Sequence record: OR427838.1
Source of the DNA: Escherichia phage fDHCT2
DNA length: 64,000 bases
Reading direction: 5' to 3' (one strand)
In this document: positions 1-64,000 of the stretch, in pieces
How the letters are laid out: the number at the start of each line of letters is the position of its first letter
Numbering within the stretch: the stretch's first letter is position 1
Translations under genes and position numbers: made by a program
The notes under the pieces: generated by a model
Database searches by the model: none
The model's input: only the letters and a program-made list of their open reading frames with translations
Told to the model about the DNA's origin: nothing

Positions 1-1073
1 ACGGCAGTAATGGCTTGCTGCTTATGAGTAGCTATCTGAGATTTAATACTCAATGCTTTATTACGTTGTTCGGTTACTTGGTCCTTAATGAGCTTGAGTT
101 CTTGGTACTGCTCGTTAATCTTATCTAAAGATTTTTGAAGCTCAAAGTTCTTATCCTTAATTTTAGTAAGGATATTTCCGTGCTCTTCTAGCCCTTGCAT
201 ACATGTAGGACAGCTGCCACCAGTTTCGTATAATTTCACGACCTTAGTAAAGGTTGCCATATCATTCTTGATTGCAAATCCTTTATTGCTCAGGTCACTC
301 ATGGAGTTGCTAGGGTCATCATCGACGACGACATTGAGTAATTCATCAGTTAGTTTTTCTATATTGCCCTTCGCAGTCCTGGCTTCTTTAACGAGCTCGT
401 CATACATTACTTGTAGTCTTGCTGCGTTCTCGCCAGATAATTTACGTTGACGTTCTTCGTTGTCATTATAAATTTTAATCTGTTGGGTAATAGAATCCTG
501 TTTAACGTCTATCACCTGGATTTGGCTATTAGTCTCACGAATCAGAGATTTGTTCAACTTATCCATATCCGCTAGTACAGAAACCTCTAAAAGGTCTTCC
601 ACCAGCTTTCGACGCGCTGGGGTTGACAAACCCATGAAGGGGGTATACCCTGCCGTGCCAAGAACGACAATCTGTTTGAAGCTTGCATAGGACATTCCGA
701 TAAGCTGTTCAAATTCTGCTTGGAAGTCTTTACTGCTGGCAGATTCATCAAGACGTTCACCGCCACAAGAGATTTCAAAAACGTTCGGTTTTTGCCCACG
801 TTTGATGTAGTATTCTTTGCCATCATATTCCATCCACAGTTCGACCAAAAGGTCTTTCTTGTTACTTGAATTAATCAACTGCCCTTTCTTAACATCGCGA
901 AAAGGCTTACCAAACAGAGCAAATGTTACGGCTTCAAGGAATGTTGATTTCCCTGCACCATTTTTACCAGTGACTAAGGTCTTTTGGACCTTATCAAGTT
1001 GGATTGTAATAGGTTGCTGGCCTACCGACATAATATTTTTATACGTTACTTTCTTTAACTTAAACGTTTTCAT
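1..1073 (-). CDS. 46: Recombination endonuclease subunit gp46 (SbcC/Rad50-like ATPase); N-terminal part only, C-terminus lies beyond window start
   Basis: Minus-strand ORF running off the window; N-terminus MKTFKLKKVTYKNIMSVGQQPITIQLDKVQKTLVTGKNGAGKST with Walker A; matches T4 gp46 from memory; ATGA overlap with upstream ORF. Confidence 0.9.
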   Translation of the reverse strand, partial: MKTFKLKKVTYKNIMSVGQQPITIQLDKVQKTLVTGKNGAGKSTFLEAVTFALFGKPFRDVKKGQLINSSNKKDLLVELWMEYDGKEYYIKRGQKPNVFEISCGGERLDESASSKDFQAEFEQLIGMSYASFKQIVVLGTAGYTPFMGLSTPARRKLVEDLLEVSVLADMDKLNKSLIRETNSQIQVIDVKQDSITQQIKIYNDNEERQRKLSGENAARLQVMYDELVKEARTAKGNIEKLTDELLNVVVDDDPSNSMSDLSNKGFAIKNDMATFTKVVKLYETGGSCPTCMQGLEEHGNILTKIKDKNFELQKSLDKINEQYQELKLIKDQVTEQRNKALSIKSQIATHKQQAITA

Positions 1074-1294
1074 GTATTGTTCTCACGAATTGTTTGTTCA
1101 GCATATTCTAGCATTTCTTCGGAAGAAGCAAACACGTCGTCAAGTTCCATGGCCCATGAAACACCTTCAGAATATTCAGAAGTGACATACATAGTTCCGG
1201 TATACCAAGAACCATCCACGTCCCATTCTACATTACCGAACCAGCCATCGCCAATATGAAAATCATGTTTATACATTTTCATCATTATAAGCAT
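1070..1294 (-). CDS. hypothetical small protein (46.1-like position)
   Basis: 74-aa ORF between genes 47 and 46, stop overlaps gp46 start. Confidence 0.5.
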   Translation of the reverse strand: MLIMMKMYKHDFHIGDGWFGNVEWDVDGSWYTGTMYVTSEYSEGVSWAMELDDVFASSEEMLEYAEQTIRENNT

Positions 1295-1532
1295 CCTTGA
1301 TGCATGATTCAGCCATATGGATTAATGTTTCTGGAGTATCATCTACCATTACATTAAAGCTAAATTCCACAGCCCAATCGGTAGCAACATAAACTTTAAT
1401 AAGCTCGTTGGTATCACGAGTGCTCACCGCTTCAAACCAGAACTTAATTGTATTCGGTTCGTTATCATCATCTAGAACCAGGCAGTCATGCTCAAGCTCA
1501 AGACCCGATTTTTTGAATTCATCTAATGTCAT
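1269..1532 (-). CDS. hypothetical small acidic protein (46.2-like position)
   Basis: 87-aa ORF, tightly packed between 47 and 46. Confidence 0.5.
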   Translation of the reverse strand: MTLDEFKKSGLELEHDCLVLDDDNEPNTIKFWFEAVSTRDTNELIKVYVATDWAVEFSFNVMVDDTPETLIHMAESCIKDAYNDENV

Positions 1533-2551
1533 CGCGTAACCTCATTATAAAGTTGTGCAGCCATGGTTTTGAGGGCCTTAACGTCATCTTCGGTATGTCC
1601 ATCTGGTAAAGCATCGATATAATCATACATCATATCCAAGAGGGACTTAACTTCATCTTCCTCTTCAGAATCATCGATATCAACGCTGTTATCTACCTTA
1701 GACACAATACGTAAAGAGTGAACAACCTTTTCAAGCTCTGATTCGAACTTAGTAAGACCGTCATCGATTTTATCGACTATAACACGAACTGCGATATTTG
1801 TAAAATCTTTGTAATCGATAGTCGCGTTAGGATAATGAATCTTACGATGCCAACAGGTTTCATTAATGATGAAATCCATTTTATGAGTTTCGGTATCGAA
1901 AATCCAGAAACCACGAGGGTCGTTCTCATCACCTGCAGTCAGGGTCCATGGAGTACCAATGTACTTAACGTTTGCTGCATCAGAAATAGTGTGGAAGTGG
2001 CCTGACCAAACTTGCTTATACTTTTTAAGGAAATCAGGTTCTAAACCATGGGATTTCATTCCTTTATAGAAATAGAAACCATTTAATTCCCAATGCCCAA
2101 TACAGAAATCTGCTGTGGTATTTTTGATATGGTCCATGATATCGGTCGTGTTTTCTTCACACATCCATGGAATCAAATCAATTTCGGTGCCATCAAAGTT
2201 AACCGTAGTAGGTTTTTCAATAACCTTGATATGGTCATATTTACCCAGAACTTCAGAAGCAGCATTAGGAGTCAAGGTATTTTTGTAGTGCATATCATGA
2301 TTACCAACAACGGTATACATGGTAATGCCATTAGCTTTAAGCAAATCAGAGATTTCGCGAGCGAATTCCATGCACTTGTGGGTAATTGCTTTACGAACAT
2401 CAAAGATATCACCGTATTGAATCCATACAGTAATGCCATTTGCTTTAGAATAATCAATAGCGTCTTGGATACCTTGACGTTGGATATTTTGTACCCACAC
2501 ATCATCAGCCTTAACTCCAAGGTGCCAGTCACCGGTGTTTAATATTTTCAT
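1529..2551 (-). CDS. 47: Recombination endonuclease subunit gp47 (Mre11/SbcD-like metallophosphoesterase)
   Basis: MKILNTGDWHLG N-terminus, GNHD and GHFH phosphoesterase motifs; start placed at internal Met (track ORF begins 9 codons upstream). Confidence 0.9.
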   Translation of the reverse strand: MKILNTGDWHLGVKADDVWVQNIQRQGIQDAIDYSKANGITVWIQYGDIFDVRKAITHKCMEFAREISDLLKANGITMYTVVGNHDMHYKNTLTPNAASEVLGKYDHIKVIEKPTTVNFDGTEIDLIPWMCEENTTDIMDHIKNTTADFCIGHWELNGFYFYKGMKSHGLEPDFLKKYKQVWSGHFHTISDAANVKYIGTPWTLTAGDENDPRGFWIFDTETHKMDFIINETCWHRKIHYPNATIDYKDFTNIAVRVIVDKIDDGLTKFESELEKVVHSLRIVSKVDNSVDIDDSEEEDEVKSLLDMMYDYIDALPDGHTEDDVKALKTMAAQLYNEVTR

Positions 2552-2693
2552 AAGCCAAGCGCCGTTATCGAAATACAAAATAAAATTATTGAAATGAACC
2601 CGTCAGAAGTGGAAAAGAATCCTATCCAACAAGCTCTTGTGAATGTGTAGAATGCCATGAATAACACGACATATCCTAAAAATAATTCCATAT
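2548..2693 (-). CDS. small hydrophobic peptide (~47 aa)
   Basis: SD gaggag + ATG; stop overlaps gp47 start (ATGA); below 60-aa track cutoff. Confidence 0.3.
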
Positions 2694-2711
2694 GTTCTCC
2701 TCAGTTGGTTC

Positions 2712-2740
2712 ATTTTATCATCCGAATATAAAGCAAAAAA
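2712..2740 (-). promoter_or_regulatory. candidate MotA-dependent middle promoter (GCTTTA box, 11 nt, TAAAAT)
   Basis: minus-strand ttttttGCTTTAtattcggatgaTAAAAT immediately after terminator T-run. Confidence 0.3.
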
Positions 2741-2754
2741 GGAGCCTAAGCTCC
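2735..2754 (-). terminator. rho-independent terminator
   Basis: minus-strand ggagcttaggctcc hairpin followed by TTTTTT. Confidence 0.5.
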
Positions 2755-2977
2755 TTTACCAATTAATACACCGTACAGAGGTTCGTGATTAGACCTGAAC
2801 TTGATAGGCTTATAGGTAATAGTACCTTCATTTTCCGCTTTAATACGAGCAGCTTCAAATTTAAGTATCATCTCATTTTTGTCAGATTTAATCTTATCAA
2901 AATCCGTCGAATTCGTCATTCATAAAACCTCTTAAACTTTTTCGTATTCGTCATTCATTAGCCTGCAGTCCATGTTA

Positions 2978-3178
2978 TCATCGCTGCCACCATTTCTTAA
3001 GTTGATGAGAATCTACCCAAACCTTGGCTACAGGTTCAATCTGAAAAATTCCATCAGAATACTGACCAACCATTTTGTATTCGGTTTCGGACTGCTTAAT
3101 ACAGATATTACCGTATGAGCGAAGTCTGAAAGCGGCTCCAACAAGAAGCCGTTTAAAGGGTTTATTTACTAAGGCCAT
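2978..3178 (-). CDS. hypothetical protein
   Basis: 66-aa ORF in tight minus-strand array. Confidence 0.4.
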   Translation of the reverse strand: MALVNKPFKRLLVGAAFRLRSYGNICIKQSETEYKMVGQYSDGIFQIEPVAKVWVDSHQLKKWWQR

Positions 3179-3473
3179 TGACGATTTCCCAAATTTGTTT
3201 GCGGGTAGATTCCCACATCAATTGAACAAGTTCATCAGTAACAGGTTGACGGTAAATACCGCGTAATTTAATTAAAGCGTACTTATATGCTTCAAAGTTG
3301 TTTTCAAGTACAGCGCCTTGGGCATGGAGATTTAAACGACGGATTTCACGAGCATTCTTCTTAAGAATCTTAGCCGCTTGCGAATTAGCTTCTTTAATAT
3401 TGTGCTCTTCTAAACGTTGCTGGGCTTCTTCAATTTGCTCATCAGTCAATTGAGAAATGTCATGGCTTTGCAT
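3162..3473 (-). CDS. hypothetical protein
   Basis: 103-aa ORF, helical/charged. Confidence 0.5.
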   Translation of the reverse strand: MQSHDISQLTDEQIEEAQQRLEEHNIKEANSQAAKILKKNAREIRRLNLHAQGAVLENNFEAYKYALIKLRGIYRQPVTDELVQLMWESTRKQIWEIVNGLSK

Positions 3474-3474
3474 A

Positions 3475-3741
3475 TTAATCCTTTGGAGTCAATTCGATAG
3501 TGAAGTAGAAATTAGCGTTCTCAACATGATAACGATAATCTACGTTATTGTCAGGAGAAGTGAATTCAATATTCCTGACGTTAAGTGGGTCAATATCAAT
3601 AGGAAGGCCTTTAACATCCCGTAATATCAATTTAATAAAATAAGGGAGTGCTTCGAAGTCTTCCATTCCATCTAAAAGTGGAGTGATATTAATCTGATGT
3701 TCCATATAAAAAATCCAGTTCGCCAACTTTAGGTTCGGCAC
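3475..3741 (-). CDS. hypothetical protein
   Basis: 88-aa ORF immediately downstream of gene 55; start may be an internal Met. Confidence 0.45.
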
Positions 3742-4246
3742 TCTTATCAGACCCTGGTGCTTTAGTTAAAGAGGTTTCATACTGTGTCATTTTATCGTAG
3801 ATATCTTGGATAAAGGTTTCATCTGCAATACCTACCATATCGTCATCATTACTGTCATAGACATTATGGACGAAGTAGCTGTATTTCTTTGCCATTTCTT
3901 TACGTTCTTTCTTGATACGCTGAACAAAGGCATTAAAACAAGCCATAGTGATATATGCATGTGGGTTGTCGTATTTTGTTTCGTCGAAGTTGTGAAGACC
4001 TTTAATAGAAGCTTCGATTCCATCAGCAATCATTTCTTGCTTCCAGGATTGGGTATACCCGGAGAAGTTGAAACGCTTAGAAAGGCCTTCAGCAATGAGC
4101 ATAATAGCCAAGCCGATAACATCGTTCTGACGAACTATTTTATTAGGATCGGTATTTTCTCGGAGCTCTGTTTTCCACTGGGTAATGGCTTTCAGAAGCT
4201 CCTTATTATTTACATAGTTATTTTTAGTCAGTTTAATTTCGGTCAT
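3689..4246 (-). CDS. 55: Late-transcription sigma factor gp55
   Basis: 185 aa; [63 protein letters not shown] match T4 gp55 from memory. Confidence 0.9.
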
Positions 4247-4312
4247 TGTTACCTCAGATAACTCAAATCATAGGTCTATTATATCATAGTATTTGAAGAC
4301 CCGTTTAAAGCA

Positions 4313-4576
4313 TCAACGGAGTAAGCAATAAGCCTGAAATACTGTTTCAAGAATTTTTTTGAACTCTTCAAAGGAAGGGGCCCCTTCAAACCCTTGGCTT
4401 TGAATGTAAAGGCAGAATTGTTGGTAAAGAACCAAATATTCGGATTGATTATATTTGGAAATATGAGACTTCCACACTTCAGAAGTCTCTCCGCAAATAA
4501 ACTCAACATTCATATAGTTATCTATTAAGAAAAATCCTAAGCCTTCATAAGCTAATGTTATGGATACAGGCGTCAT
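4313..4576 (-). CDS. hypothetical protein
   Basis: 87-aa ORF; 4-nt overlap with upstream ORF. Confidence 0.5.
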   Translation of the reverse strand: MTPVSITLAYEGLGFFLIDNYMNVEFICGETSEVWKSHISKYNQSEYLVLYQQFCLYIQSQGFEGAPSFEEFKKILETVFQAYCLLR

Positions 4577-4839
4577 TGTAGGAATCTGGCTCCTTCTAGT
4601 GCATCATCAAGATTATCAAACTCATCAACGTAATCAATACCGCCGACCTCATCTTTAGCGTATAGCCAGTACTGTTTAAATTCATATTCAATAATAAAGT
4701 GGTCACCCTCAATCTGGAGAACCCCATCACTATTAAATTGAACTGCATAACCGGTAAAGCGGACATCATTCAAGAGTTCTTCTTTCATAGCAATCATTTC
4801 CAAGTTTTTATCGTAATTAGAGAGTTTTATTTTAATCAT
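4573..4839 (-). CDS. hypothetical protein
   Basis: 88-aa ORF. Confidence 0.5.
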   Translation of the reverse strand: MIKIKLSNYDKNLEMIAMKEELLNDVRFTGYAVQFNSDGVLQIEGDHFIIEYEFKQYWLYAKDEVGGIDYVDEFDNLDDALEGARFLQ

Positions 4840-5080
4840 TTAAATAATCCTCAAATTCATTTAATGTCATGCCTTCGTCCCAAGCTATTTTAGGATCGGG
4901 CATTTTCATATAAGTGGTCTTAGAGCTTATAGGAAATATCCTGAAATCGCGATGACTTCCACTTAACATATTAGCCGCTTTTATAATAGTTTCACTATTA
5001 TTCATCATAGGGGTACGTTGGAAACCGGCTAAAGCTTTAAGGACTATTATAACCGATACATCTTCAGGCAAATTACTCAT
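4832..5080 (-). CDS. hypothetical protein
   Basis: 82-aa ORF. Confidence 0.5.
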   Translation of the reverse strand: MSNLPEDVSVIIVLKALAGFQRTPMMNNSETIIKAANMLSGSHRDFRIFPISSKTTYMKMPDPKIAWDEGMTLNEFEDYLND

Positions 5081-5406
5081 TTCGCAGCCTTAACAATTTT
5101 CAGGTCAACGAATTTTTTCTTACGTTGATTCTTCATACGACGGATGGTTTTGTCTGTGATTTCACCTGGCTGCCAAGCTTTAGATTCAACACCAAAGGCG
5201 GCCACATCAAACTCGTCGAGAATATATTGAACCAGGATTTCACGAATACCGTTCTTACCAATTTTTTGGTCTTTAGAGTGCATGATTGGTAACAGTTCAG
5301 CAACCCATTGGTCAAGAACCTGAGGAGTTACAAAGCCGGTTTTCATCAGTTCGTTAACTTTATCGAAAGCGAAAGAGTTCAGTACGTTTTTAATAGCTTG
5401 TGACAT
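5077..5406 (-). CDS. hypothetical protein (basic C-terminus)
   Basis: 109-aa ORF preceded by gaggaaa SD. Confidence 0.5.
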   Translation of the reverse strand: MSQAIKNVLNSFAFDKVNELMKTGFVTPQVLDQWVAELLPIMHSKDQKIGKNGIREILVQYILDEFDVAAFGVESKAWQPGEITDKTIRRMKNQRKKKFVDLKIVKAAK

Positions 5407-5474
5407 AATAATTTCCTCAGTTTAAAATTTATAATCCATGGGACCATTATACTCGGGTCCCAAGAGTTTGTAAA

Positions 5475-5675
5475 CTATTTTTGTGCTAATGCGCCTTTCC
5501 AACCTTCATACATCATTGCGGCCGATATTAATATTGCTCCTGAGCATTTTGAATATTTGTTATTCCAAAACCAGTTTAGAAAAACTTCATCATCAATACC
5601 TTGGGCTATCATATTTTCAAAGAACTGACGTCGAGATTCAGCAATTCGCTGTGATAATTTAGATTCAGGATTCAT
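5475..5675 (-). CDS. hypothetical protein
   Basis: 66-aa ORF. Confidence 0.45.
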   Translation of the reverse strand: MNPESKLSQRIAESRRQFFENMIAQGIDDEVFLNWFWNNKYSKCSGAILISAAMMYEGWKGALAQK

Positions 5676-5900
5676 TTAAATTTTCCAGTTACCGTGTTTA
5701 TCAATGAATTTAATCCAGTCATTTACTGACCACGTGGTTGTATCGCCCTTTGGACTGACATTTAAAGTGTATAGTCCTTGCTTAAAAAGCATCCGTTTGA
5801 TATTCATATTTTCCTCAGCTGTAACGATAGCATTCGTTTGATTTACGTTTTGCAACTTGATGAGAAGTATTGTAATCAGGTTCATCGTCGTTGTAAACAT
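5676..5900 (-). CDS. hypothetical protein (true start possibly internal Met near 5807)
   Basis: 74-aa ORF overlapping the 3' end of the next ORF. Confidence 0.35.
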   Translation of the reverse strand: MFTTTMNLITILLIKLQNVNQTNAIVTAEENMNIKRMLFKQGLYTLNVSPKGDTTTWSVNDWIKFIDKHGNWKI

Positions 5901-6108
5901 CTTTTTTCAGCTTTCTCACTTCTTTACGAAGCTGGCGATTCATTTCATTCTTAACTTCAGAATCAACACCGCGCATACGTTTCCACTTGTCGGAACGGAA
6001 GATATTTTCTTCAACTCGTTCCTGACTTACGCCGTCTGGTGCTTTACGGCGTCCGGAATAATAAAAATCTTTTACAGACAATTCTTTACGACGGATAGTT
6101 TTACCCAT
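5815..6108 (-). CDS. hypothetical highly basic protein
   Basis: 97-aa Lys/Arg-rich ORF. Confidence 0.45.
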   Translation of the reverse strand: MGKTIRRKELSVKDFYYSGRRKAPDGVSQERVEENIFRSDKWKRMRGVDSEVKNEMNRQLRKEVRKLKKDVYNDDEPDYNTSHQVAKRKSNECYRYS

Positions 6109-6110
6109 AG

Positions 6111-6365
6111 TTACCTCAACAGTTTGTATCCAATAAGATTTTTAATGTACTGGATGTCTTTGACATCCAAATCCAACTTAATATCTTTCAAGCGCTCAGC
6201 CAGAGTAAGAAATGTTACTCGCTTCCAATTCTTAACCGGACAGCAATAAGTTTTCGGCCCGTTAGCGATTTCAATATTTTTATCTGTGGCGGTGATAAAA
6301 ATCAAACGTTCATCATCAAGATTAAGGGTGATGACATTTTTCATTGAATGTAATTTCAGGCTCAT
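6111..6365 (-). CDS. hypothetical protein
   Basis: 84-aa ORF. Confidence 0.45.
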   Translation of the reverse strand: MSLKLHSMKNVITLNLDDERLIFITATDKNIEIANGPKTYCCPVKNWKRVTFLTLAERLKDIKLDLDVKDIQYIKNLIGYKLLR

Positions 6366-6544
6366 AATTTAATTTCCTTGGCTATCGAACAAAACAAACT
6401 ACGGTCACATACCATCATTGGAATATTTCTATGGTCCAGTACACGATACCATACGTCTGAATCGCTAGCAGCAATTACACGAACCGCACGCCCGTTTACC
6501 AAATAATACTGGTCGGCTTTAATTTCTTTATCTTGGATAGTCAT
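6362..6544 (-). CDS. hypothetical protein
   Basis: 60-aa ORF directly downstream of an early promoter. Confidence 0.5.
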   Translation of the reverse strand: MTIQDKEIKADQYYLVNGRAVRVIAASDSDVWYRVLDHRNIPMMVCDRSLFCSIAKEIKL

Positions 6545-6573
6545 AATGTTCTCCTCATGTGTTGATAGGATAG

Positions 6574-6602
6574 ACTATAACACGTGAGGAGAGGAAGTAA
6601 AC
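6574..6602 (-). promoter_or_regulatory. T4-type early sigma70 promoter
   Basis: minus-strand GTTTAC-17nt-TATAGT with TGn; -10 flanked by inverted repeat ctcctcacgtgt/acacatgaggag that includes the SD. Confidence 0.55.
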
Positions 6603-6603
6603 A

Positions 6604-6921
6604 CTAATCTTCAATTAAATCTCGGTCATAACCAAGTTCAATCAAAAGTGCTTTAAAAGCAGGAATATTTTCTATTTTCTTATTATCAACAAAGATGACA
6701 GGATAGCGTATAGCTAAGCTCTTGAAGCCGGCCCGTTTGGCCAATGATACTATAAGAGGCTTGTCATATACTGCGCCTGACAGCGTCCGGTTAATCACAG
6801 GATAGAAAGTATGTGGGATAGAAAGGGAATTTAGGAGCGATAGAACAGCAATGCACCCTGGACAGCGCATGACTGTCTCAGGGATACCGTAAATCTCAAT
6901 TTTAGTTAACTTTTGGTCCAC
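6604..6921 (-). CDS. thioredoxin/glutaredoxin-fold protein (CPGC active-site motif)
   Basis: KIEIYG beta-strand followed by CPGC; 105 aa. Confidence 0.55.
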   Translation of the reverse strand: MDQKLTKIEIYGIPETVMRCPGCIAVLSLLNSLSIPHTFYPVINRTLSGAVYDKPLIVSLAKRAGFKSLAIRYPVIFVDNKKIENIPAFKALLIELGYDRDLIED

Positions 6922-7198
6922 AGGAAATAACTCCTTGGTAGTCCCAAGTTTTTAGAACTTCGTCTTCATTAGTTCCATATGGGACGTAAATCTGGATAAG
7001 GAACCCAGTATCATCAAAAGAGAAGTAGACAGTAGGTTTAATACCATGAATCTCTGACAGAGCATAGATGTCCTTGAGGTCGTCTTCCTTACCTTTAAAG
7101 AATTCAGGGTTCAGGTCACAGTCATGGAAGTACCAATCATCACCAAACTTGTCCCATGCGGTCCAATTCAAAGCTACATATTCTTCAAAACGTTTCAT
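6902..7198 (-). CDS. hypothetical protein
   Basis: 98-aa ORF. Confidence 0.45.
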   Translation of the reverse strand: MKRFEEYVALNWTAWDKFGDDWYFHDCDLNPEFFKGKEDDLKDIYALSEIHGIKPTVYFSFDDTGFLIQIYVPYGTNEDEVLKTWDYQGVISCGPKVN

Positions 7199-7422
7199 TC
7201 TTTCACCTTCATCATTTTTGCTATAACACTATGAACAGCCTGGATTCGTTTGTTGAACTCAGACCCTTCAAGACCTTTTTCAGTACTCAGCGCACCAATA
7301 ATAACGAACAGCAATCCAAATGGGATGGCCAGGATTAAAAGGCACACGATAAACAGAACTAATGTAATATTGGCCAGGATATCAGAAACAGCATTACGAA
7401 ATTTATTCATTAAAGAACCCAC
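7195..7422 (-). CDS. small membrane protein
   Basis: 75 aa with a long hydrophobic stretch LANITLVLFIVCLLILAIPFGLLFVIIGAL. Confidence 0.5.
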   Translation of the reverse strand: MGSLMNKFRNAVSDILANITLVLFIVCLLILAIPFGLLFVIIGALSTEKGLEGSEFNKRIQAVHSVIAKMMKVKE

Positions 7423-7531
7423 ATATTAGTTACAACAAATAACCATTGAGCAGGATACTCAACACCCATAATACGCACTGCATCGTTCAGAGATTCAGCT
7501 AGAGCATAGAATGTGTAGCCATAAAAATTAA

Positions 7532-8005
7532 TCATTTAAGCGATTTCCTCAGTTGTTTTTTAAATGAATCGACCATTTGTTTCTTTGTGTCAGATTCATT
7601 ATAAGTCATTCCATGTGAAAGCATTTCAGCAATCATTTCTTCCTTACCTAATCTACTGAACTCTTTGGTTTTATCAGGAACGAAATTAGGATGGATATTG
7701 TTTTCAGTGTAATCAGATTTCAGATAGACCAGCAAATTCTCTAACCATTCGAGGTAGTCAACGTTTTGACCTTTAAGACCAGAACGGTTGAACTTATGCT
7801 TCATTTGTCCTTCTGCAGCATTGCACAGGTTACATAGTAAACCACGAACCTTACCGGCTTTCGGCCCATTCAATTCATGGTCGTGGTCAAGGTGGTTACT
7901 TTGAACATCAGGGTTTAATTCACGTTTACAAATCAAACACTTACCATGTTGTACATCATAAAGTTTTTGTTTTTCTTCTTTGTATAGTTTGCCAGTCAAC
8001 AACAT
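7532..8005 (-). CDS. 49: Endonuclease VII (Holliday-junction resolvase) gp49
   Basis: 157 aa; MLLTGKLYKEEKQKLYD...HLDHDHELNGPKAGKVRGLLCNLCN matches T4 gp49 from memory. Confidence 0.9.
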   Translation of the reverse strand: MLLTGKLYKEEKQKLYDVQHGKCLICKRELNPDVQSNHLDHDHELNGPKAGKVRGLLCNLCNAAEGQMKHKFNRSGLKGQNVDYLEWLENLLVYLKSDYTENNIHPNFVPDKTKEFSRLGKEEMIAEMLSHGMTYNESDTKKQMVDSFKKQLRKSLK

Positions 8006-8134
8006 AATAAACCCTTACCATTATTAGATAAGGGTATTTATTAATATCCTAATAGTTTAGCAGTGCAACTTAGCACTAACAACAATCCGAATAAAACGAC
8101 TCCGACCCAAAATACCGTAATAAGATCATCCATA

Positions 8135-8311
8135 TCAGACCCCGTAGAACGAGCGATGTAACCGTTTAAATTGACGAATCATCTTTTTGGTAGGACGGGT
8201 GTATAACCCTACACAGGTGGCCATAAACTGGTCAGTAGGACTTCCTTTGATAAGAAGTTTCCAGACCTTGTCACCATTTAACTTTTCAGTATAGACTAAT
8301 ACAGTTTTCAT
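8135..8311 (-). CDS. small hypothetical protein (58 aa)
   Basis: ATG ORF below the 60-aa track cutoff, in an otherwise unannotated 600-bp stretch. Confidence 0.3.
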   Translation of the reverse strand: MKTVLVYTEKLNGDKVWKLLIKGSPTDQFMATCVGLYTRPTKKMIRQFKRLHRSFYGV

Positions 8312-8484
8312 CAGAACGCCTTATCAGCAAAGCGAAGTTGGGCTTCAAGCCAATGGATATAATCCGCTGCAGCAGAAATCAAAGCAGATTCTTCATCAGG
8401 TAACTTACGAGAATCCGACAACTCGTAAAGCGAATGTTCAATCAGACGGCCTTTATGACGGCCGATTTCAATTTTGGTACTCAT
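8311..8484 (-). CDS. small hypothetical protein (57 aa)
   Basis: ATG ORF; stop overlaps start of the next small ORF. Confidence 0.3.
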   Translation of the reverse strand: MSTKIEIGRHKGRLIEHSLYELSDSRKLPDEESALISAAADYIHWLEAQLRFADKAF

Positions 8485-8600
8485 ATCCAAACCCCATATC
8501 GATTAAATCATTGTTTGAAGGTTCATTATACTCTATTTCGGAATCGTTGTAAACCGGTTCCTCTGGCTCGGTAGTTTTCCACCGAGCGACATACCATGGC

Positions 8601-8909
8601 TTAACGGTCACACCACCAACTACTTACTTCAAAATCAGGTTCACCGTGTTCCCAGTACCAAGGGCCGACTGGGTGCCAATCGCCATGTTCATCTTCTTCA
8701 AATTCTTCAGATTCAAGCCCAACATATTGCCATTGGACTTCATAAGCAGTACCACCGATTACAACGGTGTTCTCGCCATATGGGTGAGCTACAGCAAAGT
8801 CTATACCTTCTGCTTTAGCCAGCCAAACCATATATTCGTATAGTTTATATTCCAGGTCATCTTCGATGCCATCACCTAGAAAAATGGTTTGTTCGTTTAA
8901 TTCAATCAT
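8601..8909 (-). CDS. hypothetical acidic Trp-rich protein
   Basis: track ORF starts with a non-ATG codon; first ATG gives MIELNEQ... (102 aa). Confidence 0.45.
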   Translation of the reverse strand: MIELNEQTIFLGDGIEDDLEYKLYEYMVWLAKAEGIDFAVAHPYGENTVVIGGTAYEVQWQYVGLESEEFEEDEHGDWHPVGPWYWEHGEPDFEVSSWWCDR

Positions 8910-9063
8910 TTGAAGTTCCAGAATGAAGCACCAACCAGAAATAAAGGCCAACAAATCATAGACGTCAGCCACCAACAAAAATCACCGGAATCATCTAATT
9001 TAGCTAGGGTCTTAGCATAACCAATACCGATGATAAGATATAAAACAACCAACATTAATTCAA

Positions 9064-9327
9064 TCATTTGAAATAAGCTCGCAGTTGGTCAAAGCCACCA
9101 ATATGACTTCCATCCGGAGCAAATACCTGAGGCATAGTCAAACCCACCTGAGATTCGCGACCAAGAGCAGTCAAGAGTTCAGCAATCTTCTCATCATCAA
9201 ATACACCTTTTTCAGGCATCACGTTAATGAATTCGTAAGGTTGTTTCTTAACATCAAGCAGACGTTTGGCATTATCACAGAAAACACAGCGGTGAATATT
9301 TGAATCGTAACCATAAACTTTAAACAT
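9064..9327 (-). CDS. nrdC: Glutaredoxin NrdC
   Basis: 87 aa; MFKVYGYDSNIHRCVFCDNAKRLL with CxxC; matches T4 NrdC from memory. Confidence 0.85.
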   Translation of the reverse strand: MFKVYGYDSNIHRCVFCDNAKRLLDVKKQPYEFINVMPEKGVFDDEKIAELLTALGRESQVGLTMPQVFAPDGSHIGGFDQLRAYFK

Positions 9328-9328
9328 T

Positions 9329-9580
9329 TTAAATTCCTAATATTTGTTTGAATGCTTCAGAACGGTCGAGTTCTGTTCCATATTTTTCCATGTGCTCATA
9401 TTTTAAATCATACACATCAGACAGTATATTATTATACGAACGAGTTAAAGCAGATTTTAAAACTGAATAACTGTCCGGAAATTTACCATGCTCTTTATAA
9501 TAAGCTAGAGTAAGTTCGCGGACTGCCTTATCGGCAGCCTCTACATATTCTTTACGCTTTGCCATTTTCGTCTCGCTCAA
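9329..9580 (-). CDS. hypothetical protein
   Basis: 83-aa ORF. Confidence 0.5.
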
Positions 9581-9773
9581 ATCGGTGTTTACAATGACGG
9601 CATTTGTACTGAAGCGGATTGTGTCGCCAACAAGTCAATTGGACCTGTTCAGTTCCACATTCAGGACAGTTTGGAACATTCTTAGAAGCTCGTTCGCGAC
9701 GTTCTACAATTTTAATAATTTGATTCCAATCAGGAATAGTTTGGTCGATATCATCGGCTAATTGGTATTTCAT
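9552..9773 (-). CDS. zinc-ribbon protein
   Basis: CPECG...CRHCKH two CxxC pairs. Confidence 0.5.
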
Positions 9774-10780
9774 TTCAACAGCTCCAGAGCTTGTTCAAGA
9801 CGGTCTAAACGATTGGTAGACTCTTCCCAAAGTTTCTTGGCGGCGGTATATTGCCCGGTCAGTTTTTTGTTAATAGCAAGGGCATCTTTATATGCTTTTT
9901 CTAAGGCAACGACTTCCGGTAACTTGGATTTAGTAATTGGTGTAGGGGCCATGATAGGGCTGTTCAAGTCGTTAATCAAGTCTTCTAATGTAGCAGGCTC
10001 TTTATCAGTGTTCACAATTTCCTCACATTTTTCTTGGTAAATTTCAGCATCAGTTTTTGGAACGGGGCATTTGATTTCGCGAACTGTTACCAAAACTTCA
10101 TATCCTTTCCAGCCTAAGTGGTGTTTAACTTCTTGGGTCTCATATTTCTCTACTGTATCCATCAAAGCTAAGGCTTGTTCGATAGTATTCAAGGTATCGT
10201 AAGCAATATCTTGATACTTTACAACTTCCGCATCATCTTTAGGTTTCCTATTAGGTGACCAAATAACAGAAATAATAGCTTTTCCTTTATAACTATTTGT
10301 TTTAATCATGCAATTAGCCATCGGGTGAATAGTACGACAATCACCGGAAACTATAGTTTTAGAGGCCGCTTTGAGAATTAATGCAGAGTTAGCCTTGAAT
10401 TCGGTAACCCAACGTTGCGGAAATAAACTACTAGGGTCCATACCTTTAATTTTGATATAACTTTTTATGGTATCACCAAACCATTTGTAGCTAACAGCAT
10501 GGCTAGAACCCGGATATTTCTCTTTACCGAACTCAGAAAGGATGTCCTTATTGACCAGTCGAGAAAGCAGTCGAGAACCTTTAAATGTATCTACGATATC
10601 AGGAATAAACAAACGACCCGCTATCTTTTCGATTTCAGCTTTGAAACAGCGCGATAATGCATCATCAATTTGGTCGACCCATTTATTGATATTAGAAACT
10701 ATTACCACATATGGGGTTAATGGAGGGGTATTGGCAGTGATATACGTAGTAAAGGCATTGATGTATTCAGTACGGGTCAT
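9770..10780 (-). CDS. hypothetical protein (~336 aa)
   Basis: start placed at Met preceded by gaggag SD (MTRTEYINAF...); coiled-coil C-terminus. Confidence 0.55.
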   Translation of the reverse strand: MTRTEYINAFTTYITANTPPLTPYVVIVSNINKWVDQIDDALSRCFKAEIEKIAGRLFIPDIVDTFKGSRLLSRLVNKDILSEFGKEKYPGSSHAVSYKWFGDTIKSYIKIKGMDPSSLFPQRWVTEFKANSALILKAASKTIVSGDCRTIHPMANCMIKTNSYKGKAIISVIWSPNRKPKDDAEVVKYQDIAYDTLNTIEQALALMDTVEKYETQEVKHHLGWKGYEVLVTVREIKCPVPKTDAEIYQEKCEEIVNTDKEPATLEDLINDLNSPIMAPTPITKSKLPEVVALEKAYKDALAINKKLTGQYTAAKKLWEESTNRLDRLEQALELLK

Positions 10781-10839
10781 GATATTCTCCTCAGCAGTTG
10801 ATAAAAGGATTATACTCCATCCGTCCTTGGATGTAAACA

Positions 10840-11709
10840 TTATTTTAGAGCTAATACTGCCGCGCGAAGCTTGTCACGCTGGATTTCCATATTCTTGATG
10901 CGAATCAATACGTCTTGAATACTCTTTTTCTCATCTTCGATCTGACCATTTAAACGGTGGATTGATTCCTGGAGGTGGTCCTCATGATACTTCTCGATAG
11001 GTTTCATCGTAGGGTTAGTAACAACCAAAGAATTATCAGGTTTAATTTTCCAATGATACGGTTCTGAATTGAATGGACTCGGCACAGCCGTGGTTTTGAA
11101 TTTGTCATAAGTAGCATACTGGCCTACAGGCCCATATGACGCGGTGGAGATTCGACGTTCCATTTGTGGGTCCTTTTGTTGTGGTTGATAAGGCGCATAA
11201 GACAAAAGATATTCACGAGTTAGTTTAACATTAAAATACACTGCATCAGGCCGCCCGGAACAATCAGCATATTCATCTGTTGTAACCTTATATGATTCTA
11301 CTGCCTTAATACGAGTCATTGCCTCTCTGAATAAGGTTTCGAATGCTTCACGAAGGGCCTTATTGCCTTTTGAGGTGGGACGGAAACGAACTTGAATACC
11401 GTCAGGCAGAATATTAATGACCAGGTTACGAGCCGTAAAATTAATATTTTTGATATTAACAGGAACCGTAGAAATACGTCCTGCAGTAGCCAAGAGGTCT
11501 TTAATATTAGCTCGTAATGTCGCGCCAAATAAATGAGCTGGGCTACGGCAATAATCGTTCAAAGAACTAATATAAGTTCCTTTACGGCCTACGCCGTAAG
11601 TGTAGTTACCATTACGAATCTGACCAAAGTCTGCTAACCGGTCAATAGCGATACGACGAGTAGTGTCATGGTCGTATATAGAGTATTCTTTACGCGTTTT
11701 AATGTTCAT
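10840..11709 (-). CDS. hypothetical protein (~289 aa)
   Basis: long ORF, start at MNIKTRKEY; coiled-coil C-terminus. Confidence 0.55.
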   Translation of the reverse strand: MNIKTRKEYSIYDHDTTRRIAIDRLADFGQIRNGNYTYGVGRKGTYISSLNDYCRSPAHLFGATLRANIKDLLATAGRISTVPVNIKNINFTARNLVINILPDGIQVRFRPTSKGNKALREAFETLFREAMTRIKAVESYKVTTDEYADCSGRPDAVYFNVKLTREYLLSYAPYQPQQKDPQMERRISTASYGPVGQYATYDKFKTTAVPSPFNSEPYHWKIKPDNSLVVTNPTMKPIEKYHEDHLQESIHRLNGQIEDEKKSIQDVLIRIKNMEIQRDKLRAAVLALK

Positions 11710-11710
11710 A

Positions 11711-11911
11711 TTAAAGTCCAAATAATTTTTCATAGAGTTTAGCTAAAGGCCAAGTCACAATAGAAACTATTCCAAATAAAGCAAGCACCGGCCAAATAAA
11801 GGTAGCGAATACTGCTTCGCCACCTGAGCTAATTTCCATATGTTTGCGGCCAATCAGAACAGTAATGAATCCTAATGCAAGGTACAGAAGAATAAAACCT
11901 GCGATTTCCAT
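11711..11911 (-). CDS. small membrane protein
   Basis: 66 aa, two hydrophobic helices. Confidence 0.5.
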   Translation of the reverse strand: MEIAGFILLYLALGFITVLIGRKHMEISSGGEAVFATFIWPVLALFGIVSIVTWPLAKLYEKLFGL

Positions 11912-11913
11912 AA

Positions 11914-12753
11914 TTAATCCTTAAGAAGATTTAGGATATCGATATATTTCTGACGTTCGGCCTTAGCTTTAGCATTCAGACCAGAGAGTCGGAAAATCTC
12001 ATCATCTTGTTGCTGAATTGTAACATTCAAGCAAGTAAGCAAATTGCTAAAATACTCGATTTGAGCTTGATGTTTCTCATTGCTGCGCACTGGTACAGGT
12101 TCTGGTTTAGGAGCTTCTGGGTGCTCTTCAGCCAGGTCTTTAATTTTATAAAGTTTAATACGCTGACCTGCTCCAGTTTCGGCATCACCAAAACTAAGAA
12201 CACCGCGGCATTCCAGTACAGACAACGCCAAACGAAGATGGAATTTCCAGTTTTCGTATTGACATCCACTAAAAGAAGAAATACTGTATTCACCTTCATT
12301 TTGACCTTTAATAACATTAAATAGTTTATAATCTAAAGAATTATTGGTTTTAAATGTCATTTGTTTATCAAGACCTTTTGCAAGTCGAGCACCAAGAGCC
12401 AGTAGACGTCGTTGGTTGGCATGAAGGTCTTGAACAACTTCGTCAAATGACATCACCGGGATTAAACGACCATAAAGGTCGTAGCCTTTGTTATAATTTT
12501 TAAGAATAATTTTGGCATTAGCACGAGACAACATACCCGTTTTACGAAGAGTTTTCATGACTCGGTCTTCTAACGTAAACGAACCTTTAGTCTTGTCAAA
12601 GATTTTAGTGAAGTCATCTTTAACAGTACAAACGTTGAACTTGTCCCACATCATATATAGAACCTTTTCAACTACTTCTTTAGAACTCGGAATACGACCA
12701 AATTTAACAACTTTTTTAACTTCAGAACGAATTTGATTAATTGCCTGTGACAT
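11914..12753 (-). CDS. hypothetical protein (279 aa)
   Basis: long ORF with gaggaaa SD. Confidence 0.55.
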   Translation of the reverse strand: MSQAINQIRSEVKKVVKFGRIPSSKEVVEKVLYMMWDKFNVCTVKDDFTKIFDKTKGSFTLEDRVMKTLRKTGMLSRANAKIILKNYNKGYDLYGRLIPVMSFDEVVQDLHANQRRLLALGARLAKGLDKQMTFKTNNSLDYKLFNVIKGQNEGEYSISSFSGCQYENWKFHLRLALSVLECRGVLSFGDAETGAGQRIKLYKIKDLAEEHPEAPKPEPVPVRSNEKHQAQIEYFSNLLTCLNVTIQQQDDEIFRLSGLNAKAKAERQKYIDILNLLKD

Positions 12754-12816
12754 AATAATTTCCTCAGTAAGTAATTAAGAACCTAGAACCATTATACCAT
12801 CCTTGGTATAAAGCGT

Positions 12817-13341
12817 TTATGCGAGAACCGTCTTTAAACGCTCTTCAAATTTCTGAAGCAGAGCTTGGCGTTCAGCTCGTTGTGATTTGTACTGCTCGAT
12901 ACGACCTGAAGTGAGGGCGTACTGTTCGTTTACTGATTCCCGCATGAATTCAGGAATCTCTTTACAAGCTTTGATTTCGTCAAACTTATCAATAACAGCT
13001 TGTTGTTCAGCAATCAGATTATCGAAATAAGCGATATCAGATTTAACGTTTGCCAGGTCGGATTCAGTAGGCATTAAACGTTTGTTACGTTCAGCTTGAT
13101 AAGCTTGATTGTTTTCACGACTCCAGTGAAGAGTACGTTTTTTGTTAGTGTTTTTATAGAGCTCTACAATACCAACTGAATCGATGACTGCAATCCAGTT
13201 CCAATGGCTTTTGTAAATCTCTCCTCCAGATACGGTAATCTCATTACCACAAGCAACATCGTTAAAGAACTTGCTTTGTTTTTCAGATTTGAAATTACCG
13301 TTGTTGAAATTAATCAGTGAAAAAATATCTTTAGCGTTCAT
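12817..13341 (-). CDS. hypothetical protein (174 aa)
   Basis: ORF directly downstream of an early promoter. Confidence 0.55.
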   Translation of the reverse strand: MNAKDIFSLINFNNGNFKSEKQSKFFNDVACGNEITVSGGEIYKSHWNWIAVIDSVGIVELYKNTNKKRTLHWSRENNQAYQAERNKRLMPTESDLANVKSDIAYFDNLIAEQQAVIDKFDEIKACKEIPEFMRESVNEQYALTSGRIEQYKSQRAERQALLQKFEERLKTVLA

Positions 13342-13367
13342 GATAACCTCCAGTAGTTGATAGGTCT

Positions 13368-13396
13368 ATAGTATCATTTCTACTGGAGATGTAAAC
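13368..13396 (-). promoter_or_regulatory. T4-type early sigma70 promoter
   Basis: GTTTAC-17nt-TACTAT with TGa; inverted repeat ctccagtag/ctactggag flanks -10 and includes the SD. Confidence 0.6.
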
Positions 13397-13398
13397 AA

Positions 13399-13740
13399 CT
13401 AATAAAAACTTTTTTCACCTGCTTGCCCACTAAACCATGCGGATTGAGTGTTCTCTTTCCGTTGGTGTTTAATACGAATAAGGTATTCGTTCCTGATGGC
13501 GCAGAGTTCATCTCTGAAGTCGACTGCCAACTTAACCTGCTTACGGTCTAGATTTATTAAGGCCTGGGTCTTCGCGGCCAAGGCCAGTCTCTTGTAGTCT
13601 CCTTCTTCACAATCGGTTTTGTAAACCTTCTCGGCGAATTGGTGTTTAAATTCATTATCATAGTCTTCAATAGACTGTTTCATGGCATTAGAGTATTTCA
13701 ACTCTGCTTTTATAAGGTCATAACTAAATTGTTCGAACAT
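13399..13740 (-). CDS. hypothetical protein
   Basis: 113-aa ORF. Confidence 0.5.
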   Translation of the reverse strand: MFEQFSYDLIKAELKYSNAMKQSIEDYDNEFKHQFAEKVYKTDCEEGDYKRLALAAKTQALINLDRKQVKLAVDFRDELCAIRNEYLIRIKHQRKENTQSAWFSGQAGEKSFY

Positions 13741-13750
13741 AATTTCACCT

Positions 13751-14731
13751 TTATTTCAGAAGTGTAACTTCAGCGATTTCGCTCCAGTCATTTTTATCGG
13801 TGGCAATGAAGTCCGCCAGATAAAGAGCCGTACGTAATGATACGTTACGAAGACGAGATACATTGGCCTTCATCCATGCTAGAGCTTGATAAGTCTCAGC
13901 ATCAGTCAGACCTCGGTTTTGCATCATATCAGTGGACAGGATAACGTCTTCAACACGAACCATAATCTCTTCATTCGAGTGAACTCCGAGGTCTAAGTAA
14001 ACTGAACGAGATACTAAAGCCTGGAGGTGTGGAGCAAGTTTAGTGCCACGTTCTAATTCACGGTCAATATCAACGTTGGTGATGAACACGATGGTGCCTT
14101 CATATTCGAATTCTTTATCGATATTTTTATCATCGAGGTAAGAACTTGAAGTGCTCCAGCACACCTTACGTTTTTCACCGGTATCCAATGCCGCTTTTAA
14201 CAGGTTCAGGATATCCATATCAGAGAATACATCGACATCATCGATAAGAAGAACACTATTAGGGCCGCGGTTATTCCAAAGCTGCTCGTAAAGACCGATT
14301 CCACTAATCTTTCCGTTGATTGATTTATATTCGATAGTTTCATTTTCGTGGGCATTCTGTAATGCTTTATCCAAAGAATACGTTTTACCAATACCTGCGG
14401 CACCAGAGATGATAAGGGAACGAATTTTACCATCGATGATTCCGTTAGTCATCATGTTCATTACTTTAAAACGTTTGTTGATGCGGTGTTTCATTTCTTC
14501 AGCGGATTCAGTAACCACTACAGGAGCTTCAGCACCTTCCATTTCAACATCACATTTGAACACCCATATACCACGTTCAACACCATCAATCTGTACGAAT
14601 ACCTTACCATCACCGAGGTGAGCTTCGGATTCATGAATTTTGTTAGGGAACCAGGTTTTACCTGAACTCATGAACGTACCAGAGATTTCATTACCGCGAT
14701 AGATACCTTTGTTGATTTTGATAGTTAACAT
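13751..14731 (-). CDS. P-loop (AAA-type) ATPase with ~120-aa N-terminal domain
   Basis: Walker A GAAGIGKT, Walker B VLLIDDVD; start at MLTIKINKG. Confidence 0.65.
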   Translation of the reverse strand: MLTIKINKGIYRGNEISGTFMSSGKTWFPNKIHESEAHLGDGKVFVQIDGVERGIWVFKCDVEMEGAEAPVVVTESAEEMKHRINKRFKVMNMMTNGIIDGKIRSLIISGAAGIGKTYSLDKALQNAHENETIEYKSINGKISGIGLYEQLWNNRGPNSVLLIDDVDVFSDMDILNLLKAALDTGEKRKVCWSTSSSYLDDKNIDKEFEYEGTIVFITNVDIDRELERGTKLAPHLQALVSRSVYLDLGVHSNEEIMVRVEDVILSTDMMQNRGLTDAETYQALAWMKANVSRLRNVSLRTALYLADFIATDKNDWSEIAEVTLLK

Positions 14732-14768
14732 TATATTCTCCGTTTCACTCAGTAGATTTGATAGGTCC

Positions 14769-14797
14769 ATAATAACATGCTCTACGAGGTTGTAAAC
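14769..14797 (-). promoter_or_regulatory. T4-type early sigma70 promoter
   Basis: GTTTAC-17nt-TATTAT with TGt. Confidence 0.55.
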
Positions 14798-14813
14798 ACT
14801 TTTTTGCACTAAA

Positions 14814-14839
14814 CCCAAAAAAGGACCCCGAAGGGTCCT
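14814..14839 (-). terminator. rho-independent terminator
   Basis: minus-strand aggacccttcggggtcct hairpin + TTTTTT. Confidence 0.6.
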
Positions 14840-15033
14840 AAATTGCGCTCCAATAATTATGGAAGCGGATATTATTGATAGCCCAGTTAATACAACGTCT
14901 TATCTGCTTAGTCGTAGGCTTGCATACGTACTTGAAATTGATTCTTCTACCGGTTTCTCTACAAACTACTTCAAGATACCAACGACAGGTTTTATGAGGT
15001 CTTCCATATGACAGGAAAACCTTGATTTCTTCT

Positions 15034-16044
15034 TTAACGGTAATAAGAGTTGTGGTTGTCAAGATACACCTCTTCGACGAACTTGTCCCAGAACTTCATG
15101 TCCACCTTCGCAGGCATACCGTTCTTAGCAGCCCAGATGGCATTAGTTTCGACTTCATCAACTATAGCTTCAAGTTCAGCCTGCACATCTTTAAAAGCAT
15201 GTAACCCCTGTTTGATTTCAAGGATAAATGGCGCAGTACGTAAAGGGTATTGAAGGTCACCAGTTTGATAGATTTCCTTCAACTGGTATCCGGCCCTATA
15301 AGCATGACTCAGAGCTTTCCAGTCAATACCTTCATTGGCTTCTGCCTTACGAGCACGTTCACCATATTCGGCGTCAAGCTTATTCAGAGATTGCTTGAGC
15401 TCGATTAATGACAAAGTAGTCTGATATTTACGTCCGAGAACAGTATAGAACGTTTGTGGGCCTGTTTTCTCATGGTTATGGAATACCCATTCACAGAATT
15501 CGTTTTCAGGGAGTCGATGTTTGATATCTTCTACCTTAGTGCGACGTTGTTTAGTGGAACCATCTTCTTGATAATCGACCCACTGTTCAGGAATCTGGTT
15601 AACAATTGCCAGTACACCACGTAAAGCGGCCAGACGAGAACCTTTAACACCATATTTAGAAGCTTGCTTACGGACGTACCCTAAATAGGCTTTCATGTTG
15701 GTTGTATAGAAACGCGAACGGTTGTCTTGGATAAATTTCCATACGTCAGGTAAATCAGATTTAACCACCATTTCAGGTGGGGTGTGGAGCATATCCAGAG
15801 CAACGGTTTCGCCATCAGCAGCCAGTTTAAAGAAATATTTCAGGCTATAAAGCTCATGGTCAACATCATCTTTAGTGTTTTTGGAAGCAGTGTTATTCGT
15901 GTTCAGGTTGGTATGGTTCATAGCCGTACCTAACAGAATATCACGCGGATGTGGAACAAAGATTTCTTTAAAATCGATATCAGATTCCGGAGTACTTGTT
16001 CCATAAAGGTGGCTACCGAAGTAGCCTTTCATAACTGTTCTCAT
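15034..16044 (-). CDS. Pol-beta-superfamily nucleotidyltransferase (336 aa)
   Basis: GSHLYGTSTPESDIDF (GS-x9-DxD) motif and downstream DVDHE; ATGA overlap with upstream membrane-protein stop. Confidence 0.7.
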   Translation of the reverse strand: MRTVMKGYFGSHLYGTSTPESDIDFKEIFVPHPRDILLGTAMNHTNLNTNNTASKNTKDDVDHELYSLKYFFKLAADGETVALDMLHTPPEMVVKSDLPDVWKFIQDNRSRFYTTNMKAYLGYVRKQASKYGVKGSRLAALRGVLAIVNQIPEQWVDYQEDGSTKQRRTKVEDIKHRLPENEFCEWVFHNHEKTGPQTFYTVLGRKYQTTLSLIELKQSLNKLDAEYGERARKAEANEGIDWKALSHAYRAGYQLKEIYQTGDLQYPLRTAPFILEIKQGLHAFKDVQAELEAIVDEVETNAIWAAKNGMPAKVDMKFWDKFVEEVYLDNHNSYYR

Positions 16045-16493
16045 TCTTTGTTCTCGAAGTGGATTACAGGACACATCTTAGATTTACGAGCTTTAATGTA
16101 TTGAATAACGATATTTTCTTTAGTTTCTCGGCCTTCACGCTCAGCTTGAATACGTTGCCATTCCTTTTCTTCTCTACGGGCATCATACCATGCGTGTAAA
16201 TTCATCGCACCAAATGCCAAACCAATGGATAGCGCAATAATAAGAGCTATTGCAATCAACCCTAAAACAAACCCTAGACTCAACAGAACAGGAGTACTTA
16301 ATACAAAGAAATGCTCTAATACACCAGCTCCTGCAACAGTTAATCCAAAAAGCGTACTACCTGCAACAACAGCACAAGCAAAACAAGCCCAAATCATTTT
16401 CCAGAAATATGCACATAAAGAGTGTGGTCGAGAATGGCTGTCATAAAAATGGTCGTGTAATTTAACGTGCCAAGAGTTTGAATTGATAATCAT
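16041..16493 (-). CDS. membrane protein (2-3 TM helices)
   Basis: 150 aa with long hydrophobic segments; translationally coupled to the nucleotidyltransferase. Confidence 0.6.
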   Translation of the reverse strand: MIINSNSWHVKLHDHFYDSHSRPHSLCAYFWKMIWACFACAVVAGSTLFGLTVAGAGVLEHFFVLSTPVLLSLGFVLGLIAIALIIALSIGLAFGAMNLHAWYDARREEKEWQRIQAEREGRETKENIVIQYIKARKSKMCPVIHFENKE

Positions 16494-16503
16494 AATATTT
16501 TCC

Positions 16504-17064
16504 TTAAGAGTTCATAGTTGGGATAACAGAGTTCAGATAAGAGACTAAAACTTTTAGCTCGTCTTTAGTAAATACAACTTCACTTTCACCGTCATGTCTT
16601 TGGACAATGGACAACAAATCACGACCCTGATGTTGATACACGGATAATTCGGTATCATAATCCAGTTCTTCTTCATCACCTTCAAATGTTTCACTAGAAC
16701 GAATTACAGCATCTTGTCCAGGGACTTTCCATTCAACTTCTGGCTTGCATTCTTCCTGGAAGAGTTTGAAAATACATTTAAAGAAATTACTAGAATCGCT
16801 AATGCTTAGGCATTCCGTATCAGTTTCGATATTAAACCCGTTGTCATGGTTATAAATCTGGGCCCACATATCATCATTAATATCAAATACACCTCTAAAA
16901 CTACCATTAAGATATTCGTGTTTGTCCAAAACCTTTAAATCGTAAAGTGGTTTGATATCTTGGATAGTCAGTACGATTTTATCGTCTTCTTGTGAAAGCA
17001 CAATTGCATTATCAACTACTTCAGCGGTCAGGTCACCAAACAGCCCAGATGTTTCAATAATCAT
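16504..17064 (-). CDS. hypothetical acidic protein (186 aa)
   Basis: Asp/Glu-rich ORF. Confidence 0.55.
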   Translation of the reverse strand: MIIETSGLFGDLTAEVVDNAIVLSQEDDKIVLTIQDIKPLYDLKVLDKHEYLNGSFRGVFDINDDMWAQIYNHDNGFNIETDTECLSISDSSNFFKCIFKLFQEECKPEVEWKVPGQDAVIRSSETFEGDEEELDYDTELSVYQHQGRDLLSIVQRHDGESEVVFTKDELKVLVSYLNSVIPTMNS

Positions 17065-17074
17065 TTTCCGTTCC

Positions 17075-17257
17075 TCATTTCACATTTTGTTTAATAAAAT
17101 TTAACAACTCTTTAAGAGCTTCATCTTCTTCTTTAGAAAGCCTGCTGCATTCACTAGCTGGGTAATCATTGCAAAACGCAGTTTCAAATCTAGCAACTGT
17201 ACCTGCATAGGCCTCGATAAGCTCTTCAAGCTTTAAATGTTTTTCTTCGGTTTTCAT
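17075..17257 (-). CDS. hypothetical protein
   Basis: 60-aa ORF. Confidence 0.45.
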   Translation of the reverse strand: MKTEEKHLKLEELIEAYAGTVARFETAFCNDYPASECSRLSKEEDEALKELLNFIKQNVK

Positions 17258-17260
17258 AAA

Positions 17261-17527
17261 TCACCGGTTATGTTTTAAAATACTATAAAGCTCTTCGACC
17301 TGGCTCGCATTCAGACAAATCATATCATTTTCTTGTTGGAGCGTAATTCCACCTTTTTCTTCCCAATCTTTAACAAAGATGTCATCGTCAGATTCTTCAA
17401 CATCTGCCAAGAGGACAATAATACCGTCTTCAGAATTACCACTTGGGTCGTATAACATTACAGTTTCCTCGCTAACCATGAAAAGAATAAACCAATTAAA
17501 ACAGGCCCTATAAGCATTGTTAACCAA
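17261..17527 (-). CDS. hypothetical acidic protein
   Basis: 88-aa ORF; true start may be internal Met. Confidence 0.45.
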   Translation of the reverse strand: MVNNAYRACFNWFILFMVSEETVMLYDPSGNSEDGIIVLLADVEESDDDIFVKDWEEKGGITLQQENDMICLNASQVEELYSILKHNR

Positions 17528-17577
17528 GCCCAGGGTTCTAAGTAATAAATCATCTCATACTCCTGTGCCATCAGCCA

Positions 17578-17760
17578 TTATGCTTTCAACTCATTAAGAT
17601 ACTCAACCAATGCAGCTTTAGAATTAGCCAAATCTCGTTTACACTGCTCTATTCCGGAATATGAATAGCCTTCACAATATTCAACGGCCAGGTCATTGGA
17701 TGCGTTTTCAATGTGCTGGGCGAGTTTAAGGATTTGTTCAATCTGTTCAGTAGTTAACAT
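17578..17760 (-). CDS. hypothetical protein
   Basis: 60-aa ORF. Confidence 0.45.
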   Translation of the reverse strand: MLTTEQIEQILKLAQHIENASNDLAVEYCEGYSYSGIEQCKRDLANSKAALVEYLNELKA

Positions 17761-17764
17761 AATA

Positions 17765-18001
17765 TCACCAGTATTTGTTGATAGTAGAAATTAATTCTTG
17801 GGCTTGGGTGGTTTTCAGTTTACATCCACAACCCTTTAATGTGTCTTTAAGGAGCCACGGTTCCTTGAGCTCGCCCTTTTCTAGACGAATTCTGTATCCT
17901 CGATAATCAGCGAAGATACTTCGGTCGTCGAATATCTTAATCTCAAGGATACGACCGTTGATTTCATATTCTAATGAAACCGTAGTACTTGTAAGTTTCA
18001 C
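17765..18001 (-). CDS. hypothetical protein
   Basis: 78-aa ORF; first codon appears to be GTG. Confidence 0.45.
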   Translation of the reverse strand: MKLTSTTVSLEYEINGRILEIKIFDDRSIFADYRGYRIRLEKGELKEPWLLKDTLKGCGCKLKTTQAQELISTINKYW

Positions 18002-18029
18002 ACCGTTCTCCTCATTAGTTGATAGGTCT

Positions 18030-18059
18030 ATAGTATCACGTTCCTAGAGGATGTAAATA
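18030..18059 (-). promoter_or_regulatory. T4-type early sigma70 promoter
   Basis: ATTTAC-17nt-TACTAT with TGa, located just downstream of a terminator. Confidence 0.5.
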
Positions 18060-18065
18060 CCTAAA

Positions 18066-18093
18066 CGAAAAAAGGTCCCACCGAAGTGAGACC
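18066..18093 (-). terminator. rho-independent terminator
   Basis: minus-strand ggtctcac-TTCG-gtgggacc hairpin + TTTTTT. Confidence 0.65.
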
Positions 18094-18098
18094 TTTGA

Positions 18099-18482
18099 TT
18101 ATTCTAACGTTAACAAATATTTAGTCTGGTAAAAGACCCCAGTGATATCGTCCAAAGTCGACTGGATGGCCTTAGGAAGGGTAACATAGATTTTATCAGA
18201 TGCTTTAAGAAGCTCGTCAAGGAAATCTACAGGGTCCTTAGGCAAGTCTGAAGCAGACGGTAATGATGCTTTATATTCTTTGCCACTGAATCCAAGATAT
18301 TGCTCACTAAATTGGTCCAGCGGTCCTTGAACTTCTACATAATAGAAGTCATACGCTTTGTGTCTTGCATAGCTTTTGGTTTCTAAATGGGCTGACTTAA
18401 AATAGGCTAAAGAAACCAGTAGCCAACCAATATAAGAATCCACTTCAGACCCTCGACCGGGTACGAAATCATTGAACTTCAT
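18099..18482 (-). CDS. hypothetical protein
   Basis: 127-aa ORF. Confidence 0.5.
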   Translation of the reverse strand: MKFNDFVPGRGSEVDSYIGWLLVSLAYFKSAHLETKSYARHKAYDFYYVEVQGPLDQFSEQYLGFSGKEYKASLPSASDLPKDPVDFLDELLKASDKIYVTLPKAIQSTLDDITGVFYQTKYLLTLE

Positions 18483-18762
18483 CTTCCACCTTCATTAGTT
18501 TTGCATAACGCTCTCCGATGGCACGACCCTCAATTGAGCACGCTTCTATAGTCCGACAACTTGATATCTTCCAAGAAGCCGTAACATAGGCCCAATAGTC
18601 TTCGGAGGCCTTTATGCTAGGTCTACTCATTTGCGCATAAACAGGCATCGCACTACTAGCAAATGCATCCATCAATTTATCGTGAGTATTATTTGCTAGT
18701 GAAACTGTAGGGCTTAAACATCCTGCCATAAGGATACAAGCCGCTGTACGGAAAATATCCAT
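18469..18762 (-). CDS. rI: Lysis-inhibition regulator RI-like (antiholin) secreted protein
   Basis: 97 aa, N-terminal signal-like segment; C-terminal CRTIEACSIEGRAIGERYAKLM resembles T4 RI; upstream of tk as in T4. Confidence 0.6.
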   Translation of the reverse strand: MDIFRTAACILMAGCLSPTVSLANNTHDKLMDAFASSAMPVYAQMSRPSIKASEDYWAYVTASWKISSCRTIEACSIEGRAIGERYAKLMKVEDEVQ

Positions 18763-18854
18763 ACAAAAGTCCTTTGTTGTTTTATACTATTTGCCTTTCG
18801 GCCTTAACCGATAGCGATTACCAAAAGCTAAAGCTCTACGGTTAGTATTATTAT

Positions 18855-19133
18855 TTATAGCTTTTTAAGCTTACGACAATAAGAATAGAACACGTCGTTA
18901 AAATTATGCTCAACCCAATTCCTCTGTATAGGCGAGGTAATGGAAAGCATATAATGGGCTTTAATTAAATCCATCCCATTTTTATTAGGACATTCTTTAT
19001 TATTAGCATTATACGTCGCCGCTACAACCTCTATCTCTCTTTTGTAAGCCACATCATCCATGATAGGCGAAAGAACAATATAAGAAATAGCCACAGCGAA
19101 CGCTAGAATTAAAATCTTTGAATTTAGGTCCAT
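18855..19133 (-). CDS. hypothetical membrane-anchored protein
   Basis: 92 aa with N-terminal hydrophobic helix. Confidence 0.45.
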   Translation of the reverse strand: MDLNSKILILAFAVAISYIVLSPIMDDVAYKREIEVVAATYNANNKECPNKNGMDLIKAHYMLSITSPIQRNWVEHNFNDVFYSYCRKLKKL

Positions 19134-19140
19134 AGTACCC

Positions 19141-19713
19141 TCAACTCGTTATTTCTATCCAGTGCTTCCTGCACAATGACACGTAAGAATCGTTGCCACC
19201 TATAGAAACTTGGGCTCCGTCCTTAATTGCGACACCATCTTGGACCCTAGCAGTCATAGTAGCTTTACGGCCGCAATGGCACACACCTTTGTACTCAACG
19301 AGTTTATCTGCCGTAGCGAGTAATTCAGCAGAACCAGGAAACAGTTTACCCTGAAAATCAGTTCTTAGCCCATAGCACATAACTGGAACATTATAATTGT
19401 CTACTATCTTTGCCAGTTGTTTTATCTGTGCAGGTTCTAAGAACTGCGCTTCATCCACAAATACACAGTGGATATCTTTTTGAGATTCAGCCCAACGATA
19501 GAACTCGTATAGGTCCATATCCGGAGTCACTGCATTAGCCTCTTGACTAATCCCTATACGAGACGAAATGGTATGGCTTGATTCTCTATTGTCTATCGCA
19601 GGCTTTAAAAGGAGCACGCCCATACCACGTTCTTTGTAGTTATGAGCTGCCGTTAGCAATGAAGCGGTCTTACCTGAGTTCATTGCCGCATAGTGAAACA
19701 TCAAACTTGCCAT
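19141..19713 (-). CDS. tk: Thymidine kinase
   Basis: 190 aa; YAAMNSGKTASLL P-loop, VFVDEAQFL, CHCGRKA zinc motif; matches T4 Tk from memory. Confidence 0.9.
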   Translation of the reverse strand: MASLMFHYAAMNSGKTASLLTAAHNYKERGMGVLLLKPAIDNRESSHTISSRIGISQEANAVTPDMDLYEFYRWAESQKDIHCVFVDEAQFLEPAQIKQLAKIVDNYNVPVMCYGLRTDFQGKLFPGSAELLATADKLVEYKGVCHCGRKATMTARVQDGVAIKDGAQVSIGGNDSYVSLCRKHWIEITS

Positions 19714-19722
19714 ATCACCTTC

Positions 19723-19929
19723 TTAAAGCGTATTCACATAAGCAATTAATTCGTTTTCTTTCTCATCAAATCTATTAGCAAATTCTTCCAGATGTTCGGC
19801 ATCTATCGGGCCATATTCATCGTAAAAAGCGTTTGCTTCTGTATGCTCATCCAAAAGCTCATGGATAAGCTCAAACAATTTATCTTTCTGTTCTTTACTC
19901 AGACTCATAACCATTGCACCTTTAAGCAA
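19723..19929 (-). CDS. hypothetical protein
   Basis: 68-aa ORF. Confidence 0.45.
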   Translation of the reverse strand: MLKGAMVMSLSKEQKDKLFELIHELLDEHTEANAFYDEYGPIDAEHLEEFANRFDEKENELIAYVNTL

Positions 19930-20117
19930 TATTCTTCTACATGCTGTTTACGTTTATTTTTATCTATAAAAGTATATTCAACATATTCACCGATATACCA
20001 TTTATCAGTGTTGTGTTGACTTTTTATAGGGCATTTAGTTACTCGGGTTTCGGTCCAGCGCCGAATAATTTCAGCTTTATTTTTAGGGTCAAATGGATGC
20101 GGGTAATGTGCTTTCAT
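19905..20117 (-). CDS. hypothetical protein
   Basis: 70-aa ORF. Confidence 0.4.
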   Translation of the reverse strand: MKAHYPHPFDPKNKAEIIRRWTETRVTKCPIKSQHNTDKWYIGEYVEYTFIDKNKRKQHVEEYCLKVQWL

Positions 20118-20568
20118 AATCCACCACTATTAAATCAATATCAGGAGTAAACATGTCGATTAATTTAGAAACCTTGTCCCAATCGCCGCCAGCAATACCA
20201 CAACCTATGCGCGGAATATAAATTCTTGGTTTAAACAAAAGGGTTTCTGCTTGTAGATTTAATTCTATCATACAGTTTACTAAAGCACCGTAATCAAGAT
20301 TAGGGCCTGGTTCGTATTGTGTGTATAAATTATAGCACATTGCAAATCCATTAGGCTTATGTTTAAAAGCAATAGACATATCACCCAATTTATCTCGAGA
20401 GCCGTATTCGGTAGTAGTCTTATCAATTTCTAAAATTTTAGGATAAGCCTTAGCCAATTGTCCAGCTACACCTGAACCCATAGTGTGAAAACAATTACAC
20501 CCATGTGCAATAATATTACCTTGGAGAAACAGGGCGACGATATCGCCCTTAATATAATCAATAATCAT
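20089..20568 (-). CDS. Macro-domain (ADP-ribose-binding/hydrolase-like) protein
   Basis: 159 aa; N-terminal NIIAHGCNCFHTMGSGVAGQL and later GCGIAGG match macro-domain signature regions. Confidence 0.65.
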   Translation of the reverse strand: MIIDYIKGDIVALFLQGNIIAHGCNCFHTMGSGVAGQLAKAYPKILEIDKTTTEYGSRDKLGDMSIAFKHKPNGFAMCYNLYTQYEPGPNLDYGALVNCMIELNLQAETLLFKPRIYIPRIGCGIAGGDWDKVSKLIDMFTPDIDLIVVDYESTLPASI

Positions 20569-20921
20569 TTAGAGTTTAGCCCTCGATTGTAAGAGTCAAC
20601 GAGTCTGTCTACCATAGACGCGCACATTTCTTTGTACTTTTTATCAGACGGAACACATTCAGTAACGTTTAGACGTTGCTCGTATCTTTTAGAAAGAGTT
20701 TTCTCTTTCATTCGGCGATGCTCGACGTCGTTCTGTCCATCTTTAAAAGCAGCTGTTATTTTTGAACTGAATTCAATAATACATTCAGTATTACTAGGAT
20801 GACAATAATCTTTTGCTGTACGGGTAGCATACTCGACAATTGAATTATTGCTATCATCAACTTGTGACGCTAATACTCCCGGAGCGATCAACATAAGCGC
20901 TATAGTCATCTGTTTAATCAT
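20565..20921 (-). CDS. secreted/periplasmic hypothetical protein
   Basis: 118 aa with signal-peptide-like N-terminus MIKQMTIALMLIAPGVLAS. Confidence 0.5.
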   Translation of the reverse strand: MIKQMTIALMLIAPGVLASQVDDSNNSIVEYATRTAKDYCHPSNTECIIEFSSKITAAFKDGQNDVEHRRMKEKTLSKRYEQRLNVTECVPSDKKYKEMCASMVDRLVDSYNRGLNSK

Positions 20922-21461
20922 TTAATATACCGCCTCAAACATCTTTTTAGATTTTAGGTAATTGGCCTTTTCTAGAACTTCAGAAGCATATTTACTGCCT
21001 GCTTTGACGTCCCAGCCCGCATTATAAGAAGCAATCGCTTTTCTCAGGTCACCTTTGTGAACACCAATCCAATAAGACAGTTCAATGTAGGCCCAAGAGG
21101 CACTGTTCTGTCGTTTTTGGACCATACGGATTATTTCTTTATCAGACATCTTCCAACCTACCTGTTGAACACGACTTCTTAACGTAGGCAAGTAATTTTG
21201 GAACATGCCATAAGCATGGTGCTTATCTTTATTTAAACCCTGATTAATTCCGGCGGATGATTCCTGCCATAGTAATCCGGCCATGATATATCCTAATCCT
21301 TTTTGATTAGGGTTTTCTTTGAACTTTCCCGACTTTTGGTATTGTTCACCGAAAGCATACGCATAATGTAAATTATCGAGTTGTTCATTACTGAAAGTAG
21401 GCTCTACGCTATGGGCAGACATACTAACTGTCAATAGTAAAGTGGCTAATACTTTTTTCAT
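20922..21461 (-). CDS. secreted lytic-transglycosylase-like protein
   Basis: signal peptide MKKVLATLLLTVSMSAHS; QESS...GMFQ resembles SLT catalytic region. Confidence 0.5.
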   Translation of the reverse strand: MKKVLATLLLTVSMSAHSVEPTFSNEQLDNLHYAYAFGEQYQKSGKFKENPNQKGLGYIMAGLLWQESSAGINQGLNKDKHHAYGMFQNYLPTLRSRVQQVGWKMSDKEIIRMVQKRQNSASWAYIELSYWIGVHKGDLRKAIASYNAGWDVKAGSKYASEVLEKANYLKSKKMFEAVY

Positions 21462-21473
21462 GAGACCTCATTA

Positions 21474-21932
21474 TTAAAGATAGATTACTTTCGTGCTGGT
21501 TTTACCTTCTAAACGTTTAGAGTTAACAAATGCCATACGACATTTTAATGAATATCCTTTATCAGGATGTTTACGATCTACGGTCATACCTAGCCATAAG
21601 GTTTTATCGGTAATTTCGAGACGCAATGGACGATACACTTTACCAGGGACAATTTCGGATTCTACATCAGGCAGAGGTTCCTGGATTAAGAATTCATGGA
21701 TTTCTTTAACATGGTTATGGAGTTGCTTGAATAAAGCAAAAACGTATTTTTCGTCGATTTCACGTTGGATAGCACGGTCCAACAAGTGATTAGAGTACTT
21801 AATAAAGAAAGCTGGGACACCGCTCTTGATGGCGGCTTTTTTGATGGACGCGTTAAGTTCACGAAATTCGGTTTCGAACTGACGACGTAATTTGTTGCGG
21901 CGGATGAATACTTCTGAATTAATTTCTGACAT
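21474..21932 (-). CDS. regB: Endoribonuclease RegB
   Basis: EVFIRRNKLRRQFETEFRELN...HLLDRAIQREIDEKYVF...RLEITD matches T4 RegB from memory; start at MSEIN (track ORF begins 53 codons upstream). Confidence 0.85.
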   Translation of the reverse strand: MSEINSEVFIRRNKLRRQFETEFRELNASIKKAAIKSGVPAFFIKYSNHLLDRAIQREIDEKYVFALFKQLHNHVKEIHEFLIQEPLPDVESEIVPGKVYRPLRLEITDKTLWLGMTVDRKHPDKGYSLKCRMAFVNSKRLEGKTSTKVIYL

Positions 21933-21960
21933 TTTGTAATCTCCTGTAGTTGATAGGTTT

Positions 21961-21989
21961 ATAGTATCATGTCTACAGGAGATGTAAAC
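21961..21989 (-). promoter_or_regulatory. T4-type early sigma70 promoter
   Basis: GTTTAC-17nt-TACTAT with TGa; inverted repeat ctcctgtag/ctacaggag flanks -10 and includes the regB SD. Confidence 0.6.
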
Positions 21990-21993
21990 AGCT

Positions 21994-22272
21994 TTAGTAC
22001 TTTTCTTCCGGTTGGAACACGGAACGACAAGCCCACATACTAGCTTCTTTAAGACGGTCAATTGCATTACGAATCTGGGTAATGCGTTCATGAGCCTGGT
22101 CTAGTTCTTGTTCAGAAACCTCTTCGGTATCTAAGTTCATATAATAGGTAACATGTTCTTCTTCTAGAGCTTTAAACATCAGCCCTAACCGAACTTCAGC
22201 ATCTTTAATGGCATTCACTTTACCGATTTTATCGTCGGTATGTGGCTTGTAACCTTTGATATCTTCAATCAT
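21994..22272 (-). CDS. hypothetical protein
   Basis: 92-aa ORF. Confidence 0.45.
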   Translation of the reverse strand: MIEDIKGYKPHTDDKIGKVNAIKDAEVRLGLMFKALEEEHVTYYMNLDTEEVSEQELDQAHERITQIRNAIDRLKEASMWACRSVFQPEEKY

Positions 22273-22487
22273 TTCACTTCCTCATCAGATGCAATATCAT
22301 ATTCTACAAAACGAAGGCCATCGTATCCACCACTAACAGAGATATACGTAGTCGGGTAAACAATTTCTTTACCATTCCATTGGCCGCCGTCCCAACATTC
22401 CAAAAAGCCTTGTTCGCCTTGTTCGTGGAACCAATCAACAAACATCTTCAGAGCTTCATCAGAGCCTTCAATTGCCAATTTAGACAT
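22269..22487 (-). CDS. hypothetical protein
   Basis: 72-aa ORF. Confidence 0.45.
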   Translation of the reverse strand: MSKLAIEGSDEALKMFVDWFHEQGEQGFLECWDGGQWNGKEIVYPTTYISVSGGYDGLRFVEYDIASDEEVK

Positions 22488-22776
22488 ATTTCTTCCAGCC
22501 AGAAATCATATGAATCTCTTGGTCGTATGTCAAGAGACTACGAGTTATAATACCCTTACAAGGCCCTGAGATGAACTCGAGAGTGAAGTAAGGAACCTGT
22601 TTCATTAATCGGATACTAGGAGCATGACATCTAAAACGAGAGCCCTTAAAGGGCCCTGACATGAATACATATTCTAATGGATAGAAATAAGCATATTCGA
22701 AATTTGCAGTAAGGTCCTCTCTTCGAACCTTACGTGAGAAATAACAGAACTCAAAAAGTTCTTCATCAGTCATCAT
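22480..22776 (-). CDS. hypothetical protein
   Basis: 98-aa ORF. Confidence 0.45.
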   Translation of the reverse strand: MMTDEELFEFCYFSRKVRREDLTANFEYAYFYPLEYVFMSGPFKGSRFRCHAPSIRLMKQVPYFTLEFISGPCKGIITRSLLTYDQEIHMISGWKKYV

Positions 22777-23300
22777 TGCATTCCTATCACAAAGAACAGC
22801 GGCAGAGGTTTAGAACCCTGGCACATAAATTTGTTAATCATTACCTGGTAAGCTTCATAGAACTTATCCATCGATGGAAGGCGCATTGGCTCTTCGATAA
22901 TAATCAATAATCGAGTAACTGATAGACCACGATACTTATGGAAGTTATCTTCGTCTAAAAATGATCGCACGGTATCATATACAATAAACCCAGGACCTTC
23001 TACTTGAAGATGTGGATGAGCCTTAGAAACCCTTTTTATTACATTACAGATTTCGCGTGACCGGTGCGAAGAACTCGACATAACAATCACATCATTACCC
23101 TTGGAAACCCAATCAGCTGCGAACTGGGCAAGGGCACTTGTTTTACCTGTTTGGCGCCCGCCGTCAAGTCGAAGAGTACCAAACTCTTGCATTCTTGAAG
23201 TAGGTTCGTACCAGGTGTATTGGTTTGAGTCTAAACGTTCAATGGCGCGTTCAGCGAAGGCGTGCATTAAGGTTAGATAAATGGGAGTTAAAAATTTCAT
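22773..23300 (-). CDS. small P-loop NTPase
   Basis: Walker A GGRQTGKTS, Walker B LLIIIEEP. Confidence 0.55.
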   Translation of the reverse strand: MKFLTPIYLTLMHAFAERAIERLDSNQYTWYEPTSRMQEFGTLRLDGGRQTGKTSALAQFAADWVSKGNDVIVMSSSSHRSREICNVIKRVSKAHPHLQVEGPGFIVYDTVRSFLDEDNFHKYRGLSVTRLLIIIEEPMRLPSMDKFYEAYQVMINKFMCQGSKPLPLFFVIGMQ

Positions 23301-23460
23301 AGTGGTCTCTTAGTTGTGGGGCCATTCCTTGGCACATAATTCATCCATGTATCCGTATGTAAACCCTTTACCGCACTTGGGCTCGACCTTATTACAGGTA
23401 GGGAAAGGTCCATCACTCAGAGGACGCGACGTTCATGAGGAGAGGGCCGGCTTGCCTTTA

Positions 23461-23760
23461 TTAGAAAGAACCAGAACCTCTAATTGTGTTCTGGCGACCT
23501 TTATTTTCCAATTCGGAATGGTCGATTTCGTAGGCTTGTGCTACACCAAAAGCCTTTTTAACTTTAGCTAAAGAGCCTTTAGATGTAACAATATTAAAAG
23601 TATTACCTTTGGTAAAATCAACCAAATCCACTTGTACACCTTGTTTACCGAGGCTTGCTACAATAGCATCAACATATTCTTGGTCTAAGGTGCCTTGGAC
23701 GCCTATTTGGAATGCTTTAGGAGCTTTGGCTTCTGTAATAAATTCTTGATAAGTTTTCAT
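23461..23760 (-). CDS. internal-protein-like protein with capsid targeting sequence
   Basis: N-terminus [11 protein letters not shown] as in T4 IPI/IPII/IPIII; third CTS gene next to denV. Confidence 0.55.
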   Translation of the reverse strand: MKTYQEFITEAKAPKAFQIGVQGTLDQEYVDAIVASLGKQGVQVDLVDFTKGNTFNIVTSKGSLAKVKKAFGVAQAYEIDHSELENKGRQNTIRGSGSF

Positions 23761-23802
23761 ATTATTCCTTAAGTTGATAGAAGTATTCTACCACGGATTT
23801 AA

Positions 23803-24219
23803 TTAAGCGTAAATAGCCTTGCCATAGTGTTTGTACCAGGTAGGACGTTGTGCAATTTTTTCATCCAAACGGGCTTGTGAAATAGCGATAGAAGCTTCGT
23901 GAGGAACATAATCACCACGGAATTCCTGAGGAATATCACTAATGTCCTGGACTGTAGTATCCTTGATATTAAAGCCACGTTTTAAACATTCGGTTATAAG
24001 CTCGATTTGACGCTTACGTAAAAATTCAAGCTTATCGTAAAAGAATGTAACATGGCCTGTACCAAGGATAAAAGTAGGGCTGATTTTAAAATCACGAACG
24101 CGTTTACCGTTAGCAACATGCTTACGAACTGCACCGAAAACACGTGGTAATTCACGATATTCAGCCATTAAGTGTTGGTCAGCCAATTCAGATACTAAGG
24201 TAAGGTTGATACGAGTCAT
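23803..24219 (-). CDS. denV: Endonuclease V (pyrimidine-dimer DNA glycosylase) DenV
   Basis: 138 aa; [34 protein letters not shown]... near-identical to T4 DenV as I recall it. Confidence 0.9.
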
Positions 24220-24248
24220 TTTAGTGTTCTCCGTGTTTGTATGAGAAC

Positions 24249-24277
24249 ACTATATCACAGCTATCGTAAAAGTAAAC
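24249..24277 (-). promoter_or_regulatory. T4-type early sigma70 promoter
   Basis: GTTTAC-17nt-TATAGT with TGa; leader hairpin gtgttctc/gagaacac covers the SD. Confidence 0.55.
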
Positions 24278-24279
24278 TA

Positions 24280-24582
24280 TTATTTACCTTTAATTGCTTT
24301 AGCTGCTTCGGTAGCCGCTTGCTGAAGGTCATCCATAGTCATGCCGAACTTAGAAGCAAAGTTATCAATTTTCTTTTCGACAGAATTCAAAGGCTTGGCC
24401 TGTTTACCTTCATTAGCGCCAGGAAGAGCGAGAATACGCTCTTTGTCAATATAAAGGCTTACAAGTTTCTTACGGTCTTTATCGGACAAATCATGAAATG
24501 AATGAGCCTTTTTATTTATAGCGGCTTCTAATTTACCCGCAGTTACGCGGGCTTCAGTGATAAATTCTTGATAGGTTTTCAT
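24280..24582 (-). CDS. ipII: Internal protein II
   Basis: 100 aa, [14 protein letters not shown]; between denV and ipIII as in T4. Confidence 0.8.
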   Translation of the reverse strand: MKTYQEFITEARVTAGKLEAAINKKAHSFHDLSDKDRKKLVSLYIDKERILALPGANEGKQAKPLNSVEKKIDNFASKFGMTMDDLQQAATEAAKAIKGK

Positions 24583-24623
24583 ATGTTTCCTTTAAATGTA
24601 AATAGGCCTAAGTATCGGCCTTA

Positions 24624-25220
24624 TTAATTACCACGGGCTGCATTAGCAACGGCGTAAGCGTACTGAATATTAGCGTCTTTAAACGTACCTTTAGAGGTAT
24701 CTATTTCTGCCTTAAAGCCGCCTTTAGCCATAACATCGGCAAATTCTTTACGGAAAGCCATTGCATCAAGACCTTTCCATGATGATTTGTGCTTGGCAAA
24801 TTCAAGACCAGCGAAGTTGACAGCCTTAGCCAATTTATTATCAATAGTCCATTTACCTGCTTTAGGTACAACTACCGGGCCTTTTTGTTTAGAGAACAGT
24901 TTTAAATTCCAGCGACGAAGGTCGCCGTCAGCTTTAACAAAAGCTGCGTCCAAGTTACTAGCAACAACATCCTGAATATGGCCAAATTTAAGCCCATCAG
25001 CTTCAATATTTAGGTCGTTACGCCAGCGAAGTCCTTCCCAGGCGAAAGCTTTAAAGTCAGAAGCTTTTGTAGCTAAATACCGTTCAATAGGAGCTGTTTT
25101 AGCGTCAAAACCATTTCCTGGGTTGTCAACGCCGTTTCCTCGGTAGGTCCACTCATCTTTATTAATGCCTTGGACCTTTCCTACAGAAGCTTCGGCGATA
25201 AATTCTTTATACGTTTTCAT
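24624..25220 (-). CDS. ipIII: Internal protein III
   Basis: 198 aa, CTS MKTYKEFIAEA; adjacent to e as in T4. Confidence 0.75.
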   Translation of the reverse strand: MKTYKEFIAEASVGKVQGINKDEWTYRGNGVDNPGNGFDAKTAPIERYLATKASDFKAFAWEGLRWRNDLNIEADGLKFGHIQDVVASNLDAAFVKADGDLRRWNLKLFSKQKGPVVVPKAGKWTIDNKLAKAVNFAGLEFAKHKSSWKGLDAMAFRKEFADVMAKGGFKAEIDTSKGTFKDANIQYAYAVANAARGN

Positions 25221-25273
25221 ACGGGTTCCTTAAAGGTAAATATTTTAATTAGTCTGTTCAAGTAACTGTATAT

Positions 25274-25301
25274 ATACTATCACAATTCTAGGAGATGTAA
25301 A
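25274..25301 (-). promoter_or_regulatory. T4-type early sigma70 promoter
   Basis: GTTTAC-17nt-TAGTAT with TGa. Confidence 0.5.
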
Positions 25302-25306
25302 CTGCT

Positions 25307-25795
25307 TTATCTATAAGCAGCCCAAGTACCTGTTTTAAATGTTGAAATCACGCGCTTAGCACGATTAGGAGTTTGTTTATACCAACGGGATTGAGCCAGG
25401 TTAACTGCGGCATCATCCCAACGTTTCTGTTGGAGCATACGCAGAGAGTTGGTAAATCCTGCTACACCAGCTTCGCCCATTTGGAAGACCATGTTAATTA
25501 AAGCACAACGACGAACTTCGTCCAGCACATCATAAACAGGTTTCAATTTAGGATTACGCAGAATAGCTCTACGAGCATTATCAACCGACCGGTTAAAGAG
25601 TTGTTCTGCTTCAGCCATAGTAATACGACCATTACAAACTCGACCCATAAGCTTATCAAGTTCAGCGCGGGCAACATCTTTAGATGGGTTCTTGGTAACT
25701 AACTGGCCAATACCAATAGTCCAATAACCTTCAGTGTCTTTATAAAGATTTAAATCAAGACCTTCGTCTTGACGTAACATATCAAAAATATCCAT
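25307..25795 (-). CDS. e: Endolysin (T4 lysozyme)
   Basis: 162 aa; [35 protein letters not shown]...[18 protein letters not shown] matches T4 lysozyme. Confidence 0.95.
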
Positions 25796-25797
25796 AA

Positions 25798-25825
25798 TAC
25801 CTCCTGAGTATAGGAGGTATTTATA
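25798..25825 (-). promoter_or_regulatory. gene e late promoter (TATAAATA) abutting an SD-sequestering hairpin
   Basis: minus-strand TATAAATAcctccTATACTCAggaggta tt ATG; perfect 7-bp stem containing the SD. Confidence 0.7.
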
Positions 25826-26275
25826 TCAAAAGAGCGAATCTAAAACCTTAAACATCGACGGGCCCATGACATATTTCCATTGTGGACGTTTAATCAAGGC
25901 AAAAGCATCGAATTCAGGAATCGTACGACCATCAGGGAACGTATGGTAAGCTGTACATTTGCAATCCTTGAACTGCTCGTGTTCGACAGGCACAGTATAT
26001 AAGAACAGGTGTAGATTCTTATTGCTAGAATATTTGAACTCACCTAGGTCTTTCAGGAATGCAGGATCGTATGCCGTGAATCCAATCTCTTCTTCGGTTT
26101 CACGCATTGCGGCTTGAATAGGCTCTTCGCCTGGTTCTACATGACCTTTAGGAATGTCCCATTTATGACGCATGTTCTCTGGATTACGAGAGCCTGTTAC
26201 ACGACCCATAACTAGTTCTTTATCAACGGTCATGAACAAAATACCGGCAGATAGTTCTTTCACTTTCTTACTCAT
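25826..26275 (-). CDS. nudE: Nudix hydrolase NudE
   Basis: Nudix box GHVEPGEEPIQAAMRETEEEIG; position next to e as in T4; start at MSKKVKEL. Confidence 0.75.
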   Translation of the reverse strand: MSKKVKELSAGILFMTVDKELVMGRVTGSRNPENMRHKWDIPKGHVEPGEEPIQAAMRETEEEIGFTAYDPAFLKDLGEFKYSSNKNLHLFLYTVPVEHEQFKDCKCTAYHTFPDGRTIPEFDAFALIKRPQWKYVMGPSMFKVLDSLF

Positions 26276-26504
26276 CGTCTCGTTTCCATGATTGGTTAAA
26301 AATATCTTGCATAATAATTTGAAGTCTATTTTCTGATGATGGACTTTCACTATCAGACACTTGAAGCATATAGTCACCAATAGGACAGAACATATCCATA
26401 TCGCTTTCTAAGTCTTCTTTAATTTTCTCTTCTGATGTTCCGGTGTCATAGGAATACAGATAAGAATCACATGACTCAGATTTAATATAAATTGCAATAC
26501 TCAT
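26268..26504 (-). CDS. hypothetical acidic protein
   Basis: 78-aa ORF. Confidence 0.4.
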   Translation of the reverse strand: MSIAIYIKSESCDSYLYSYDTGTSEEKIKEDLESDMDMFCPIGDYMLQVSDSESPSSENRLQIIMQDIFNQSWKRDDE

Positions 26505-27094
26505 TTACGGCATTCCTTAATAAACTCATTTAAATTATGTTTGTTTTTACCTTCGTCGTAAAGACGTTGTTGACGACGTAAACGCCATGGCATTTCAATA
26601 GCCAAGCACCAAATACTTAAAGCAGCGCCAGCTGTGAAAAGATTCATTAATCCGGCGCCAATAATAGTTCGTTCTAGCGCATCATTCCAGTTAGCATCGA
26701 TTAAAAATGAACTCAACACTAACATTGGAAGTAAAGTAATAAAATACGCTACAACATATCGTCCGAACGTAAGCCATTCAGTATCGATGAGCTTAGCCTT
26801 TCCATCTTGGAGACAAATATACTTATCGTCAGTGCGGGTGATTTTCTTTACCGGTTGCCAACCATTTACGATATAACCCATTCTGAACTCCTCAATTAAA
26901 AGCTGTTTCATTTCGGCAGTACAACCTGACCAATCTATTGTACTGGCTGAAATTCCTTCATCACCGTCATCGATATTTCGCCAGGACTTTTTAATAATCA
27001 TAGTCTCACCACTTGGGATAATAATTCCGGCATTTTCCGACCGACGGATGAAGTTTGTATCAATACCCATACAACCAGGTTCATAAAGGGCCAT
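26501..27094 (-). CDS. membrane protein
   Basis: 197 aa with C-terminal TM helices. Confidence 0.5.
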   Translation of the reverse strand: MALYEPGCMGIDTNFIRRSENAGIIIPSGETMIIKKSWRNIDDGDEGISASTIDWSGCTAEMKQLLIEEFRMGYIVNGWQPVKKITRTDDKYICLQDGKAKLIDTEWLTFGRYVVAYFITLLPMLVLSSFLIDANWNDALERTIIGAGLMNLFTAGAALSIWCLAIEMPWRLRRQQRLYDEGKNKHNLNEFIKECRK

Positions 27095-27780
27095 TACCAG
27101 CCCTCCATAGGAAATTCCAGATATACTTGAGCATTAACGCGGATTTCATTTGTAATCTTTTTAACACGGTCGGTATTACGAGACACACGACCAAACCAGC
27201 GCCACCCGTTACTTACTGCACGAGAACCTGTATGCCATGTTTGCCAATCAAACTGGAGTAACGTGCGGTCAGGAGCATCCCACTTGGTTAATTCATTGGA
27301 CTCAATTTTTTCCAGAACTTCTTTATGCCACTGGCGATAGATAAGTTCGCCTTCAGGAATCTGACTGAACTGTGCAGTTCCGGTTGCAAAATGAGTAGGA
27401 CACACATCAGCATTAACAAGACCAAGAATATGTTCAGAATGGTATCGAGGATTATCATAATCAGGTTGCCCTGCGGTAATAAAGTGTTGACCCACCGGAA
27501 TATCTGGACGTGGTACATCATCATGGTGGAAGCCTGGAATTGCAGGGTACCAGCCGGGCATTAACATGTGTACACGGGAATCAAATACGCATTCAACGGC
27601 TTTCCACTCATCAGGGAGATTAGTAATAAAGCTACGAGTAATAGGACCACCATTTTGTGCAGCAAAATTCAAATCACAGTTAAAGAACATAGGCTCGTTT
27701 TTAATATCATCATTAGAAATATGACCTGCAAAACCACCTACTGCACGAGCTTTAGAATTAAAAGTTTTTGGACCGTTCAT
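27094..27780 (-). CDS. hypothetical protein (228 aa, His/Asp-rich)
   Basis: long ORF; HHDD and HSEH motifs suggest possible metal-dependent enzyme. Confidence 0.5.
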   Translation of the reverse strand: MNGPKTFNSKARAVGGFAGHISNDDIKNEPMFFNCDLNFAAQNGGPITRSFITNLPDEWKAVECVFDSRVHMLMPGWYPAIPGFHHDDVPRPDIPVGQHFITAGQPDYDNPRYHSEHILGLVNADVCPTHFATGTAQFSQIPEGELIYRQWHKEVLEKIESNELTKWDAPDRTLLQFDWQTWHTGSRAVSNGWRWFGRVSRNTDRVKKITNEIRVNAQVYLEFPMEGW

Positions 27781-27794
27781 AATATTTTCCTCAC

Positions 27795-28007
27795 TTACTT
27801 TTTATTGAAAAAGTACATTTTACCTTTAGGAGATAAGGATACACGAAGGGCGTTACCAATACCAACTGAACATTTAACCAGGTCAGCAGATTTCAATTCA
27901 CCAAATGCTTGACGAAGGTCTCCATCACGAGTGTTAACCATCAGGCATTTAGCACCAGCTGCACGAACTTCGTTTAACATGTTGATTGCTTGGTTAGAAA
28001 GTTTCAT
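27795..28007 (-). CDS. hypothetical protein (~70 aa)
   Basis: start at MKLSNQ preceded by ggag SD and early promoter. Confidence 0.45.
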   Translation of the reverse strand: MKLSNQAINMLNEVRAAGAKCLMVNTRDGDLRQAFGELKSADLVKCSVGIGNALRVSLSPKGKMYFFNKK

Positions 28008-28044
28008 TTTATTCTCCATTTCACTCTGTTGTTTTGATAGGTCT

Positions 28045-28072
28045 ATAGTATCACACCTATAGACCTTGTACA
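28045..28072 (-). promoter_or_regulatory. T4-type early sigma70 promoter (variant -35 GTGTAC)
   Basis: GTGTAC-17nt-TACTAT; palindrome aggtctatag/ctatagacct overlaps -10. Confidence 0.45.
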
Positions 28073-28085
28073 CTGTTTTGTGCAA

Positions 28086-29045
28086 TTATTTTTCGAAAGG
28101 ACGAATTAAATGATGGTTATCTTGGAAACGCTTGATGTAGTCGTTTTCACCTAAAGTCTTATACATATTCACTACAGCTTGGTAGTTTTCCCAGGCGTAC
28201 TCGCGGAACCAACCTGAAGTGATTGAGGTACACACTTTCTCAAGAGCCATATAAAAACTTAATGATGGTGAAATATTGAAGTCATTAGGAACCTGTGAAC
28301 GTTCTAGTGCCAGGACACAAGTTTCTTCATATACACCAGCCAGTTTAATAGCTTCAGGCAAAGCCTCGAACTTCTCACGAGAGGTCATGACTTCAGAACC
28401 TTCCTTCATATAAAAGGTATATGCAGGGCGTCCAGCCAATGCTACTGCTTCATGAATAGAGTCATGGTCCAGCGTATAAATGGTATCATTAAAGAACGAT
28501 GATTTGTTTACGTCCAATTTAGGGTGAGAATAGCTCAACGTTTCTTTTTGACGTTGCAACATAATTTCCCGGAGTTCTTCGTTCAGGGTGATACCTTTAT
28601 TACGAAGGTATTTGATGTGGGACATAGTTTTCAAGAAGAACGGATTATTCTTCAGGAAACGATGAGAGGTTTTGATAGCCAGACAGATATCAGGGGTTGC
28701 CCAATAGAAACCAGTAAGACGGTCCTTTTTAATATGATTTTCAGCATATTTCAGGAGACGATAACTTGAAGTGAAATCTTCGTCTTGAAGCTCGCCAGTA
28801 ATTTCTCGTACGTTAGTCAGAGCACGGACAATATAAGCTTCAAAATAGGTTTCTTTACCATTGTACATACATTTAAAGGCCTGGACATCAGGGTTATCCA
28901 CAGGAACATGAGCGCCGAACATCCGGGCTTTAAAGTGATTCCATGAGCCTTGGTCGGCAATGAAATCCCAATCAGAATTTTCGATATGCTTACTTTCAAT
29001 CAGACCAGCGTGGTGCAGTGCACGAGAACCAATAACTAGCATCAT
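28086..29045 (-). CDS. hypothetical protein (319 aa)
   Basis: long ORF; no motif I recognise. Confidence 0.5.
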   Translation of the reverse strand: MMLVIGSRALHHAGLIESKHIENSDWDFIADQGSWNHFKARMFGAHVPVDNPDVQAFKCMYNGKETYFEAYIVRALTNVREITGELQDEDFTSSYRLLKYAENHIKKDRLTGFYWATPDICLAIKTSHRFLKNNPFFLKTMSHIKYLRNKGITLNEELREIMLQRQKETLSYSHPKLDVNKSSFFNDTIYTLDHDSIHEAVALAGRPAYTFYMKEGSEVMTSREKFEALPEAIKLAGVYEETCVLALERSQVPNDFNISPSLSFYMALEKVCTSITSGWFREYAWENYQAVVNMYKTLGENDYIKRFQDNHHLIRPFEK

Positions 29046-29058
29046 AATATTTTCCTCA

Positions 29059-29226
29059 TTAATAAAGACGAGTTACTTCATATTTACCCAGTTCAGATTT
29101 TTTTGCTTCAATACGCGTTGCGGCTAGATTAGCAGCCTCTAGTGAAGAAAATTGGACCACTTGGGAAGTATTCTGCCTTACGCCACCTTGTGGGTGAGTA
29201 ACAAAAACAATAAGAACATTATACAT
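29059..29226 (-). CDS. small hypothetical protein (~55 aa)
   Basis: gaggaaa SD + ATG; below track cutoff. Confidence 0.3.
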   Translation of the reverse strand: MYNVLIVFVTHPQGGVRQNTSQVVQFSSLEAANLAATRIEAKKSELGKYEVTRLY

Positions 29227-29247
29227 AATATTTTCCTCAGAGTAAAC

Positions 29248-29487
29248 TTAAATTTCAGCAACGTAATCGTTATGCAATTCCCACATATCATCAGAATTAT
29301 TCTTAATGATAGGAATTATCTCATTAGAGATTTCTTCTGCATAAGGGTCATTGATACAGTGGGCATCTTCAAAACGAACACCGTAATCAGACTTCTTATA
29401 GGCAAAGCCATAAATCTTTTTAAACTTGGCACGACTAATTCGTACCGGCTCATCAGACTTATCAGACAATGGAGAGTAATACCACAT
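29248..29487 (-). CDS. hypothetical protein
   Basis: 79-aa ORF. Confidence 0.45.
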   Translation of the reverse strand: MWYYSPLSDKSDEPVRISRAKFKKIYGFAYKKSDYGVRFEDAHCINDPYAEEISNEIIPIIKNNSDDMWELHNDYVAEI

Positions 29488-29530
29488 ATGTTCTCCTCAT
29501 GTTTGTGTAGGGTAATAGTAACACAAGTTT

Positions 29531-29881
29531 TTAGAGTTGTACATCACTTCTGCAATATTCTAAAAATAATTTATCGTTGTCTACGGTATCCCAACGACGC
29601 CAAGATGGGTTCCAGACCAAAGCGTTGTCACCACAATCATTGAGCTTAAAATGGTCGTAGTACATAGCTATGCGTCTAGTCTCGTCACCGGAGAACCCTA
29701 GTATAGGCTCGCCGTGGGTATGATACATATGATGGTGCATTGAGAGGTCACATTTATAAAACATCTCACGTTTACCACGGACGAACAAGAAAGCTTGCCC
29801 ATTCATATAGAATTCTTTATCCGTTTTCAAAAGATATTTGAATACCGAATCTTTGTGCATAAGTCCTCCTACCACATCCAT
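29531..29881 (-). CDS. hypothetical protein
   Basis: 116-aa ORF. Confidence 0.45.
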   Translation of the reverse strand: MDVVGGLMHKDSVFKYLLKTDKEFYMNGQAFLFVRGKREMFYKCDLSMHHHMYHTHGEPILGFSGDETRRIAMYYDHFKLNDCGDNALVWNPSWRRWDTVDNDKLFLEYCRSDVQL

Positions 29882-29890
29882 GTGATTAAA

Positions 29891-30118
29891 TTATTTTCCT
29901 AACGAAATACGGGTAGGTTTTTTACCAAAATAGTCTTCATAAGAACCATCTAAACGACCTGCTTTAGACCGACAATATGAATCGTACTTTTTGTAATAAG
30001 TCATCTCAGTATTATAACGCGGGTGTCTATCAGCCATAATAATACTTAATGGCCAACCTTTGGCATAATCGCGAAGACTGTTTATTTTACGAATGTATCT
30101 TTTCTTTAATTTTAGCAT
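29891..30118 (-). CDS. hypothetical basic protein
   Basis: 75-aa ORF. Confidence 0.45.
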   Translation of the reverse strand: MLKLKKRYIRKINSLRDYAKGWPLSIIMADRHPRYNTEMTYYKKYDSYCRSKAGRLDGSYEDYFGKKPTRISLGK

Positions 30119-30336
30119 GAGCTCGGATACCAGATTTTACCATCAGAACGAGCAACGAAGGTTCTGCCGGCTTCTTCGCCGTAACAAGAGCTATTCAGCC
30201 AATCTTCAAGACGAACTTCACCATCATAATCATCAAGCTCAACACCAAAATCTTGTGCAGAAGCCATATCTTTTACTTTCTTATACAGCGCAGCCAGTTC
30301 AAGAGCAGCTTTTTCTAATTCATTAATATCAGACAT
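30112..30336 (-). CDS. paralog family member 1 (C-terminal W-x-SS-C)
   Basis: 74 aa ending KIWYPSSC. Confidence 0.55.
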   Translation of the reverse strand: MSDINELEKAALELAALYKKVKDMASAQDFGVELDDYDGEVRLEDWLNSSCYGEEAGRTFVARSDGKIWYPSSC

Positions 30337-30345
30337 TTTATTTCC

Positions 30346-30576
30346 TTAGCAAGACATAGAGGAGTTAAACCAGAAACCCTGGCCATCATTGATACCGTAA
30401 TCACTGCGAATCCAGTCATATTCTTCGTATTCTTCGCTAGAAGCCGGAATATAACGCTGGAAACGGTCTGCGGCGTGTAAATTAAAAATTTCGCCGGTTT
30501 TATCGGCCAGCTGCTCACCTTCACAGATTAGTGCACGGATTTGGTCTTCGATTTCTTTAACAGTTTTAGAAGTCAT
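30346..30576 (-). CDS. paralog family member 2 (C-terminal F-W-F-N-SS-M-S-C)
   Basis: 76 aa ending GFWFNSSMSC. Confidence 0.55.
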   Translation of the reverse strand: MTSKTVKEIEDQIRALICEGEQLADKTGEIFNLHAADRFQRYIPASSEEYEEYDWIRSDYGINDGQGFWFNSSMSC

Positions 30577-30585
30577 TTTATTACC

Positions 30586-30783
30586 TTAGCATTCGTAAGA
30601 GGAGGACACCCAAGAGGTACCACTAATTGTAATACAACCATTATAAAGCGTGATATGACGTTCCAGGTCACGAACACCGTCGATATAGATATCAGCTTCT
30701 TCGCGTTCTTCTTTACAAATCTGGATAACGTTTTCAATAGCTGCGGCTGCAGTACGGATTGCACAATCTAGTTCACGAGACAT
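30586..30783 (-). CDS. paralog family member 3
   Basis: 65 aa ending SWVSSSYEC. Confidence 0.55.
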   Translation of the reverse strand: MSRELDCAIRTAAAAIENVIQICKEEREEADIYIDGVRDLERHITLYNGCITISGTSWVSSSYEC

Positions 30784-30792
30784 AATAATTCC

Positions 30793-31074
30793 TTAACATT
30801 CAGAAGAAGAGGATACCCATCCACCATTTTCTAGGCTGGTAGTGTAATCATGTTGGTTTACAATAGCGTACTGAGCTTCACCGTATTCTTCCCAGTGGGC
30901 CAGGTCAGCTTTCAAGGCGCCAGGAGAATAATAGTCACCGCCCATACCGCGAGCAGGGTATATATTAAAATGAGTCTCATATTTGTTGGCAATTTCCTCG
31001 GCACGACGAATAGCTTTATGGATATCATTTACTGCAGCAGCCAGCTCTTTATTTTTACGGTAATCATTCATCAT
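30793..31074 (-). CDS. paralog family member 4
   Basis: 93 aa ending GWVSSSSEC. Confidence 0.55.
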   Translation of the reverse strand: MMNDYRKNKELAAAVNDIHKAIRRAEEIANKYETHFNIYPARGMGGDYYSPGALKADLAHWEEYGEAQYAIVNQHDYTTSLENGGWVSSSSEC

Positions 31075-31083
31075 AGCGTTTCC

Positions 31084-31374
31084 TTAGCACATTGCCGAAG
31101 AGGAGACCCAAGCACCAACTGTAACGACGCCATTTTCAACTTCACCACCATTGTTTTCAATTTCATCTTTAAACCACTGGGAGCATTCATAACCAACAGG
31201 GTAGTATGTACGTCCTGAGCCATAATCACCTGTTCCGAATTGAATACCGTACTTATCGGCAATAGCTTCACATTTGGATTCGATGGTATCCACTTTATTC
31301 AGAAGAGCATAGATAGCCTTTTCTGCAGATTTCTCGTCATTGTATTCAGGGATTTCAATTTCAATTTTATTCAT
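31084..31374 (-). CDS. paralog family member 5
   Basis: 96 aa ending AWVSSSAMC. Confidence 0.55.
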   Translation of the reverse strand: MNKIEIEIPEYNDEKSAEKAIYALLNKVDTIESKCEAIADKYGIQFGTGDYGSGRTYYPVGYECSQWFKDEIENNGGEVENGVVTVGAWVSSSAMC

Positions 31375-31757
31375 GATTTACATTCCTTAATAAAGGTTTC
31401 AAGGTCATTACGTTTGGTTTGTTTTACATACTCATTATAATTAGCCATCTCTAAAGCATATCTCTTTTTACGTGGCTTGTTTATCCTATTGGTGTTGATA
31501 ATATCCAAGACCAGAGGGATAAAGTATCCTATTAAAGCTGGAACCCAAATCCAGGCAAGGTTCAATTCAAATAGGTTTTGTGTCGTATCATTAACGACTC
31601 CACCAGCAATTAGTCCAACAAATCCGGCAATCGTACCAGTGACAAGTCCAGCGAATAAAGAAATAGCGATATCATAATCTGCTAATGCGTAACCAGGGTC
31701 GGTTTTACTAGGCTTATACATTTTGGACCTCTTTGGCGTATTCGCGGCATTCAGCAA
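31371..31757 (-). CDS. membrane protein
   Basis: 128 aa with two Gly-rich TM helices. Confidence 0.5.
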   Translation of the reverse strand: MLNAANTPKRSKMYKPSKTDPGYALADYDIAISLFAGLVTGTIAGFVGLIAGGVVNDTTQNLFELNLAWIWVPALIGYFIPLVLDIINTNRINKPRKKRYALEMANYNEYVKQTKRNDLETFIKECKS

Positions 31758-32250
31758 TAAAACGATTAAGCTTACGTTGTTGTTTACGACTTTCTAATGT
31801 GTATTCGTTGGCTAAAATAATAAGCTCATCTTTATCGTAGTTTTTGATATCCGAATAACTCGGACGGCGGTCGACCATTCCAAATACATCACCATTTTCT
31901 AAAGCTACATAGCATACTAAATGGTAATCATCGTCTGCCATATTAAGAAGCACACAATCAGCGCTCTCGTTTAAAGAATATACTGAATAACGTAGTCCGG
32001 CGAATTCCACTCGTTGAATAGCCAGATTTACGTCAATAATTTCCAAAGCATCTTCAAAAGAAAGGTCTTCAGCTAAAGCAAAAATAAAAGGTAATTTGGT
32101 AGTATCGCCACGGCTAGATGTTCTGCTTAAGAAATCGTTTGAATAGCCTAGGTCTTGGCGAATTCTATAAAGAACTGAATTGGTTTCATGGGAAAGACCA
32201 CTATTTTTAAACCAATCAATATTTGATATAAGGTTATCATATAAACTCAT
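31714..32250 (-). CDS. hypothetical protein (178 aa)
   Basis: ORF with ggagga SD. Confidence 0.5.
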   Translation of the reverse strand: MSLYDNLISNIDWFKNSGLSHETNSVLYRIRQDLGYSNDFLSRTSSRGDTTKLPFIFALAEDLSFEDALEIIDVNLAIQRVEFAGLRYSVYSLNESADCVLLNMADDDYHLVCYVALENGDVFGMVDRRPSYSDIKNYDKDELIILANEYTLESRKQQRKLNRFIAECREYAKEVQNV

Positions 32251-32298
32251 AATATTCTCCTCTCCTCCAAATAGGGAGACCGAAGTCTCCCGGTAATA

Positions 32299-32892
32299 TT
32301 ACTTAAGTGAATTAATGTAGTCTTCGATATCAGCAGAAGTCGTATCCATTCCAACTTGTGGGCCTTTAAACGTTTCTACACGCATCAGAGTATCTTCAAT
32401 ATCAATCTTAGTCAGTGCAGCGATTTCAACAACGTCATCGGCAGTAGCAATACCCAGGGCAGCCATATTACGAGTTTCACGAATGTACTCAAGCTTAACC
32501 GCTAGTTCCTGGCGAGAGTCATCAAGTTCCTTGACCTTAAGCTTAATTTCATTACGCATTTCAACATAATCATCGGCTTTCTTACGAAGTTGAGTAGCCG
32601 TACGACGATAAAGGAGGCCAAGTTTAGCATGCACCTGAACATCAGCACCTTCTTTAATCAGTTTACGAATTTCACGTTCTTTAGAACTAGCCAGTTGGTC
32701 CTTTTCGTTAGCGAGTTCACGAATACGTTTTTCTTCATTCACGGACTTAACATGAGCAGTCTGGAGTTCAGTGATTTTATCAATCAGAGTAGAAGCCGCT
32801 TTGGTGTATTGGTCTTCGATTGACAGGTTCTGAGACATTGCTGTACCCAGTTTAGAACGGATGAATTCAACGATTTTCTTTAAAGTGTTCAT
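32299..32892 (-). CDS. coiled-coil protein (197 aa)
   Basis: long helical heptad-rich ORF. Confidence 0.5.
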
Positions 32893-32935
32893 AGTATTTC
32901 CTTCAGTTGGTTAACGTTTTGTAATCCATGAGGAC

Positions 32936-32965
32936 ATTATACCCTGTCCTCTGAGGGATGTAAAC
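32936..32965 (-). promoter_or_regulatory. T4-type early sigma70 promoter
   Basis: GTTTAC-17nt-TATAAT; gaggac/gtcctc inverted repeat flanks -10. Confidence 0.55.
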
Positions 32966-32967
32966 AT

Positions 32968-33366
32968 TTATTTCATTTTTGCGAGGCAAATTTCATTGGC
33001 TTCCCATTGAGCTTGCTTAATAATAGCTTTGGATACAGGAGCCCTTTGGCCATAAGTTTTTGACGTTGAGAGAACAATACATTTGTTTGCTTCATTATGC
33101 CAGCCCCATGATTTTTCGCCATGGGTGCCTTTAACTACAGCTGACACCTCAACAGAGCAACCACCATCAGAAATCTTGGTTTCGACAATCCATTCATTTC
33201 TCTCAGCAGCTTCAAGTTCCAATCTAGTTTTTTCTTCATACATCGCGGCCCAATCAGTTTTTGCCAAGTTGAAAGTAAGAGCTTTCTCTAATTCTTTGGC
33301 ATATTTTTGTTGTTCAGGTGTTAATGAATTATACAACTCTTGCATTTCTTTATCTTCGATATTCAT
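32968..33366 (-). CDS. hypothetical protein (132 aa)
   Basis: ORF downstream of early promoter. Confidence 0.5.
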   Translation of the reverse strand: MNIEDKEMQELYNSLTPEQQKYAKELEKALTFNLAKTDWAAMYEEKTRLELEAAERNEWIVETKISDGGCSVEVSAVVKGTHGEKSWGWHNEANKCIVLSTSKTYGQRAPVSKAIIKQAQWEANEICLAKMK

Positions 33367-33391
33367 TATGATCTCCTCAAATTATGGGCTC

Positions 33392-33421
33392 ATAATATCT
33401 TAATCATGGGCCCATGTAAAC
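33392..33421 (-). promoter_or_regulatory. T4-type early sigma70 promoter
   Basis: GTTTAC-18nt-TATTAT; atgggc/gcccat inverted repeat flanks -10. Confidence 0.5.
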
Positions 33422-33424
33422 GTT

Positions 33425-33688
33425 TTATTTCATATTATTGAAATAATCTTCCGCATCAAAATCGTTATCATGATAAACTTTGGTAGACAATTTAACATAA
33501 CCTTCGGCGGCGAACATATTAACCACAACCTTTACAGTATACCATTGTCCATCATCATTACCCATTACTGCATAGGTTTCAAATATGGGATGGTCATCAC
33601 CGATAACTTTAATATCGTTAACTGTAGCACCAAATTCTTCAGGAACGCATTTCATAAAGAAATTAAACAATTCACCATAATTATCCAT
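33425..33688 (-). CDS. hypothetical protein (~87 aa)
   Basis: start at MDNYGELF downstream of early promoter. Confidence 0.5.
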   Translation of the reverse strand: MDNYGELFNFFMKCVPEEFGATVNDIKVIGDDHPIFETYAVMGNDDGQWYTVKVVVNMFAAEGYVKLSTKVYHDNDFDAEDYFNNMK

Positions 33689-33722
33689 TTTACTCTCCTT
33701 CACACTGTTGTTTTGATAGGTC

Positions 33723-33751
33723 TATAGTATCATGTTCTACGAAAGAGTAAA
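33723..33751 (-). promoter_or_regulatory. T4-type early sigma70 promoter
   Basis: GTTTAC-17nt-TACTAT with TGa. Confidence 0.55.
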
Positions 33752-33774
33752 CATCTTTTTTAAACTTTTTAGAA

Positions 33775-33803
33775 ACAAAAAAGGCCCAACCTTTCGGAAG
33801 GGC
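33775..33803 (-). terminator. rho-independent terminator (5-bp stem, 12-nt loop)
   Basis: minus-strand ggccc-ttccgaaaggtt-gggcc + TTTTTT. Confidence 0.45.
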
Positions 33804-33895
33804 CTAGAATCAGTTCTTGTAGAACCGGAATGGGTTTATGTGGAAGGCTAACATAGCTTTTATTTTAAAAGTTTCATATATTTCTCTAAGTTAAC

Positions 33896-33916
33896 CAAAA
33901 AAGCCCCAGACGGGGC
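33896..33916 (-). terminator. rho-independent terminator
   Basis: minus-strand gcccc-gtct-ggggc + TTTTTT immediately after the upstream CDS stop. Confidence 0.65.
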
Positions 33917-33921
33917 TTTCG

Positions 33922-34386
33922 TTATTTGATTTGTTTAGCAGACCAGATACGGTCTTTGATGATTTTCTGAATATCTTCAACATACTCTAAGTCGTGAGCA
34001 TGCGGATTATCTTTGAAGCTATGTGCTCGTGCCAGTTTCTGGCCTTCTGTTTTGATTACTAAAAGCTCTTTAAGAATTGCTTCATACTTAGAAATGATTC
34101 CTTTAGCGATATTTTTTTCTTGAGCGGCTTTAGGGTCCGCTTTTGACGCAGGTGCTTTACCTGTAGCTTTCTGGAACAATTCACCTGATGCAGCTAGGCT
34201 TTTAAAAACTCGGCTAACAGTATTAGCATTAGTAAAACCTTCGGCTTTAAAATCTTTAATAAAACGGAAACGTTCTTCATCAGAGGCGTCTTTGTAAGAA
34301 TATTTACCTGCTTGAATTGCTGCAATCGCGGCGGCTTTTACATCTGAACTAGATTGTTCGGTCAAAAATTCATTGTAAGTTTTCAT
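33922..34386 (-). CDS. internal-protein-like protein with capsid targeting sequence (154 aa)
   Basis: N-terminus MKTYNEFLTEQ (CTS-like); Lys/Ala-rich. Confidence 0.55.
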   Translation of the reverse strand: MKTYNEFLTEQSSSDVKAAAIAAIQAGKYSYKDASDEERFRFIKDFKAEGFTNANTVSRVFKSLAASGELFQKATGKAPASKADPKAAQEKNIAKGIISKYEAILKELLVIKTEGQKLARAHSFKDNPHAHDLEYVEDIQKIIKDRIWSAKQIK

Positions 34387-34427
34387 TATTATTTCCTAAG
34401 TTAATTAACTTATCTATTTATTATGCC

Positions 34428-34454
34428 AAAAAGCCCCAACCTTTCGGAAGGGGC
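34428..34454 (-). terminator. rho-independent terminator after the tRNA/stable-RNA cluster
   Basis: minus-strand gcccc-ttccgaaaggtt-ggggc + TTTTT. Confidence 0.5.
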
Positions 34455-34469
34455 TATGCCTTGCGGTAA

Positions 34470-34560
34470 CCTTGTCGGGGTTCCACCTGCTAGGCAAGTG
34501 TTTGTACGAAACGCCAGGATTCGAACCCGGTTATTAAGCAGTTGACGCTACTCAATATTT
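34470..34560 (-). ncRNA. tRNA-like / stable-RNA candidate (no clean cloverleaf)
   Basis: minus-strand T-arm-like ccgggTTCGAATcctgg with pairable acceptor-like ends cggaacg/cgtttcg, but no convincing D or anticodon arm. Confidence 0.25.
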
Positions 34561-34836
34561 TTAAAAGGCCATATCTCGACCATATCCGAACGTTCCGTCA
34601 AAAACGCTACTCGGCTTACGGCAAAGATATTTCCTCGAATCGATAATTAGGTGCGCCGTTTCTGCTGTGATGTAAGGGGACATTAACAGATCGTAAAGAT
34701 TTGTTAATGCCAGTCCTTACTCAGGGAACATCAGTCCGACGACTTACCGGTAGCGACCCGGTTTCTTGTTTGTTGCGCCGGTGAATGCTGGTAATCAGTC
34801 TTCATACGACGGCTTGACTATATAATAGTCTTCATT

Positions 34837-34911
34837 TGGTATCCCGCCCTGGGATCGAACCAGGACCGCAAACTTAGAAGGATCGTATGCTATCCATTAC
34901 ACCAGCGGGAC
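34837..34911 (-). tRNA. tRNA-Arg (anticodon UCU)
   Basis: hand-folded cloverleaf: acceptor gtcccgc/gcgggat, anticodon loop cuUCUaa, T-arm cctgg-TTCGATC-ccagg, encoded CCA. Confidence 0.7.
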
Positions 34912-34916
34912 ATAGT

Positions 34917-34993
34917 TGGTGACCCGGACCAGATTTGAACTGGTAACCTTTCCCTTATGAGGGGACTGCTGCTAACCATTGAGCTACAGGGCC
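34917..34993 (-). tRNA. tRNA with CAU anticodon (Ile2-lysidine type or Met)
   Basis: resembles E. coli tRNA-Ile2: anticodon loop cuCAUaa, T-arm accag-TTCAAAT-ctggt, encoded CCA; acceptor stem has one mismatch. Confidence 0.6.
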
Positions 34994-34998
34994 TTAAT

Positions 34999-35265
34999 TT
35001 AAATTACAAATCCAGCAGGGGCATTATCATCTTTAGCCATGTGCTGAATTGTATGATAAGTCATTTCTTCAGGAGCAACCAGATAAGCCGCAACGTTAAC
35101 TAGTGGAATTATTTTTGGTTTAGCGAACGTGCTATCAGAAATTGCCATAAAGGGCTCGCCGTCGGTCTCAACTTCGCCAAATTGGCACTCGTAAGAAATA
35201 GAACAACGTTTGGTGGTGGTTGTCTTGGTTTTAGGGTCATAAAAAGCTAATTTTAATACTAACAT
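34999..35265 (-). CDS. hypothetical protein
   Basis: 88-aa ORF just upstream of the tRNAs. Confidence 0.45.
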   Translation of the reverse strand: MLVLKLAFYDPKTKTTTTKRCSISYECQFGEVETDGEPFMAISDSTFAKPKIIPLVNVAAYLVAPEEMTYHTIQHMAKDDNAPAGFVI

Positions 35266-35443
35266 AATACCTCAAATAAAATTAAGTAAAGTAAGTTTGA
35301 TTAATAGACCTTGTCTATTATGAAAGGCTCTTTGAGGGAAGAACCTTTGGTAATAGAGGGTTACTTAATAATGTTAGAGTAATAATATCACATTACTCTT
35401 AAAGCATATTACTATTTTTAGGAATAGTCTGGTCAAATTTGAT

Positions 35444-35734
35444 TCATTGTGGCCACATATTAATGTAATCAAGTTTAATAGAAGCAATCTTCAAAGGATT
35501 TTTAAAGATGTCGTATTCGACCAATCCATTTTCAGTTGCAGTATAAAAAGTAAAATTAACAGAATTATAACGATGACTGTTAACTTTGAGTTTAACGTCG
35601 CTTGAACTACGGCCAATATTAACCTGTTGAACATCAAGCACGGCATCTTTGCCAAAGTTGCGAATCAGTAGCTCTGCTGCAACCTGGTCCGAATTATAGC
35701 CATTCTCTGGATTAGTAACTTTAACGTATAGCAT
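35444..35734 (-). CDS. hypothetical protein
   Basis: 96-aa ORF. Confidence 0.45.
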   Translation of the reverse strand: MLYVKVTNPENGYNSDQVAAELLIRNFGKDAVLDVQQVNIGRSSSDVKLKVNSHRYNSVNFTFYTATENGLVEYDIFKNPLKIASIKLDYINMWPQ

Positions 35735-36115
35735 TTAACCCTCGTCTACAATAGTGTGGGTATTGGCATTAACAATCTGCCACCAGTCAAAACGATTGGA
35801 ACCATAACAAGGCTTATTCTCGTTTTCTTTAATGATATCGCGCAGTTCATCTTCAGTCGCTGCCTTTGCGATTAAGTCAGCATAACCGCCACGAGGATAA
35901 TAGTTATCACCGGCAAAGAGCAAAAAGTTTGTTTTGATATTCTTGAATTCTTCAAGAGTAATAACTGTTCCGCCAGGTTGAACAATATCTATATAACTAT
36001 ATCCTAATTTCTGTGCTTCATTTACCGCTTCGAGCAGGGTGTCGTGTGCCCACCCAATTTGGCAATCTGGTTTTTCAGATGGATTTGCTTGATAATCCGC
36101 ATACACTTTATACAT
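35735..36115 (-). CDS. hypothetical protein (~126 aa)
   Basis: start at MYKVYADYQ. Confidence 0.45.
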   Translation of the reverse strand: MYKVYADYQANPSEKPDCQIGWAHDTLLEAVNEAQKLGYSYIDIVQPGGTVITLEEFKNIKTNFLLFAGDNYYPRGGYADLIAKAATEDELRDIIKENENKPCYGSNRFDWWQIVNANTHTIVDEG

Positions 36116-36116
36116 T

Positions 36117-36299
36117 TTACTCACCTTTAGAGATTTTATCCATAACGAAAGAAATTGAACCAATTAAGAATGCCACTACTAAAGAAATTATATTCTCGGA
36201 AGTTGAAAGCATATCGAGCATGAATCCTGCAAACATACTAAAGCCGAAAGCAGTAACAGCGGCCAGTGCAGTAACATTTCTAATTAATTCACAACGTTT
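36117..36299 (-). CDS. small membrane protein (~60 aa)
   Basis: start at MKRCELIRNV; hydrophobic helices. Confidence 0.45.
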   Translation of the reverse strand, partial: KRCELIRNVTALAAVTAFGFSMFAGFMLDMLSTSENIISLVVAFLIGSISFVMDKISKGE

Positions 36300-36338
36300 C
36301 ATTTTATTCTCCAATCACTCATTTGTTTTGATAGGGCT

Positions 36339-36368
36339 ATAGTATCACCACTAAAGCCCGTTGTAAAC
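36339..36368 (-). promoter_or_regulatory. T4-type early sigma70 promoter
   Basis: GTTTAC-18nt-TACTAT with TGa. Confidence 0.5.
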
Positions 36369-36370
36369 AC

Positions 36371-37317
<947 letters not shown>

Positions 37318-37325
<8 letters not shown>

Positions 37326-38079
37326 TTTTATTTCCTAATAATTTATCAATAGTAGTGTATAGTTCAGAAAGAGTGCCGTTATTTTCAACAACAACGTCAC
37401 CAGGTAAAATTGGTAGACCCGCTTCAGTGATGTGCGAGTCTTGTACTTGACCGGTTTCAGCGCGAACTACATGAATAATCGTAGCACCCATCGCTCTGAG
37501 CGAATCAATTTCGTGTGTTTGACGAACATCAGGTACGACATAGTATTTCGCATCAGAGTATATTTTATCAAAATAGTCTAAAGCGAACAACTTAACCCAA
37601 TACATCTTATCAAATTGGTTAACAATAATATCAGTCCCAAGGGTCTGCATGAGACGACGTACTGACCAATTGTTATTTTTATTTATTACTTCAAACAGTT
37701 GGTCTTTTGTTTCTTCAGACAGATACTGGACCGGGGTAAGACCATAATGATATGCGGTACGAACATCCATTCCTGGAATAGGAAGGATATTATTCAGTTT
37801 GACAATAGCATTTTCAAAGATATCAATCACATCATATGGTTTTAAAGGAAGGATTTCTTCACGGTCGTAACCGATACCTTCAAAACAGTTAAAATCGAGT
37901 TTAGGCATATAACTACGGTCGAATACAGGGTCATCAGAGATGTATTCATAGGCTTCAGCCAGATACTTTTTAATAGGACCTGCTAGCTGAAATTTTACCG
38001 AATCCATATTTTCGATTACATAGTTAGCAACGGTATCCTTACCGCTACGTTTGATTCCTACAATTGATATTAGTTTCAT
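37318..38079 (-). CDS. 1: Deoxynucleoside monophosphate kinase (gene 1)
   Basis: GIKRSGKDT P-loop, SVRRLMQTLGTDIIVNQFDKMYWVKLFALDY matches T4 gp1. Confidence 0.9.
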
Positions 38080-38669
38080 TATTTTCTCATAGATGGATGC
38101 ATAGACATACGAGCCACACGTTGTTCGGCATACGAATCAATTTGTGGACGACCTGTAACTATTGTACCATCTATTTCTACAGCAAACGATTTGAAGTTGA
38201 ATGTTGCTGTAGCGATTATCGCAGGGTCAGAATCTTCTTTATACGAGTACTGGATTTCCGAGAGGTCAGAGGGCCAACCACCATAGTAATGAATGCTCAT
38301 TACGATTTTCTGTTTGTTGTTATCAAGGATGTGGAGCGTAATTGCTTCAGGTAAGCCTTTAGGATGCCAGGCTTCTGAATCATGGGTTACGTAGTTGTTT
38401 AATGATAACATCCACTTATAAACGTCAAGCCATGATTTCAATTCTTTGTCCACAAGAAAGTTCACGACCAATGGGTCGAATTCTACAGTAGAACCTGGCA
38501 GCTTAGCACGATGTATGCCCTGGGTCGATCCTGGGACGTCTGAGATCGGAATATGGATACCAGGTAGTGTTACATCTTGTACGTTCAATTTGAATGACTG
38601 TGTCATTCCTGAGTCACTAACCTCTAAGATAAAGTTAGTGGTGTTAGTTTGGTTAAATAAACCGTTCAT
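38079..38669 (-). CDS. 3: Tail completion/sheath stabiliser gp3 (start uncertain: 38669, 38606 or 38831)
   Basis: ORF between gene 1 and gene 2 as in T4; AGGA SD before Met at 38669; longest ORF would overlap gp2. Confidence 0.6.
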   Translation of the reverse strand: MNGLFNQTNTTNFILEVSDSGMTQSFKLNVQDVTLPGIHIPISDVPGSTQGIHRAKLPGSTVEFDPLVVNFLVDKELKSWLDVYKWMLSLNNYVTHDSEAWHPKGLPEAITLHILDNNKQKIVMSIHYYGGWPSDLSEIQYSYKEDSDPAIIATATFNFKSFAVEIDGTIVTGRPQIDSYAEQRVARMSMHPSMRK

Positions 38670-38751
38670 AAGGTTCCTATATTGCTTAAGTCCCGGACAG
38701 TGTATAATGGTCCTAGGTCTGTTCCATTCAATAACTGGCTGGGATAATAGA

Positions 38752-39579
38752 TTATGAATTCTTCCATACTTTCTGAGCTGAGTAACGCTTACCTTTAGAC
38801 ATAAATTGCTGAAGTGGAAGCATGACCACATTAGCCCAATCAGCAGGTTTTATCTCTACTAAAGGGCCCTTGATATTTCCAGGGATATAAGCCTTAATCA
38901 TCACGTCTGCACCAGCGAATCCTTTTACCTTACTCCAATCGATTTTTAATTTAGTCGAGTTAGTAATGATAGGCGTACTCGCGTATTGCTTCAGCAATTC
39001 TTCCAGAAATTGTTGACGTGCTTTAGGTGGAATATAGTGTAAGTTCAGTCCGTACATTAAATTATGCTTACCTAACCCAAGATAAATGATTAAAGGATAT
39101 TTGTCCCAGTATGGTAGGGTATCCTTGTGCTTGGCGTCATAGATATAAGCATAAAGCTTACCAGGAGATGGTTTAGATACCTGGTGTCCACGAATTCCTT
39201 TCTTTAATGTTTCTGTAAACCATTTAGCTGATTTATTGTTTACAGCGGCGCCTTCGTTAGCAATCTTATCACGAATACTCTTTCTAAAACTATTCACCAA
39301 AATTAATTGACGTTCGGCTTTGGTTAATTTATTGCCAGGTTTATTCTGAAGTTTTTCAACCTGTACAGCAGTTTTAATTCGACTCGAGTATCGAGACATC
39401 GCAGATGTAAAGCTAGAATACTTAATGCCTTTATCTTCAGCGAATTTCTTAGCCGAGACACCTTTAGCCTTAGCCTTGGCATATTCAACGCCTAAAGTTA
39501 TCCATTGTTGTTCTGAACGAGTAGGCTTGGAACCTTTTGTGGTTTCAGTAGCCTCATTGATGTAGGAAAATATACTCAT
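38752..39579 (-). CDS. 2: DNA-end protector gp2
   Basis: ~275 aa between genes 3 and 4; ATGA overlap with gp4 stop. Confidence 0.8.
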
Positions 39580-40025
39580 CCTTTCCATCCTAATTTTTTC
39601 AGTGAATGTTCGGTAATCAATCTAAAGGTGATACCCATTTTATCTGCTGTAGCTTTAGCTGCTTTCCACTTATCAGTATTAACAGACCAAGTATAGTGTT
39701 CGTTGATATATCTCTTTTTAGCAGCCGTAGTCATTTTAACAGGCACCGCAGGAGCATGGGTTTCTTTAAAAGGTTTGACTTCAAAAAAGAATTGTTGGCC
39801 TGTATCAAATTTAACCCAGAAGTCCATAAAATATCGTCTTTTCTTTCCTTCAGCATTGCAAAAGTAAGGAATGACCACCTCTTCTGAATTCCACTGGACT
39901 ACATTAGGATGGTTGTCAAGCCAACGCATAAACCATGCTTCCCAAGAGGAACGATATTGGATTTTCTTCCAATCACCTTTATATTTTTGTAAGTTTGTAG
40001 GTTTAAATTTCCCTGAGTAAGCCAT
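39576..40025 (-). CDS. 4: Head completion protein gp4
   Basis: 149 aa, position and size as T4 gp4; divergent from gene 53. Confidence 0.85.
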
Positions 40026-40036
40026 AGTTGCCTCCT

Positions 40037-40044
40037 TATAAATA
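40037..40044 (+). promoter_or_regulatory. late promoter TATAAATA for gene 53
   Basis: exact TATAAATA ~30 nt upstream of gp53 ATG. Confidence 0.6.
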
Positions 40045-40051
40045 TTAATAT

Positions 40052-40059
40052 TATTTATA
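40052..40059 (-). promoter_or_regulatory. late promoter TATAAATA for genes 4-2-3
   Basis: exact TATAAATA on minus strand upstream of gp4 start; forms a palindrome with the plus-strand box. Confidence 0.6.
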
Positions 40060-40071
40060 CTCGGAGGCCCT

Positions 40072-40674
40072 ATGCTCTTCTCATTTTTCGATCCTATCGA
40101 TTACGAATCAAAAACAGTCAAGCCGGATTCGGGCTCATTAACAAATGCCGATGTACTGAGCGTGCCGATGACTGATATATTTAGAAATTATAAAGAATAT
40201 TTTGATAAAGTGGCTAAAAACTATACACTAAAGACTTATTATATCAACGGGGCCCCACGCCCTGAAGAATTAGCCCATCAACTTTATGGTAATGTCCAAT
40301 TATATTGGGTTTTATTGATGTGTAATAATGTATACGACCCTTATTACGGCTGGATTACAGGCCAAGAAGTCGCATATCAAGCGGCAATCCAAAGATATTC
40401 TACTGCAGGTGGCAATCAAGTTCTTTATCATGTTAATGAAAAGGGTGAGAAATTCTGGAATCTTGTTAATACTCCAGAAAACCCATATACTTGGTATGAT
40501 AAAGGTGATACAGAAAAACGTTATCCTCAATATGAGGGCCCTTTGGCTGCAGTAGATATTTACGAGGATGCTATTCGTAAAAATGAATATAAGCGCGAAA
40601 TAAAGATTGTAGACCCTAATGATATTGAGTCCTTTATTTCTGCCCTTATTCGCGAAATGGAGAAAGCCCTCTAA
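40072..40674 (+). CDS. 53: Baseplate wedge protein gp53
   Basis: 200 aa; first plus-strand late gene, followed by gene 5 as in T4. Confidence 0.85.
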   Translation: MLFSFFDPIDYESKTVKPDSGSLTNADVLSVPMTDIFRNYKEYFDKVAKNYTLKTYYINGAPRPEELAHQLYGNVQLYWVLLMCNNVYDPYYGWITGQEVAYQAAIQRYSTAGGNQVLYHVNEKGEKFWNLVNTPENPYTWYDKGDTEKRYPQYEGPLAAVDIYEDAIRKNEYKREIKIVDPNDIESFISALIREMEKAL

Positions 40675-42461
40675 TGATTAACATGTCTGATAATGTAAGT
40701 TGGTTCGTCGGTGTAGTTGAAGACCGAATGGACCCGCTCAAACAAGGCCGAGTACGTGTACGCGTATGGGGTATGCATCCCTATGAAAAGGTACAAGGCC
40801 CTGTAAAAGGTCTTCGTACAGAAGATTTACCATGGATGTCGGTATTAATGCCTACATCTTCGGCCTCTGTTTCAGGTATACAAACCGCTATGACCGGTAT
40901 GGTCCCAGGTACACAAGTTTATGGCCACTTTCTTGATAAGTGGAAATTAAACGGACTTGTCCTCGGTACATACGGTTCTGCATCAAAACAAAAAGCAAAC
41001 CCTAATGAAGGTTTTAGCGACCCAACAGGCCAATATCCACTTTATTTAGGTAACGATGCCGCTGCACTAAACCGAGGTGGTGAAGTTGGATATGATGCCA
41101 CTTCTAACGTAATCCAGGATTCTAACCTAGATTTAGGTATTAATCCTGACGGTTTAGATTTAAGTCAAGTCAAGCCTGACGATAATCCTAATTTCACAAT
41201 AGAAAACATGCTTCACCGTGATGAAGGGCTTCGACTGAAGGTATATTGGGACACCGAAGGTTATCCTACTATCGGTATAGGTCACCTTATTACGCCACAA
41301 CCTATTAGAGATATGAACCAAATAAACAAAATATTGTCTAAACAAATAGGTCGAGAAGTTAAAGGTAACCCTGGTGCAATATCAATGGACGAGGCTTCTA
41401 AATTATTCCAAGAAGACCTTAAAAAAGTCCAAAGCGATATAGGTCGACATAGTGTTGTGGGTCCGGTTTACAATAAAGAAAACCGTTCAAGACAAATGGC
41501 TCTTGAAAACATGGCTTTCCAAATGGGTTTAGGTGGGCTTGCTAAATTCCGTGGTATGCTCAGTGCTATGCTAATAGGCGATTATAAAAAGGCATTTGAG
41601 GAAGCTCGTAATTCAGTGTGGTTCAACCAAACTAAGGGCCGTGCATCAAGGGTATCAATGATTATCCTTACAGGTAACATGGAATCATACGGTATTATGG
41701 CCCCTAAAGAAAGGTCATTTAAAGGGCGTTCGTATAGAATGATTCAAACTTTTGCCGCACCTGCAAATTCAGACCCAGCCGACCCATGGACCCCAGAAGA
41801 TACAAGGATTCTGTTTAAAGAGCCAGAATCAAGTTACAAGGGCGAATATCCTTACGTGCAGACAATGCAAACTGAAGGTGGGCATATCCAAGAATTCGAT
41901 AACACCCCAGGGCAAGAACGTTATCGTTTAATCCATCCTACAGGTAGTTATGAAGAAGTTGCTCCTGATGGCCGCAAAACTTCTAAGACGGTAGCCGATG
42001 GTTATTATATGACCCAAGGCGATTCTAATACTTATGTCGGCGGTAATAATAAAGTCAACATAGGCGGTGATGAAACATATTATAATATGGCTAACGTTCG
42101 CCGTCAGACCGACGGAAACGAAAGCATTCATATTCGAGGGAATGAAACCAAAACTGTAGAAGGTAATGGAACTCTGCTTGTTAAAGGAAATGTTAAAATA
42201 GTTATTATGGGTACTGCTGATATAACTGTTGAACAAGAAGCATATATTACGGTTGAAAAAGATACAACAGTTAATGTCAACCAGAATGCAGATATAAGCG
42301 TTAAACAAAAGGCCACAATCAATGCTCAAAATATGGATGTAAATGTCGAACAAGATTTAAATTTTGCAGCGACGAACATTAATTTAAACGCATCAAATAC
42401 TGTGCATATGGATGGCGGTTCATTAGCTAAAGTATCTGGTGGCAACGTACAGGTCGGTTAA
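40674..42461 (+). CDS. 5: Baseplate hub/cell-puncturing protein gp5 with lysozyme domain
   Basis: N-terminal WFVGVVEDRMDP...RVRVRVWG, lysozyme-like GLRLKVYWDTEGYPTIGIGHL, C-terminal beta-helix repeats. Confidence 0.9.
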   Translation: MINMSDNVSWFVGVVEDRMDPLKQGRVRVRVWGMHPYEKVQGPVKGLRTEDLPWMSVLMPTSSASVSGIQTAMTGMVPGTQVYGHFLDKWKLNGLVLGTYGSASKQKANPNEGFSDPTGQYPLYLGNDAAALNRGGEVGYDATSNVIQDSNLDLGINPDGLDLSQVKPDDNPNFTIENMLHRDEGLRLKVYWDTEGYPTIGIGHLITPQPIRDMNQINKILSKQIGREVKGNPGAISMDEASKLFQEDLKKVQSDIGRHSVVGPVYNKENRSRQMALENMAFQMGLGGLAKFRGMLSAMLIGDYKKAFEEARNSVWFNQTKGRASRVSMIILTGNMESYGIMAPKERSFKGRSYRMIQTFAAPANSDPADPWTPEDTRILFKEPESSYKGEYPYVQTMQTEGGHIQEFDNTPGQERYRLIHPTGSYEEVAPDGRKTSKTVADGYYMTQGDSNTYVGGNNKVNIGGDETYYNMANVRRQTDGNESIHIRGNETKTVEGNGTLLVKGNVKIVIMGTADITVEQEAYITVEKDTTVNVNQNADISVKQKATINAQNMDVNVEQDLNFAATNINLNASNTVHMDGGSLAKVSGGNVQVG

Positions 42462-42462
42462 T

Positions 42463-44526
42463 ATGAATTACTACGATAAAGTTGATGAAGTGGTAGGGAC
42501 TGTAACAAGTCCCTGTGATGACGCAGTAGGACCTGGTGAATATCGCCGGGTTAAATGGGAATTATATAACCCAACAGGTGCTTTTATTCAACCCGGGAAT
42601 GGCGTTGAATGGGATACCGAGATTATTCCACTAGCTACACATTTATACACACAAAATCCATTTGGTAATAAGTCCGAAACTTTTCCTGCACCTCCCCCGC
42701 CGGAAGATGGAACAAGTCAAGGTATCTGGTGTGCTAAACTCGGAATATTCTTTATTACGCAATTGGATTTAGAAAATTATGTAGAATCGATTGGTGCAAC
42801 TCTTTTGCCCGGTAATGATTGGTACGGCGCTGATTTATCAAAATCTGTATTGTATAAAACATCTATTGAATATGATATGTATCGCATCGAAAACTGTGGC
42901 GGTGTATGGACGTCACAAGGCCCCAGAATGGACCCCAGGACGATGATTGCAGTTACGGCTGATTATCATATGTATGTCAACTTTAACGGCCTTGGTGACT
43001 CCCGCAGGGCTTATTTGAAGTACTATGAGACAAAACCTTGTACTTATGTTGGACTGGTATTAAATCTAGATGTTGATATGAGTATCCCAGGAACTCCGAT
43101 TCCAGGACCGGTATCCATCGGGTCTTTACCACCAGAAATAACCGGGCGAGCCAGGGCAATAAGCTGTGTTCCTTTTACAGCGGAATTCCCTTACAACGGA
43201 TTGACCAATGCGATTATGGCTTCATGGAATACATCTAGGAATTCATTCAAATTATATTGGGATATGCTCCCTGGATGGCCATCATCTGGTGGAACCGATT
43301 GGGAAAAATTCTTCGATTCCGGTTATAGTAAGCTATCGGTCGCAATGGAAGAGCTAGGCAACTCAGCTGTTGCTATGTGTCAATATGTTCAGCAAATGGC
43401 TTTTCTTGCATTTAAAGATGCCATATCACAGGTCTTGGATATTGTTGGTGGTGGGTGGGACTTACTTAAAAGCTTTTTACCCTCGATTACTATTATGGGC
43501 ATGACTATTGACCTGGAAGACCTCTGCACTTCAGGTGATGGTGTACAGAAATTAAAAGAAGCATGGAAAAACTTTAATTTAGAAGAAACCATCCAATCGA
43601 TTTATTCTGCCATTGGGTCGGCATACGATTATTCGGTTGAACGCGTCAAGATGTATTCGCGTGACCTTATTGATGCAATTACAGATTTGTATGACTGGGC
43701 CTGGTCTCAATTGCTTATGGCTGGTGTTGCATTATCAAAACTGTGTGTAGACCTCGCTCAAATATGGAGTATGCCTCCTATAGTTCCGAACCCAGTTTGG
43801 AGCGTTATTACTGCGGTCAAGGAAATGATGAAGCAAGTTAAACCACTGGACATGATAATGAGCGGTAACTTTCCAGGATTCACAGCATCAGATGTTTATC
43901 AAATGGTTATGGAAAAGGTAGACCAGAAAATAGACGAAGCTTATGCAATGATTGAGGCTCTTAAAACCCAGGCACTCAATCTGTGGAATGAGATTAAGCT
44001 CAAAAAGCAAGAAGTACAAAAACAAGCTATTGAATTTAAACAATATCTTTCAGGAATGTACGAAAAAGTTACAGACGAGCTAACTGCTCAGAAGGAAGCC
44101 GCATTAGCACAAGCTGAAGCTGCACTTGAACTTTTAAAGAATAAATATAAACAGATTAAGAACTCTATTACCGAAAGTCAAACCTCCGTTTCTGATGTAT
44201 TAGATATGGCTTTAGAAGAATTCAAAAAACTTCCTATTGTGGCTCAAATGGAAGAACTTCTCGGTATGCTCGGAGCTACTGTAGATGATATCATGGTTAT
44301 ATACGAGAACTCAGTAACTAAAGCAAAATCTTTATATCACGAATTTACTGATGGTTCCAGGTCAATGAAAGACTTGTGCAAATCAATGTATAACCAAATA
44401 TCAACATTATCCTTAAGTAAGGTGGTACAATGGATTAATAAGATGCTGGGAATATTCGGTTTAACGATTGCATTTCCATCCCTTTCCATTTGCATACCTT
44501 GTTTAGAATCTCCTACTAGGAATTAA
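42463..44526 (+). CDS. hypothetical 687-aa protein (baseplate-module insert; coiled-coil C-terminal half)
   Basis: ATG 1 nt after gp5 stop, stop 1 nt before gp6 ATG; no T4 counterpart of this size that I know at this locus. Confidence 0.6.
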   Translation: MNYYDKVDEVVGTVTSPCDDAVGPGEYRRVKWELYNPTGAFIQPGNGVEWDTEIIPLATHLYTQNPFGNKSETFPAPPPPEDGTSQGIWCAKLGIFFITQLDLENYVESIGATLLPGNDWYGADLSKSVLYKTSIEYDMYRIENCGGVWTSQGPRMDPRTMIAVTADYHMYVNFNGLGDSRRAYLKYYETKPCTYVGLVLNLDVDMSIPGTPIPGPVSIGSLPPEITGRARAISCVPFTAEFPYNGLTNAIMASWNTSRNSFKLYWDMLPGWPSSGGTDWEKFFDSGYSKLSVAMEELGNSAVAMCQYVQQMAFLAFKDAISQVLDIVGGGWDLLKSFLPSITIMGMTIDLEDLCTSGDGVQKLKEAWKNFNLEETIQSIYSAIGSAYDYSVERVKMYSRDLIDAITDLYDWAWSQLLMAGVALSKLCVDLAQIWSMPPIVPNPVWSVITAVKEMMKQVKPLDMIMSGNFPGFTASDVYQMVMEKVDQKIDEAYAMIEALKTQALNLWNEIKLKKQEVQKQAIEFKQYLSGMYEKVTDELTAQKEAALAQAEAALELLKNKYKQIKNSITESQTSVSDVLDMALEEFKKLPIVAQMEELLGMLGATVDDIMVIYENSVTKAKSLYHEFTDGSRSMKDLCKSMYNQISTLSLSKVVQWINKMLGIFGLTIAFPSLSICIPCLESPTRN

Positions 44527-44527
44527 A

Positions 44528-46486
44528 ATGGCTACTCCTACGAATTACCAATTAACAAGAACCGTTAACGCTATCCCAAAAGTATTTGTGGGAGCTACGT
44601 TTGAAGAAATTAAAAAGAATATTATAGACTGGCTTTCTAGCCAGGACGAATTTAAGGATTATGATTTCGTTGGTTCTCGAATGAATATCCTTATTGATAT
44701 GCTTGCTTATAATACCCTTTATATGCAGCAATTTGCTAACACCGCTTTATACGAATCTTTTATAGGAACTGCAAACCTTCGTTCTTCGGTTGTCCAGGCT
44801 GCACAAGATAATGGATATCTTCCTAGTTCTAAATCCGCGGCAAAAACTTCCGTAATGCTTACGTGTACTCAGGCCCTTAATGAAAAGAATATTCGTATTC
44901 CACGTGGTACTAAATTCTTGGCTTATGCTCGTGATACTTCAGCCGATCCATATGCCTTTGTGACCACTGATAACGTTATTGCAGTGCGTGACGTTAATAA
45001 CCAGTACTGGCCCATTGTTTCTCTGGCTCAAGGACGTATTATTCGTACCGAACTTAAATACGACCCTAAAACTCCTATTCTTATTCGTGACCCGGATATT
45101 GATAGACAAGAAGTTAAACTTTATGTTGATGGGGCAGAATGGATTAACTGGACCGATAAATCAATGGTTCACGCTGGTAGCACCTCGACAATTTACTATA
45201 TGCGCGAAACCGTAGATGGTAATACTGAATTCTTCTTTGGTGAGGGTGAAGCCGAGAAATCTGTTGCAGGCGGAGTATTAGAAGCTAATTATATCGGCGG
45301 TCTAAAACCTGTTAAAGATTCTACCATTGTTATAGAGTACCTTCGTACAGACGGTGAAGTTGCAAACGGTGCAGTTGACTTCAGTTATGCTGACTCCTTG
45401 GCTTATATTACTGTAGAAAAAATTACTGAAAACTATAACGACGACCCCGATTATGTGGGTGCTGACGGTGGTGGTGACCCTGAAGATATTGAACGTATTC
45501 GCGAATTAGCCGTAGTTAAGCGTGAAGCCCAGATGCGTGCTGTAACAGGAACCGACTATGATACATTCGTATCTGAACGTTTTGGCTCTATTGTACAAGC
45601 AGTACAAACCTTTACAGACCCAAATAAACCAGGTTATGCTTTTGTCACCATTAAACCTAAATCAGGGCTATATTTGACAGCCGTCCAACGTGAAGACATC
45701 CAAGACTACCTAAAAGAATTTAACTTAGCCCCTATTACCGCTTCTGTTATTTCTCCTGATTATTTGTTCTTAAAGCATAAAATTAAGGTATCATATGCCT
45801 TGAATAAATTACAGGAATCTGAACAGTGGCTATCGGCTCAAATTCTTTCTCAGATAGACCGCTATTATATTAACGAAGTAGAAATTTTTAACCACGGATT
45901 CGCTAAGTCAAAAATGCTGACTTATATTGATAATGCTGACCATAGTATTTTAGGCTCCTCTGCTACCATAACAATGGTTCGTGAGGTATTGAACTTTTTC
46001 AAAACCCCTGAATCAGGTATTAAATACTATAATCAATACACCAACCGTTCTGTGGTTTCTAGTGAATTTGAGTTTGTCCCTACTATCGTTTCTGAAGACA
46101 GTCCGGCGTATAATGTCAGAATTGCCGCTACAGATAAAGACGAACGTGGTGATGGTAAAATGGTTATTGGTCCTTTCCGACCAGGAGATGTAATTGAAAA
46201 CCAATATATTAAACCATATACAGGAAATGACTTTGATAAAATGCCTGCTCCTGCAGACCAATCCGTTTATTACGTTATAGGTGAAATTGATTATTATTCA
46301 GATTTCATTTTCTGGGACATTGCGGCTATCGGTTTAACGTCCGATCGTTTTGAAGTTCAATCTATAGAACTTTATGCGGGACCTGACCAAGACAACATCT
46401 TTACAAAAGACGGTTCGTTAATCGTATTTGAAGATGACCTCCGCCCTCAATACACGACCATTGAATTAGAACCTATTACAATATAA
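44528..46486 (+). CDS. 6: Baseplate wedge protein gp6
   Basis: 652 aa; MATPTNYQLTRTVNAIPKVFVG..., GADGGGDPEDIERIRE match T4 gp6. Confidence 0.85.
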   Translation: MATPTNYQLTRTVNAIPKVFVGATFEEIKKNIIDWLSSQDEFKDYDFVGSRMNILIDMLAYNTLYMQQFANTALYESFIGTANLRSSVVQAAQDNGYLPSSKSAAKTSVMLTCTQALNEKNIRIPRGTKFLAYARDTSADPYAFVTTDNVIAVRDVNNQYWPIVSLAQGRIIRTELKYDPKTPILIRDPDIDRQEVKLYVDGAEWINWTDKSMVHAGSTSTIYYMRETVDGNTEFFFGEGEAEKSVAGGVLEANYIGGLKPVKDSTIVIEYLRTDGEVANGAVDFSYADSLAYITVEKITENYNDDPDYVGADGGGDPEDIERIRELAVVKREAQMRAVTGTDYDTFVSERFGSIVQAVQTFTDPNKPGYAFVTIKPKSGLYLTAVQREDIQDYLKEFNLAPITASVISPDYLFLKHKIKVSYALNKLQESEQWLSAQILSQIDRYYINEVEIFNHGFAKSKMLTYIDNADHSILGSSATITMVREVLNFFKTPESGIKYYNQYTNRSVVSSEFEFVPTIVSEDSPAYNVRIAATDKDERGDGKMVIGPFRPGDVIENQYIKPYTGNDFDKMPAPADQSVYYVIGEIDYYSDFIFWDIAAIGLTSDRFEVQSIELYAGPDQDNIFTKDGSLIVFEDDLRPQYTTIELEPITI

Positions 46487-46514
46487 GCCTCTTAGGAGGC
46501 TTTGAGGAGATTTA

Positions 46515-49500
46515 ATGTCTGTGCAAGCGCCTTCCGTTACTAGTTTGAGAATTGATAAACTCTCGGCTAACCATGTAAGTATTCTTTGGGATGACGTAGG
46601 CGCCAATTTCTATTATTTCGTAGAACTGGCCCAAACCAAGGATGCGGGTGAATCTATACCCGATGATAAGTTATTTTGGAGAAATTTAGGTTACACCCCG
46701 AACAATAACTGGTTCGAAGAAAGATTTATTTCTCCTAATTCGTTTTATAAAATGCGTGTCGCTGTAGCTGCTCAAGGATTTGAACAATCTGAATGGGTTT
46801 ATACAGAAGAATTCGAGACATTTTCTACTAACGCATATACCTTCGAGCATATGCGTGAATTTACTTTATCCAATAAATTCATTGAAGAAAAATTTACCAA
46901 AAATAACCAGAGTTACGTGGATTTTAATAGTGACGCTATTATGGCCTCTATGATGTCCGAAGATTTTACTTGGACTCCGGCATATTCACACCTTTCTTCA
47001 ATTTCTAATTATGTATTAAAGGCTGACCGCTTCCATGAGATTCAAGGAAGTATCCAAGCTGTTTGTAAAGACCCTAATCGTTCTATTTTAATGGAGCTTG
47101 GTGGTGTACTTTACCTTTTAGAAAGATTCCAGAACACAGCTAAGGTATCTAACGACAAAGCTCAAAACTGGCACTATATTCGTTTGTTTAATGACCGAGT
47201 AGGTAATCCAGTTTCACGTACGGCTCATTATCAAACAGACACCACAACTTATGTTTTAGGTTATGACCGTATATTTTACGGACGTAAATCGAGCGATATC
47301 AGATGGTCTGCTGATGATGTACGTTTTAGCTCACAAGACGTGACATTTGCTAAAATTGGTAGTGATATCGACCTTGATTTTGAAATTGAAATTTTTGGTT
47401 CTTATGCACGTTTACCATTAGCTATTTCTACTATCTCAGAAGCTATGTGTGCTTCGGACGATTTTATTTACGTTGCAGCCCGTGATAGAGTTTACAAAGC
47501 AAAAACTACTGACGCCCCTATTGACACCGACCCAGGTTCTCCTACTTACGGTGAGAAAATATTTGAAAGCGGATATTCGACTATAACCGGTAACCCTAAA
47601 GCAGTTTGTTATAAATTAGATTCAATCCAAGGAAATACCTTTGCCTTAATTACAGGTGAAGTTAAAGAAGAAAGAATGGACCCTACTAAAGAAGAAAACG
47701 TGGTTGATTCTGAATCTAAAGGTGTTTATTGGTTGGATGCCGAAACCGATACATGGACCAGAGTATTTGGTAACACTGAAGAAGAGAGACGTCGTATTGA
47801 GCACGGGTACACTAGCATGTCTACCGATGGCGAAGAAATATTCTTTAGCTCAAGTAACTTCAAATATGAAGTAGAAGTTGATAACGAATTACCTTTAGAA
47901 TACCCTATTGTGGCCTCAGCGGTAAAATATGTTAAGGACGAACAGTGGATTCACGATAAACATTATCTGATGATGAGCTTTAGAGCTAACAGTAAGTCAG
48001 ATTTTAAAGAATTCAAACCTGGTCGAATGGCCTATTATGCTGAACCATTCTTTAGTTGGTCTAGACGCGACGGGACCCGTTCTTGGATTACCACAAGTAA
48101 TCATGCAATGGTTGTTTATAACGATGCCTTATACCAGAAAATTATTGATTTAAACAGTGGTTCTTCTCCTGAACGTATTATTCATGAAATTTGGGATAAA
48201 GGCTTTTGTACTGTAACATGCCCTAACATTGAATTCAGTGGATTTAAAAAATATTCCTCGGGTATCATGATTCACAAATCATCAGGTGAATTGGTTGGAT
48301 ATTTCGAGTTCGACTACCGAGTTCGAGATGAAGTTAGAATAATTTGGAAGCCTAAAGAAATAATGTTTACGGCTGAACTCCAAAACCAAGAGCATGAAAT
48401 TCCATGGACCCCTAAAGAGGAAACTGGTGAACAAGACCCTGATTTGCGTCCTTTATTGGTTAAAATGGTTCCCGATAGTTATTTGCTTCAAGATTCTAAC
48501 TTTGAAAAATTCTGCGAATATTATCTCCAGTTTATTAGTGATGGCTCCGGTACCCATTATAATAATCTATTAAATCTTATTCGTAACCAATATCCTAGAG
48601 AAGAAGATGCATGGGAATACTTATGGTCTGAAATCTATAAACGCAATATCTATTTGTCTAAAGAAAAACGCGACGAAGTAGTTCGTTTCTTCCAAGCAAG
48701 ACAATCGGATTTCTGGTCTACAAAAGGTACCGAAGCTTCATATAAATTCCTGTTTAAATTACTTTATAACGAAGATGTTGAAATTGACATCGAGTCCAAG
48801 AACTCGATTGAATATGATATCATCGTAGAATCTGACAATATCAGTGAAGATATCGTGGGCCAAACGATTTATACTCCTACAGGAAGAAGTAATGTTACTT
48901 ATATAGAACGAAATTACAAAGAGGGTAAATTGCAATGGCGTTTAACCATTCACAATCTTTTAGGCCGTTTTATAGTAGGACAAGAGATTAAATCTGAACG
49001 CACCTCATTTAAAGGTATGATAGTGCAGGGTGTACGCGGTAAAGAATTGTTAAGTAACAATATCGATTATATTAACCGTAACCGTTCTTATTATGTTATG
49101 ACTATTAAATCCAACCTCCCTACTTCTCGATACCGTAATGACGTGTTGAGATTTGTCCACCCTGTAGGATTTGGCTTTATAGGGATTACGTTGCTTTCTA
49201 TGTTTGTTAACGTTGGTTTGACATTAAAGCACACGGAAACCATTATTAATATACTTAAGAACTATAAGTGGGACTCAGGTCTTCCATCCGAGTGGTACGA
49301 TAGAGTTGCTGTAATCGGATTTGATGGTAATATAGAAAGAGACCCTAGAACAGGACTTCCGGTTTATAACGTTGGGCCTAAAGCAGGCGAACCGTTCCCT
49401 ATTCCTAATGATTATGATGCAGAAAATGATTTCTCTGTATTCCAAGGTCAATTACCTCATGAACGTATTAAAAAGCATAGTCCTTTATTTGACCAAAGTG

Positions 49501-49607
49501 CAGTAACATTTTCAAAATGGCGCGCTTTAGTTGACGATAGGCTTAAAGCTGATATTGGAAACCCTAGAGACCCGCAAGACCCAACTCAGGTAAAAATTGA
49601 TGATTAA
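46515..49607 (+). CDS. 7: Baseplate wedge protein gp7
   Basis: 1030 aa; MSVQAPSVTSLRIDKLSANHVSILWDDVGANFYYFVE matches T4 gp7. Confidence 0.85.
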   Translation: MSVQAPSVTSLRIDKLSANHVSILWDDVGANFYYFVELAQTKDAGESIPDDKLFWRNLGYTPNNNWFEERFISPNSFYKMRVAVAAQGFEQSEWVYTEEFETFSTNAYTFEHMREFTLSNKFIEEKFTKNNQSYVDFNSDAIMASMMSEDFTWTPAYSHLSSISNYVLKADRFHEIQGSIQAVCKDPNRSILMELGGVLYLLERFQNTAKVSNDKAQNWHYIRLFNDRVGNPVSRTAHYQTDTTTYVLGYDRIFYGRKSSDIRWSADDVRFSSQDVTFAKIGSDIDLDFEIEIFGSYARLPLAISTISEAMCASDDFIYVAARDRVYKAKTTDAPIDTDPGSPTYGEKIFESGYSTITGNPKAVCYKLDSIQGNTFALITGEVKEERMDPTKEENVVDSESKGVYWLDAETDTWTRVFGNTEEERRRIEHGYTSMSTDGEEIFFSSSNFKYEVEVDNELPLEYPIVASAVKYVKDEQWIHDKHYLMMSFRANSKSDFKEFKPGRMAYYAEPFFSWSRRDGTRSWITTSNHAMVVYNDALYQKIIDLNSGSSPERIIHEIWDKGFCTVTCPNIEFSGFKKYSSGIMIHKSSGELVGYFEFDYRVRDEVRIIWKPKEIMFTAELQNQEHEIPWTPKEETGEQDPDLRPLLVKMVPDSYLLQDSNFEKFCEYYLQFISDGSGTHYNNLLNLIRNQYPREEDAWEYLWSEIYKRNIYLSKEKRDEVVRFFQARQSDFWSTKGTEASYKFLFKLLYNEDVEIDIESKNSIEYDIIVESDNISEDIVGQTIYTPTGRSNVTYIERNYKEGKLQWRLTIHNLLGRFIVGQEIKSERTSFKGMIVQGVRGKELLSNNIDYINRNRSYYVMTIKSNLPTSRYRNDVLRFVHPVGFGFIGITLLSMFVNVGLTLKHTETIINILKNYKWDSGLPSEWYDRVAVIGFDGNIERDPRTGLPVYNVGPKAGEPFPIPNDYDAENDFSVFQGQLPHERIKKHSPLFDQSAVTFSKWRALVDDRLKADIGNPRDPQDPTQVKIDD

Positions 49608-50604
49608 TTCAACAGTAATATATCGTTCTATTGTTACTTCTAAATTTAGAACGGAAAAGATGTACAACTTTTACAGAACAATCGGTGATGGTGAAGACCA
49701 GAACACGATGTATGTATCTTTCGGGAGAGCCCAACCATGGGCTCCTAACGAAAACGACCCAGGCTTTGCTCCACCTTATCCTGTAGATGATTCTGAGGGC
49801 GTAGAAGACGTCTGGACAAACATGATGGGTTGTGTTAAGGTTTATAAGAGTATGCTGGATTGTGTTGTTCCTCGCAAAGACTGGGGCGATACCTCTTATC
49901 CTAACCCTTTCACTTTCCAAATCGGTGAAATTGTAGTGGCGAATAGTCAACCTCAAAACCGTACTGATGTTGGTGCAGGTTGGATGGTTTATCGTTGTGT
50001 AGACGTGCCTGAATCAGGAGCATGTTCTATTTTGTCCCTTGATAATAAAACCGAGTGTATTAAACTTGGCGGTAAATGGACTGCTAATGTTCCTTCAGTT
50101 AAAGCTCCAGCAGGACAAGGCGATACGGAAGGTATGGTAGACACTGGTGATGGTTACCTTTGGGAATACCTTTATGAGATTCCACCTGATGTAAGTATCA
50201 ACCGTTGTACTAATGAATATATTGTAGTTCCATGGCCAGAAGAAATTGCTGAAGACCCTGAACGTTGGGGATACGAAAACAACTTAACTTGGCAGCAAGA
50301 CGATTATGGTTTAATTTATCGTATTAAAGGCAATACTATTCGTTTTAAAGCATTCTTAGATTCGGTTTACTTCCCTGAATTTAGTCTGCCTGGTAACAAA
50401 GGGTTTAGACAGCTTTCGATAATTTCTAACCCGTTAGAAGCTAAAGCTCACCCATCCGATCCGATCATTAAAGCCGAAAAAGAGTACTACGATGTTATAG
50501 ACCTCTCCCACCATTCAGGTGAAATGATTTATATGGAAAACCGTCCTCCGGTTATTCGTTCCATGGACCAAACAGAAGAAATTAACATTATCTTCGAATT
50601 CTAA
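49597..50604 (+). CDS. 8: Baseplate wedge protein gp8
   Basis: 335 aa; VIYRSIVTSKFRTEKM, INRCTNEYIVVPWPEE match T4 gp8. Confidence 0.85.
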   Translation: MMINSTVIYRSIVTSKFRTEKMYNFYRTIGDGEDQNTMYVSFGRAQPWAPNENDPGFAPPYPVDDSEGVEDVWTNMMGCVKVYKSMLDCVVPRKDWGDTSYPNPFTFQIGEIVVANSQPQNRTDVGAGWMVYRCVDVPESGACSILSLDNKTECIKLGGKWTANVPSVKAPAGQGDTEGMVDTGDGYLWEYLYEIPPDVSINRCTNEYIVVPWPEEIAEDPERWGYENNLTWQQDDYGLIYRIKGNTIRFKAFLDSVYFPEFSLPGNKGFRQLSIISNPLEAKAHPSDPIIKAEKEYYDVIDLSHHSGEMIYMENRPPVIRSMDQTEEINIIFEF

Positions 50605-50607
50605 TAA

Positions 50608-50624
50608 GGGCCGCAAGGCCCTTT
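50608..50624 (+). terminator. hairpin/weak terminator after gene 8
   Basis: gggcc-gcaa-ggccc followed by ttt. Confidence 0.4.
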
Positions 50625-50630
50625 CGGGGG

Positions 50631-50638
50631 TATAAATA
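50631..50638 (+). promoter_or_regulatory. late promoter TATAAATA for gene 9
   Basis: exact TATAAATA ~27 nt upstream of gp9 ATG. Confidence 0.6.
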
Positions 50639-50664
50639 CAGTATATCAATAATGAGGCATACCT

Positions 50665-51525
50665 ATGATTAAGCAAACTGGTAAGTTACTAATTGACGTC
50701 GGTGAGATTGGTAATGCTAGCACCGGCGACATTCTTTATGACGGTGGCGTTAAACTGAACACCGACTTAAACAACATCTATAATACTTTTGGTGACCAAC
50801 GTAAAACAGCCCTTACGGGTGAAACCACCGGTCAAAAATTACATGCCACTGGATACTATCAAAAATTCGGCGATACCGACCAAGCGGGTTCTGTTGATTT
50901 AGGCTCTTTGGTGGATGTCGATGCTTCTACCGGTTCTATAGTTTTAACAACCGTAAAAGGAGCTGTAGGTGAAGGTATTGAAATAATTAACTCTAATGGA
51001 AGTATTTCAGCTACTAACTATCTTGAAATCCGTATATTGGATTCGTTTTTGAACCATCCTACATCAGCCTTAAGAATAGTAACTCCTTATACTCGAGTTC
51101 TTTTATGGTGTGTAAGCGATATAAACGGTATAGCTGTATGGGATTATTCTATTGAGAGCATGTTTGGTGACAAACGAGTACCATTAAATAGAACATATAA
51201 CATTTCCAACGTACCTAGAGATATACCGGTGGTTTATTCAGGTCAATATTCTTTAGTTAAGCTTTTGGTTACGGCAGTAAATGCCAATGAAACCGTTTAT
51301 AAAGCTTCTGAATATCTTTTGTTTATGGATAACCAAGCTAAAAAAATATATTCCACGGAATATGCTGTTATCCGTCGTGGACAAGCCACTGATGAAGACG
51401 AAATTTACAATCTCGATTTTAAATTTGATGCATCCAACTATATAGTGGCTACGGCATCATCTGAAACCCCTATGAGATTAGCAATTAAAGTCGTAGATAC
51501 CCAAACTATTGGAGTCCCAGTATAA
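50665..51525 (+). CDS. 9: Baseplate wedge / long-tail-fibre attachment protein gp9
   Basis: 286 aa; GEIGNASTGDILYDGG, HATGYYQK match T4 gp9. Confidence 0.85.
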   Translation: MIKQTGKLLIDVGEIGNASTGDILYDGGVKLNTDLNNIYNTFGDQRKTALTGETTGQKLHATGYYQKFGDTDQAGSVDLGSLVDVDASTGSIVLTTVKGAVGEGIEIINSNGSISATNYLEIRILDSFLNHPTSALRIVTPYTRVLLWCVSDINGIAVWDYSIESMFGDKRVPLNRTYNISNVPRDIPVVYSGQYSLVKLLVTAVNANETVYKASEYLLFMDNQAKKIYSTEYAVIRRGQATDEDEIYNLDFKFDASNYIVATASSETPMRLAIKVVDTQTIGVPV

Positions 51526-53336
51526 TGAAACAAGAATTAAAAATCGGCCAGGCCGTTGATGATGGCTCCGGAGATTACCTGCGCGCAGGTGGTCTAAAAA
51601 TCAATAATAACTTTAATGAGTTATACTATCAATTAGGTGACGGAGATAATCCTCACGCTGCTGGTGCCTGGAAACAATATTCTACTGCAGACGGTCCTTT
51701 ACTTAATGCTGTTATGGGTCATAGCTATACATTGAATACCCAAGGTGGAAGGATTAACGTTCAACTTCCTAAAGGCACTCCATCAGAATATAACTTTGTA
51801 ATTCGTTTACGTGACGTTTATTCTTCTTGGCAAGCTAACCCTGTGACTATTATACCAGCCCCAGGTGATACAATTAAAGGTTCCGCTGTACAGGTTGAAA
51901 TAGCTCGTAATTTTGCCGACCTTGAACTTGTTTACTGTGCCCCGGGACGTTGGGAATATGTTGAGAACAAGCAAGTTAACCGTATTCCAAATAACGACCT
52001 CGCTACTGTAGCAACTAAACAGTTTATTGCTACTGAAGGTCAAACTGATTTCTTGGATATTTTCCCAGGCCTAACCTATAATATTTCAAGTCTTAGCGTT
52101 ATCCAACGTGGTAACACCTTGTTCTACGGTGTGGATGATATATTTGATGAAGCTACTTCTGAGTTTGGTAGCCCAGGTACAAACCCAGGCGAATTGGTTG
52201 AATTGAACGGTAAAGATATCCGTTTGAAATATCCTTGTGAAGCCGGCGATACGGTAATTATTAAATCGTATAACGATGGATTGGCCCAATGGCGCAGTTC
52301 TTATAATCGTCGTGATATTACTATTTTAGATACGACCCTTACCCATGAAACCACAGTTAACGGTTCTAAAGTAGTATTAGACCTTTCTACCGTACAGACT
52401 ATTACATCAGCAGAATTAAATGTTTCTCCTACAAGCCCTATTAACCCTAATGCTTGTCAGGTAATGCTTAATAGTACTTTATTGCACCAAGCTGGTACTG
52501 CCGGATTCCCTGCTTTCTATTGTGAAGGTGTTGATACGGATGATGCAGGCCTTTGTGCAGATTCAGGTGGGGTATGGACCCAATCTAAATCCGATTATAT
52601 TTTGAATATTGCAGATGACGATAAAATCGAGTCATTTGAATTTGGACGTAAACTGGAACATGGTGATATCCTTACTGTAATTTGGTATAACAATGATATT
52701 GGTACCACTATGACTATTGATGAGATTTTAGATACCACAAATGATATCTATATTTCTCAAGGTCCTTCAGTATCTTTAACCGGTCGGGTTCGTATTACTG
52801 ATGTGGATAATCCATTTTCTCCTAACTTTGAACCTGTAGCAGAATCTGAAGTTTCTATTAATACGGCAGCAGTGATGTTTGATTTGTTCCACCCTATTGG
52901 AACGATTTATGAGAACACCGTGAACCCTAATAACCCTGCAACTTATATGGGTATGGGTAGCTGGAAAAGACTGTCTGATAGTTTCCTTGTAGGTTGGTCT
53001 CCGGACGCCGATTCATTGTTCAATGCGAACAATAACGATTTAGATTCTGGCGGTGCTCCTAAATCTACTGCAGGTGGTACGGGTGGTTCTCATAATATTT
53101 CCATTAAATATGAAAACGTTCCTGAACTTAATACAGATGACAAGGTATTAGTTGCCGATGATAACGGCCCTATTGTTATTGGCGGATGTTTGGTAGACCC
53201 GGATGCCCAAGGCCCGGCTTATACAAAATATCGTGAAGATAAAGCTACGATAAACAAACAGCAATCTACAACGCCTATTCCTATTGGCACTTTGCCTCCA
53301 TATACAACCGTTTATCGCTGGGTGAGGATTGCGTAA
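51525..53336 (+). CDS. 10: Baseplate wedge protein gp10
   Basis: 603 aa; DDGSGDYLRAGGLKINNNFNELYY, LELVYCAPGRWEYV match T4 gp10. Confidence 0.85.
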   Translation: MKQELKIGQAVDDGSGDYLRAGGLKINNNFNELYYQLGDGDNPHAAGAWKQYSTADGPLLNAVMGHSYTLNTQGGRINVQLPKGTPSEYNFVIRLRDVYSSWQANPVTIIPAPGDTIKGSAVQVEIARNFADLELVYCAPGRWEYVENKQVNRIPNNDLATVATKQFIATEGQTDFLDIFPGLTYNISSLSVIQRGNTLFYGVDDIFDEATSEFGSPGTNPGELVELNGKDIRLKYPCEAGDTVIIKSYNDGLAQWRSSYNRRDITILDTTLTHETTVNGSKVVLDLSTVQTITSAELNVSPTSPINPNACQVMLNSTLLHQAGTAGFPAFYCEGVDTDDAGLCADSGGVWTQSKSDYILNIADDDKIESFEFGRKLEHGDILTVIWYNNDIGTTMTIDEILDTTNDIYISQGPSVSLTGRVRITDVDNPFSPNFEPVAESEVSINTAAVMFDLFHPIGTIYENTVNPNNPATYMGMGSWKRLSDSFLVGWSPDADSLFNANNNDLDSGGAPKSTAGGTGGSHNISIKYENVPELNTDDKVLVADDNGPIVIGGCLVDPDAQGPAYTKYREDKATINKQQSTTPIPIGTLPPYTTVYRWVRIA

Positions 53337-54001
53337 TGACTTTAACAGAAATGAAAAGCGGGTTAAAATCCCGCCTTGCCGACTTTTTAGAATTTTCTTT
53401 TACAACTAATCAACCTGCCGCAGTGGCAGGTCAACGCCCTATTGGTGGTCCATCGGCAAACCAAACCCAAAAAGGTGTTTATTACCCTACGGTCCAAAGT
53501 GCTATTGATGATATTGCTTTCCGTGCAGAACTTCCTGTCAATGCAGTGGTAACTACTACTGAAAACAGGGCACCTGGCTTTATTCAACAATCAGATAAAT
53601 TAACTTTCTCCGGCTCCATTTCTTCTGGTGGCGAATTAGGCGATACGGTTATTATTAAGGTATTCGGTTTGCCTGTTGAAGTTATTGTGGGTGATTCTTC
53701 GGTCCTGGTTGCTTCTAAAGTTAACGATGCTTTTATAAGCGCTATTGCCGATAGTTATATTTTGGCAGAAACGTCTATCGACCCTCTAGACCAGTCTACT
53801 TTAAACATTAAATATAACGACTACCAAAACCATATTTTTGAGCCATTTAAACAAGCAGGATGCACCATTTCTCAGACTATAGTTCAACAGCCTCGCGCAG
53901 GTTATGGATACTGGGAATATTTAGGTTCTACTACAGAATCTATGACAGGTGGAACCGTAAATGGAACAACAACCTTATATCACTATAAGCGAGTAAGTTA
54001 A
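53336..54001 (+). CDS. 11: Baseplate wedge protein gp11
   Basis: 221 aa; VFGLPVEVIVGDSS region matches T4 gp11. Confidence 0.85.
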   Translation: MTLTEMKSGLKSRLADFLEFSFTTNQPAAVAGQRPIGGPSANQTQKGVYYPTVQSAIDDIAFRAELPVNAVVTTTENRAPGFIQQSDKLTFSGSISSGGELGDTVIIKVFGLPVEVIVGDSSVLVASKVNDAFISAIADSYILAETSIDPLDQSTLNIKYNDYQNHIFEPFKQAGCTISQTIVQQPRAGYGYWEYLGSTTESMTGGTVNGTTTLYHYKRVS

Positions 54002-55533
54002 TGTCTACAAATACACTAAAACACATAAGTGATAAATCAGAATTTAAAACATTCGACCCTACCGGGTCGAATTTTGACCCCTCTATTACTAATGTCCAGG
54101 ATGCATTGGCGTCTATTTCCGCTATAGGTGTTACAGGTAATATACCTTCGGCTTCTGAAACAGAACAGGGTATTATTAGATTAGCGACCCAACAAGAAGT
54201 TATTGATGGCACCGATACTTTCTCTGCAGTAACTCCGGCCACTTTAAAAGGCCGTTTAGATATTCCTACTCAAGCAACAGAAACTTATGTAGGTATCACC
54301 CGTTATGCCACTAATGGTGAAGCCATTGCTGGAACAGAAACCCAGGCTGCAATCGTAGCATCGTCTTTGAAAGCTACTATAGATTATACATTCACCAATC
54401 GTTTAGCCACAGAGAACACTACAGGCGTACTCAAGATTTCAACCCTGCCGGCCGCTCTAGCAGGTACAGATGATACGACGGCAATGACACCGCTGAAAAC
54501 CGCCCAGGCAATTGGCGCTGCTACATCGGCATTACCGACTTATGCCAGTGCTACTCAAACTACTGAAGGTATTGTTAGAATCGCAACAAATGCTGAAGTG
54601 GCAAATGGCACATTGACTAATGGTGTGGCAATTTCTCCTTCTGGGTTAAAATCTTTAACTTCTACCCAAGGACGGGCAGGTATTATTAGATTAGCCACTC
54701 CACAAGAAGCTTCTGCTGGCAGTGATTCTAATATAGCTTTATCTCCTTCAACTCTTCTTTCTCGTACTGGTACTACCGGAAGAGTGGGCGTTGTTAAATT
54801 AACAACTACGGTCGGTTCTGGTGATGGAAGCACTGCATTGGCATATAATGCTAACGTTATTTCTACCACAGGCGGCACCATTAATGGTACTTTAAACGTT
54901 AACGGTACTTTACGTCGCAATGGGCGCGATGTTGTTACTATCGACCAATTAAAAGATTCTGTCCCTATCGGTACTATTGTTATGTGGGGTGGCCAGATTA
55001 ATAATATCCCTGCAGGTTGGGCCGTTTGTGATGGCGGTAACTCTGGTGAACAAGGATTCCGAAATGTAGTTGGTAGTAAATGGGGTTCAACTGGAGCACG
55101 TCCTGACTTCCGTGGATTATATCCTAGAGGTGCAAACCAGACTAACGACGGTGGATTAAGAGAATGGGATGCCAACGTTAGAATTAGAGATGCCAAAGGT
55201 AATGATGCCAAAGGTAAACCTAAATTAGGCGTGGGTTGTGGTTCATATGGCCATGGTACTGTACAAGCCCAGCAGCTTCGTTTCCATAAACACGCTGGTG
55301 GTTTTGGCGAACACGACAACGCAGGTGCATTTGGTAATACCGTTCGTTCCAACTTTGCCGGTACTCGTAAAGGGCTGGACTGGGATAACCGTTCCTACTT
55401 TACAAACGAAGGATATGAAATTGACGGTTCTGGTTCACGAGATTCAAGAACTACTCTAAACAGTGAAGGGTTGGTTGGTAACGAAAACCGTCCTTGGACT
55501 ATGTCCATCCTATTCATTATTAAAGTTGCTTAA
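54001..55533 (+). CDS. 12: Short tail fibre protein gp12
   Basis: 510 aa; AGADDTTAMTPLKT, PKLGVGCG...HKHAGGFGEHDNAGAFGNT...RKGLDWDNRSYFTNEGYEID match T4 gp12. Confidence 0.9.
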   Translation: MSTNTLKHISDKSEFKTFDPTGSNFDPSITNVQDALASISAIGVTGNIPSASETEQGIIRLATQQEVIDGTDTFSAVTPATLKGRLDIPTQATETYVGITRYATNGEAIAGTETQAAIVASSLKATIDYTFTNRLATENTTGVLKISTLPAALAGTDDTTAMTPLKTAQAIGAATSALPTYASATQTTEGIVRIATNAEVANGTLTNGVAISPSGLKSLTSTQGRAGIIRLATPQEASAGSDSNIALSPSTLLSRTGTTGRVGVVKLTTTVGSGDGSTALAYNANVISTTGGTINGTLNVNGTLRRNGRDVVTIDQLKDSVPIGTIVMWGGQINNIPAGWAVCDGGNSGEQGFRNVVGSKWGSTGARPDFRGLYPRGANQTNDGGLREWDANVRIRDAKGNDAKGKPKLGVGCGSYGHGTVQAQQLRFHKHAGGFGEHDNAGAFGNTVRSNFAGTRKGLDWDNRSYFTNEGYEIDGSGSRDSRTTLNSEGLVGNENRPWTMSILFIIKVA

Positions 55534-55542
55534 GGAAATAAA

Positions 55543-57090
55543 ATGATTGACAAACTGAGTATTAAAGAACTTCCGTTTGTCGATGGTGTACCCGATGCAT
55601 CCCAAGAGCGTATCCGTTGGATACGCAATGGAGAATGTATTGAAGGAGCCACGACTAAATACGGTCACGACGGTAATTTGAATGCCCCTGCTTTAGGAGT
55701 ACAAACCAACGTAGTTAGATTAGAAGAAAACAGTATAGCTTCTAAAGACAAAATTAACGAGCTTGTGGATAACGTTAATTTGATTAATGAAGCCCTAGAT
55801 ATTTCTACTGATACGGGCGTTATTCAGCAAATTGAAAAGAACCGAGTTGATATACTGGCTGTGGATGCAAAGGCTTCCGAAACTAAACAAGAATTAGGTG
55901 ACTTAACCGTTAATTTTAATTTTTTAGAAGAAGATGTAGGTTATTACGACCCGTCTTTAGATGGCCCATATCTCACCGTCAGAGAAAATATAAATCTTCT
56001 TAAATCTGAAATTGGTCATTATGCGAACCAGGATATAAACAGCCAACCGCTTCCTCCAGGTGAAACTTCTGAAGCCACCGGCATGAAACGACGCATTATG
56101 GATAATACCAGTGCTATTGTCGACCATTCACAACGTATAGATACCCTTGAAAAGAATTACGAAGATTCCGATGTAGGGCAGCTCGGGCTTAAGATTAACG
56201 AAATTCGTGAAGAACTAGGTCCTCATATCGATACCGTAGGTAAACAACCAACGTATACCAGGATTTCTACTCTTGAAACTGCTGCTGTAAGCTTTAACGA
56301 ATCAATAGATTCTATCAAAACCAGTATAGGTTTTAATAAAGGCCCTATTGATACAAGAGTAACCACGCTGGAAACTAAAACTTCCACTTTAGAAAACACT
56401 GTTAATAACGGTTTGACCCCTAGAGTTACTGCAGTGGAAACCGCTATCGGCGAGGCAGGTACCCCTACTTCTATTAATGGTAGATTAGGTGGCTTACGTA
56501 CTGATGTTAATGAACTAAAAACTATAGTAGGTGCCAGTTCGTCTGAAGGGCTTCGTTTCCAGGTTTCTGATATTGACCGTAAAATTGGCGCCGATGTAAG
56601 TCCGGCTGCAGGAACAATTAATAAACGTTTGAATGACCTTACGACTCAAGGTAATACTTCGGCCTCAACTATTCAGGATTTACAGGCTGAAATTGGTAAT
56701 AACCAAACCGGTATTAAAGGTTCTATTCTTAAAATTACCAACCAAATTGAAGGAACAAACCCTAACGGTAGCACTGTAGAAGAACGAGGGTTAATAAACT
56801 CTGTTAAAGGCCTTGAAGCTCAAATGCCTACTAAATTGGGCGATGCCCCTGCTGATGGTAAATTGTACGGGCGTAAAGATGCTGCATGGGCTGAAATCCT
56901 TGGTGGCACTACAGAAATTGATACGGTCAAAGCTTCTTTATTGGAGGCTGAAGGTAAAATCACTGCACTAGAAACTGAGTTGGCTAAACGCCCTCCTGTT
57001 GCTCCTGCGGCTGATGGACTCCCGTATGTTCTGGTTGATAACGCATGGGTGCTATTGTCAGATTTTGTGACTTTAAACCCGGCACCATAA
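55543..57090 (+). CDS. wac: Fibritin (whisker antigen control protein)
   Basis: 515 aa; N-terminal LPFVDGVPDA...RIRWIRNGE and NPNGSTVEERGLINS match T4 fibritin; C-terminal foldon-like motif. Confidence 0.9.
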   Translation: MIDKLSIKELPFVDGVPDASQERIRWIRNGECIEGATTKYGHDGNLNAPALGVQTNVVRLEENSIASKDKINELVDNVNLINEALDISTDTGVIQQIEKNRVDILAVDAKASETKQELGDLTVNFNFLEEDVGYYDPSLDGPYLTVRENINLLKSEIGHYANQDINSQPLPPGETSEATGMKRRIMDNTSAIVDHSQRIDTLEKNYEDSDVGQLGLKINEIREELGPHIDTVGKQPTYTRISTLETAAVSFNESIDSIKTSIGFNKGPIDTRVTTLETKTSTLENTVNNGLTPRVTAVETAIGEAGTPTSINGRLGGLRTDVNELKTIVGASSSEGLRFQVSDIDRKIGADVSPAAGTINKRLNDLTTQGNTSASTIQDLQAEIGNNQTGIKGSILKITNQIEGTNPNGSTVEERGLINSVKGLEAQMPTKLGDAPADGKLYGRKDAAWAEILGGTTEIDTVKASLLEAEGKITALETELAKRPPVAPAADGLPYVLVDNAWVLLSDFVTLNPAP

Positions 57091-57095
57091 TAAAA

Positions 57096-57113
57096 GGGCT
57101 TCGGCCCTTTTTT
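57096..57113 (+). terminator. rho-independent terminator after wac
   Basis: gggc-ttcg-gccc + TTTTTT. Confidence 0.7.
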
Positions 57114-57115
57114 GC

Positions 57116-57123
57116 TATAAATA
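57116..57123 (+). promoter_or_regulatory. late promoter TATAAATA for gene 13
   Basis: exact TATAAATA ~22 nt upstream of gp13 ATG. Confidence 0.6.
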
Positions 57124-57144
57124 CGGTTATTAGAGGAATAAAAC

Positions 57145-58077
57145 ATGGCAAGCGAATCATTTAACCCTAAGCAACTCAAGGACGCTATTCTGCGCCGCCT
57201 GGGTGCACCGATTACAAATATTGAAGTAACTACAGACCAAGTATACGATTGCATCCAGCGCGCTCTAGAGCTCTACGGTGAATACCATTATAACGGGTAT
57301 AACAAAGGTTATCAGGCTTTTTATATCGGCCATGACGATGAAGAAAAATTCCGTAATGGTGTATTTGACCTTAAAGGCCGTAATATATTTGCGGTGACAC
57401 AAATTTTGAGAACCAATGTAGGTTCTTTAACATCTATGGATGGGCAAGCAACTTATCCATGGTTTACTGATTTTGTATTAGGCTTAGCTGGTATTAATGG
57501 TGGGCTTGGGTCTTCATGTAACAGTTTTGGACCTAATGCCTTCGGCGCCGACCTTGGTTATTTTACCCAACTAATGCAATATCGTTCTATGATGCAGGAC
57601 CTTTTGGTTCCACTACCTGATTATTGGTATAACGATGCCACTGAACAGTTGAAGGTAATGGGTAACTTTGTTAAAGGCGATTTTATTGTAATCGAAGTTT
57701 ATACTCGTTCTTTTAATGGAGTCGATTCTATGGTAGGAAACACCGTAGGCTATGGTTATGCTTCGGCTTGTGGTGAAAACGAATGGAGCCCAGGTGCTAT
57801 TTGGGATAACCCGGCGCGTCGTATTTCCGGTATGCGTGTAGGCGAGGACCTTGGTCTTCAAGACGGTGCATATAATAACCGTTGGGTTAAAGATTATGCC
57901 ACGGCATTGGTTAAAGAAGTCAATGGCAATATTCTAGCCAAACACCAAGGCATGCAACTTGCAGGTGGAACCACCGTAGATGGTATTCGATTGATTGAAG
58001 AAGCTCGTTTAGAAAAAGAACGACTTCGCGAAGAATTGGATTTGCTCGACCCACCAACACCTATTTTAATTGGATAA
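57145..58077 (+). CDS. 13: Neck protein gp13
   Basis: 310 aa; [33 protein letters not shown] match T4 gp13. Confidence 0.9.
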
Positions 58078-58079
58078 TT

Positions 58080-58853
58080 ATGGCTACTTTCGATTCGAGT
58101 TTATTCGCTAAGCTAGAAGATAATACTGGCTATGCTAACACGAACGAAACTGAAATAATGAACCCTTTCGTCAACTTTTATCGCCATGAGAATACCCAAA
58201 CCTTGGCTGATGCTTTAGTTGCTGAGTCTATTCAGATGCGTGGTATTGAGCTTTATTATATACCACGTGAATATGTTAAACCGGACCAGCTATTTGGCGA
58301 AGACCTTCAGAACAAATTTACTAAAGCCTGGAAGTTTGCAGGATATTTGGATTCCTTTGAAGGTTATTCCGGTGACAATACTTATTTCAGTAAGTTCGGT
58401 ATGATGGTTAATGATGAAGTAACAATCACAATTAACCCTAACCTTTTTAAACATCAATGCAATGGCACTGAACCTGTTTCAGGCGACTTGATTTATTTCC
58501 CAATGGACAACAGCCTATTCGAAATTAACTGGGTTCAACCTTACGACCCGTTCTATCAAGTGGGTGCTAACGTCCAGCGTCGAATCACTGCTACCAAGTT
58601 CATTTACAATGGTGAAGAACTTCGTCCTGAATTACAGAGAAATGAAGGTATTAATATTCCTGAGTTTAGTGAGCTTGATTTAATGCCTATTAAGAATATC
58701 GACGGATTGGCTGACGTCTCCGACATTCAATATGAAGAGGTCAATGAGATTAATTCTGAAGCGACGGAATTCGTACATCCTTATGTTGTGATTAATGGAC
58801 GAGGAGAGGATGCTCCTCCTACAGCATTTGATGATGCTTTTTTAGATGATTAA
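58080..58853 (+). CDS. 14: Neck protein gp14
   Basis: 257 aa; [43 protein letters not shown] match T4 gp14. Confidence 0.9.
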
Positions 58854-58863
58854 ATAATACATG

Positions 58864-58879
58864 GCGCATGGTGCGCCAT
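58864..58879 (+). other. short hairpin between genes 14 and 15
   Basis: ggcgca-tgg-tgcgcc followed by attt. Confidence 0.3.
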
Positions 58880-58891
58880 TTAGGAGGTTTG

Positions 58892-59754
58892 ATGTTTGGA
58901 CATTGGTATAATAGTTCGCTACGTCGCTATATTGTTTTGATGGGTGATTTATTTTCCCATGTTCAAGTAGCACGTCAAAGAGAAGATACAGGACTTAAAT
59001 TTATTAAGGTTCCTATTACATATGCTTCTAAAGAAAGATTTATGGCTAACTTAGGTAAATGGACGGCAGTACAGAATATTCCAAACCCTAATATGACAGC
59101 TAAAGAACGGGCCGAACAAAAAGCTAAAGTGGAAACAGTTCTTCCGCGTATGAACCTCCAAATGGTTGATATGCTTTACAACTCACAATATAAAACGGCC
59201 CTTCAAAACAGAACACAAATTCAATTTGAGAATGGCGACCCACGTAAGCGTGTCAGCCAATATTCTCCTACTCCGGTTAAAATGATTTTCGAACTGGGTA
59301 TTTACACTAGAACCCAAGATGATATGTTCCAAATTGTAGAACAGATTATGCCTTATTTCCAACCTCACTTCAATACAACTATCACTGAACTCTATACAAA
59401 CGAAATTAAATTTGACCGTGATATCCGTATTGTGTTCCAATCTATAGCAATGGATGAACAATTAGAAGGTGATACCACTTCTAGACGTCGCTTAGAGTGG
59501 TCTATGATGTTTGAGGTTAATGGTTGGTTATATCCTCCTGTGAAGGAAATGGAAGGCGAAATTAAAACCATTTATCTTGATTTCTTTGCCAACTCAAAGG
59601 AACTCGCTCCTGAAGGTAATTTCGAATCGGTTGATAGCGAAGTGGTTCCTAGAGGTGTAGAAGAAAAAGAATGGGATGGAAGTTCTGTTCAAACATATTC
59701 ACAAGATATTCCAGTGCCTGTCGAGCCAGCGCCTCCAGCACCAAGGAGAAACCC

Positions 59755-59758
<4 letters not shown>
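58892..59758 (+). CDS. 15: Tail sheath stabiliser/terminator gp15
   Basis: start at MFGHWYNSS after aggagg SD; [19 protein letters not shown] matches T4 gp15. Confidence 0.9.
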
Positions 59759-62068
<2,310 letters not shown>

Positions 62069-62097
62069 ACAATAAAGCATAACCAAGAGGATTCAAA

Positions 62098-64000
62098 ATG
62101 TCTTTATTATCACCGGGCATTGAGCTCAAAGAAACGTCCGTACAGAGTACTGTCGTTCGTAACGCAACGGGTCGTGCAGCGCTGGTTGGTAAATTCCAGT
62201 GGGGCCCTGCTTTCCAGGTAACTCAAATTACTAACGAAGTTGAACTGGTGGATTTGTTTGGAGGTCCTAACAACGAAGTGGCAGATTATTTTATGTCTGG
62301 TATGAACTTCCTCCAATATGGTAACGACCTTCGTACTGTTCGTGTTGTTAACCGTGAATTCGCTAAAAACGCATCTCCTGTTGCAGGCAATATCGAAACC
62401 ACTATTACTACGGCTGGTTCTAACTATGCAGTAGGCGATAAAATTAATATCAAGCACAACCAAACTGTTGTTGAATCTGAAGGTCGTGTGACTTCTGTAG
62501 ATACGGATGGTAAAATTCTTTCCGTGTTTATCCCATCAGCAAAAATTATTGCTTATGCACGTTCTTTAAACCAGTATCCTACCCTGGGCCCGGCTTGGAC
62601 GGCTGAAGTTACTTCCGCTTCTTCTGGTGTTTCCGGTACTATTACCGTAGGTAAAATTGTTACGGATTCAGGTATTCTTTTAACTGAAGCAGAGAACAGT
62701 GAAGAAGCTATTACTTCCCTGGAATTCCAAGCATCTCTTAAGAAATTTGCTATGCCAGGCGTAGTTGCTCTTTATCCAGGCGAAATTGGTTCCACCTTAG
62801 AAGTAGAAATCGTTTCCAAAGCCGCTTATGATGTTGGTTCTTCTAAAATGCTGGATATTTATCCGGGCGGTGGTTCTCGTGCTTCTATTGCCAAGGCGGT
62901 ATTTAATTACGGGCCACAAACAGATGACCAATACGCGATTATTGTTCGTCGTGATGGCGCTATCGTAGAATCTGTCGTACTTTCTACCAAAGAAGGTGAA
63001 AAAGACGTTTACGGTAATAACATTTATCTTGACGACTATTTCGCTAAAGGTACTTCTAACTATATTTTTGCTACCTCTTTGAACTGGCCTAAAGGCTTCA
63101 GCGGTATCATTAATCTGATGGGTGGTGTATCTGCTAACGATAAGGTTACTGCGAGTGATTTGATGCAGGGTTGGGATTTGTTCGCCGACCGTGAAGCACT
63201 CCATATTAACCTTTTGATTGCCGGGGCCGTTGCCGGTGAAGGTGATGAAGTTGCTTCTACCGTCCAGAAACACGTTGTTAGTATTGCTGATGAACGTCAG
63301 GATTGCTTAGCATTTATTTCTCCTCCTAAAGGACTGTTGGTTAACGTTCCATTGACTCGTGCAGTAGATAATCTTATCGACTGGCGTACCGGTGCAGGTA
63401 CTTTCGATACCAACAACATGAACATTAGCACCACTTATGCTGCTATTGACGGTAACTATAAATATCAGTATGACAAATATAATGACGTAAACCGTTGGGT
63501 GCCTCTGGCCGCTGATATGGCTGGTTTGTGTGCGCGTACAGATGATGTTTCTCAGCCTTGGATGTCTCCGGCCGGTTATAACCGTGGTCAGATTCTTAAC
63601 GTTCTGAAATTGGCAATTGAACCTCGTCAAGCTCAACGCGACCGCATGTACCAAGAAGCTATTAACCCGGTTGTTGGTTTTGCTGGTGGCGATGGTTTCG
63701 TATTGTTTGGTGATAAGACTGCAACTAAAGTTCCATCTCCGATGGACCATATTAACGTTCGCCGTCTGTTCAATATGCTTAAGAAAAATATCGGTGATGC
63801 CTCTAAATATAAACTGTTTGAATTGAACGATAACTTCACTCGTTCAAGCTTCCGTATGGAAGTTTCTCAGTACTTAGATGGTATTAAGGCACTTGGTGGG
63901 ATTTATGAAGGACGCGTGGTTTGTGATACTACAGTGAACACCCCTGCGGTTATCGACCGTAATGAGTTTATTGCTAATATCTACGTTAAACCGTCGAGAT
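62098..64000 (+). CDS. 18: Tail sheath protein gp18 (N-terminal part; continues beyond window end)
   Basis: MSLLSPGIELKETSVQSTVV..., GNDLRTVRVVNREFAKN, ADMAGLCARTDDVSQPWMSPAGYNRGQILNV match T4 gp18. Confidence 0.95.
   Translation, partial: MSLLSPGIELKETSVQSTVVRNATGRAALVGKFQWGPAFQVTQITNEVELVDLFGGPNNEVADYFMSGMNFLQYGNDLRTVRVVNREFAKNASPVAGNIETTITTAGSNYAVGDKINIKHNQTVVESEGRVTSVDTDGKILSVFIPSAKIIAYARSLNQYPTLGPAWTAEVTSASSGVSGTITVGKIVTDSGILLTEAENSEEAITSLEFQASLKKFAMPGVVALYPGEIGSTLEVEIVSKAAYDVGSSKMLDIYPGGGSRASIAKAVFNYGPQTDDQYAIIVRRDGAIVESVVLSTKEGEKDVYGNNIYLDDYFAKGTSNYIFATSLNWPKGFSGIINLMGGVSANDKVTASDLMQGWDLFADREALHINLLIAGAVAGEGDEVASTVQKHVVSIADERQDCLAFISPPKGLLVNVPLTRAVDNLIDWRTGAGTFDTNNMNISTTYAAIDGNYKYQYDKYNDVNRWVPLAADMAGLCARTDDVSQPWMSPAGYNRGQILNVLKLAIEPRQAQRDRMYQEAINPVVGFAGGDGFVLFGDKTATKVPSPMDHINVRRLFNMLKKNIGDASKYKLFELNDNFTRSSFRMEVSQYLDGIKALGGIYEGRVVCDTTVNTPAVIDRNEFIANIYVKPSR

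Follow-up and report, generated by a model that had tools for sequence, protein, structure and literature searches.

We find that the interval at 2551-7532 is very probably (probability of about 0.85) the standard JS98-type (Dhakavirus) form of the T4 47-55-49 early/middle block. The interval retains all the conserved small ORFs together with gp55 and NrdH, and is missing three kinds of optional T4 insert: a-gt, the class III ribonucleotide reductase genes nrdD-nrdG, and the homing elements mobB, mobC and I-TevII with its intron. The absence of a-gt and nrdDG is real but ordinary, and is already in the literature: a-gt has been assigned to "T-even type phages only", with RB69 and JS98 described as free of glucosyltransferases (Petrov 2010, PMC2993671), and JS98, JS10 and IME08 are listed as nrdB-nrdA, class I only (Dwivedi 2013, PMC3653736, Table S1). 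The JS98-type account is also supported by PMC6024577.

Gene content of the 47-55-49 block

The window, i.e., the whole 64-kb stretch of DNA that was analysed, covers about one third of a genome of ~170 kb, and the regions outside it are known through relatives that are 92-96% identical. Queries of 12 kb and 25 kb from the window matched Dhakavirus C6, IME341, IME08, JS98 and AnYang at 92-96% nucleotide identity and 91-100% coverage, and about 50 phage records cover at least 80% of its first 12 kb. Its source is thus a Dhakavirus, i.e., a JS98-like member of the Tevenvirinae. The gene order of JS98 and the other Dhakaviruses (C6, IME341, IME08, WG01, AnYang) across the interval is identical to that of the window; their a-gt and nrdDG sites are likewise empty, and the sequences at the junctions match.

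The order in T4 (Tequatrovirus) is 47, 47.1, (a-gt, mobB), a-gt.2 to a-gt.5, 55, 55.1 to 55.6, nrdH, 55.8, (nrdG, mobC, nrdD with the I-TevII intron), 49, where the brackets enclose the genes that the window lacks. The original prediction had placed a-gt between 47 and 55, and nrdH-nrdG-nrdD between 55 and 49, and direct comparison confirms this map. The window and T4 have in common gp47, gp55, NrdH, gp49 and the conserved small ORFs, in the same order and orientation: for every small ORF of T4 from 47.1 onwards up to gene 49, the window has an ortholog in synteny (tblastn, E between 1e-12 and 1e-96; Table 1). In contrast, ORFs resembling ORF072c, ORF079c and ORF082c, which are of RB69 type, are present in the window and not in T4. 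The intervals had been described as containing only ORFs of 60-110 aa; the ORFs are indeed small, but their sizes range from 41 to 109 aa, in addition to gp55 at 185 aa.

Table 1. Features of the block and its two anchors, in window coordinates.
Feature	Position	Strand	Evidence
gp47, SbcD/Mre11-like nuclease subunit, left anchor	1529..2551	-	71% to T4 gp47, E=4e-163; annotated 47 in JS98
47.1 ortholog, 47 aa, predicted membrane protein	2548..2691 (tblastn span 2551-2685)	-	80% to T4 47.1, E=1e-20
Empty a-gt site, one regulatory unit	2692..2757	-	hairpin scan; alignment with T4 and RB69 units
a-gt.2 ortholog	2746-2919	-	tblastn vs T4, E=3e-17; Pfam/PHROG families
a-gt.3 ortholog	2978-3178	-	tblastn vs T4, E=5e-14; Pfam/PHROG families
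a-gt.4 ortholog, DUF2654	3162-3473	-	tblastn vs T4, E=6e-21; Pfam/PHROG families
a-gt.5 ortholog	~3493-3705 within ORF 3475-3741	-	tblastn vs T4, E=2e-14; Pfam/PHROG families
gp55, late-transcription sigma factor	3689..4246 (tblastn span 3692-4246)	-	79% to T4 gp55, E=2e-96
RB69 ORF072c-like, DUF7200	4313-4576	-	tblastn vs RB69; Pfam DUF; PHROGs
55.1	4573-4839	-	tblastn vs T4; PHROGs
SP18gp066-like, 82 aa	4832-5080	-	73% identity to SP18gp066
55.2	5077-5406	-	tblastn vs T4; PHROGs
55.3	5475-5675	-	tblastn vs T4; PHROGs
55.4	5679-5807	-	tblastn vs T4; PHROGs
55.5	5815-6108	-	tblastn vs T4; PHROGs
RB69 ORF079c-like, DUF7290	6111-6365	-	tblastn vs RB69; Pfam DUF; PHROGs
55.6	6362-6544	-	tblastn vs T4; PHROGs
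NrdH ortholog, CPGC	6604..6921 (tblastn span 6607-6912)	-	61% to T4 NrdH, E=1e-37
RB69 ORF082c-like	6902-7198	-	tblastn E=8e-22; PHROG match (with 55.8: phrog_2749 and phrog_1930)
55.8, predicted membrane protein	7195-7422	-	tblastn E=1e-12; PHROG match (with ORF082c-like: phrog_2749 and phrog_1930)
Conserved small ORF, 41 aa	7410..7535 (ATG 7535-7533)	-	phrog_3350, E=1e-22
gp49, endonuclease VII, right anchor	7532..8005 (tblastn span 7535-8005)	-	88% to T4 gp49, E=2e-94

The predicted lack of a-gt and of the anaerobic reductase genes nrdG and nrdD at their T4 positions holds, since tblastn with the T4 proteins gave only chance-level matches. Across all 64 kb, the best E-values for a-gt, b-gt, mobB, mobC, nrdG, both nrdD exons and I-TevII were 0.59-4.3. 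The best match in the window to a-gt, of which ~400 aa would be expected between 47.1 and a-gt.2, has E=1.0 over 15 aa, and neither the T4 NrdD exons nor NrdG match the window at E<0.9. RB69 NrdD and NrdG have no match at E<=0.01 in the window, C6 or JS98. We defined NrdD as a glycyl-radical large subunit of ~605 aa and NrdG as a radical-SAM activase of ~156 aa. The minus strand of the window, on which the early genes lie, has no ORF longer than 356 aa and so cannot conceal an intact NrdD, and Pfam found no glycosyltransferase, radical-SAM or glycyl-radical family among the uncharacterised ORFs of the window.

The empty a-gt site

The absence of a-gt is seamless. Only 54 nt separate 47.1 from a-gt.2, and a terminator-like hairpin, GGAGCTTAGGCTCC, followed by a T run (2757-2738), overlaps the a-gt.2 stop. 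Downstream of it lie a TGCTTTA box (2735-2729), TAAAAT (2717-2712) and then the ATG of 47.1 at 2691; by the consensus, TGCTTTA..TAAAAT would be a putative MotA-type middle promoter. The site thus holds a single unit of hairpin, GCTTTATA and -10 element, whereas two such units bracket a-gt-mobB in T4. JS98 has the single unit as well, and so does RB69, which also lacks a-gt at the 47/a-gt.2 junction. The a-gt block may have been gained or lost by recombination between the repeated regulatory units, although the shared core is only ~10 nt.

This arrangement resembles the promoter-early stem-loop (PeSL) cassettes described in RB49/phi1 (Arbiol et al. 2010, PMC2839356). In both cases a stem-loop and promoter unit lies in an intergenic gap adjoining a variable gene block, and here there are two copies with the block (T4) and one chimeric-looking copy without it (window, JS98, RB69). 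It differs in that PeSLs carry a sigma-70 early promoter and the a-gt site a putative MotA-box middle promoter, and in that the identity shared by the T4 copies is short.

NrdH and the supply of dNTPs

The protein encoded at 6604..6921 had been noted as a CPGC thioredoxin-fold protein. The CPGC motif is conserved, but the protein is the NrdH ortholog, and therefore only nrdG and nrdD of the T4 trio nrdH-nrdG-nrdD are missing. It matches phrog_22 "thioredoxin domain" (E=9e-14) and is 25% identical (E=8e-6) to the NrdC of the window, the CxxC motifs of the two being in register; it has no sequence match in Pfam or PDB, and its AF2 single-sequence model (pLDDT 45.5) is too low in confidence for a fold search. 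By homology, it is a T4 NrdH-type thioredoxin/glutaredoxin-like protein, kept though nrdD and nrdG are absent. With oxygen, dNTPs would be made by the phage NrdAB; under anoxia, they would come from pre-existing host NrdDG and the salvage of degraded host DNA. It is plausible that the phage would rely on the host to make dNTPs without oxygen, as the original prediction had proposed.

Possible exchange of the nrdD-nrdG cassette

The ATG of the 41-aa ORF overlaps the stop of gene 49 as ATGA, and in T4, RB69 and SP18 the ATG of nrdD occupies the identical ATGA position. The 41-aa ORF thus stands exactly where nrdD would, which makes the nrdD-nrdG-less junction seamless. It is homologous to the 37-aa ORF between nrdG and 55.8 of RB69 (z=5.6-7.9; 0 of 2000 shuffles reach the score). 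RB69 (Mosigvirus) shares the ORF072c, ORF079c and ORF082c genes with the window, but has nrdG-nrdD between 55.8 and 49.

A small new point is that nrdD-nrdG seems to be exchanged between phages as a cassette. VR7 (Gaprivervirus) lacks nrdDG, and the flanks of SP18 are 93-96% identical to those of VR7. The nrdG and nrdD of SP18 are 94.7% and 93.2% identical to those of RB69, with only 54% identity for 55.8 and 61% for nrdH; the left switch lies ~50 nt ahead of the gene 49 stop, at the shared TATAATGAATCTGA. Homologous recombination in conserved flanks between co-infecting phages could have swapped nrdDG. More generally, nrdD-nrdG and the trailing small ORF may form a self-contained cassette, delimited by ATGA overlaps of start and stop codons, that is exchanged between Tevenvirinae genera by homologous recombination in gene 49 and 55.8; SP18, with its VR7-like backbone and a copy resembling that of RB69, is an example. 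If so, anaerobic dNTP autonomy would be a trait of strains and not of lineages.

One could instead suppose that the Dhakavirus/Gaprivervirus backbone never had nrdD-nrdG, and that the T-even and RB69 lineages gained the cassette by insertion, as SP18 did secondarily. We regard this as unlikely, albeit the strongest of the alternatives. It is in line with the lack of nrdDG in Dhakavirus, in the Gaprivervirus VR7 and in the Kanagawavirus phage 305, with the sole Gaprivervirus copy seen (SP18) being RB69-like and not native, and with a different type of small ORF accompanying each state (MIKLNY... where the cassette is present, MINFY... where it is absent). However, the combination of classes I and III is common in T4-like phages of facultative anaerobes, distant ones included (PMC3653736), and an old loss is therefore at least as parsimonious.

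Predicted cytosine modification in the close relatives

The original prediction had linked the lack of a-gt to a different decoration of hydroxymethylcytosine (hmC). Close relatives do encode genes of a non-glucosyl pathway, but this was already known and the predicted base is 5-hydroxycytosine, not hmC. An RB69-type cluster lies in these relatives between uvsX and imm, 8-12 kb upstream of the window. C6 and JS98 have homologs of RB69 gp46:47 (64-70% identity), gp48 (79%), gp45 (37-38%), gp51 (62-63%) and gp52:53 (41-44%), and one of their proteins combines NTP_transferase and APH kinase domains. The thymidylate-synthase homologs of C6 (ORF43) and JS98 (orf39), encoded outside the window, have Asn at the position of E. 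coli ThyA-169, as does RB69 gp48; T4 gp42 and canonical td have Asp there. Asn at this position is the signature of 5-hydroxy-dCMP synthase (Lee 2026, PMC13326640), hence the predicted base.

The relatives lack other components of RB69. ORF003c (second arabinosyltransferase) and RB69 gp55 (arabinose-5-phosphate isomerase) have no tblastn match in C6, JS98 or the window, RB69 gp49 and gp50 have no homologs in the Dhakavirus relatives, and the rIIA.1-39 gap of C6 contains two small unrelated ORFs. The pathway is thus incomplete relative to that of RB69 and its product uncertain; the searchable literature yielded no account of Dhakavirus DNA chemistry. Judging from the relatives, the pathway would comprise a dCTPase, 5-hydroxy-dCMP synthase and a kinase, along with NDP-arabinose synthesis and a single arabinosyltransferase, and would yield arabinosylated 5-hydroxycytosine, which we predict for Dhakavirus rather than glucosyl-hmC.

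Dhakaviruses may accordingly run a reduced RB69 pathway, with a single transferase and no isomerase of their own, leading to mono-arabinosyl-5-hydroxycytosine. This modification state would differ from the di-arabinosylated base of RB69 and would therefore confer a different sensitivity to modification-dependent defences. The swappable nrdD-nrdG cassette and this reduced single-transferase pathway both go beyond the literature that we found, and we advance the two together tentatively, at somewhat less than even odds.

The homologs missing in the relatives (ORF003c, gp49, gp50 and the isomerase gp55) could also mean that the RB69-type pathway fails to add a sugar, leaving 5-hydroxycytosine or hmC bare, and a sugarless base has been suggested for JS98 (Petrov 2010, PMC2993671). 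This is improbable, given that C6 and JS98 each encode an intact homolog of gp46:47, the proposed first arabinosyltransferase, as well as an intact bifunctional sugar-kinase/nucleotidyltransferase. E. coli itself makes arabinose 5-phosphate via KdsD and GutQ. Furthermore, phage Thanatos is mono-arabinosylated and encodes one transferase (Lee 2026, PMC13326640).

Probable absence from the rest of the genome

That the missing genes might have moved elsewhere in this genome, as the original prediction allowed, is very improbable. The window covers only 64 of ~170 kb, and T4-type genomes do shift accessory genes (in RB69, the ORF003c transferase is encoded well away from the other genes of its cluster; PMC8056088). 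However, using the window as a substitute for C6 ~34-99.5 kb, we found no homolog of T4 or RB69 a-gt, b-gt, nrdD or nrdG in the window, in the remainder of this closest complete genome (C6 1-35000 and 98000-169530) or in JS98 1-46963. The JS98 annotation and the fetched parts of that of C6 name none of these genes and list only the aerobic nrdA/nrdB, consistent with the class I only status of JS98, JS10 and IME08 (PMC3653736). Relocation is thus largely refuted. A deletion specific to this isolate or an assembly artefact, a general worry for any claim of missing genes for which nothing specific speaks here, is refuted by the many independent genomes with the same arrangement (nrdH to 49 contiguous as in the window in 47 independent phage records; at least 80% of its first 12 kb covered in ~50 records) and by the intact conserved ORFs and regulatory signals at both junctions.

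The window represents a distinct isolate, since no record is identical to it. JS98 lacks the 82-aa ORF at 4832-5080, its small ORF preceding gene 49 has 37 aa where that of the window has 41, and the window carries, after gp5, a 695-aa ORF that is absent from JS98 and C6.

Identity of the phage and content of the interval

About 50 phage genomes cover at least 80% of the first 12 kb of the window at 91-94% identity, the top relatives being Escherichia phages C6, IME341, IME08, WG01 and JS98, all of the genus Dhakavirus; the right-hand 25 kb has the same relatives at 93-96% identity. No identical record was found among the matches to the window, and we thus regard the phage as a distinct JS98-type isolate. 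The window, whose position 1 falls at about 34.0 kb of C6 and about 34.2 kb of JS98, is only about one third of the genome, and the regions outside it are represented here by C6 (the closest complete genome) and JS98.

The original prediction compared the interval between genes 47 and 49 with the T4 map. The T4 record shows that the map was right: 47, 47.1, a-gt, mobB, a-gt.2-a-gt.5, 55, 55.1-55.6, nrdH, 55.8, nrdG, mobC, nrdD and 49, with nrdD interrupted by the I-TevII intron. Orthologs of 47.1, a-gt.2-a-gt.5, 55, 55.1-55.6, nrdH, 55.8 and 49 are present in the window in T4 order and strand (tblastn, E from 1e-12 to 1e-96). For T4 a-gt, b-gt, mobB, mobC, nrdG, I-TevII and the two nrdD exons, the best tblastn hit across the 64 kb has E=0.59, and the RB69 NrdD and NrdG proteins, cleaner queries for being intron-free, matched nothing in the window. 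The longest ORF on its minus (early-gene) strand has at most 356 aa, and no glycosyltransferase, radical-SAM or glycyl-radical family turned up in Pfam scans of its uncharacterised ORFs. The reported absence of a-gt, nrdG and nrdD from the interval is thus borne out. It does not extend to nrdH, which is retained as the CPGC thioredoxin-fold protein. This protein is 61% identical to T4 NrdH and falls in the PHROG thioredoxin-domain family (E=9e-14), and on this homology we identify it as the NrdH ortholog. The window's NrdC is a distant paralog with an aligned CxxC motif. Searches of the CPGC protein against Pfam and PDB sequences gave no match, and its single-sequence structure prediction (pLDDT 45.5) was judged unusable.

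Both absences are already known for the JS98 group. Petrov et al. 2010 describe a-gt as found in 'T-even type phages only', list gene 42 and 56 homologs and no glucosyltransferase in RB69 and JS98, and record homing endonucleases in JS98 as none (PMC2993671). Table S1 of Dwivedi et al. 2013 gives JS98, JS10, IME08 and VR7 as 'nrdB-nrdA, class I' and T4 and RB69 as 'I+III' (PMC3653736). The observation is confirmed: it is real and accurate, if ordinary for the genus, and the reading first placed on it is supported in part.

Coordinates and main attributes of the features discussed (L-numbers denote loci of the phages named in brackets).
Feature	Location	Attributes
Hairpin and T run of the a-gt.2/47.1 unit	window 2757-2738	
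82-aa ORF	window 4832-5080 (-)	phrog_5589; between 55.1 and 55.2
CPGC protein	window 6604-6921	
41-aa ORF	window 7410-7535 (-)	phrog_3350, E=1e-22
nrdC.10-like 355-aa ORF	window 13751-14818 (-)	
695-aa ORF	window 42439-44526 (+)	between gp5 and gp6
Small ORF, RB69	L012 (RB69) ~42470-42580	
Small ORF, T4	L003 (T4) ~28340-28450	
nrdG-nrdD, SP18	L013 (SP18) 4880-7330	present
nrdG-nrdD, VR7	L015 (VR7) 2900-3040	absent
55.8, small ORF, 49	L014 (Kosakonia phage 305) 2244-2363	nrdDG-less layout
166-aa ORF	L009 (C6) 26134-26634; JS98 26304-26804	
gp46:47 homolog, JS98/C6	uvsX-imm slot	64-70% identity to RB69
gp48 homolog, JS98/C6	uvsX-imm slot	79% to RB69 vs 25% to T4 gp42
gp45 homolog, JS98/C6	uvsX-imm slot	37-38% identity to RB69
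gp51 homolog, JS98/C6	uvsX-imm slot	62-63% identity to RB69
gp52:53 homolog, JS98/C6	uvsX-imm slot	41-44% identity to RB69; nucleotidyltransferase and sugar-kinase domains

Relocation of the missing genes

That the genes might lie elsewhere in the genome is unsupported, since T4 and RB69 queries for a-gt, b-gt, NrdD and NrdG found no homologs in the window, in C6 1-35000 and 98000-169530, or in JS98 1-46963. C6 35-98 kb and JS98 47-96 kb were covered through the window itself and the JS98 annotation rather than by tblastn; the annotation of the remaining JS98 segment shows no a-gt, b-gt, nrdD or nrdG, and the aerobic nrdA/nrdB pair is the only set of reductase genes annotated in JS98 and C6.

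The nrdDG-less junction and exchange of the cassette

The 41-aa ORF of the window has a 37-aa homolog, located between nrdG and 55.8, in RB69, SP18 and T4 (z=5.6-7.9 vs shuffles), the T4 reference copy being broken by a 1-nt T-run difference (a frameshift) relative to RB69 and SP18. This conserved ORF of 37-41 aa is unannotated in JS98, RB69 and T4. In T4, RB69 and SP18, the nrdD start overlaps the gene 49 stop (AAAATGA...) and the small ORF start overlaps the nrdG end (CATGATTAA); in the window and JS98, the small ORF start directly overlaps the gene 49 stop (CTTAAATGATTAAT). The absence of the cassette is thus exact to the nucleotide, with translational coupling preserved. In Kosakonia phage 305 (Kanagawavirus), the small ORF ATG also overlaps the gene 49 stop. 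The run from nrdH to 49 is contiguous as in the window in 47 of the 1135 matching phage records.

The sister genus Gaprivervirus includes both states. SP18, which has nrdG-nrdD, and VR7, which does not, share 93-96% identity in gene 49, 55.8 and nrdH. Against RB69, SP18 is 94.7% identical in nrdG and 93.2% in nrdD, but only 54% in 55.8 and 61% in nrdH. Sliding comparisons show that SP18 tracks VR7 up to a point about 50 nt short of the gene 49 stop, is RB69-type from the shared TATAATGAATCTGA, and returns to VR7-type sequence at the start of 55.8. This profile indicates a VR7-like backbone with an RB69-like patch of nrdD, nrdG and the small ORF, and conserved flanks would let the nrdDG cassette pass from genus to genus through homologous recombination. 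Within the Dhakavirus/Gaprivervirus group, the lack of nrdDG looks native; for the subfamily, it may be either an old loss or ancestral. SP18 was also considered as a sign of derived loss in Dhakavirus, a reading withdrawn because VR7 lacks nrdDG and the SP18 copy is RB69-like. The additions made here are modest: an ATGA junction that is seamless, a small ORF that is conserved and a mosaic of SP18, VR7 and RB69. The detail of cassette exchange adds a little to the picture of modular evolution in T4-type genomes.

The empty a-gt site

The a-gt-mobB block of T4 is flanked on both sides by similar intergenic units (n=2), each made up, in this order, of a GC-rich hairpin (GGAGCTTCGGCTCC or GGGCTTCGGCCC), T(T/A)GCTTTATA and a -10-like hexamer (TAAAAT or TATAAT). 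A single such hairpin/promoter-like unit lies between a-gt.2 and 47.1 in the window, JS98 and RB69; in the window, its hairpin and T run were independently detected by a terminator scan. The 5' half of the unit is similar to the T4 copy proximal to a-gt.2 and its 3' half (...CGGA...) to the copy proximal to 47.1. Such a chimera would be expected if repeated regulatory cassettes had recombined, as is described for the promoter-early stem-loops of RB49 and phi1 (PMC2839356), though the shared core is short and the match suggestive only.

DNA modification

The modification cluster is known from the relatives C6 and JS98, where its place corresponds to 8-12 kb upstream of the window and so falls outside the 64 kb of this isolate. 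Where T4 has segA, b-gt and gene 42 between uvsX and imm, both relatives have homologs of RB69 proteins instead. RB69 DNA was originally reported to contain arabinosyl-hmC (PMC6024577); Lee et al. 2026 lately revised the base to 5-hydroxycytosine bearing arabinose, showed that gp48 makes 5-hydroxy-dCMP and proposed that gp46:47 is the first arabinosyltransferase (PMC13326640). They also report that Dhakaviruses share the RB69 cluster, take Asn at the ThyA-169 position as diagnostic, and give m/z 376, 508 and 640 for mono-, di- and tri-arabinosyl-5-hydroxy-dC ions (PMC13326640). This position is Asn in the gp48 homologs of C6 and JS98, and Asp in T4 gp42 and the phage's own td. The predicted difference in decoration is likely, but the base is predicted to be 5-hydroxycytosine, not hydroxymethylcytosine.

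C6 and JS98 have no homologs of RB69 ORF003c (the proposed second transferase), gp49, gp50 or arabinose-5-phosphate isomerase, which suggests that 5-hydroxycytosine carries one arabinose and that arabinose 5-phosphate comes from the host. A 166-aa ORF without a meaningful Pfam match occupies the place of the RB69 isomerase in both relatives.

T4-type glucosyl-hmC DNA should not be assumed when using or classifying this phage. Defences against alpha-glucosyl-hmC would be expected to miss it, and its restriction-resistance profile should be RB69-like rather than T4-like. The Brig1 glycosylase, one such defence, spares the arabinosylated phages Bas46 and Bas47 (PMC11078745).

Anaerobic dNTP supply

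The relatives have NrdAB and lack NrdDG. On the simplest reading, the phage under anoxia would rely on host NrdDG protein already there at infection, with dNMPs salvaged from degraded host DNA as a second source; by analogy with established T4 biology, the proposed host dependence for anaerobic dNTPs is plausible. Gut and sewage phages without an anaerobic reductase are a mild ecological oddity, and its lack could affect burst size in anoxic settings, e.g., gut phage therapy. Neither this point nor the DNA chemistry is new for the JS98 group.

Other variable ORFs

The 82-aa ORF, 73% identical to SP18gp066 and lacking in JS98, is another small presence/absence polymorphism inside the group. The 695-aa ORF, without significant Pfam match, lies where JS98 and C6 have just the small genes 5.1 and 5.4. 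Copies with at least 99% identity occur in a Dhakavirus subset (WG01, Bp7, PSD2002, LHE83, FB, CJ20) and in SP18, and homologs below 60% identity in about 190 T4-like phages of Klebsiella, Enterobacter and Cronobacter; the ORF may be an exchangeable module associated with the baseplate or spike. The nrdC.10-like ORF has weak, sub-threshold matches to AAA/STAND NTPase domains and a C-terminal helix-turn-helix domain.

Follow-up and report, generated by a model that had tools for sequence, protein, structure and literature searches.

The closest described systems come from bacteriophage T4. Barth, Powell, Trupin and Mosig (Genetics, 1988) reportedly described a T4 gene 49 leader with a late promoter and a hairpin that sequesters the ribosome-binding site (RBS). 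In their model, long early transcripts are said to mask the gene 49 ribosome site, and late transcripts, which start inside the stem, to expose it. Sequestration of the RBS in T4 late genes that lie on polycistronic early or middle messages has been reviewed, with Barth et al. 1988 cited for gene 49 (PMC2988022). A device of the same class is also found in T4 soc, e, I-TevI and others (PMC2988022). A second well-described element is the neighboring pin gene. The 161-aa T4 PinA protein is an experimentally established inhibitor of E. coli Lon; it binds Lon and blocks ATP-dependent proteolysis, and a PinA–Lon structure has been named as a goal (PMC8835725).

The window analyzed here is a stretch of 64,000 nucleotides from Escherichia phage fDHCT2 (OR427838.1). 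When 801 bases around the interval 8005–8600 were compared with phage records, 86 matched; the top match was Escherichia phage IME08 (93.9%), and further JS98-like members of the Tevenvirinae, from Dhakavirus and Gaprivervirus, came next. By this comparison, the window is a JS98/IME08-like T4-type phage at approximately 94% identity. All genes in this region lie on the minus strand of the window, with an equivalent orientation in the relatives and in T4, where the gene order is nrdC, 49.3, 49.1, pin and gene 49. The features assigned to the locus are as follows.

7532..8005, minus strand: gene 49, endonuclease VII (recombination/packaging), 157 aa; Pfam Endonuclease_7 and Endonuc-dimeris, phrog_423

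8011..8035, minus strand: gene 49 leader hairpin; from folding, the match to the T4 leader and covariation

8035..8042, minus strand: late-promoter-like box AATAAATA; 7/8 match to the T4 late consensus TATAAATA

8041..8133, minus strand: candidate 30-aa hydrophobic micro-protein; from the ORF list and insert boundaries

8135..8311, minus strand: 58-aa DUF7279/phrog_3272 gene; from Pfam, PHROGs and selection

8311..8484, minus strand: 57-aa mini-Pin; from phrog_9092, Pfam Inhibitor_I24 and selection

8468..8611, minus strand: gp49.1 homologue, 47 aa, GTG start; phrog_2382

8525..8553, minus strand: candidate sigma-70-like promoter match; TTTACA-17-TATAAT, 11/12

8601..8909, minus strand: gp49.3 homologue, 102 aa, which bounds the interval; phrog_4203

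The homologue of 7532..8005 is annotated as gene 49 in IME08, JS98 and T4. The original prediction stated that no ORF of at least 60 aa lies in 8005–8600, and this is correct. The longest in the ORF list (8311..8490, minus strand) encodes 59 aa from a TTG start or 57 aa from the ATG at 8484. The “gap” appears because the ORF list was cut off at 60 aa. Two coupled ATG ORFs of 58 and 57 aa had been noticed, and both are present, at 8135..8311 and 8311..8484, with base 8311 in common. On the minus strand the junction reads ...TTC TGATG AAA..., so that the mini-Pin stop overlaps the start of the 58-aa gene and the A of TGA is the A of the next ATG. The earlier inventory was right about these two ORFs and about a hairpin; it omitted gp49.1, which takes up the remainder of the interval, as well as the 30-aa ORF and the AATAAATA box. 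It had offered two alternatives, micro-proteins or regulation of gene 49. Both are true and already known, each for its own part of the interval. The first holds for the coupled ORFs, which belong to catalogued families, are annotated as coding sequences (CDS) in relatives and have frames under purifying selection; the second holds for the hairpin, which is orthologous to the T4 gene 49 leader and covaries across T4-like phages. The interval is thus ordinary for a T4-type phage: besides the well-known leader of gene 49, it contains three micro-genes of catalogued families and a plausible fourth. We are confident in the overall reading, namely small accessory genes followed by a gene 49 control element at the end of an nrdC-to-gene 49 unit. 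Three plus-strand ORFs (32, 35 and 46 aa) were dismissed, as the pattern of third-position changes agrees with the minus-strand frames and they are annotated in no related record.

The mini-Pin was assigned to phrog_9092 (E = 4.7e-41), which carries the label “inhibitor of host Lon protease”. The match to Pfam PF10465 (Inhibitor_I24; MEROPS I24, the family of T4 PinA) scores 29.2 bits, barely over the cut-off of 27, and is restricted to profile positions 88–136 of 136. BLASTP aligned mini-Pin residues 11–55 with T4 PinA residues 102–146 at 38% identity, and this stretch includes the motif AAxYIxWLExQ(L/I)xF(S/A)D. The full two-part architecture of PinA, an N-terminal domain plus a C-terminal helical region in approximately 140–160 aa, is absent. 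Compared with T4 PinA, the mini-Pin lacks the whole N-terminal domain (Pfam positions 1–87) and the 15-residue T4-specific tail. Its start overlaps 49.1 by 17 nt and is positionally orthologous to the T4 pin start. From this arrangement, the mini-Pin gene looks like pin minus the N-terminal domain, removed in frame. An AlphaFold2 model of the protein is a two-helix hairpin (pLDDT 89.7). A fold search of the PDB with this model gave nothing significant, and the matches were generic Rop-like helical hairpins (E ≥ 0.63, TM approximately 0.72).

The 58-aa product matches Pfam PF23945 (DUF7279) over profile positions 1–53 of 53 with 60.2 bits (cut-off 24.5), and phrog_3272 with E = 1.5e-33. Its homologues are annotated as CDS in IME08 and JS98. 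RB69 ORF087c, RB32 ORF078c and JS98 orf76 (DUF7279/PHROG 3272) match it over the full length and occupy an equivalent position. The protein ends ...SFYGV and is followed by the insert that carries the 30-aa ORF, whereas JS98-type copies end ...SFYSTFEK. AlphaFold2 predicts a β-β-β-α arrangement, that is, a three-stranded sheet plus a C-terminal basic helix, with a pLDDT of 78 in one of five models only. Foldseek with this model against the PDB returned no significant match (best E = 0.76, chromodomain-like and NrdR-like topologies only). A literature search on DUF7279 found no paper on the family.

The 30-aa ORF would encode the hydrophobic, single-pass peptide MDDLITVFWVGVVLFGLLLVLSCTAKLLGY. 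One nucleotide separates its ATG from the stop of the preceding 58-aa gene (TGAtATG). A 94-nt insert holds the ORF, and the ends of the insert match those of the ORF together with its GGGG ribosome site. In the DNA search, the insert was found in 20 records at 95–98% identity, against 86 related records (approximately a quarter), and it occurs in Dhakavirus and in Gaprivervirus. Two records, Yersinia phage P8 and phage UPEC01, annotate the ORF as a CDS. The ORF is intact and hydrophobic in all seven copies examined. In these seven copies pN/pS is 0.64, with just 7 variable sites (0/4/3 by codon position). Searches of PHROGs and Pfam with the ORF gave no match. The candidate product would probably be a membrane peptide.

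The gp49.1 homologue matches phrog_2382 over residues 1–47 (E = 1.3e-25) and is very acidic. The family is annotated as 49.1 in JS98 and T4 and is present in most T4-like loci. T4 gp49.1 (PHROG 2382) has an equivalent position and an equivalent overlap with the downstream pin start; the gene starts with GTG and encodes 47 aa here, whereas the T4 gene starts with ATG and encodes 51 aa. The gp49.3 homologue (phrog_4203, E = 6.8e-47) is annotated as 49.3 in IME08, JS98 and T4. The mechanical ORF list gives this gene as 125 aa from a TTG start (8601–8978), and homologues place the start at the ATG at 8909 (102 aa). This start overlaps by 4 nt with the stop of a 53-aa hydrophobic ORF (phrog_6756, 8906–9067), another gene of less than 60 aa that the ORF track would miss. 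Some labels in related records are out of line. The Pin-like gene of IME08 (L001, 1912–2130) is called from an upstream start (72 aa), out of register with its 57-aa homologues. In Yersinia phage P8 (L050, 52–201), the gp49.1 homologue is labelled “baseplate wedge subunit”, and several records label gp49.2 as “ribonucleotide reductase”.

To assess coding, pN/pS and the variable sites at each codon position were computed on the full-length copies that could be collected. For the 58-aa gene, pN/pS is 0.07 and the variable sites are distributed 3/3/24 over the three codon positions; for the 57-aa gene, the values are 0.21 and 8/4/20. The comparators are 0.14 for gp49 (an essential gene), 0.10 for gp49.3 and 0.47 for gp49.1. 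There are no internal stops in the scored copies of these genes. The small ORFs are annotated as CDS in IME08, JS98, SP18, P8 and UPEC01. Conservation of the reading frames in related phages was one check that the original prediction had named, with its absence as the refuting outcome; the frames are conserved and under purifying selection. Because the frames are conserved, selection is purifying and the changes are concentrated at third positions, we conclude from the sequence comparison that the 57-aa and the 58-aa ORF are both genuine genes.

The same data bear on a different view, in which the small ORFs are decaying remnants: an internal deletion would have left the mini-Pin as a pin pseudogene, the remaining ORFs would have arisen by chance, and the interval would effectively be a non-coding gene 49 leader. 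The mini-Pin does correspond to the last third of PinA only, its slot is highly variable in close relatives, with the mini-Pin wholly missing in some, and the 30-aa ORF has no family and a weak selection signal. However, the third-position bias and low pN/pS of the two coupled genes are comparable to those of essential gene 49. The length of the mini-Pin is also nearly constant: public protein data contain 12 clusters of 57–62 aa with 32 invariant positions. Its predicted fold is confident and autonomous, a 62-aa Pin with only the C-domain has arisen independently in a second lineage, and DUF7279 genes directly precede the gene 49 leader in several distant lineages of T4-like phages. We regard decay as very improbable.

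The second reduced Pin is encoded immediately upstream of gene 49 at 1775–1963 of L048, a distant T4-like contig with a gp49 that is 66% identical. It matches Inhibitor_I24 positions 88–136 with E = 4.5e-14 and is independent of the mini-Pin lineage. A further variant is seen in JS98-type relatives, which carry a 100-aa ORF between the mini-Pin and DUF7279 genes (JS98, L002, 1824–2126, minus strand; L004 and L006, 1481–1783; L007, 1396–1698); this ORF is not in the window. Its match to the PinA Pfam model falls in the N-terminal part (positions 3–74, 27.6 bits), and it is 28% identical to T4 PinA residues 6–79. Because of this match, we read pin as split in JS98-type phages, with the domains in permuted order and the C-domain first.

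In near-identical phages, a mosaic hot spot lies between 49.1 and DUF7279 (L050, L051 and L053, 358–630; L052, 500–640; L003, 1650–1780). This slot holds the mini-Pin alone in the window, IME08 and VR5. In JS98 and IME341, the mini-Pin is accompanied by the Pin-N-like ORF, and in P8, UPEC01 and SP18 by an unrelated 90-aa ORF. The slot is empty in PSD2002 and L003. Since these close relatives lack it, the mini-Pin is a dispensable, accessory gene.

The T4 pin gene itself appears to have been rearranged at its other end. The last approximately 15 residues of T4 PinA (MIQQYKRLHQMFYNT) are homologous to the C-terminus of DUF7279 (KKMIRQFKRLHRSFYGV) at both the DNA and protein level; the sites are 2898–2945 on the minus strand of T4 (L049), 1700–1746 and 1912–1959 in L013, and 8135–8185 in the window. 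The mini-Pin and the Pins outside the T4 group end ...FSDKAF, and the DUF7279 gene follows directly. L013, which has an RB32 ORF078c-type gene, carries both copies as a direct repeat of approximately 50 bp flanking its DUF7279 gene. The Pfam PinA model stops short of the T4 tail. Given the homology of the tail to the DUF7279 C-terminus, the other Pins that lack a tail and the direct repeat in L013, T4 pin looks like an in-frame fusion after deletion of most of the DUF7279 gene.

By analogy with PinA, the mini-Pin is most likely still a binder or inhibitor of the host Lon protease. We propose more tentatively, at rather less than even confidence, that it is a self-sufficient Lon-binding or Lon-inhibiting module, such that the C-terminal helical hairpin of PinA would be the minimal active part and the N-domain a separable accessory, and that the neighboring 30-aa ORF would be a further unannotated membrane micro-protein. 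A self-sufficient module fits with the JS98-type phages, because these encode the N-domain as an ORF of its own after the mini-Pin, and with the second lineage, because it has independently reduced Pin to the C-domain.

The original prediction had also placed a hairpin just upstream of gene 49, and it is indeed there, at 8035..8011 on the minus strand. It reads ACCCTTATC-TAATAAT-GGTAAGGGT, with the 5′ arm at 8035..8027, the loop at 8026..8020 and the 3′ arm at 8019..8011, and is followed by TTTATT and the gene 49 ATG at 8005. The 3′ arm holds the Shine–Dalgarno (SD) sequence AAGGG (8016..8012), and the gene 49 start lies 6 nt downstream of the stem. The minimum free energy is −14.1 kcal mol−1 (z = −2.3), and 5 out of 200 shuffles fold as well. 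The predicted stability is by itself modestly unusual; the comparative evidence lifts it above chance. For this comparison, the 50 nt preceding gene 49 were extracted from 46 IMG/VR loci, T4 and four GenBank relatives. Every leader of this set contains a stem-loop that ends 0–7 nt before the start codon. Covariation was scored on 29 distinct T4-like leader sequences, with gp49 identity down to 51%. Standard pairs occupy 88% of the cells in these 29 sequences, compared with 36–48% when the 3′ arm is slid by 1–3 columns. Compensatory changes are seen at five of the nine stem pairs; one position, for example, occurs as C-G, G-C, A-U and U-A. The observed covariation score was reached by none of 500 shuffles. 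An SD sequence (GAGG or AAGG) lies within the 3′ arm in all leaders listed. An Rfam scan of 7400–9400 (E ≤ 1) returned no family.

The AATAAATA box (8042..8035) abuts the stem and shares one base with it, the last of the box and the first of the stem. Directly 5′ of the stem, TAAATA does not vary in 29/29 aligned sequences. On the minus strand of 7400–9700, [N]ATAAATA occurs only here; ATAAATA occurs 15 times on both strands of the whole window. We infer that the box is a late promoter. The leader of T4 gene 49, AATAAATACCCTTATCTATTTAAGGTAAGGGTTTATTATG, is identical to that of the window except in the loop. The arms ACCCTTATC and GGTAAGGGT, the abutting AATAAATA box, the position and the distance to the ATG are all shared, and the loop is TAATAAT in the window and TATTTAA in T4.

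Other promoters were considered in the same region. The sigma-70-like match TTTACA-17-TATAAT lies within gp49.1, approximately 40 nt upstream of the mini-Pin start. The region contains 5 promoter-like sites, and 6.2 are expected from shuffles, so there is no excess. The hexamers and their spacing are also present in T4 49.1 and in the Dhakavirus relatives; this conservation may be driven by coding, because the hexamers encode conserved residues (PVY...YNEP). The site at 8525..8553 may be a by-product of coding, or it may truly act as an internal early promoter that serves pin through gene 49. A search of the minus strand of 7400–9700 for MotA-box middle promoters (TGCTT(T/C)A plus TAnnnT at the correct spacing) gave none that was convincing.

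We take the interval to be the promoter-distal end of a transcription unit of T4 type, which runs from nrdC to gene 49 on the minus strand. Its tightly packed genes encode small accessory proteins that are probably translationally coupled: gp49.1, the mini-Pin, the DUF7279 protein and probably the 30-aa peptide. The final approximately 45 nt would be the gene 49 control element. Following the T4 precedent, in long early read-through RNA the stem would pair the gene 49 SD with its upstream complement, and endonuclease VII would be poorly translated. Late in infection, the phage late sigma factor would use the AATAAATA box abutting the stem, and transcription would start approximately 6 nt downstream of the TAAATA box, at around 8029, inside the 5′ arm. 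Because such a start removes most of the 5′ arm, the ribosome site would be free in the late mRNA and gene 49 would be translated.

The hairpin could instead be mainly an intrinsic (rho-independent) terminator that ends early nrdC-to-pin transcripts, with gene 49 expressed from its own late promoter only. A terminator scan does flag it (9-bp stem, four G-C pairs, TTATTATGTT tail), and both this phage and T4 have a U-rich run after the stem. However, the U-tract is interrupted (UUUAUUAU), and in most other lineages the start codon directly follows the conserved stem with no U-run, for example GGTGAACCTATG and ATGACTCTAATG. The conserved elements are instead the SD in the 3′ arm and TAAATA at the 5′ arm. 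An intrinsic terminator has a conserved G+C-rich stem and uninterrupted U-tract; here G-C pairs make up 4/9 of the stem. Termination is unlikely as the conserved function, since most lineages lack a U-tract after the stem, and as the main role of this hairpin we consider it improbable. Partial termination may occur in the T4/Dhakavirus subgroup. Masking and late release of the gene 49 ribosome site is the reading that we prefer.

The locus differs from T4 inside gene 49. In the T4 record, gene 49 has two nested products, and the internal GTG start (Val53) of T4 gives the nested 12-kDa, 105-aa gp49 product, whereas codon 53 is GTT in the window (7849..7847). Early transcripts of this phage should therefore yield no short gp49 product. 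Codon 53 is GTT in 27 of the 36 relatives scored, and GTG only in T4 and L012. From these comparisons, the nested product appears specific to the T4 lineage, and the hairpin and late promoter appear general.

What these findings mean is mostly limited to correct annotation. A threshold of 60 aa for ORFs hides a run of real T4-type micro-genes. To our knowledge, no PinA–Lon structure exists. That a natural 57-aa form of PinA is under purifying selection suggests a location for the part of PinA that interacts with Lon, and the mini-Pin would be a convenient minimal construct for structural work on PinA and Lon. The gene 49 leader is conserved and can be recognized across T4-like phages by the signature of TAAATA plus stem.

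Follow-up and report, generated by a model that had tools for sequence, protein, structure and literature searches.

The 336-aa protein encoded at the locus described here is an ortholog of T4 NrdC.11 and is a nucleotidyltransferase (NTase) of the Pol-beta superfamily that belongs to the RlaP family. The enzyme has already been catalogued and named in the literature and is the product of a widely conserved T4-type gene. The locus lies within a stretch of 64,000 nucleotides from Escherichia phage fDHCT2 (OR427838.1), referred to below as the window, the source of which is a T-even-type phage; the region shares about 91-93% DNA identity with Escherichia phages MN04, 04086, IME341, and CLB_P2. 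The phage RlaP is probably a template-independent RNA 3'-end NTase that helps to rebuild host tRNAs cut by anticodon nucleases, alongside the end-healing and ligase enzymes of the phage. The original prediction, made from the letters alone, had likened the NTase and a 150-aa membrane protein encoded upstream of it to the enzyme/effector pairs of nucleotide signaling. This interpretation is partly supported overall and mostly fails: both ORFs were located where they had been predicted, on the minus strand, which had been left unstated, and the analogy itself did not stand. The features of the locus are as follows.

18030-18096, minus strand: candidate upstream boundary of the unit, consisting of a terminator-like hairpin (18096-18071) and a promoter-like site (18057-18030), by consensus only.
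16504-17064, minus strand: y05I/MobD.1-like putative transcription factor of 186 aa (Pfam T4_y05I_N, E 9.3e-43; T4_y05I_C, E 4.3e-20).
16041-16493, minus strand: ORF of the membrane protein, 150 aa, PHROG 944 (JS98 gp092/RB32ORF096c family).
16041-16044, minus strand: ATGA stop/start overlap of the membrane gene and the NTase gene, from the ORF coordinates.
15034-16044, minus strand: ORF of the NTase, 336 aa from the ATG, Pfam RlaP (PF10127), PHROG 388, ortholog of T4 NrdC.11.
15970-16017, minus strand: catalytic motif GSHLYGTSTPESDIDF, residues 10-25 of the NTase, with the G-S loop and the metal-binding carboxylates of DxD (141-sequence alignment).
15853-15867, minus strand: DVDHE, residues 60-64 of the NTase, at the start of the strand 61-67 (alignment and AF2 model).
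14838-15062, minus strand: ORF of 74 aa, DUF7279, PHROG 8921, with a TTG start and a GAGG Shine-Dalgarno sequence (Pfam, PHROG).
14822-14839, minus strand: terminator-like hairpin of 7 pairs (5 G-C) followed by a T run, directly past the DUF7279 ORF (consensus match only).
13751-14731, minus strand: NrdC.10, 326 aa from M30 of the listed ORF, P-loop/STAND-like ATPase (PHROG 1250, E 6.7e-163, aligned from residue 30).

Membership in the T4 NrdC.11 orthologous group (PHROG 388, E 1.6e-133) is established by full-length identity and genomic position. Its identity is 83% to NrdC.11 of T4 and T2 over residues 1-336 and 97-99% to the proteins of phages MN04 and VR7, and tblastn matches were found in 1,549 phage records. 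In the T4 record, nrdC.11 (NP_049709, T4p095) is annotated as "nucleotidyltransferase" and is located between mobD/mobD.1 and nrdC.10; the block mobD.1/y05I, nrdC.11, nrdC.10 is common to both phages. The earlier statement that no T4 counterpart is known was therefore wrong. The membrane protein matched PHROG 944 (E 1.4e-55), and the matches to the two PHROGs indicate that both ORFs are real genes. Assignment to the RlaP family is based on the curated threshold of the Pfam model PF10127, which the NTase exceeds with 42.4 bits (cut-off 23, E 8.7e-11), the match covering residues 8-134 only. The same model is precomputed for all 119 full-length homologues among the matches listed, a 242-aa fragment being the sole exception. 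Scanning of NCBIfam returned sub-threshold noise only, no PADLOC defense-system model matched either the NTase or the membrane protein, and searches of the PDB sequences with the NTase, both as a single sequence and as a 141-sequence profile, produced nothing meaningful.

The catalytic set of the Pol-beta superfamily, namely, a G-[GS] loop, a DxD motif, and a third conserved carboxylate, is present in the NTase. The predicted GS-x9-DxD signature was recovered at residues 10-25, with a spacer of ten residues rather than nine, and the acidic DVDHE expected downstream was confirmed at residues 60-64. In an alignment of 141 sequences, comprising relatives that are mostly 35-55% identical to the query and three closer ones of 68-83%, G10, S21, D22, and D24 never vary, and conservation reaches 90% or more at S11, N56, D60, D62, and D84. 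The acidic triad thus holds on alignment, its third carboxylate likely being D60 or D62. In the AF2 model of the NTase (pLDDT 95), the NTase domain precedes a helical C-terminal domain (helices 213-335), as had been anticipated, and there is a beta-rich insert at about residues 154-208. The C-terminal half, including this insert (about residues 150-210), is divergent and specific to the NrdC.11-like subfamily. In the crystal structure of PfRlaP, an N-terminal NTase domain and a C-terminal helical domain are fused and form a cleft; compared by description, the phage model appears to have the same domain order, with the beta-rich insert as an extra element. The nearest solved folds are HalB, minimal or KNTase-type NTases, and HEPN-like helical bundles, the last similarity being that of the NTase's own C-terminal domain.

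[quoted passage not shown] Among the phage NTases predicted to replace, ahead of ligation, the nucleotides missing from cleaved RNA, RlaP is the most prevalent, according to a comparative study of jumbo phages, where its distribution mirrors that of RNA ligases (PMC7824862). According to a preprint of December 2025, the RlaP enzymes of P. fluorescens and P. aeruginosa extend the 3'-OH of RNA by one or two NMPs, prefer Mn2+, act on a cleaved tRNA mimic preferentially at its broken, anticodon-side end rather than at the acceptor end, and partially rescue the aminoacylation of a tRNA that lacks one nucleotide (PMC12776372). T4 NrdC.11 was placed in the same family, in a separate sequence cluster (cluster 5) (PMC12776372), and the RNA 3'-end activity proposed for it is extrapolated from these distant bacterial members.

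Further evidence comes from the bacterial relatives of the phage enzyme, which were found as full-length proteins at 80 loci (one genome per species), most of them about 34-44% identical to the query. The ORFs neighboring these genes were clustered, and the representatives were scanned against Pfam. Pnkp, Hen1, RtcB, or Ro60/TROVE was encoded on the same strand at a distance of at most 5 kb at 13 of the 80 loci, and no recurrent RNA-repair neighbor was present at the other 67. The bacterial Pnkp gene, for a kinase-phosphatase-ligase, often ends exactly at the NTase start; the order is Hen1-Pnkp-NTase at loci L104 and L115 and Ro60-RtcB-NTase-Hen1 at locus L080. These neighbors indicate that the NrdC.11-like subfamily itself, beyond the distant Pseudomonas members, bears the RlaP hallmark. 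No gene for an RNA ligase or Pnkp was found in the phage transcription unit or beside the NTase gene in the T4-like phages examined.

In the mechanism that we propose, G10-S11, D22/D24, and D60 or D62 would bind the NTP and two divalent metal ions, Mn2+ in the characterized bacterial enzymes. One or two nucleotides would then be added, untemplated, onto the 3'-OH of a broken RNA, and the likely substrates would be tRNA halves that a host anticodon nuclease has stripped of a nucleotide. The end-healing and sealing enzymes of the phage, which in T4 are Pnkp and Rnl1/Rnl2, would subsequently rebuild a usable tRNA. The NTase gene is probably non-essential and expressed early or in the middle phase, and its role in vivo is likely to be one of counter-defense. 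The T4 segment nrdC.11-mobD.3 was found to be deletable (PMC9825161), which fits an accessory role of this kind.

Action on RNA 3' ends for another purpose, such as the restoration of CCA ends or the tailing of host transcripts for decay during shut-off, appears rather unlikely. RlaP was found to be little selective among NTPs and to label many different RNAs of E. coli, rRNA and full-length tRNA among them (PMC12776372), which would be compatible with such broader functions, as would the fact that no ligase gene adjoins the NTase gene in T4-like phages and the finding of one metagenomic phage contig in which RlaP is located near a CCA-adding enzyme. However, the preference of the characterized enzymes for the anticodon-side break (PMC12776372) and the bacterial Pnkp/Hen1/RtcB neighborhood point to the repair of breaks, and the NTase has no similarity to CCA-adding enzymes or poly(A) polymerases (PF01743): the PolyA_pol Pfam model was not matched, and no such enzyme was among the top structural matches. 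A housekeeping assignment to the CCA-adding enzymes, which the original prediction had set against its own reading, was not found.

We consider it improbable that the enzyme nucleotidylates a target other than RNA, either a protein (MNT, DrrA-like) or a small molecule (KNTase, ANT, LinB-like). KNTase and ANT(4') are likewise minimal NTases with a helical substrate-binding domain, yet their identity to the phage enzyme is 10-14%, there is no sequence-family match, and the genomic context is different, so that membership was rejected. The same applies to the MNT antitoxins of type VII toxin-antitoxin systems (MntA), for which the NCBIfam model scored 14 bits against a cut-off of 60 and no separate HEPN gene was found; Pfam NTP_transf_2 also remained sub-threshold. 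The two Pseudomonas RlaP enzymes assayed were inactive on DNA and protein and left E. coli proteins unlabeled (PMC12776372), and the bacterial relatives adjoin RNA-repair enzymes, not toxins or resistance cassettes.

The second gene of the predicted pair encodes a protein whose membrane character was upheld by a hydrophobic stretch at residues ~25-100, and the two to three transmembrane helices that had been expected became two long helices, 26-62 and 68-119, in an AF2 model of moderate confidence (pLDDT 77). In this model, the hydrophobic part of the second helix appears to extend roughly over residues 68-100. Strand 2-4 at the N terminus probably pairs with strand 145-147 at the C terminus, a reading under which both termini would probably be cytoplasmic. 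Residues W8, H9, L26, C27, and Y29 are invariant in the family, and C141 and F146 are at least 90% conserved; the corresponding motifs are an invariant N-terminal SWH and LC.Y and a near-invariant C-terminal K.CP..F. Matches were identified by tblastn in 803 phage records, and the family is phage-only and has no Pfam model. A Foldseek search of the PDB with the model (pLDDT 77) returned zero matches at E values up to 10, so that neither HalA nor any known channel or holin fold is supported.

The ATGA overlap between the two genes was confirmed at 16041-16044, the stop codon TGA of the membrane ORF occupying 16041-16043 and the ATG of the NTase 16042-16044. An in-frame GTG is present upstream at 16074, a start to which homologues give no support, and the length of 336 aa counted from the ATG equals that of T4 NrdC.11. 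According to a crude gene call of the 64-kb window, ATGA overlaps represent 13 of the 89 same-strand junctions and overlaps of any kind 34 of the 89. At the viral loci, whichever gene is present directly 5' of the NTase tends to overlap its start codon likewise. Given the frequency of ATGA in the window, the overlap is a matter of genome style and no evidence of partnership. The Shine-Dalgarno sequence ahead of the NTase ATG is weak (GAGAACAAAGA) and that of the membrane gene is good (AAGGA); since the former is weak, some translational coupling from the membrane gene to the NTase is plausible, as judged from the sequence.

In most T-even relatives, the membrane gene is found somewhere upstream of nrdC.11. 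The pairing was surveyed at 31 viral loci, at which the membrane gene was sought by tblastn. It abuts the NTase gene at about 13 of these loci, is separated from it at about 12 by 0.4-1.7 kb containing one to three unrelated ORFs, and was undetected by tblastn at 6. The ORFs that intervene in other phages belong to no Pfam family, and one of them, with an HNH-like motif, could encode a homing endonuclease. In T4, the HNH homing endonuclease gene mobD is directly upstream of nrdC.11, and a homologue of the membrane protein is absent. The rates at which the two genes evolve differ greatly: between this phage and its Tequatrovirus relatives, the membrane protein is only about 30% identical, compared with 83% for the NTase, and some phages share NTases of 96-97% identity and membrane proteins of only 70-76%. 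There are also places where the membrane gene stands with no RlaP nearby: in Aeromonas phage 31, its neighbors are gene 32 and an Rnl2-like ligase, and a further copy is carried by a lambdoid prophage-like contig (Cellvibrionaceae MAG). In Acinetobacter phage 133, it is found two genes upstream of RlaP, at 24% identity, a position which suggests that the shared neighborhood is old, like much of the gene order there. Its persistence upstream of the NTase exceeds pure-chance synteny, although T4-like phages broadly conserve the gene order of their early region, and the link between the two genes is loose. The shared unit and the ATGA junction are probably accounted for by the tight packing of genes in the region, not by an enzyme/effector system.

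An NTase and membrane effector module, whether it would make a CBASS/OAS-like signal, keep a Hailong-like channel closed, or serve as a phage decoy of such systems, is accordingly very unlikely. We would grant a slighter chance still to the idea that the PHROG 944 protein and NrdC.11 cooperate, the former being a membrane tether or regulator, a Hailong-like guarded membrane protein, or a decoy. Cooperation continues to be favored by the position kept as far as Acinetobacter phage 133, by the ATGA junction with its weak ribosome-binding site, and by HalB as the nearest fold; if it were true, one half would have been lost from T4 and from the other lineages without the membrane gene. In the most likely case, the membrane protein acts independently of the NTase, as a fast-evolving accessory protein with two helices in the inner membrane.

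The two genes appear to be part of a unit of small genes, bounded by the strong hairpin and promoter-like site at 18096-18030 and by the second hairpin at 14839-14822, that would end with y05I/MobD.1, the membrane protein, NrdC.11, and the DUF7279 ORF. The y05I-like neighbor is annotated as mobD.1 in phage SP18. The DUF7279 ORF closes the unit, overlapping the NTase gene by the final 29 nt of the latter, and also follows the NTase in several relatives. The promoter-like site at 18057-18030 reads TTTACA-16-TACTAT with a TG upstream. Shuffled sequence would be expected to give 19.7 promoter-like and 5.2 terminator-like sites, and 23 and 4, respectively, were counted; neither class is enriched, and the boundaries of the unit, which come from these consensus scans, are therefore tentative. 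NrdC.10, which provides context outside the pair, has a promoter-like site of its own at 14796-14769 in the consensus scan, and its matches to Pfam AAA_14 and nSTAND are below the thresholds. In a metagenomic phage, the gene that follows RlaP (AcrVA2-like, L041) was considered as a conserved second partner homologous to NrdC.10 and rejected (BLASTP E 0.7).

As a discovery, the present assignment matters little, the enzyme having already been placed in a described family. T4 NrdC.11 is, nevertheless, a genetically tractable, non-essential phage RlaP, and if it rescues tRNAs from nucleotide-excising anticodon nucleases, the classic account of RNA repair by T4 Pnkp/Rnl1 would be complete. The PHROG 944 membrane family occurs in about 800 phage genomes; a Trp-His pair, a Cys, and a Tyr are invariant in it, and a C-terminal Cys is nearly so.

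Comparison with known NTase systems places the phage enzyme as follows. CD-NTases, cGAS, and OAS share with it only the catalytic core of the Pol-beta superfamily. The likeness to CD-NTase/OAS signaling pairs drawn in the original prediction did not survive, and membership in these families was rejected: there was no Pfam or PADLOC match, none of them was among the top structural matches, and the pairing is loose, with no conserved effector partner. In CBASS, the effector gene is obligately linked, whereas the candidate partner gene here is absent in T4, undetected at 6 of the 31 loci, separated at about 12, and NTase-free elsewhere. In the Hailong system, the NTase HalB makes oligodeoxyadenylate and HalA is a DNA-gated membrane channel; HalB has about 217 residues, forms a tetramer, and primes synthesis on its own tyrosine, and HalA is a tetrameric channel with a cytoplasmic crown domain (PMC13434031). 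HalB is the nearest solved fold to the phage NTase, yet the identity is 13% and there is no sequence-profile match. The phage membrane protein, with 150 aa and two helices, has no fold match to HalA and does not qualify as a HalA-type partner, and, in a further difference from Hailong, the pairing in phages is not obligate. The characterized RlaP enzymes of Pseudomonas are closer, having in common with the phage NTase the GS, DxD, and acidic set and, apparently, the layout of an NTase domain followed by a helical domain. The phage gene differs in that it is not beside a ligase gene and that only residues 8-134 of its product fit the Pfam model, but the bacterial relatives of the NrdC.11-like subfamily are found in Pnkp/Hen1 and RtcB operons, as is RlaP. 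T4 NrdC.11 differs in its immediate surroundings, with mobD directly upstream and no membrane homologue in T4, and it agrees with the NTase described here in length (336 aa), in location within the nrdC-to-tk early region, and in RefSeq annotation.

Within the family of the membrane protein that precedes the NTase, W8, H9, L26, C27 and Y29 are invariant, and C141 and F146 are nearly so.

Window 16041-16493, minus strand: membrane protein, conserved at residues 7-9, 26-29 and 139-146

The structural model of this protein has a short strand at each terminus (residues 2-4 and 145-147), and the two strands probably pair with each other. Taken together, the conserved residues and the terminal strands suggest a small cytoplasmic His/Cys site, which is possibly metal-binding or redox-active. 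A natural variant of the gene pair was found in Escherichia phage vB_EcoM_005 (L010 3651-4909), in which the membrane protein is truncated N-terminally to 117 aa, thereby lacking the conserved SWH/LC.YFWK region, and the NTase is shortened to 303 aa.

The position immediately 5' of nrdC.11 (window junction 16041-16050) is an insertion hotspot, occupied in relatives by the following genes:

T4 (L004) 1130-1909: mobD
L007 3237-4001: ORF with an HNH-like motif, in one relative
L018-L027, about 3450-4004: ORFs of 136-184 aa in other Enterobacteriaceae-type phages, with no match in Pfam

Every one of these inserted ORFs overlaps the NTase start codon. Many phage records in GenBank and UniRef wrongly label NrdC.11 orthologues as 'thioredoxin', a widespread error whose probable source is the gene name nrdC; one record carries another mis-annotation, 'HNH homing endonuclease'.

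Downstream of the NTase and elsewhere in the window, the following features were identified:

13751-14731, minus strand: NrdC.10, a P-loop/STAND-like ATPase
14769-14796, minus strand: promoter-like site in the extra 5' stretch of the listed NrdC.10 ORF
14822-14839, minus strand: terminator-like hairpin, assigned to the same stretch
14838-15062, minus strand: DUF7279 ORF of 74 aa, starting at TTG, with GAGG as its ribosome-binding site
34837-34993, minus strand: two adjacent tRNA genes, tRNA-Arg (TCT) and tRNA-Met (CAT)

The TTG start listed for NrdC.10 (14818) is probably wrong, since PHROG 1250 and the homologues align from M30 (14731). The C-terminus of NrdC.10 gave a weak HTH-like match. 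The final 29 nt of the NTase gene also belong to the DUF7279 ORF, which is present 3' of nrdC.11 in only some relatives. In the metagenomic phage contig L041, an AcrVA2-like protein (PF26125) is encoded directly 3' of the RlaP gene, and a CCA-adding enzyme some 5 kb further on. Homology between the AcrVA2-like protein and NrdC.10 was considered and rejected, as the two are not homologous.

L041 6001-7978 and 11703-12969: RlaP/AcrVA2-like/CCA-adding enzyme neighbourhood

PHG31p209, the counterpart of the membrane protein in Aeromonas phage 31 (AY962392), is encoded between an Rnl2-like RNA ligase gene and gene 32, and no RlaP was found near it; the membrane protein is thus separated from the NTase there, yet lies near another RNA-repair gene.

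L036 5001-5390: PHG31p209
L036 5845-6945: Rnl2-like RNA ligase

Full-length bacterial relatives of the NrdC.11-type enzyme, which show 34-42% identity, are housed in Pnkp/Hen1, RtcB and Ro60 RNA-repair clusters at 13 of the 80 genome loci, as illustrated by these loci and by L115:

L080: Ro60 555-2177; RtcB 2709-3938; NTase 5001-5912; Hen1 6746-8158
L098: Pnkp 2338-5004
L100: RtcB 579-1919
L104: Hen1 5-1354; Pnkp 2361-4991; NTase 5001-5972

In these bacterial RNA-repair loci, a stop/start overlap between the upstream gene and the NTase is common.

What the first reader, a model, noticed from the sequence alone, without database searches (positions are those of the whole stretch)
20089..20568. 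Macro-domain protein in the tk-regB early region
The 159-aa ORF has the macro-domain hallmarks (NIIAHGCNCFHTMGSGVAGQL near the N-terminus, a later GCGIAGG glycine-rich loop). Macro domains bind or hydrolyse ADP-ribose conjugates. In a phage this could reverse host ADP-ribosylation-based defence (DarT-type DNA ADP-ribosylation, ADP-ribose-derived signals) or modulate the phage's own ADP-ribosyltransferases.
Basis: partly seen in the sequence, partly recalled or inferred. Interest (0 to 1): 0.55.

Follow-up and report, generated by a model that had tools for sequence, protein, structure and literature searches.

The report
Phage macrodomain that counters DarT (Tk.4/AdfM)
This is the T4-type phage gene tk.4, a small ADP-ribose-removing (macro-domain) enzyme that a 2025 preprint named AdfM because T4 needs it to grow on bacteria armed with the DNA-ADP-ribosylating DarTG2 defence. 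The gene is real and well understood, not new.

Summary

The window comes from a JS98-like T-even phage. The ORF is the syntenic ortholog of T4 tk.4 (57% identity, order tk..tk.3-tk.4-vs-vs.1-regB). A November 2025 preprint showed that deleting T4 tk.4 sensitises T4 to DarTG2 and renamed the gene adfM. Its other ideas (Thoeris signals, the phage's own ADP-ribosyltransferases) have no support.

My added point concerns the active site. The family does not have the DarG/TARG1 arrangement:
- The catalytic lysine is an invariant glutamine (Q84; 122/122 database homologs, 80/80 bacterial homologs).
- The TARG1 aspartate is an alanine.
- H22, N25, Q84 and G124 align one-to-one with His24, Asn27, Gln85 and Gly128 of Streptomyces SCO6735, a lysine-less hydrolase of thymidine-linked ADP-ribose on DNA.

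The protein lacks the DarT-binding domain of DarG and has no DarT partner, so it is an orphan, antitoxin-like enzyme. Nobody has yet done biochemistry on this protein or on T4 Tk.4. Verdict: already known, low-to-moderate interest.

The parts
20089..20568 (-). tk.4 / adfM coding sequence: 159 aa, a standalone macro domain. Stop codon TGA at 20089-20091.
20461..20505 (-). Codons for H22-G36 (HGCNCFHTMGSGVAG): the HxxN motif plus the first glycine-rich (phosphate-binding) loop. H22 and N25 correspond to SCO6735 His24 and Asn27, and N25 to PhiKZ AdfM N23.
   Evidence: Translation. Invariance of H22, G23, N25, C26, G33 and A35. Alignment to SCO6735 and to PhiKZ gp104. Mutational data in PMC9411070 and PMC13309987.
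20317..20331 (-). Codons for N80-Q84 (NLYTQ), the family hallmark. Q84 occupies the position of the catalytic Lys of TARG1 (K84) and DarG (K80), and equals Gln85 of SCO6735.
   Evidence: Translation. N80, Y82 and Q84 are invariant in 122/122 sequences (the window ORF, T4 Tk.4 and 120 database homologs) and in all 80 bacterial homologs. High-posterior profile alignment to TARG1. Direct alignment to SCO6735. Q85A and Q85E are inactive in SCO6735.
20179..20214 (-). Codons for P119-W130 (PRIGCGIAGGDW): the second glycine-rich (diphosphate/distal-ribose) loop. G124 corresponds to SCO6735 Gly128. A126 sits where TARG1 has its catalytic Asp125.
   Evidence: Translation. Alignments. Conservation.
20542..20547 (-). 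Codons for G8-D9 (the KGD motif at the end of strand 1). This aligns to TARG1 G19-D20, the adenine-contacting Asp of macro domains. That role is stated from general knowledge of macro domains and was not tested here.
   Evidence: Alignment to TARG1, Poa1p, BT1257 and SCO6735. G8 is invariant.
20565..20568 (-). ATGA overlap: the tk.4 start codon ATG (20568-20566) overlaps the vs stop codon TGA (20567-20565). This arrangement is typical of translational coupling within one transcript.
   Evidence: Sequence and ORF coordinates.
20565..20921 (-). Upstream neighbour vs (valyl-tRNA synthetase modifier), co-oriented. It is context only and not part of the function.
   Evidence: ORF list. JS98 and T4 annotation. 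46% aa identity to T4 Vs.
19905..20117 (-). Downstream neighbour tk.3 (70 aa). Its start overlaps the 3' end of tk.4 by 29 nt. Context only.
   Evidence: ORF list. JS98 annotation shows the same 29-nt overlap. 71% identity to T4 Tk.3.

Best explanation
The ORF is the JS98-type allele of the T-even phage gene tk.4, now called adfM (anti-DarT factor, macrodomain).

Proposed mechanism:
- It is expressed from the prereplicative tk-regB gene block as a free 159-aa macro domain.
- It binds ADP-ribose attached by the host toxin DarT2 to thymidine in single-stranded phage DNA and hydrolyses the base-ribose bond.
- Replication can then proceed in DarTG2-carrying hosts.
- It acts as an orphan, antitoxin-like enzyme. 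It has no DarT partner and lacks the DarT-binding C-terminal domain of DarG.
- Chemically it belongs to the lysine-less SCO6735/BT1257 branch of the TARG1/ALC1-like macrodomains. An invariant Gln84, held by Asn25 and with His22 nearby, positions the substrate and a water molecule. This replaces the Lys nucleophile used by DarG and TARG1.

What is shown here: the ORF, the fold, orthology, residue equivalences, and the absence of a DarT partner or a DarG C-terminal domain.

What is shown in the literature for relatives: the DarTG2 phenotype of T4 lacking tk.4; hydrolysis of thymidine-linked ADP-ribose (dT-ADPr) and the essential Gln85 in SCO6735; removal of DarT2-added ADP-ribose by PhiKZ AdfM.

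What is inferred: that this allele has the same activity, that it works enzymatically, and that it is expressed early.

For: 2. Orthology with T4 Tk.4. 57% identity over 155 aa with no gaps, E 2e-69. The gene order tk..tk.3-tk.4-vs-vs.1-regB is identical.

3. Function of the ortholog. T4 tk.4 was the only significant hit on a DarTG2 host, and its deletion sensitises T4 to DarTG2 (preprint 10.1101/2025.11.20.689424).

4. Defence libraries. The best model in both PADLOC and NCBIfam is DarG, matched over its macrodomain only.

5. Active site. H22, N25, Q84 and G124 align with SCO6735 His24, Asn27, Gln85 and Gly128. Q84 aligns with TARG1 K84, and A126 with TARG1 D125. SCO6735 hydrolyses dT-ADPr on DNA and protects against DarT. 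Its Q85A/E mutants lose all activity, and its G128E mutant loses a substantial part of it (PMC9411070). Q84, N80, Y82, H22 and N25 are invariant in 122/122 and 80/80 homologs.

6. Independent phage precedent. PhiKZ gp104 ('AdfM') removes DarT2-added ADP-ribose in vitro, and its N23A mutant is impaired (PMC13309987). N23 aligns with N25 here.

7. Distribution. The gene occurs in 2768 phage records, mostly large virulent phages. This fits a counter-defence gene.
Against: - No experiment exists on this allele, and there is no biochemistry even for T4 Tk.4. The preprint infers enzymatic removal only by analogy.
- The window protein is only 57% identical to T4 Tk.4, so the specificity for particular DarT2 variants could differ.
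- The catalytic Lys of DarG is absent, so the mechanism rests on one studied analogue, SCO6735. That enzyme also inhibits DarT by direct binding even when catalytically dead.
- Sequence similarity to Poa1p (an ADP-ribose-1''-phosphate phosphatase) is as strong as to DarG.
- Early expression is assumed from T4 knowledge. The promoter scan gave nothing above chance.
Confidence: 0.7

Rival explanations
1. The protein neutralises DarT2 mainly by binding and blocking the toxin stoichiometrically, as an antitoxin mimic, rather than by repairing DNA.
For: Catalytically dead SCO6735 Q85A inhibits DarT efficiently, more strongly than DarG K80A or TARG1 K84A (PMC9411070). The ICP1 phage factor AdfB counters DarT by direct interaction (PMC11481870).
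Against: The residues that are invariant across phage and distant bacterial homologs are exactly the catalytic and ADP-ribose-binding ones: H22, N25, Q84 and the Gly loops. This indicates selection for enzyme activity. Bacterial homologs are orphans with no DarT next to them. The protein lacks the DarT-binding C-terminal domain of DarG.
Confidence: 0.1
2. It is a housekeeping ADP-ribose-metabolite enzyme (an ADP-ribose-1''-phosphate phosphatase like yeast Poa1p, or an O-acetyl-ADP-ribose deacetylase), as the database label 'phosphatase' implies. On this reading the DarTG2 phenotype is secondary.
Against: The label is an old generic transfer from the A1pp domain name. No source of ADP-ribose-1''-phosphate is known in T4 biology: from established knowledge, T4 tRNA repair by Pnkp/Rnl1 leaves no 2'-phosphate. 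The only phenotype found for the T4 gene is specific to DarTG2. The N-x-x-x-Q motif is shared with SCO6735 and BT1257.
Confidence: 0.07
3. It removes ADP-ribose from proteins or RNA. The targets could be modifications made by host defence ADP-ribosyltransferases, or modifications made by the phage's own Alt, ModA and ModB enzymes that need trimming.
For: It belongs to the TARG1-like class, and TARG1 cleaves Glu/Asp-linked protein ADP-ribose. SCO6735 removes glutamate-linked ADP-ribose in vitro (PMC8120803). T-even phages encode three ADP-ribosyltransferases.
Against: Both residues of the TARG1 dyad (K84/D125) are replaced, by Q84 and A126. Alt, ModA and ModB modify arginine, a linkage macrodomains are not known to cleave (general knowledge). 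SCO6735 is inactive on 2'-OH RNA ADP-ribose, and the same paper's results section also reports it inactive on phosphate-end ADP-ribose (PMC11833690). The mRNA ADP-ribosyltransferase system CmdTAC still defends strongly against wild-type T4, which carries tk.4 (PMC11618068).
Confidence: 0.08
4. It binds or degrades ADP-ribose-derived immune signals such as Thoeris gcADPR or His-ADPR.
Against: That match lies in the low tier, well below the TARG1/DarG tier. No genetic or literature support turned up in the searches. The invariant residues match a DNA-ADPr hydrolase.
Confidence: 0.03

Closest known systems
T4 Tk.4 = AdfM (anti-DarT factor macrodomain; bioRxiv 10.1101/2025.11.20.689424)
   Same: Syntenic ortholog: the same position between tk.3 and vs, 57% identity over the full length, and all family-invariant residues shared, including H22, N25 and the NLYTQ motif.
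   Different: 43% of residues differ. The second Gly loop reads GCGIAGG here and GAGIGKG in T4. The DarTG2 phenotype is shown only for the T4 allele. This JS98-type allele also occurs as a swapped cassette in some Tequatroviruses.
Streptomyces coelicolor SCO6735 (PDB 5E3B), a lysine-less hydrolase of thymidine-linked ADP-ribose on DNA
   Same: A standalone, orphan macrodomain of the TARG1/ALC1-like class. His24, Asn27, Gln85 and Gly128 align with H22, N25, Q84 and G124, and the GCG-x-AGG-x-W loop is shared. It hydrolyses the DarT product and protects from DarT.
   Different: It is a cellular, DNA-damage-inducible gene, not a phage gene. Similarity is low outside the motifs (E 1.2e-7). The motif is NMIGQH there and NLYTQY here.
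DarG antitoxin macrodomain (DarTG2; PDB 5M3I, 5M31, 7OMU)
   Different: No C-terminal DarT-binding domain: the match covers profile positions 1-145 of 329/338. The score of 27 bits is far below the 250-bit equivalog cutoff. There is no adjacent darT. The catalytic Lys80 is replaced by Gln.
PhiKZ gp104 'AdfM' (chimallivirus DarG2-like macrodomain; Cell Rep 2026, PMC13309987)
   Same: A phage-encoded standalone macrodomain that counters DarTG2. Its conserved Asn (N23) aligns with N25. hhalign probability is 96%.
   Different: A separate, distant lineage (24% identity). It carries a PTKD motif resembling the TK motif of DarG/TARG1 rather than TQ; the alignment at that spot is ambiguous. It is imported into the phage nucleus. 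It has in vitro biochemistry, which the T-even family lacks.
Bacteroides thetaiotaomicron BT1257 (PDB 2AFC/2FG1), a structural-genomics protein of unknown function
   Different: No known function, so it adds no mechanistic information.
Human TARG1/OARD1 (PDB 4J5R/4J5S)
   Same: The same macrodomain class (Foldseek top hit, E 2.8e-9; profile E 1.9e-16). The KGD, GxG and PRIGCG motifs are shared.
   Different: The TARG1 catalytic dyad Lys84/Asp125 is replaced by Gln84/Ala126.
Yeast Poa1p (PDB 6LFQ-6LFU), an ADP-ribose-1''-phosphate phosphatase
   Different: The middle region, including the NLYTQ motif, is not aligned by sequence. It is a metabolite phosphatase, and no such substrate is known in phage infection.

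Membership tests
Macro domain (Pfam PF01661) | Profile score above Pfam's gathering cutoff | tested here: met
   32.1 bits against a cutoff of 22, E 1.3e-7, covering profile positions 2-117 of 118.
Macro domain (Pfam PF01661) | Three-layer alpha/beta/alpha macro fold | tested here: met
Macro domain (Pfam PF01661) | ADP-ribose-binding elements: adenine-contacting Asp after strand 1 and two glycine-rich loops | tested here: met
   G8-D9, GSGVAG (31-36) and GCGIAGG (122-128) align to the corresponding TARG1, Poa1p and SCO6735 segments and are conserved. Actual binding could not be tested.
TARG1/ALC1-like macrodomain class | Nearest structural and sequence neighbours are TARG1, DarG, Poa1p and SCO6735 rather than MacroD, PARG or viral macro domains | tested here: met
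TARG1-type glycohydrolase | Catalytic dyad Lys84/Asp125 | tested here: not met
   Q84 aligns with K84 and A126 with D125, both at high posterior probability. Q84 is invariant in the family.
DarG antitoxin (DarTG2) | Score above the NCBIfam equivalog cutoff for antitoxin_DarG | tested here: not met
   27.3 bits against a cutoff of 250.
DarG antitoxin (DarTG2) | C-terminal DarT-binding domain | tested here: not met
   The protein is 159 aa. Matches cover only positions 1-145 of the 329/338-position DarG profiles.
DarG antitoxin (DarTG2) | Encoded next to a darT toxin gene | tested here: not met
   The neighbours are vs and tk.3. DarT/DUF4433 is absent from the 25 most frequent families reported for 106 ORFs flanking bacterial homologs; families hit by a single member below that list were not displayed.
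DarG antitoxin (DarTG2) | Catalytic lysine (K80 in T. aquaticus DarG; 'TK-G-G' motif) | tested here: not met
   The motif here is TQ. The equivalence runs via TARG1 K84 and the published K80 = K84 = Q85 correspondence.
SCO6735-type lysine-less dT-ADPr DNA hydrolase | The His24, Asn27, Gln85, Gly128 constellation | tested here: met
   Direct phmmer alignment: H22, N25, Q84 and G124. All four are invariant.
SCO6735-type lysine-less dT-ADPr DNA hydrolase | Hydrolysis of thymidine-linked ADP-ribose on ssDNA | not testable with these tools
   This needs an in vitro assay with a DarT2-modified oligonucleotide.
AdfM (T-even Tk.4) counter-defence factor | Orthology to T4 tk.4 (sequence plus synteny) | tested here: met
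   57% identity, E 2e-69, full length. The gene order is the same.
AdfM (T-even Tk.4) counter-defence factor | Required for phage growth on DarTG2-expressing hosts | not testable with these tools
   Shown only for T4 in the preprint.
Poa1p-type ADP-ribose-1''-phosphate phosphatase | Poa1p residues that the depositors mutated (H23, S30, F152 in PDB entries 6LFS, 6LFT, 6LFU) | tested here: inconclusive
   H23 aligns with H22 and S30 with T29, which varies within the family. The C-terminal region aligns only weakly and the equivalent of F152 was not resolved.

The most novel reading that the evidence does not exclude
The T-even AdfM clade may not be a captured DarG. It may instead be a phage branch of a widespread, orphan, lysine-less (Gln-type, SCO6735/BT1257-like) lineage of hydrolases that repair DNA-thymidine ADP-ribosylation.

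Two observations fit this reading:
- In some bacteria this lineage is operonic with a NADAR guanine-ADPr hydrolase. That forms a generic two-enzyme 'DNA de-ADP-ribosylation repair' module, which T-even phages mirror with AdfM plus AdfN.
- tk.4 alleles are exchanged as single-gene cassettes between T-even genera, possibly tracking DarT2 diversity.
Probability: 0.35. Interest if true: 0.45.

Novelty: already known. Interest (0 to 1): 0.25.

Why it matters
The finding adds one more well-supported copy of a phage counter-defence gene against the DarTG2 toxin-antitoxin system. It shows that a gene labelled 'phosphatase' in thousands of phage records should be read as adfM.

The only point beyond the literature available to me is mechanistic. 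The T-even AdfM family lacks the DarG/TARG1 catalytic lysine and carries the SCO6735-type glutamine constellation. Biochemical work on AdfM should therefore target Q84, N25 and G124 rather than a lysine.

The family also offers a second, very abundant system for studying lysine-independent cleavage of thymidine-linked ADP-ribose. For phage therapy and host-range prediction, the presence and integrity of this gene may predict resistance to DarTG2.

Tried and rejected
1. PDB search with only the C-terminal 98 residues, meant to expose the DarG, TARG1 and SCO6735 alignments. It gave only short local alignments around the PRIGCG loop, so the catalytic-Lys position stayed unresolved. The family profile and a chimeric query solved this.

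2. hhalign of the family against PhiKZ gp104. Homology is clear (96%), but around the TK/TQ position the alignment has low confidence and is shifted by two residues. I therefore do not claim a residue-level equivalence there.

3. Sigma-70 promoter and terminator scan of 18400-23500. Counts equal the shuffled expectation (15 against 14.0 promoter-like sites; 4 against 3.5 terminator-like sites). No promoter assignment was made.

4. Search for a DarT partner next to cellular homologs. None was found. The neighbourhoods are lineage-specific, and the largest neighbour family covers 7 of 154 ORFs.

5. ICP1 AdfB as a possible macrodomain precedent. It acts by binding DarT, and the paper does not describe it as a macrodomain, so it is not a relative.

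7. CmdTAC and RNA-ADPr reversal as an alternative target: rejected as the primary role.

8. Literature searches for biochemical work on T4 Tk.4. Nothing turned up beyond the HIDEN-SEQ genetics.

Full report
**Observation**

Both quoted motifs are present: NIIAHGCNCFHTMGSGVAGQL at residues 18-38 and GCGIAGG at residues 122-128. The start codon overlaps the stop codon of the upstream gene in an ATGA arrangement (20565-20568). The 3' end overlaps the start of the next gene by 29 nt. The gene is therefore embedded in a tightly packed, co-oriented block.

**Is it a macro domain?**

Yes.
- Pfam Macro (PF01661) matches nearly end to end at 32.1 bits against a cutoff of 22.
- A single-sequence search of PDB sequences finds BT1257 (6e-11), yeast Poa1p (8e-10), SCO6735 (1e-7), the M. 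tuberculosis DarG macrodomain 5M3I (1e-4) and human TARG1 (4e-3).
- A profile built from 62 family members raises these to 1.7e-19 (BT1257), 1.9e-16 (TARG1), 2.2e-16 (SCO6735), 4e-14 (Poa1p), 8e-12 (Mtb DarG) and 3e-10 (T. aquaticus DarG). MacroD and viral macro domains stay at 5e-3 or weaker.
- An AlphaFold2 model built on that alignment is confident (pLDDT 94.2, pTM 0.89).
- Foldseek ranks TARG1, BT1257, Poa1p and DarG first.

The protein is therefore a standalone member of the TARG1/ALC1-like macrodomain class.

**Which gene is it?**

The window is 94-96% identical over 19000-22000 to JS98-like T-even phages (dhaeg, JS98, MN04, JS10; genus Dhakavirus). In those records the ORF is annotated tk.4, 'phosphatase; contains A1pp phosphatase motif'. 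T4 has the same gene order, tk - tk.1/2/3 - tk.4 - vs - vs.1 - regB. T4 Tk.4 (155 aa) is 57% identical over the full length without gaps (E 2e-69). That divergence falls within the range of the neighbouring proteins (Vs 46%, RegB 58%, Vs.1 67%, Tk 71%). It is ordinary genus-level orthology.

Homologs occur in 2768 of 50,697 phage records, mostly T4-like, V5-like, FelixO1-like and other large virulent phages. PHROG 335 matches at 2.6e-71.

**What is known about it?**

A November 2025 preprint (HIDEN-SEQ, bioRxiv 10.1101/2025.11.20.689424) screened a T4 transposon library on E. coli expressing DarTG2.
- tk.4 was the single significant hit.
- A clean knockout sensitised T4 to DarTG2.
- The authors noted structural similarity to the Mtb DarG macrodomain and renamed the gene adfM (anti-DarT factor macrodomain).
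- They proposed enzymatic removal of ADP-ribose from DNA by analogy, without biochemistry.

Independently, a Cell Reports 2026 paper gave the same name to PhiKZ gp104, a nucleus-imported macrodomain. That protein removes DarT2-added ADP-ribose from a TNTC oligonucleotide in vitro, rescues DarT2 toxicity, and is impaired by N23A (PMC13309987). The complementary guanine-specific system is also known: DarTG1 is countered by the T4 NADAR protein AdfN, the product of gene 30.3 (PMC11825919).

I found no further work on Tk.4 in the library.

**Mechanism: what the sequence adds**

The family-invariant residues are G8, H22, G23, N25, C26, G33, A35, D49, L61, N80, Y82, Q84, P119, G122, G124 and W130. 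The key ones are invariant in 122/122 sequences (the window ORF, T4 Tk.4 and 120 database homologs) and in 80/80 bacterial homologs.

In the high-posterior profile alignment to TARG1, Q84 falls on the catalytic Lys84 and A126 on Asp125. I checked the numbering through both residues of the dyad. The SCO6735 paper (PMC9411070) states the following:
- DarG keeps only the lysine (K80).
- SCO6735 has neither residue of the dyad.
- Gln85 of SCO6735 occupies the lysine position, and Q85A and Q85E are dead.
- Asn27 locks Gln85 in place.
- His24 lies nearby, and H24Y is inactive but misfolded.
- G128E loses a substantial part of its activity.
- SCO6735 hydrolyses thymidine-linked ADP-ribose on DNA and protects against DarT, probably through an activated water.

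To see the direct alignment I lifted 5E3B to the top of the hit list with a chimeric query: window residues 1-112 plus SCO6735's own C-terminal 30 residues. The N-terminal and middle alignment, which depends only on window residues, pairs H22/N25/Q84 with chain positions 44/47/105. These are His24/Asn27/Gln85 after the 20-residue tag offset. The C-terminal pairing of G124 with Gly128 comes from the native query. BT1257 also has the N-x-x-x-Q motif.

The T-even AdfM family is therefore SCO6735-like in its chemistry and not DarG-like. This is my inference from the alignments plus published mutagenesis of the analogue, and it has not been tested on this protein. PhiKZ AdfM shares the Asn (N23 aligned to N25). 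It carries a PTKD motif like the TK motif of DarG/TARG1, but the alignment at that spot is ambiguous. The two proteins called 'AdfM' are distant branches of the class.

**Membership in DarG**

PADLOC and NCBIfam both return DarG as the best model. The match covers only the macrodomain part (positions 1-145 of 329/338), at 27 bits against a 250-bit equivalog cutoff. The protein has no C-terminal DarT-binding domain, no adjacent darT, and no catalytic lysine. It works like a DarG macrodomain but is not a DarG. 'Orphan antitoxin-like enzyme' describes it best.

**Cellular relatives**

A scan of species-representative genomes found at least 502 bacterial genomes with relatives at 34-45% identity. 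They include Rhodobacteraceae, Desulfobacterota, Verrucomicrobiota and Planctomycetota, among others.
- All 80 retained copies are standalone ORFs of about 150 aa.
- All 80 keep the same invariant residues.
- Their neighbourhoods are lineage-specific. DarT/DUF4433 is absent from the 25 most frequent families among 106 flanking ORFs.
- In three genomes (a Victivallales MAG and two Ruegeria species) a NADAR gene lies immediately upstream on the same strand, with gaps of 12, -10 and 8 nt. This is a bacterial macro+NADAR pair that mirrors T4's AdfM+AdfN.

One chromosomal example, in Pelagimonas, sits among housekeeping genes. One phage-like metagenomic contig carries the macro gene about 4 kb from an Acb5 anti-CBASS gene.

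**Rival explanations**

1. Stoichiometric inhibition of DarT. This is plausible because dead SCO6735 inhibits DarT. However, the conservation pattern points to catalysis.
2. A Poa1p-like metabolite phosphatase or deacetylase. This is the basis of the 'phosphatase' label, but no substrate source is known in T4 biology, and the only phenotype is specific to DarTG2.
3. De-ADP-ribosylation of protein or RNA. The TARG1 dyad is absent. Alt, ModA and ModB make Arg-linked ADP-ribose. SCO6735 is inactive on 2'-OH RNA ADP-ribose, and the same paper's results section also reports it inactive on phosphate-end ADP-ribose. CmdTAC still defends strongly against wild-type T4.
4. Thoeris-signal binding. There is no support for this.

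**Verdict**

The feature is already known: it has been annotated as an A1pp/macro protein since the JS98 and T4 genome annotations, and it was functionally named adfM in 2025. Residual interest lies in three points: no biochemistry exists for the T-even family, the predicted active site is Gln-type, and there are side observations on cassette exchange and bacterial NADAR+macro pairs. Interest 0.25.

Noticed in passing
L014:3549-4465; L026:3472-4438; L036:3463-4450: In three bacterial genomes (a Victivallales MAG and two Ruegeria species), a NADAR gene (PF08719, E about 1e-37, with a weak Phage_30_3/AdfN hit) lies immediately upstream of the Tk.4-like macro gene on the same strand, with gaps of 12, -10 and 8 nt. 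This is a possible two-enzyme DNA de-ADP-ribosylation module that mirrors T4 AdfN plus AdfM.
   Followed up: partly
L004:2501-2980 (T4_ev240) vs window 20089-20568: Single-gene cassette swap. The Tequatrovirus T4_ev240 carries the JS98-type tk.4 allele (93.7% aa identity to the window). Its flanking genes are as diverged from the window as T4's are (Vs 46%, Vs.1 67%, Tk 71%). About 300 phage records hold this allele at 90-95% identity.
   Followed up: partly
L002:2531-2906 (T4 clone T4_7t1): In this laboratory T4 mutant record, tk.4 is split into two short 'macro domain-containing protein' ORFs, so the gene is apparently disrupted. Naturally shortened copies also occur: P0003 at 130 aa (SHFML phages), P0058 at 127 aa (CkP1) and P0083 at 120 aa (Klebsiella phage).
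   Followed up: no
window 19904-19908 (junction between tk.2 and tk.3): Relative to JS98, the window lacks the roughly 200-bp gene orf102 that JS98 has between tk.2 and tk.3. The blastn segments join window 19908/19904 to JS98 locus positions 3909/4108.
   Followed up: no
window 34837-34993: ARAGORN finds only two tRNA genes (Arg-tct, Met-cat). The JS98 record annotates three at the corresponding place (Arg, Asn, Met).
   Followed up: no
window 18469-18762 (-): The 97-aa ORF at the rI position (annotated 'lysis inhibition' in JS98) gives no BLASTP hit at all to T4 rI, although it has the same length and position. It is either a positional analogue or a very divergent ortholog.
   Followed up: no
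L007:541-888 and L007:5001-5447: On a 110-kb phage-like metagenomic contig, a Tk.4-family macro gene lies about 4 kb from an Acb5 (anti-CBASS, PF26761) gene, among nucleotide-metabolism genes. This suggests clustering of counter-defence genes.
   Followed up: no
window ~38000-38700 (by correspondence to JS98 57B): By collinearity with JS98, the window should also contain gene 57B, which in T4 is the anti-CBASS nuclease Acb1. The JS98 record labels it 'RNA ligase'. I did not check this in the window itself.
   Followed up: no
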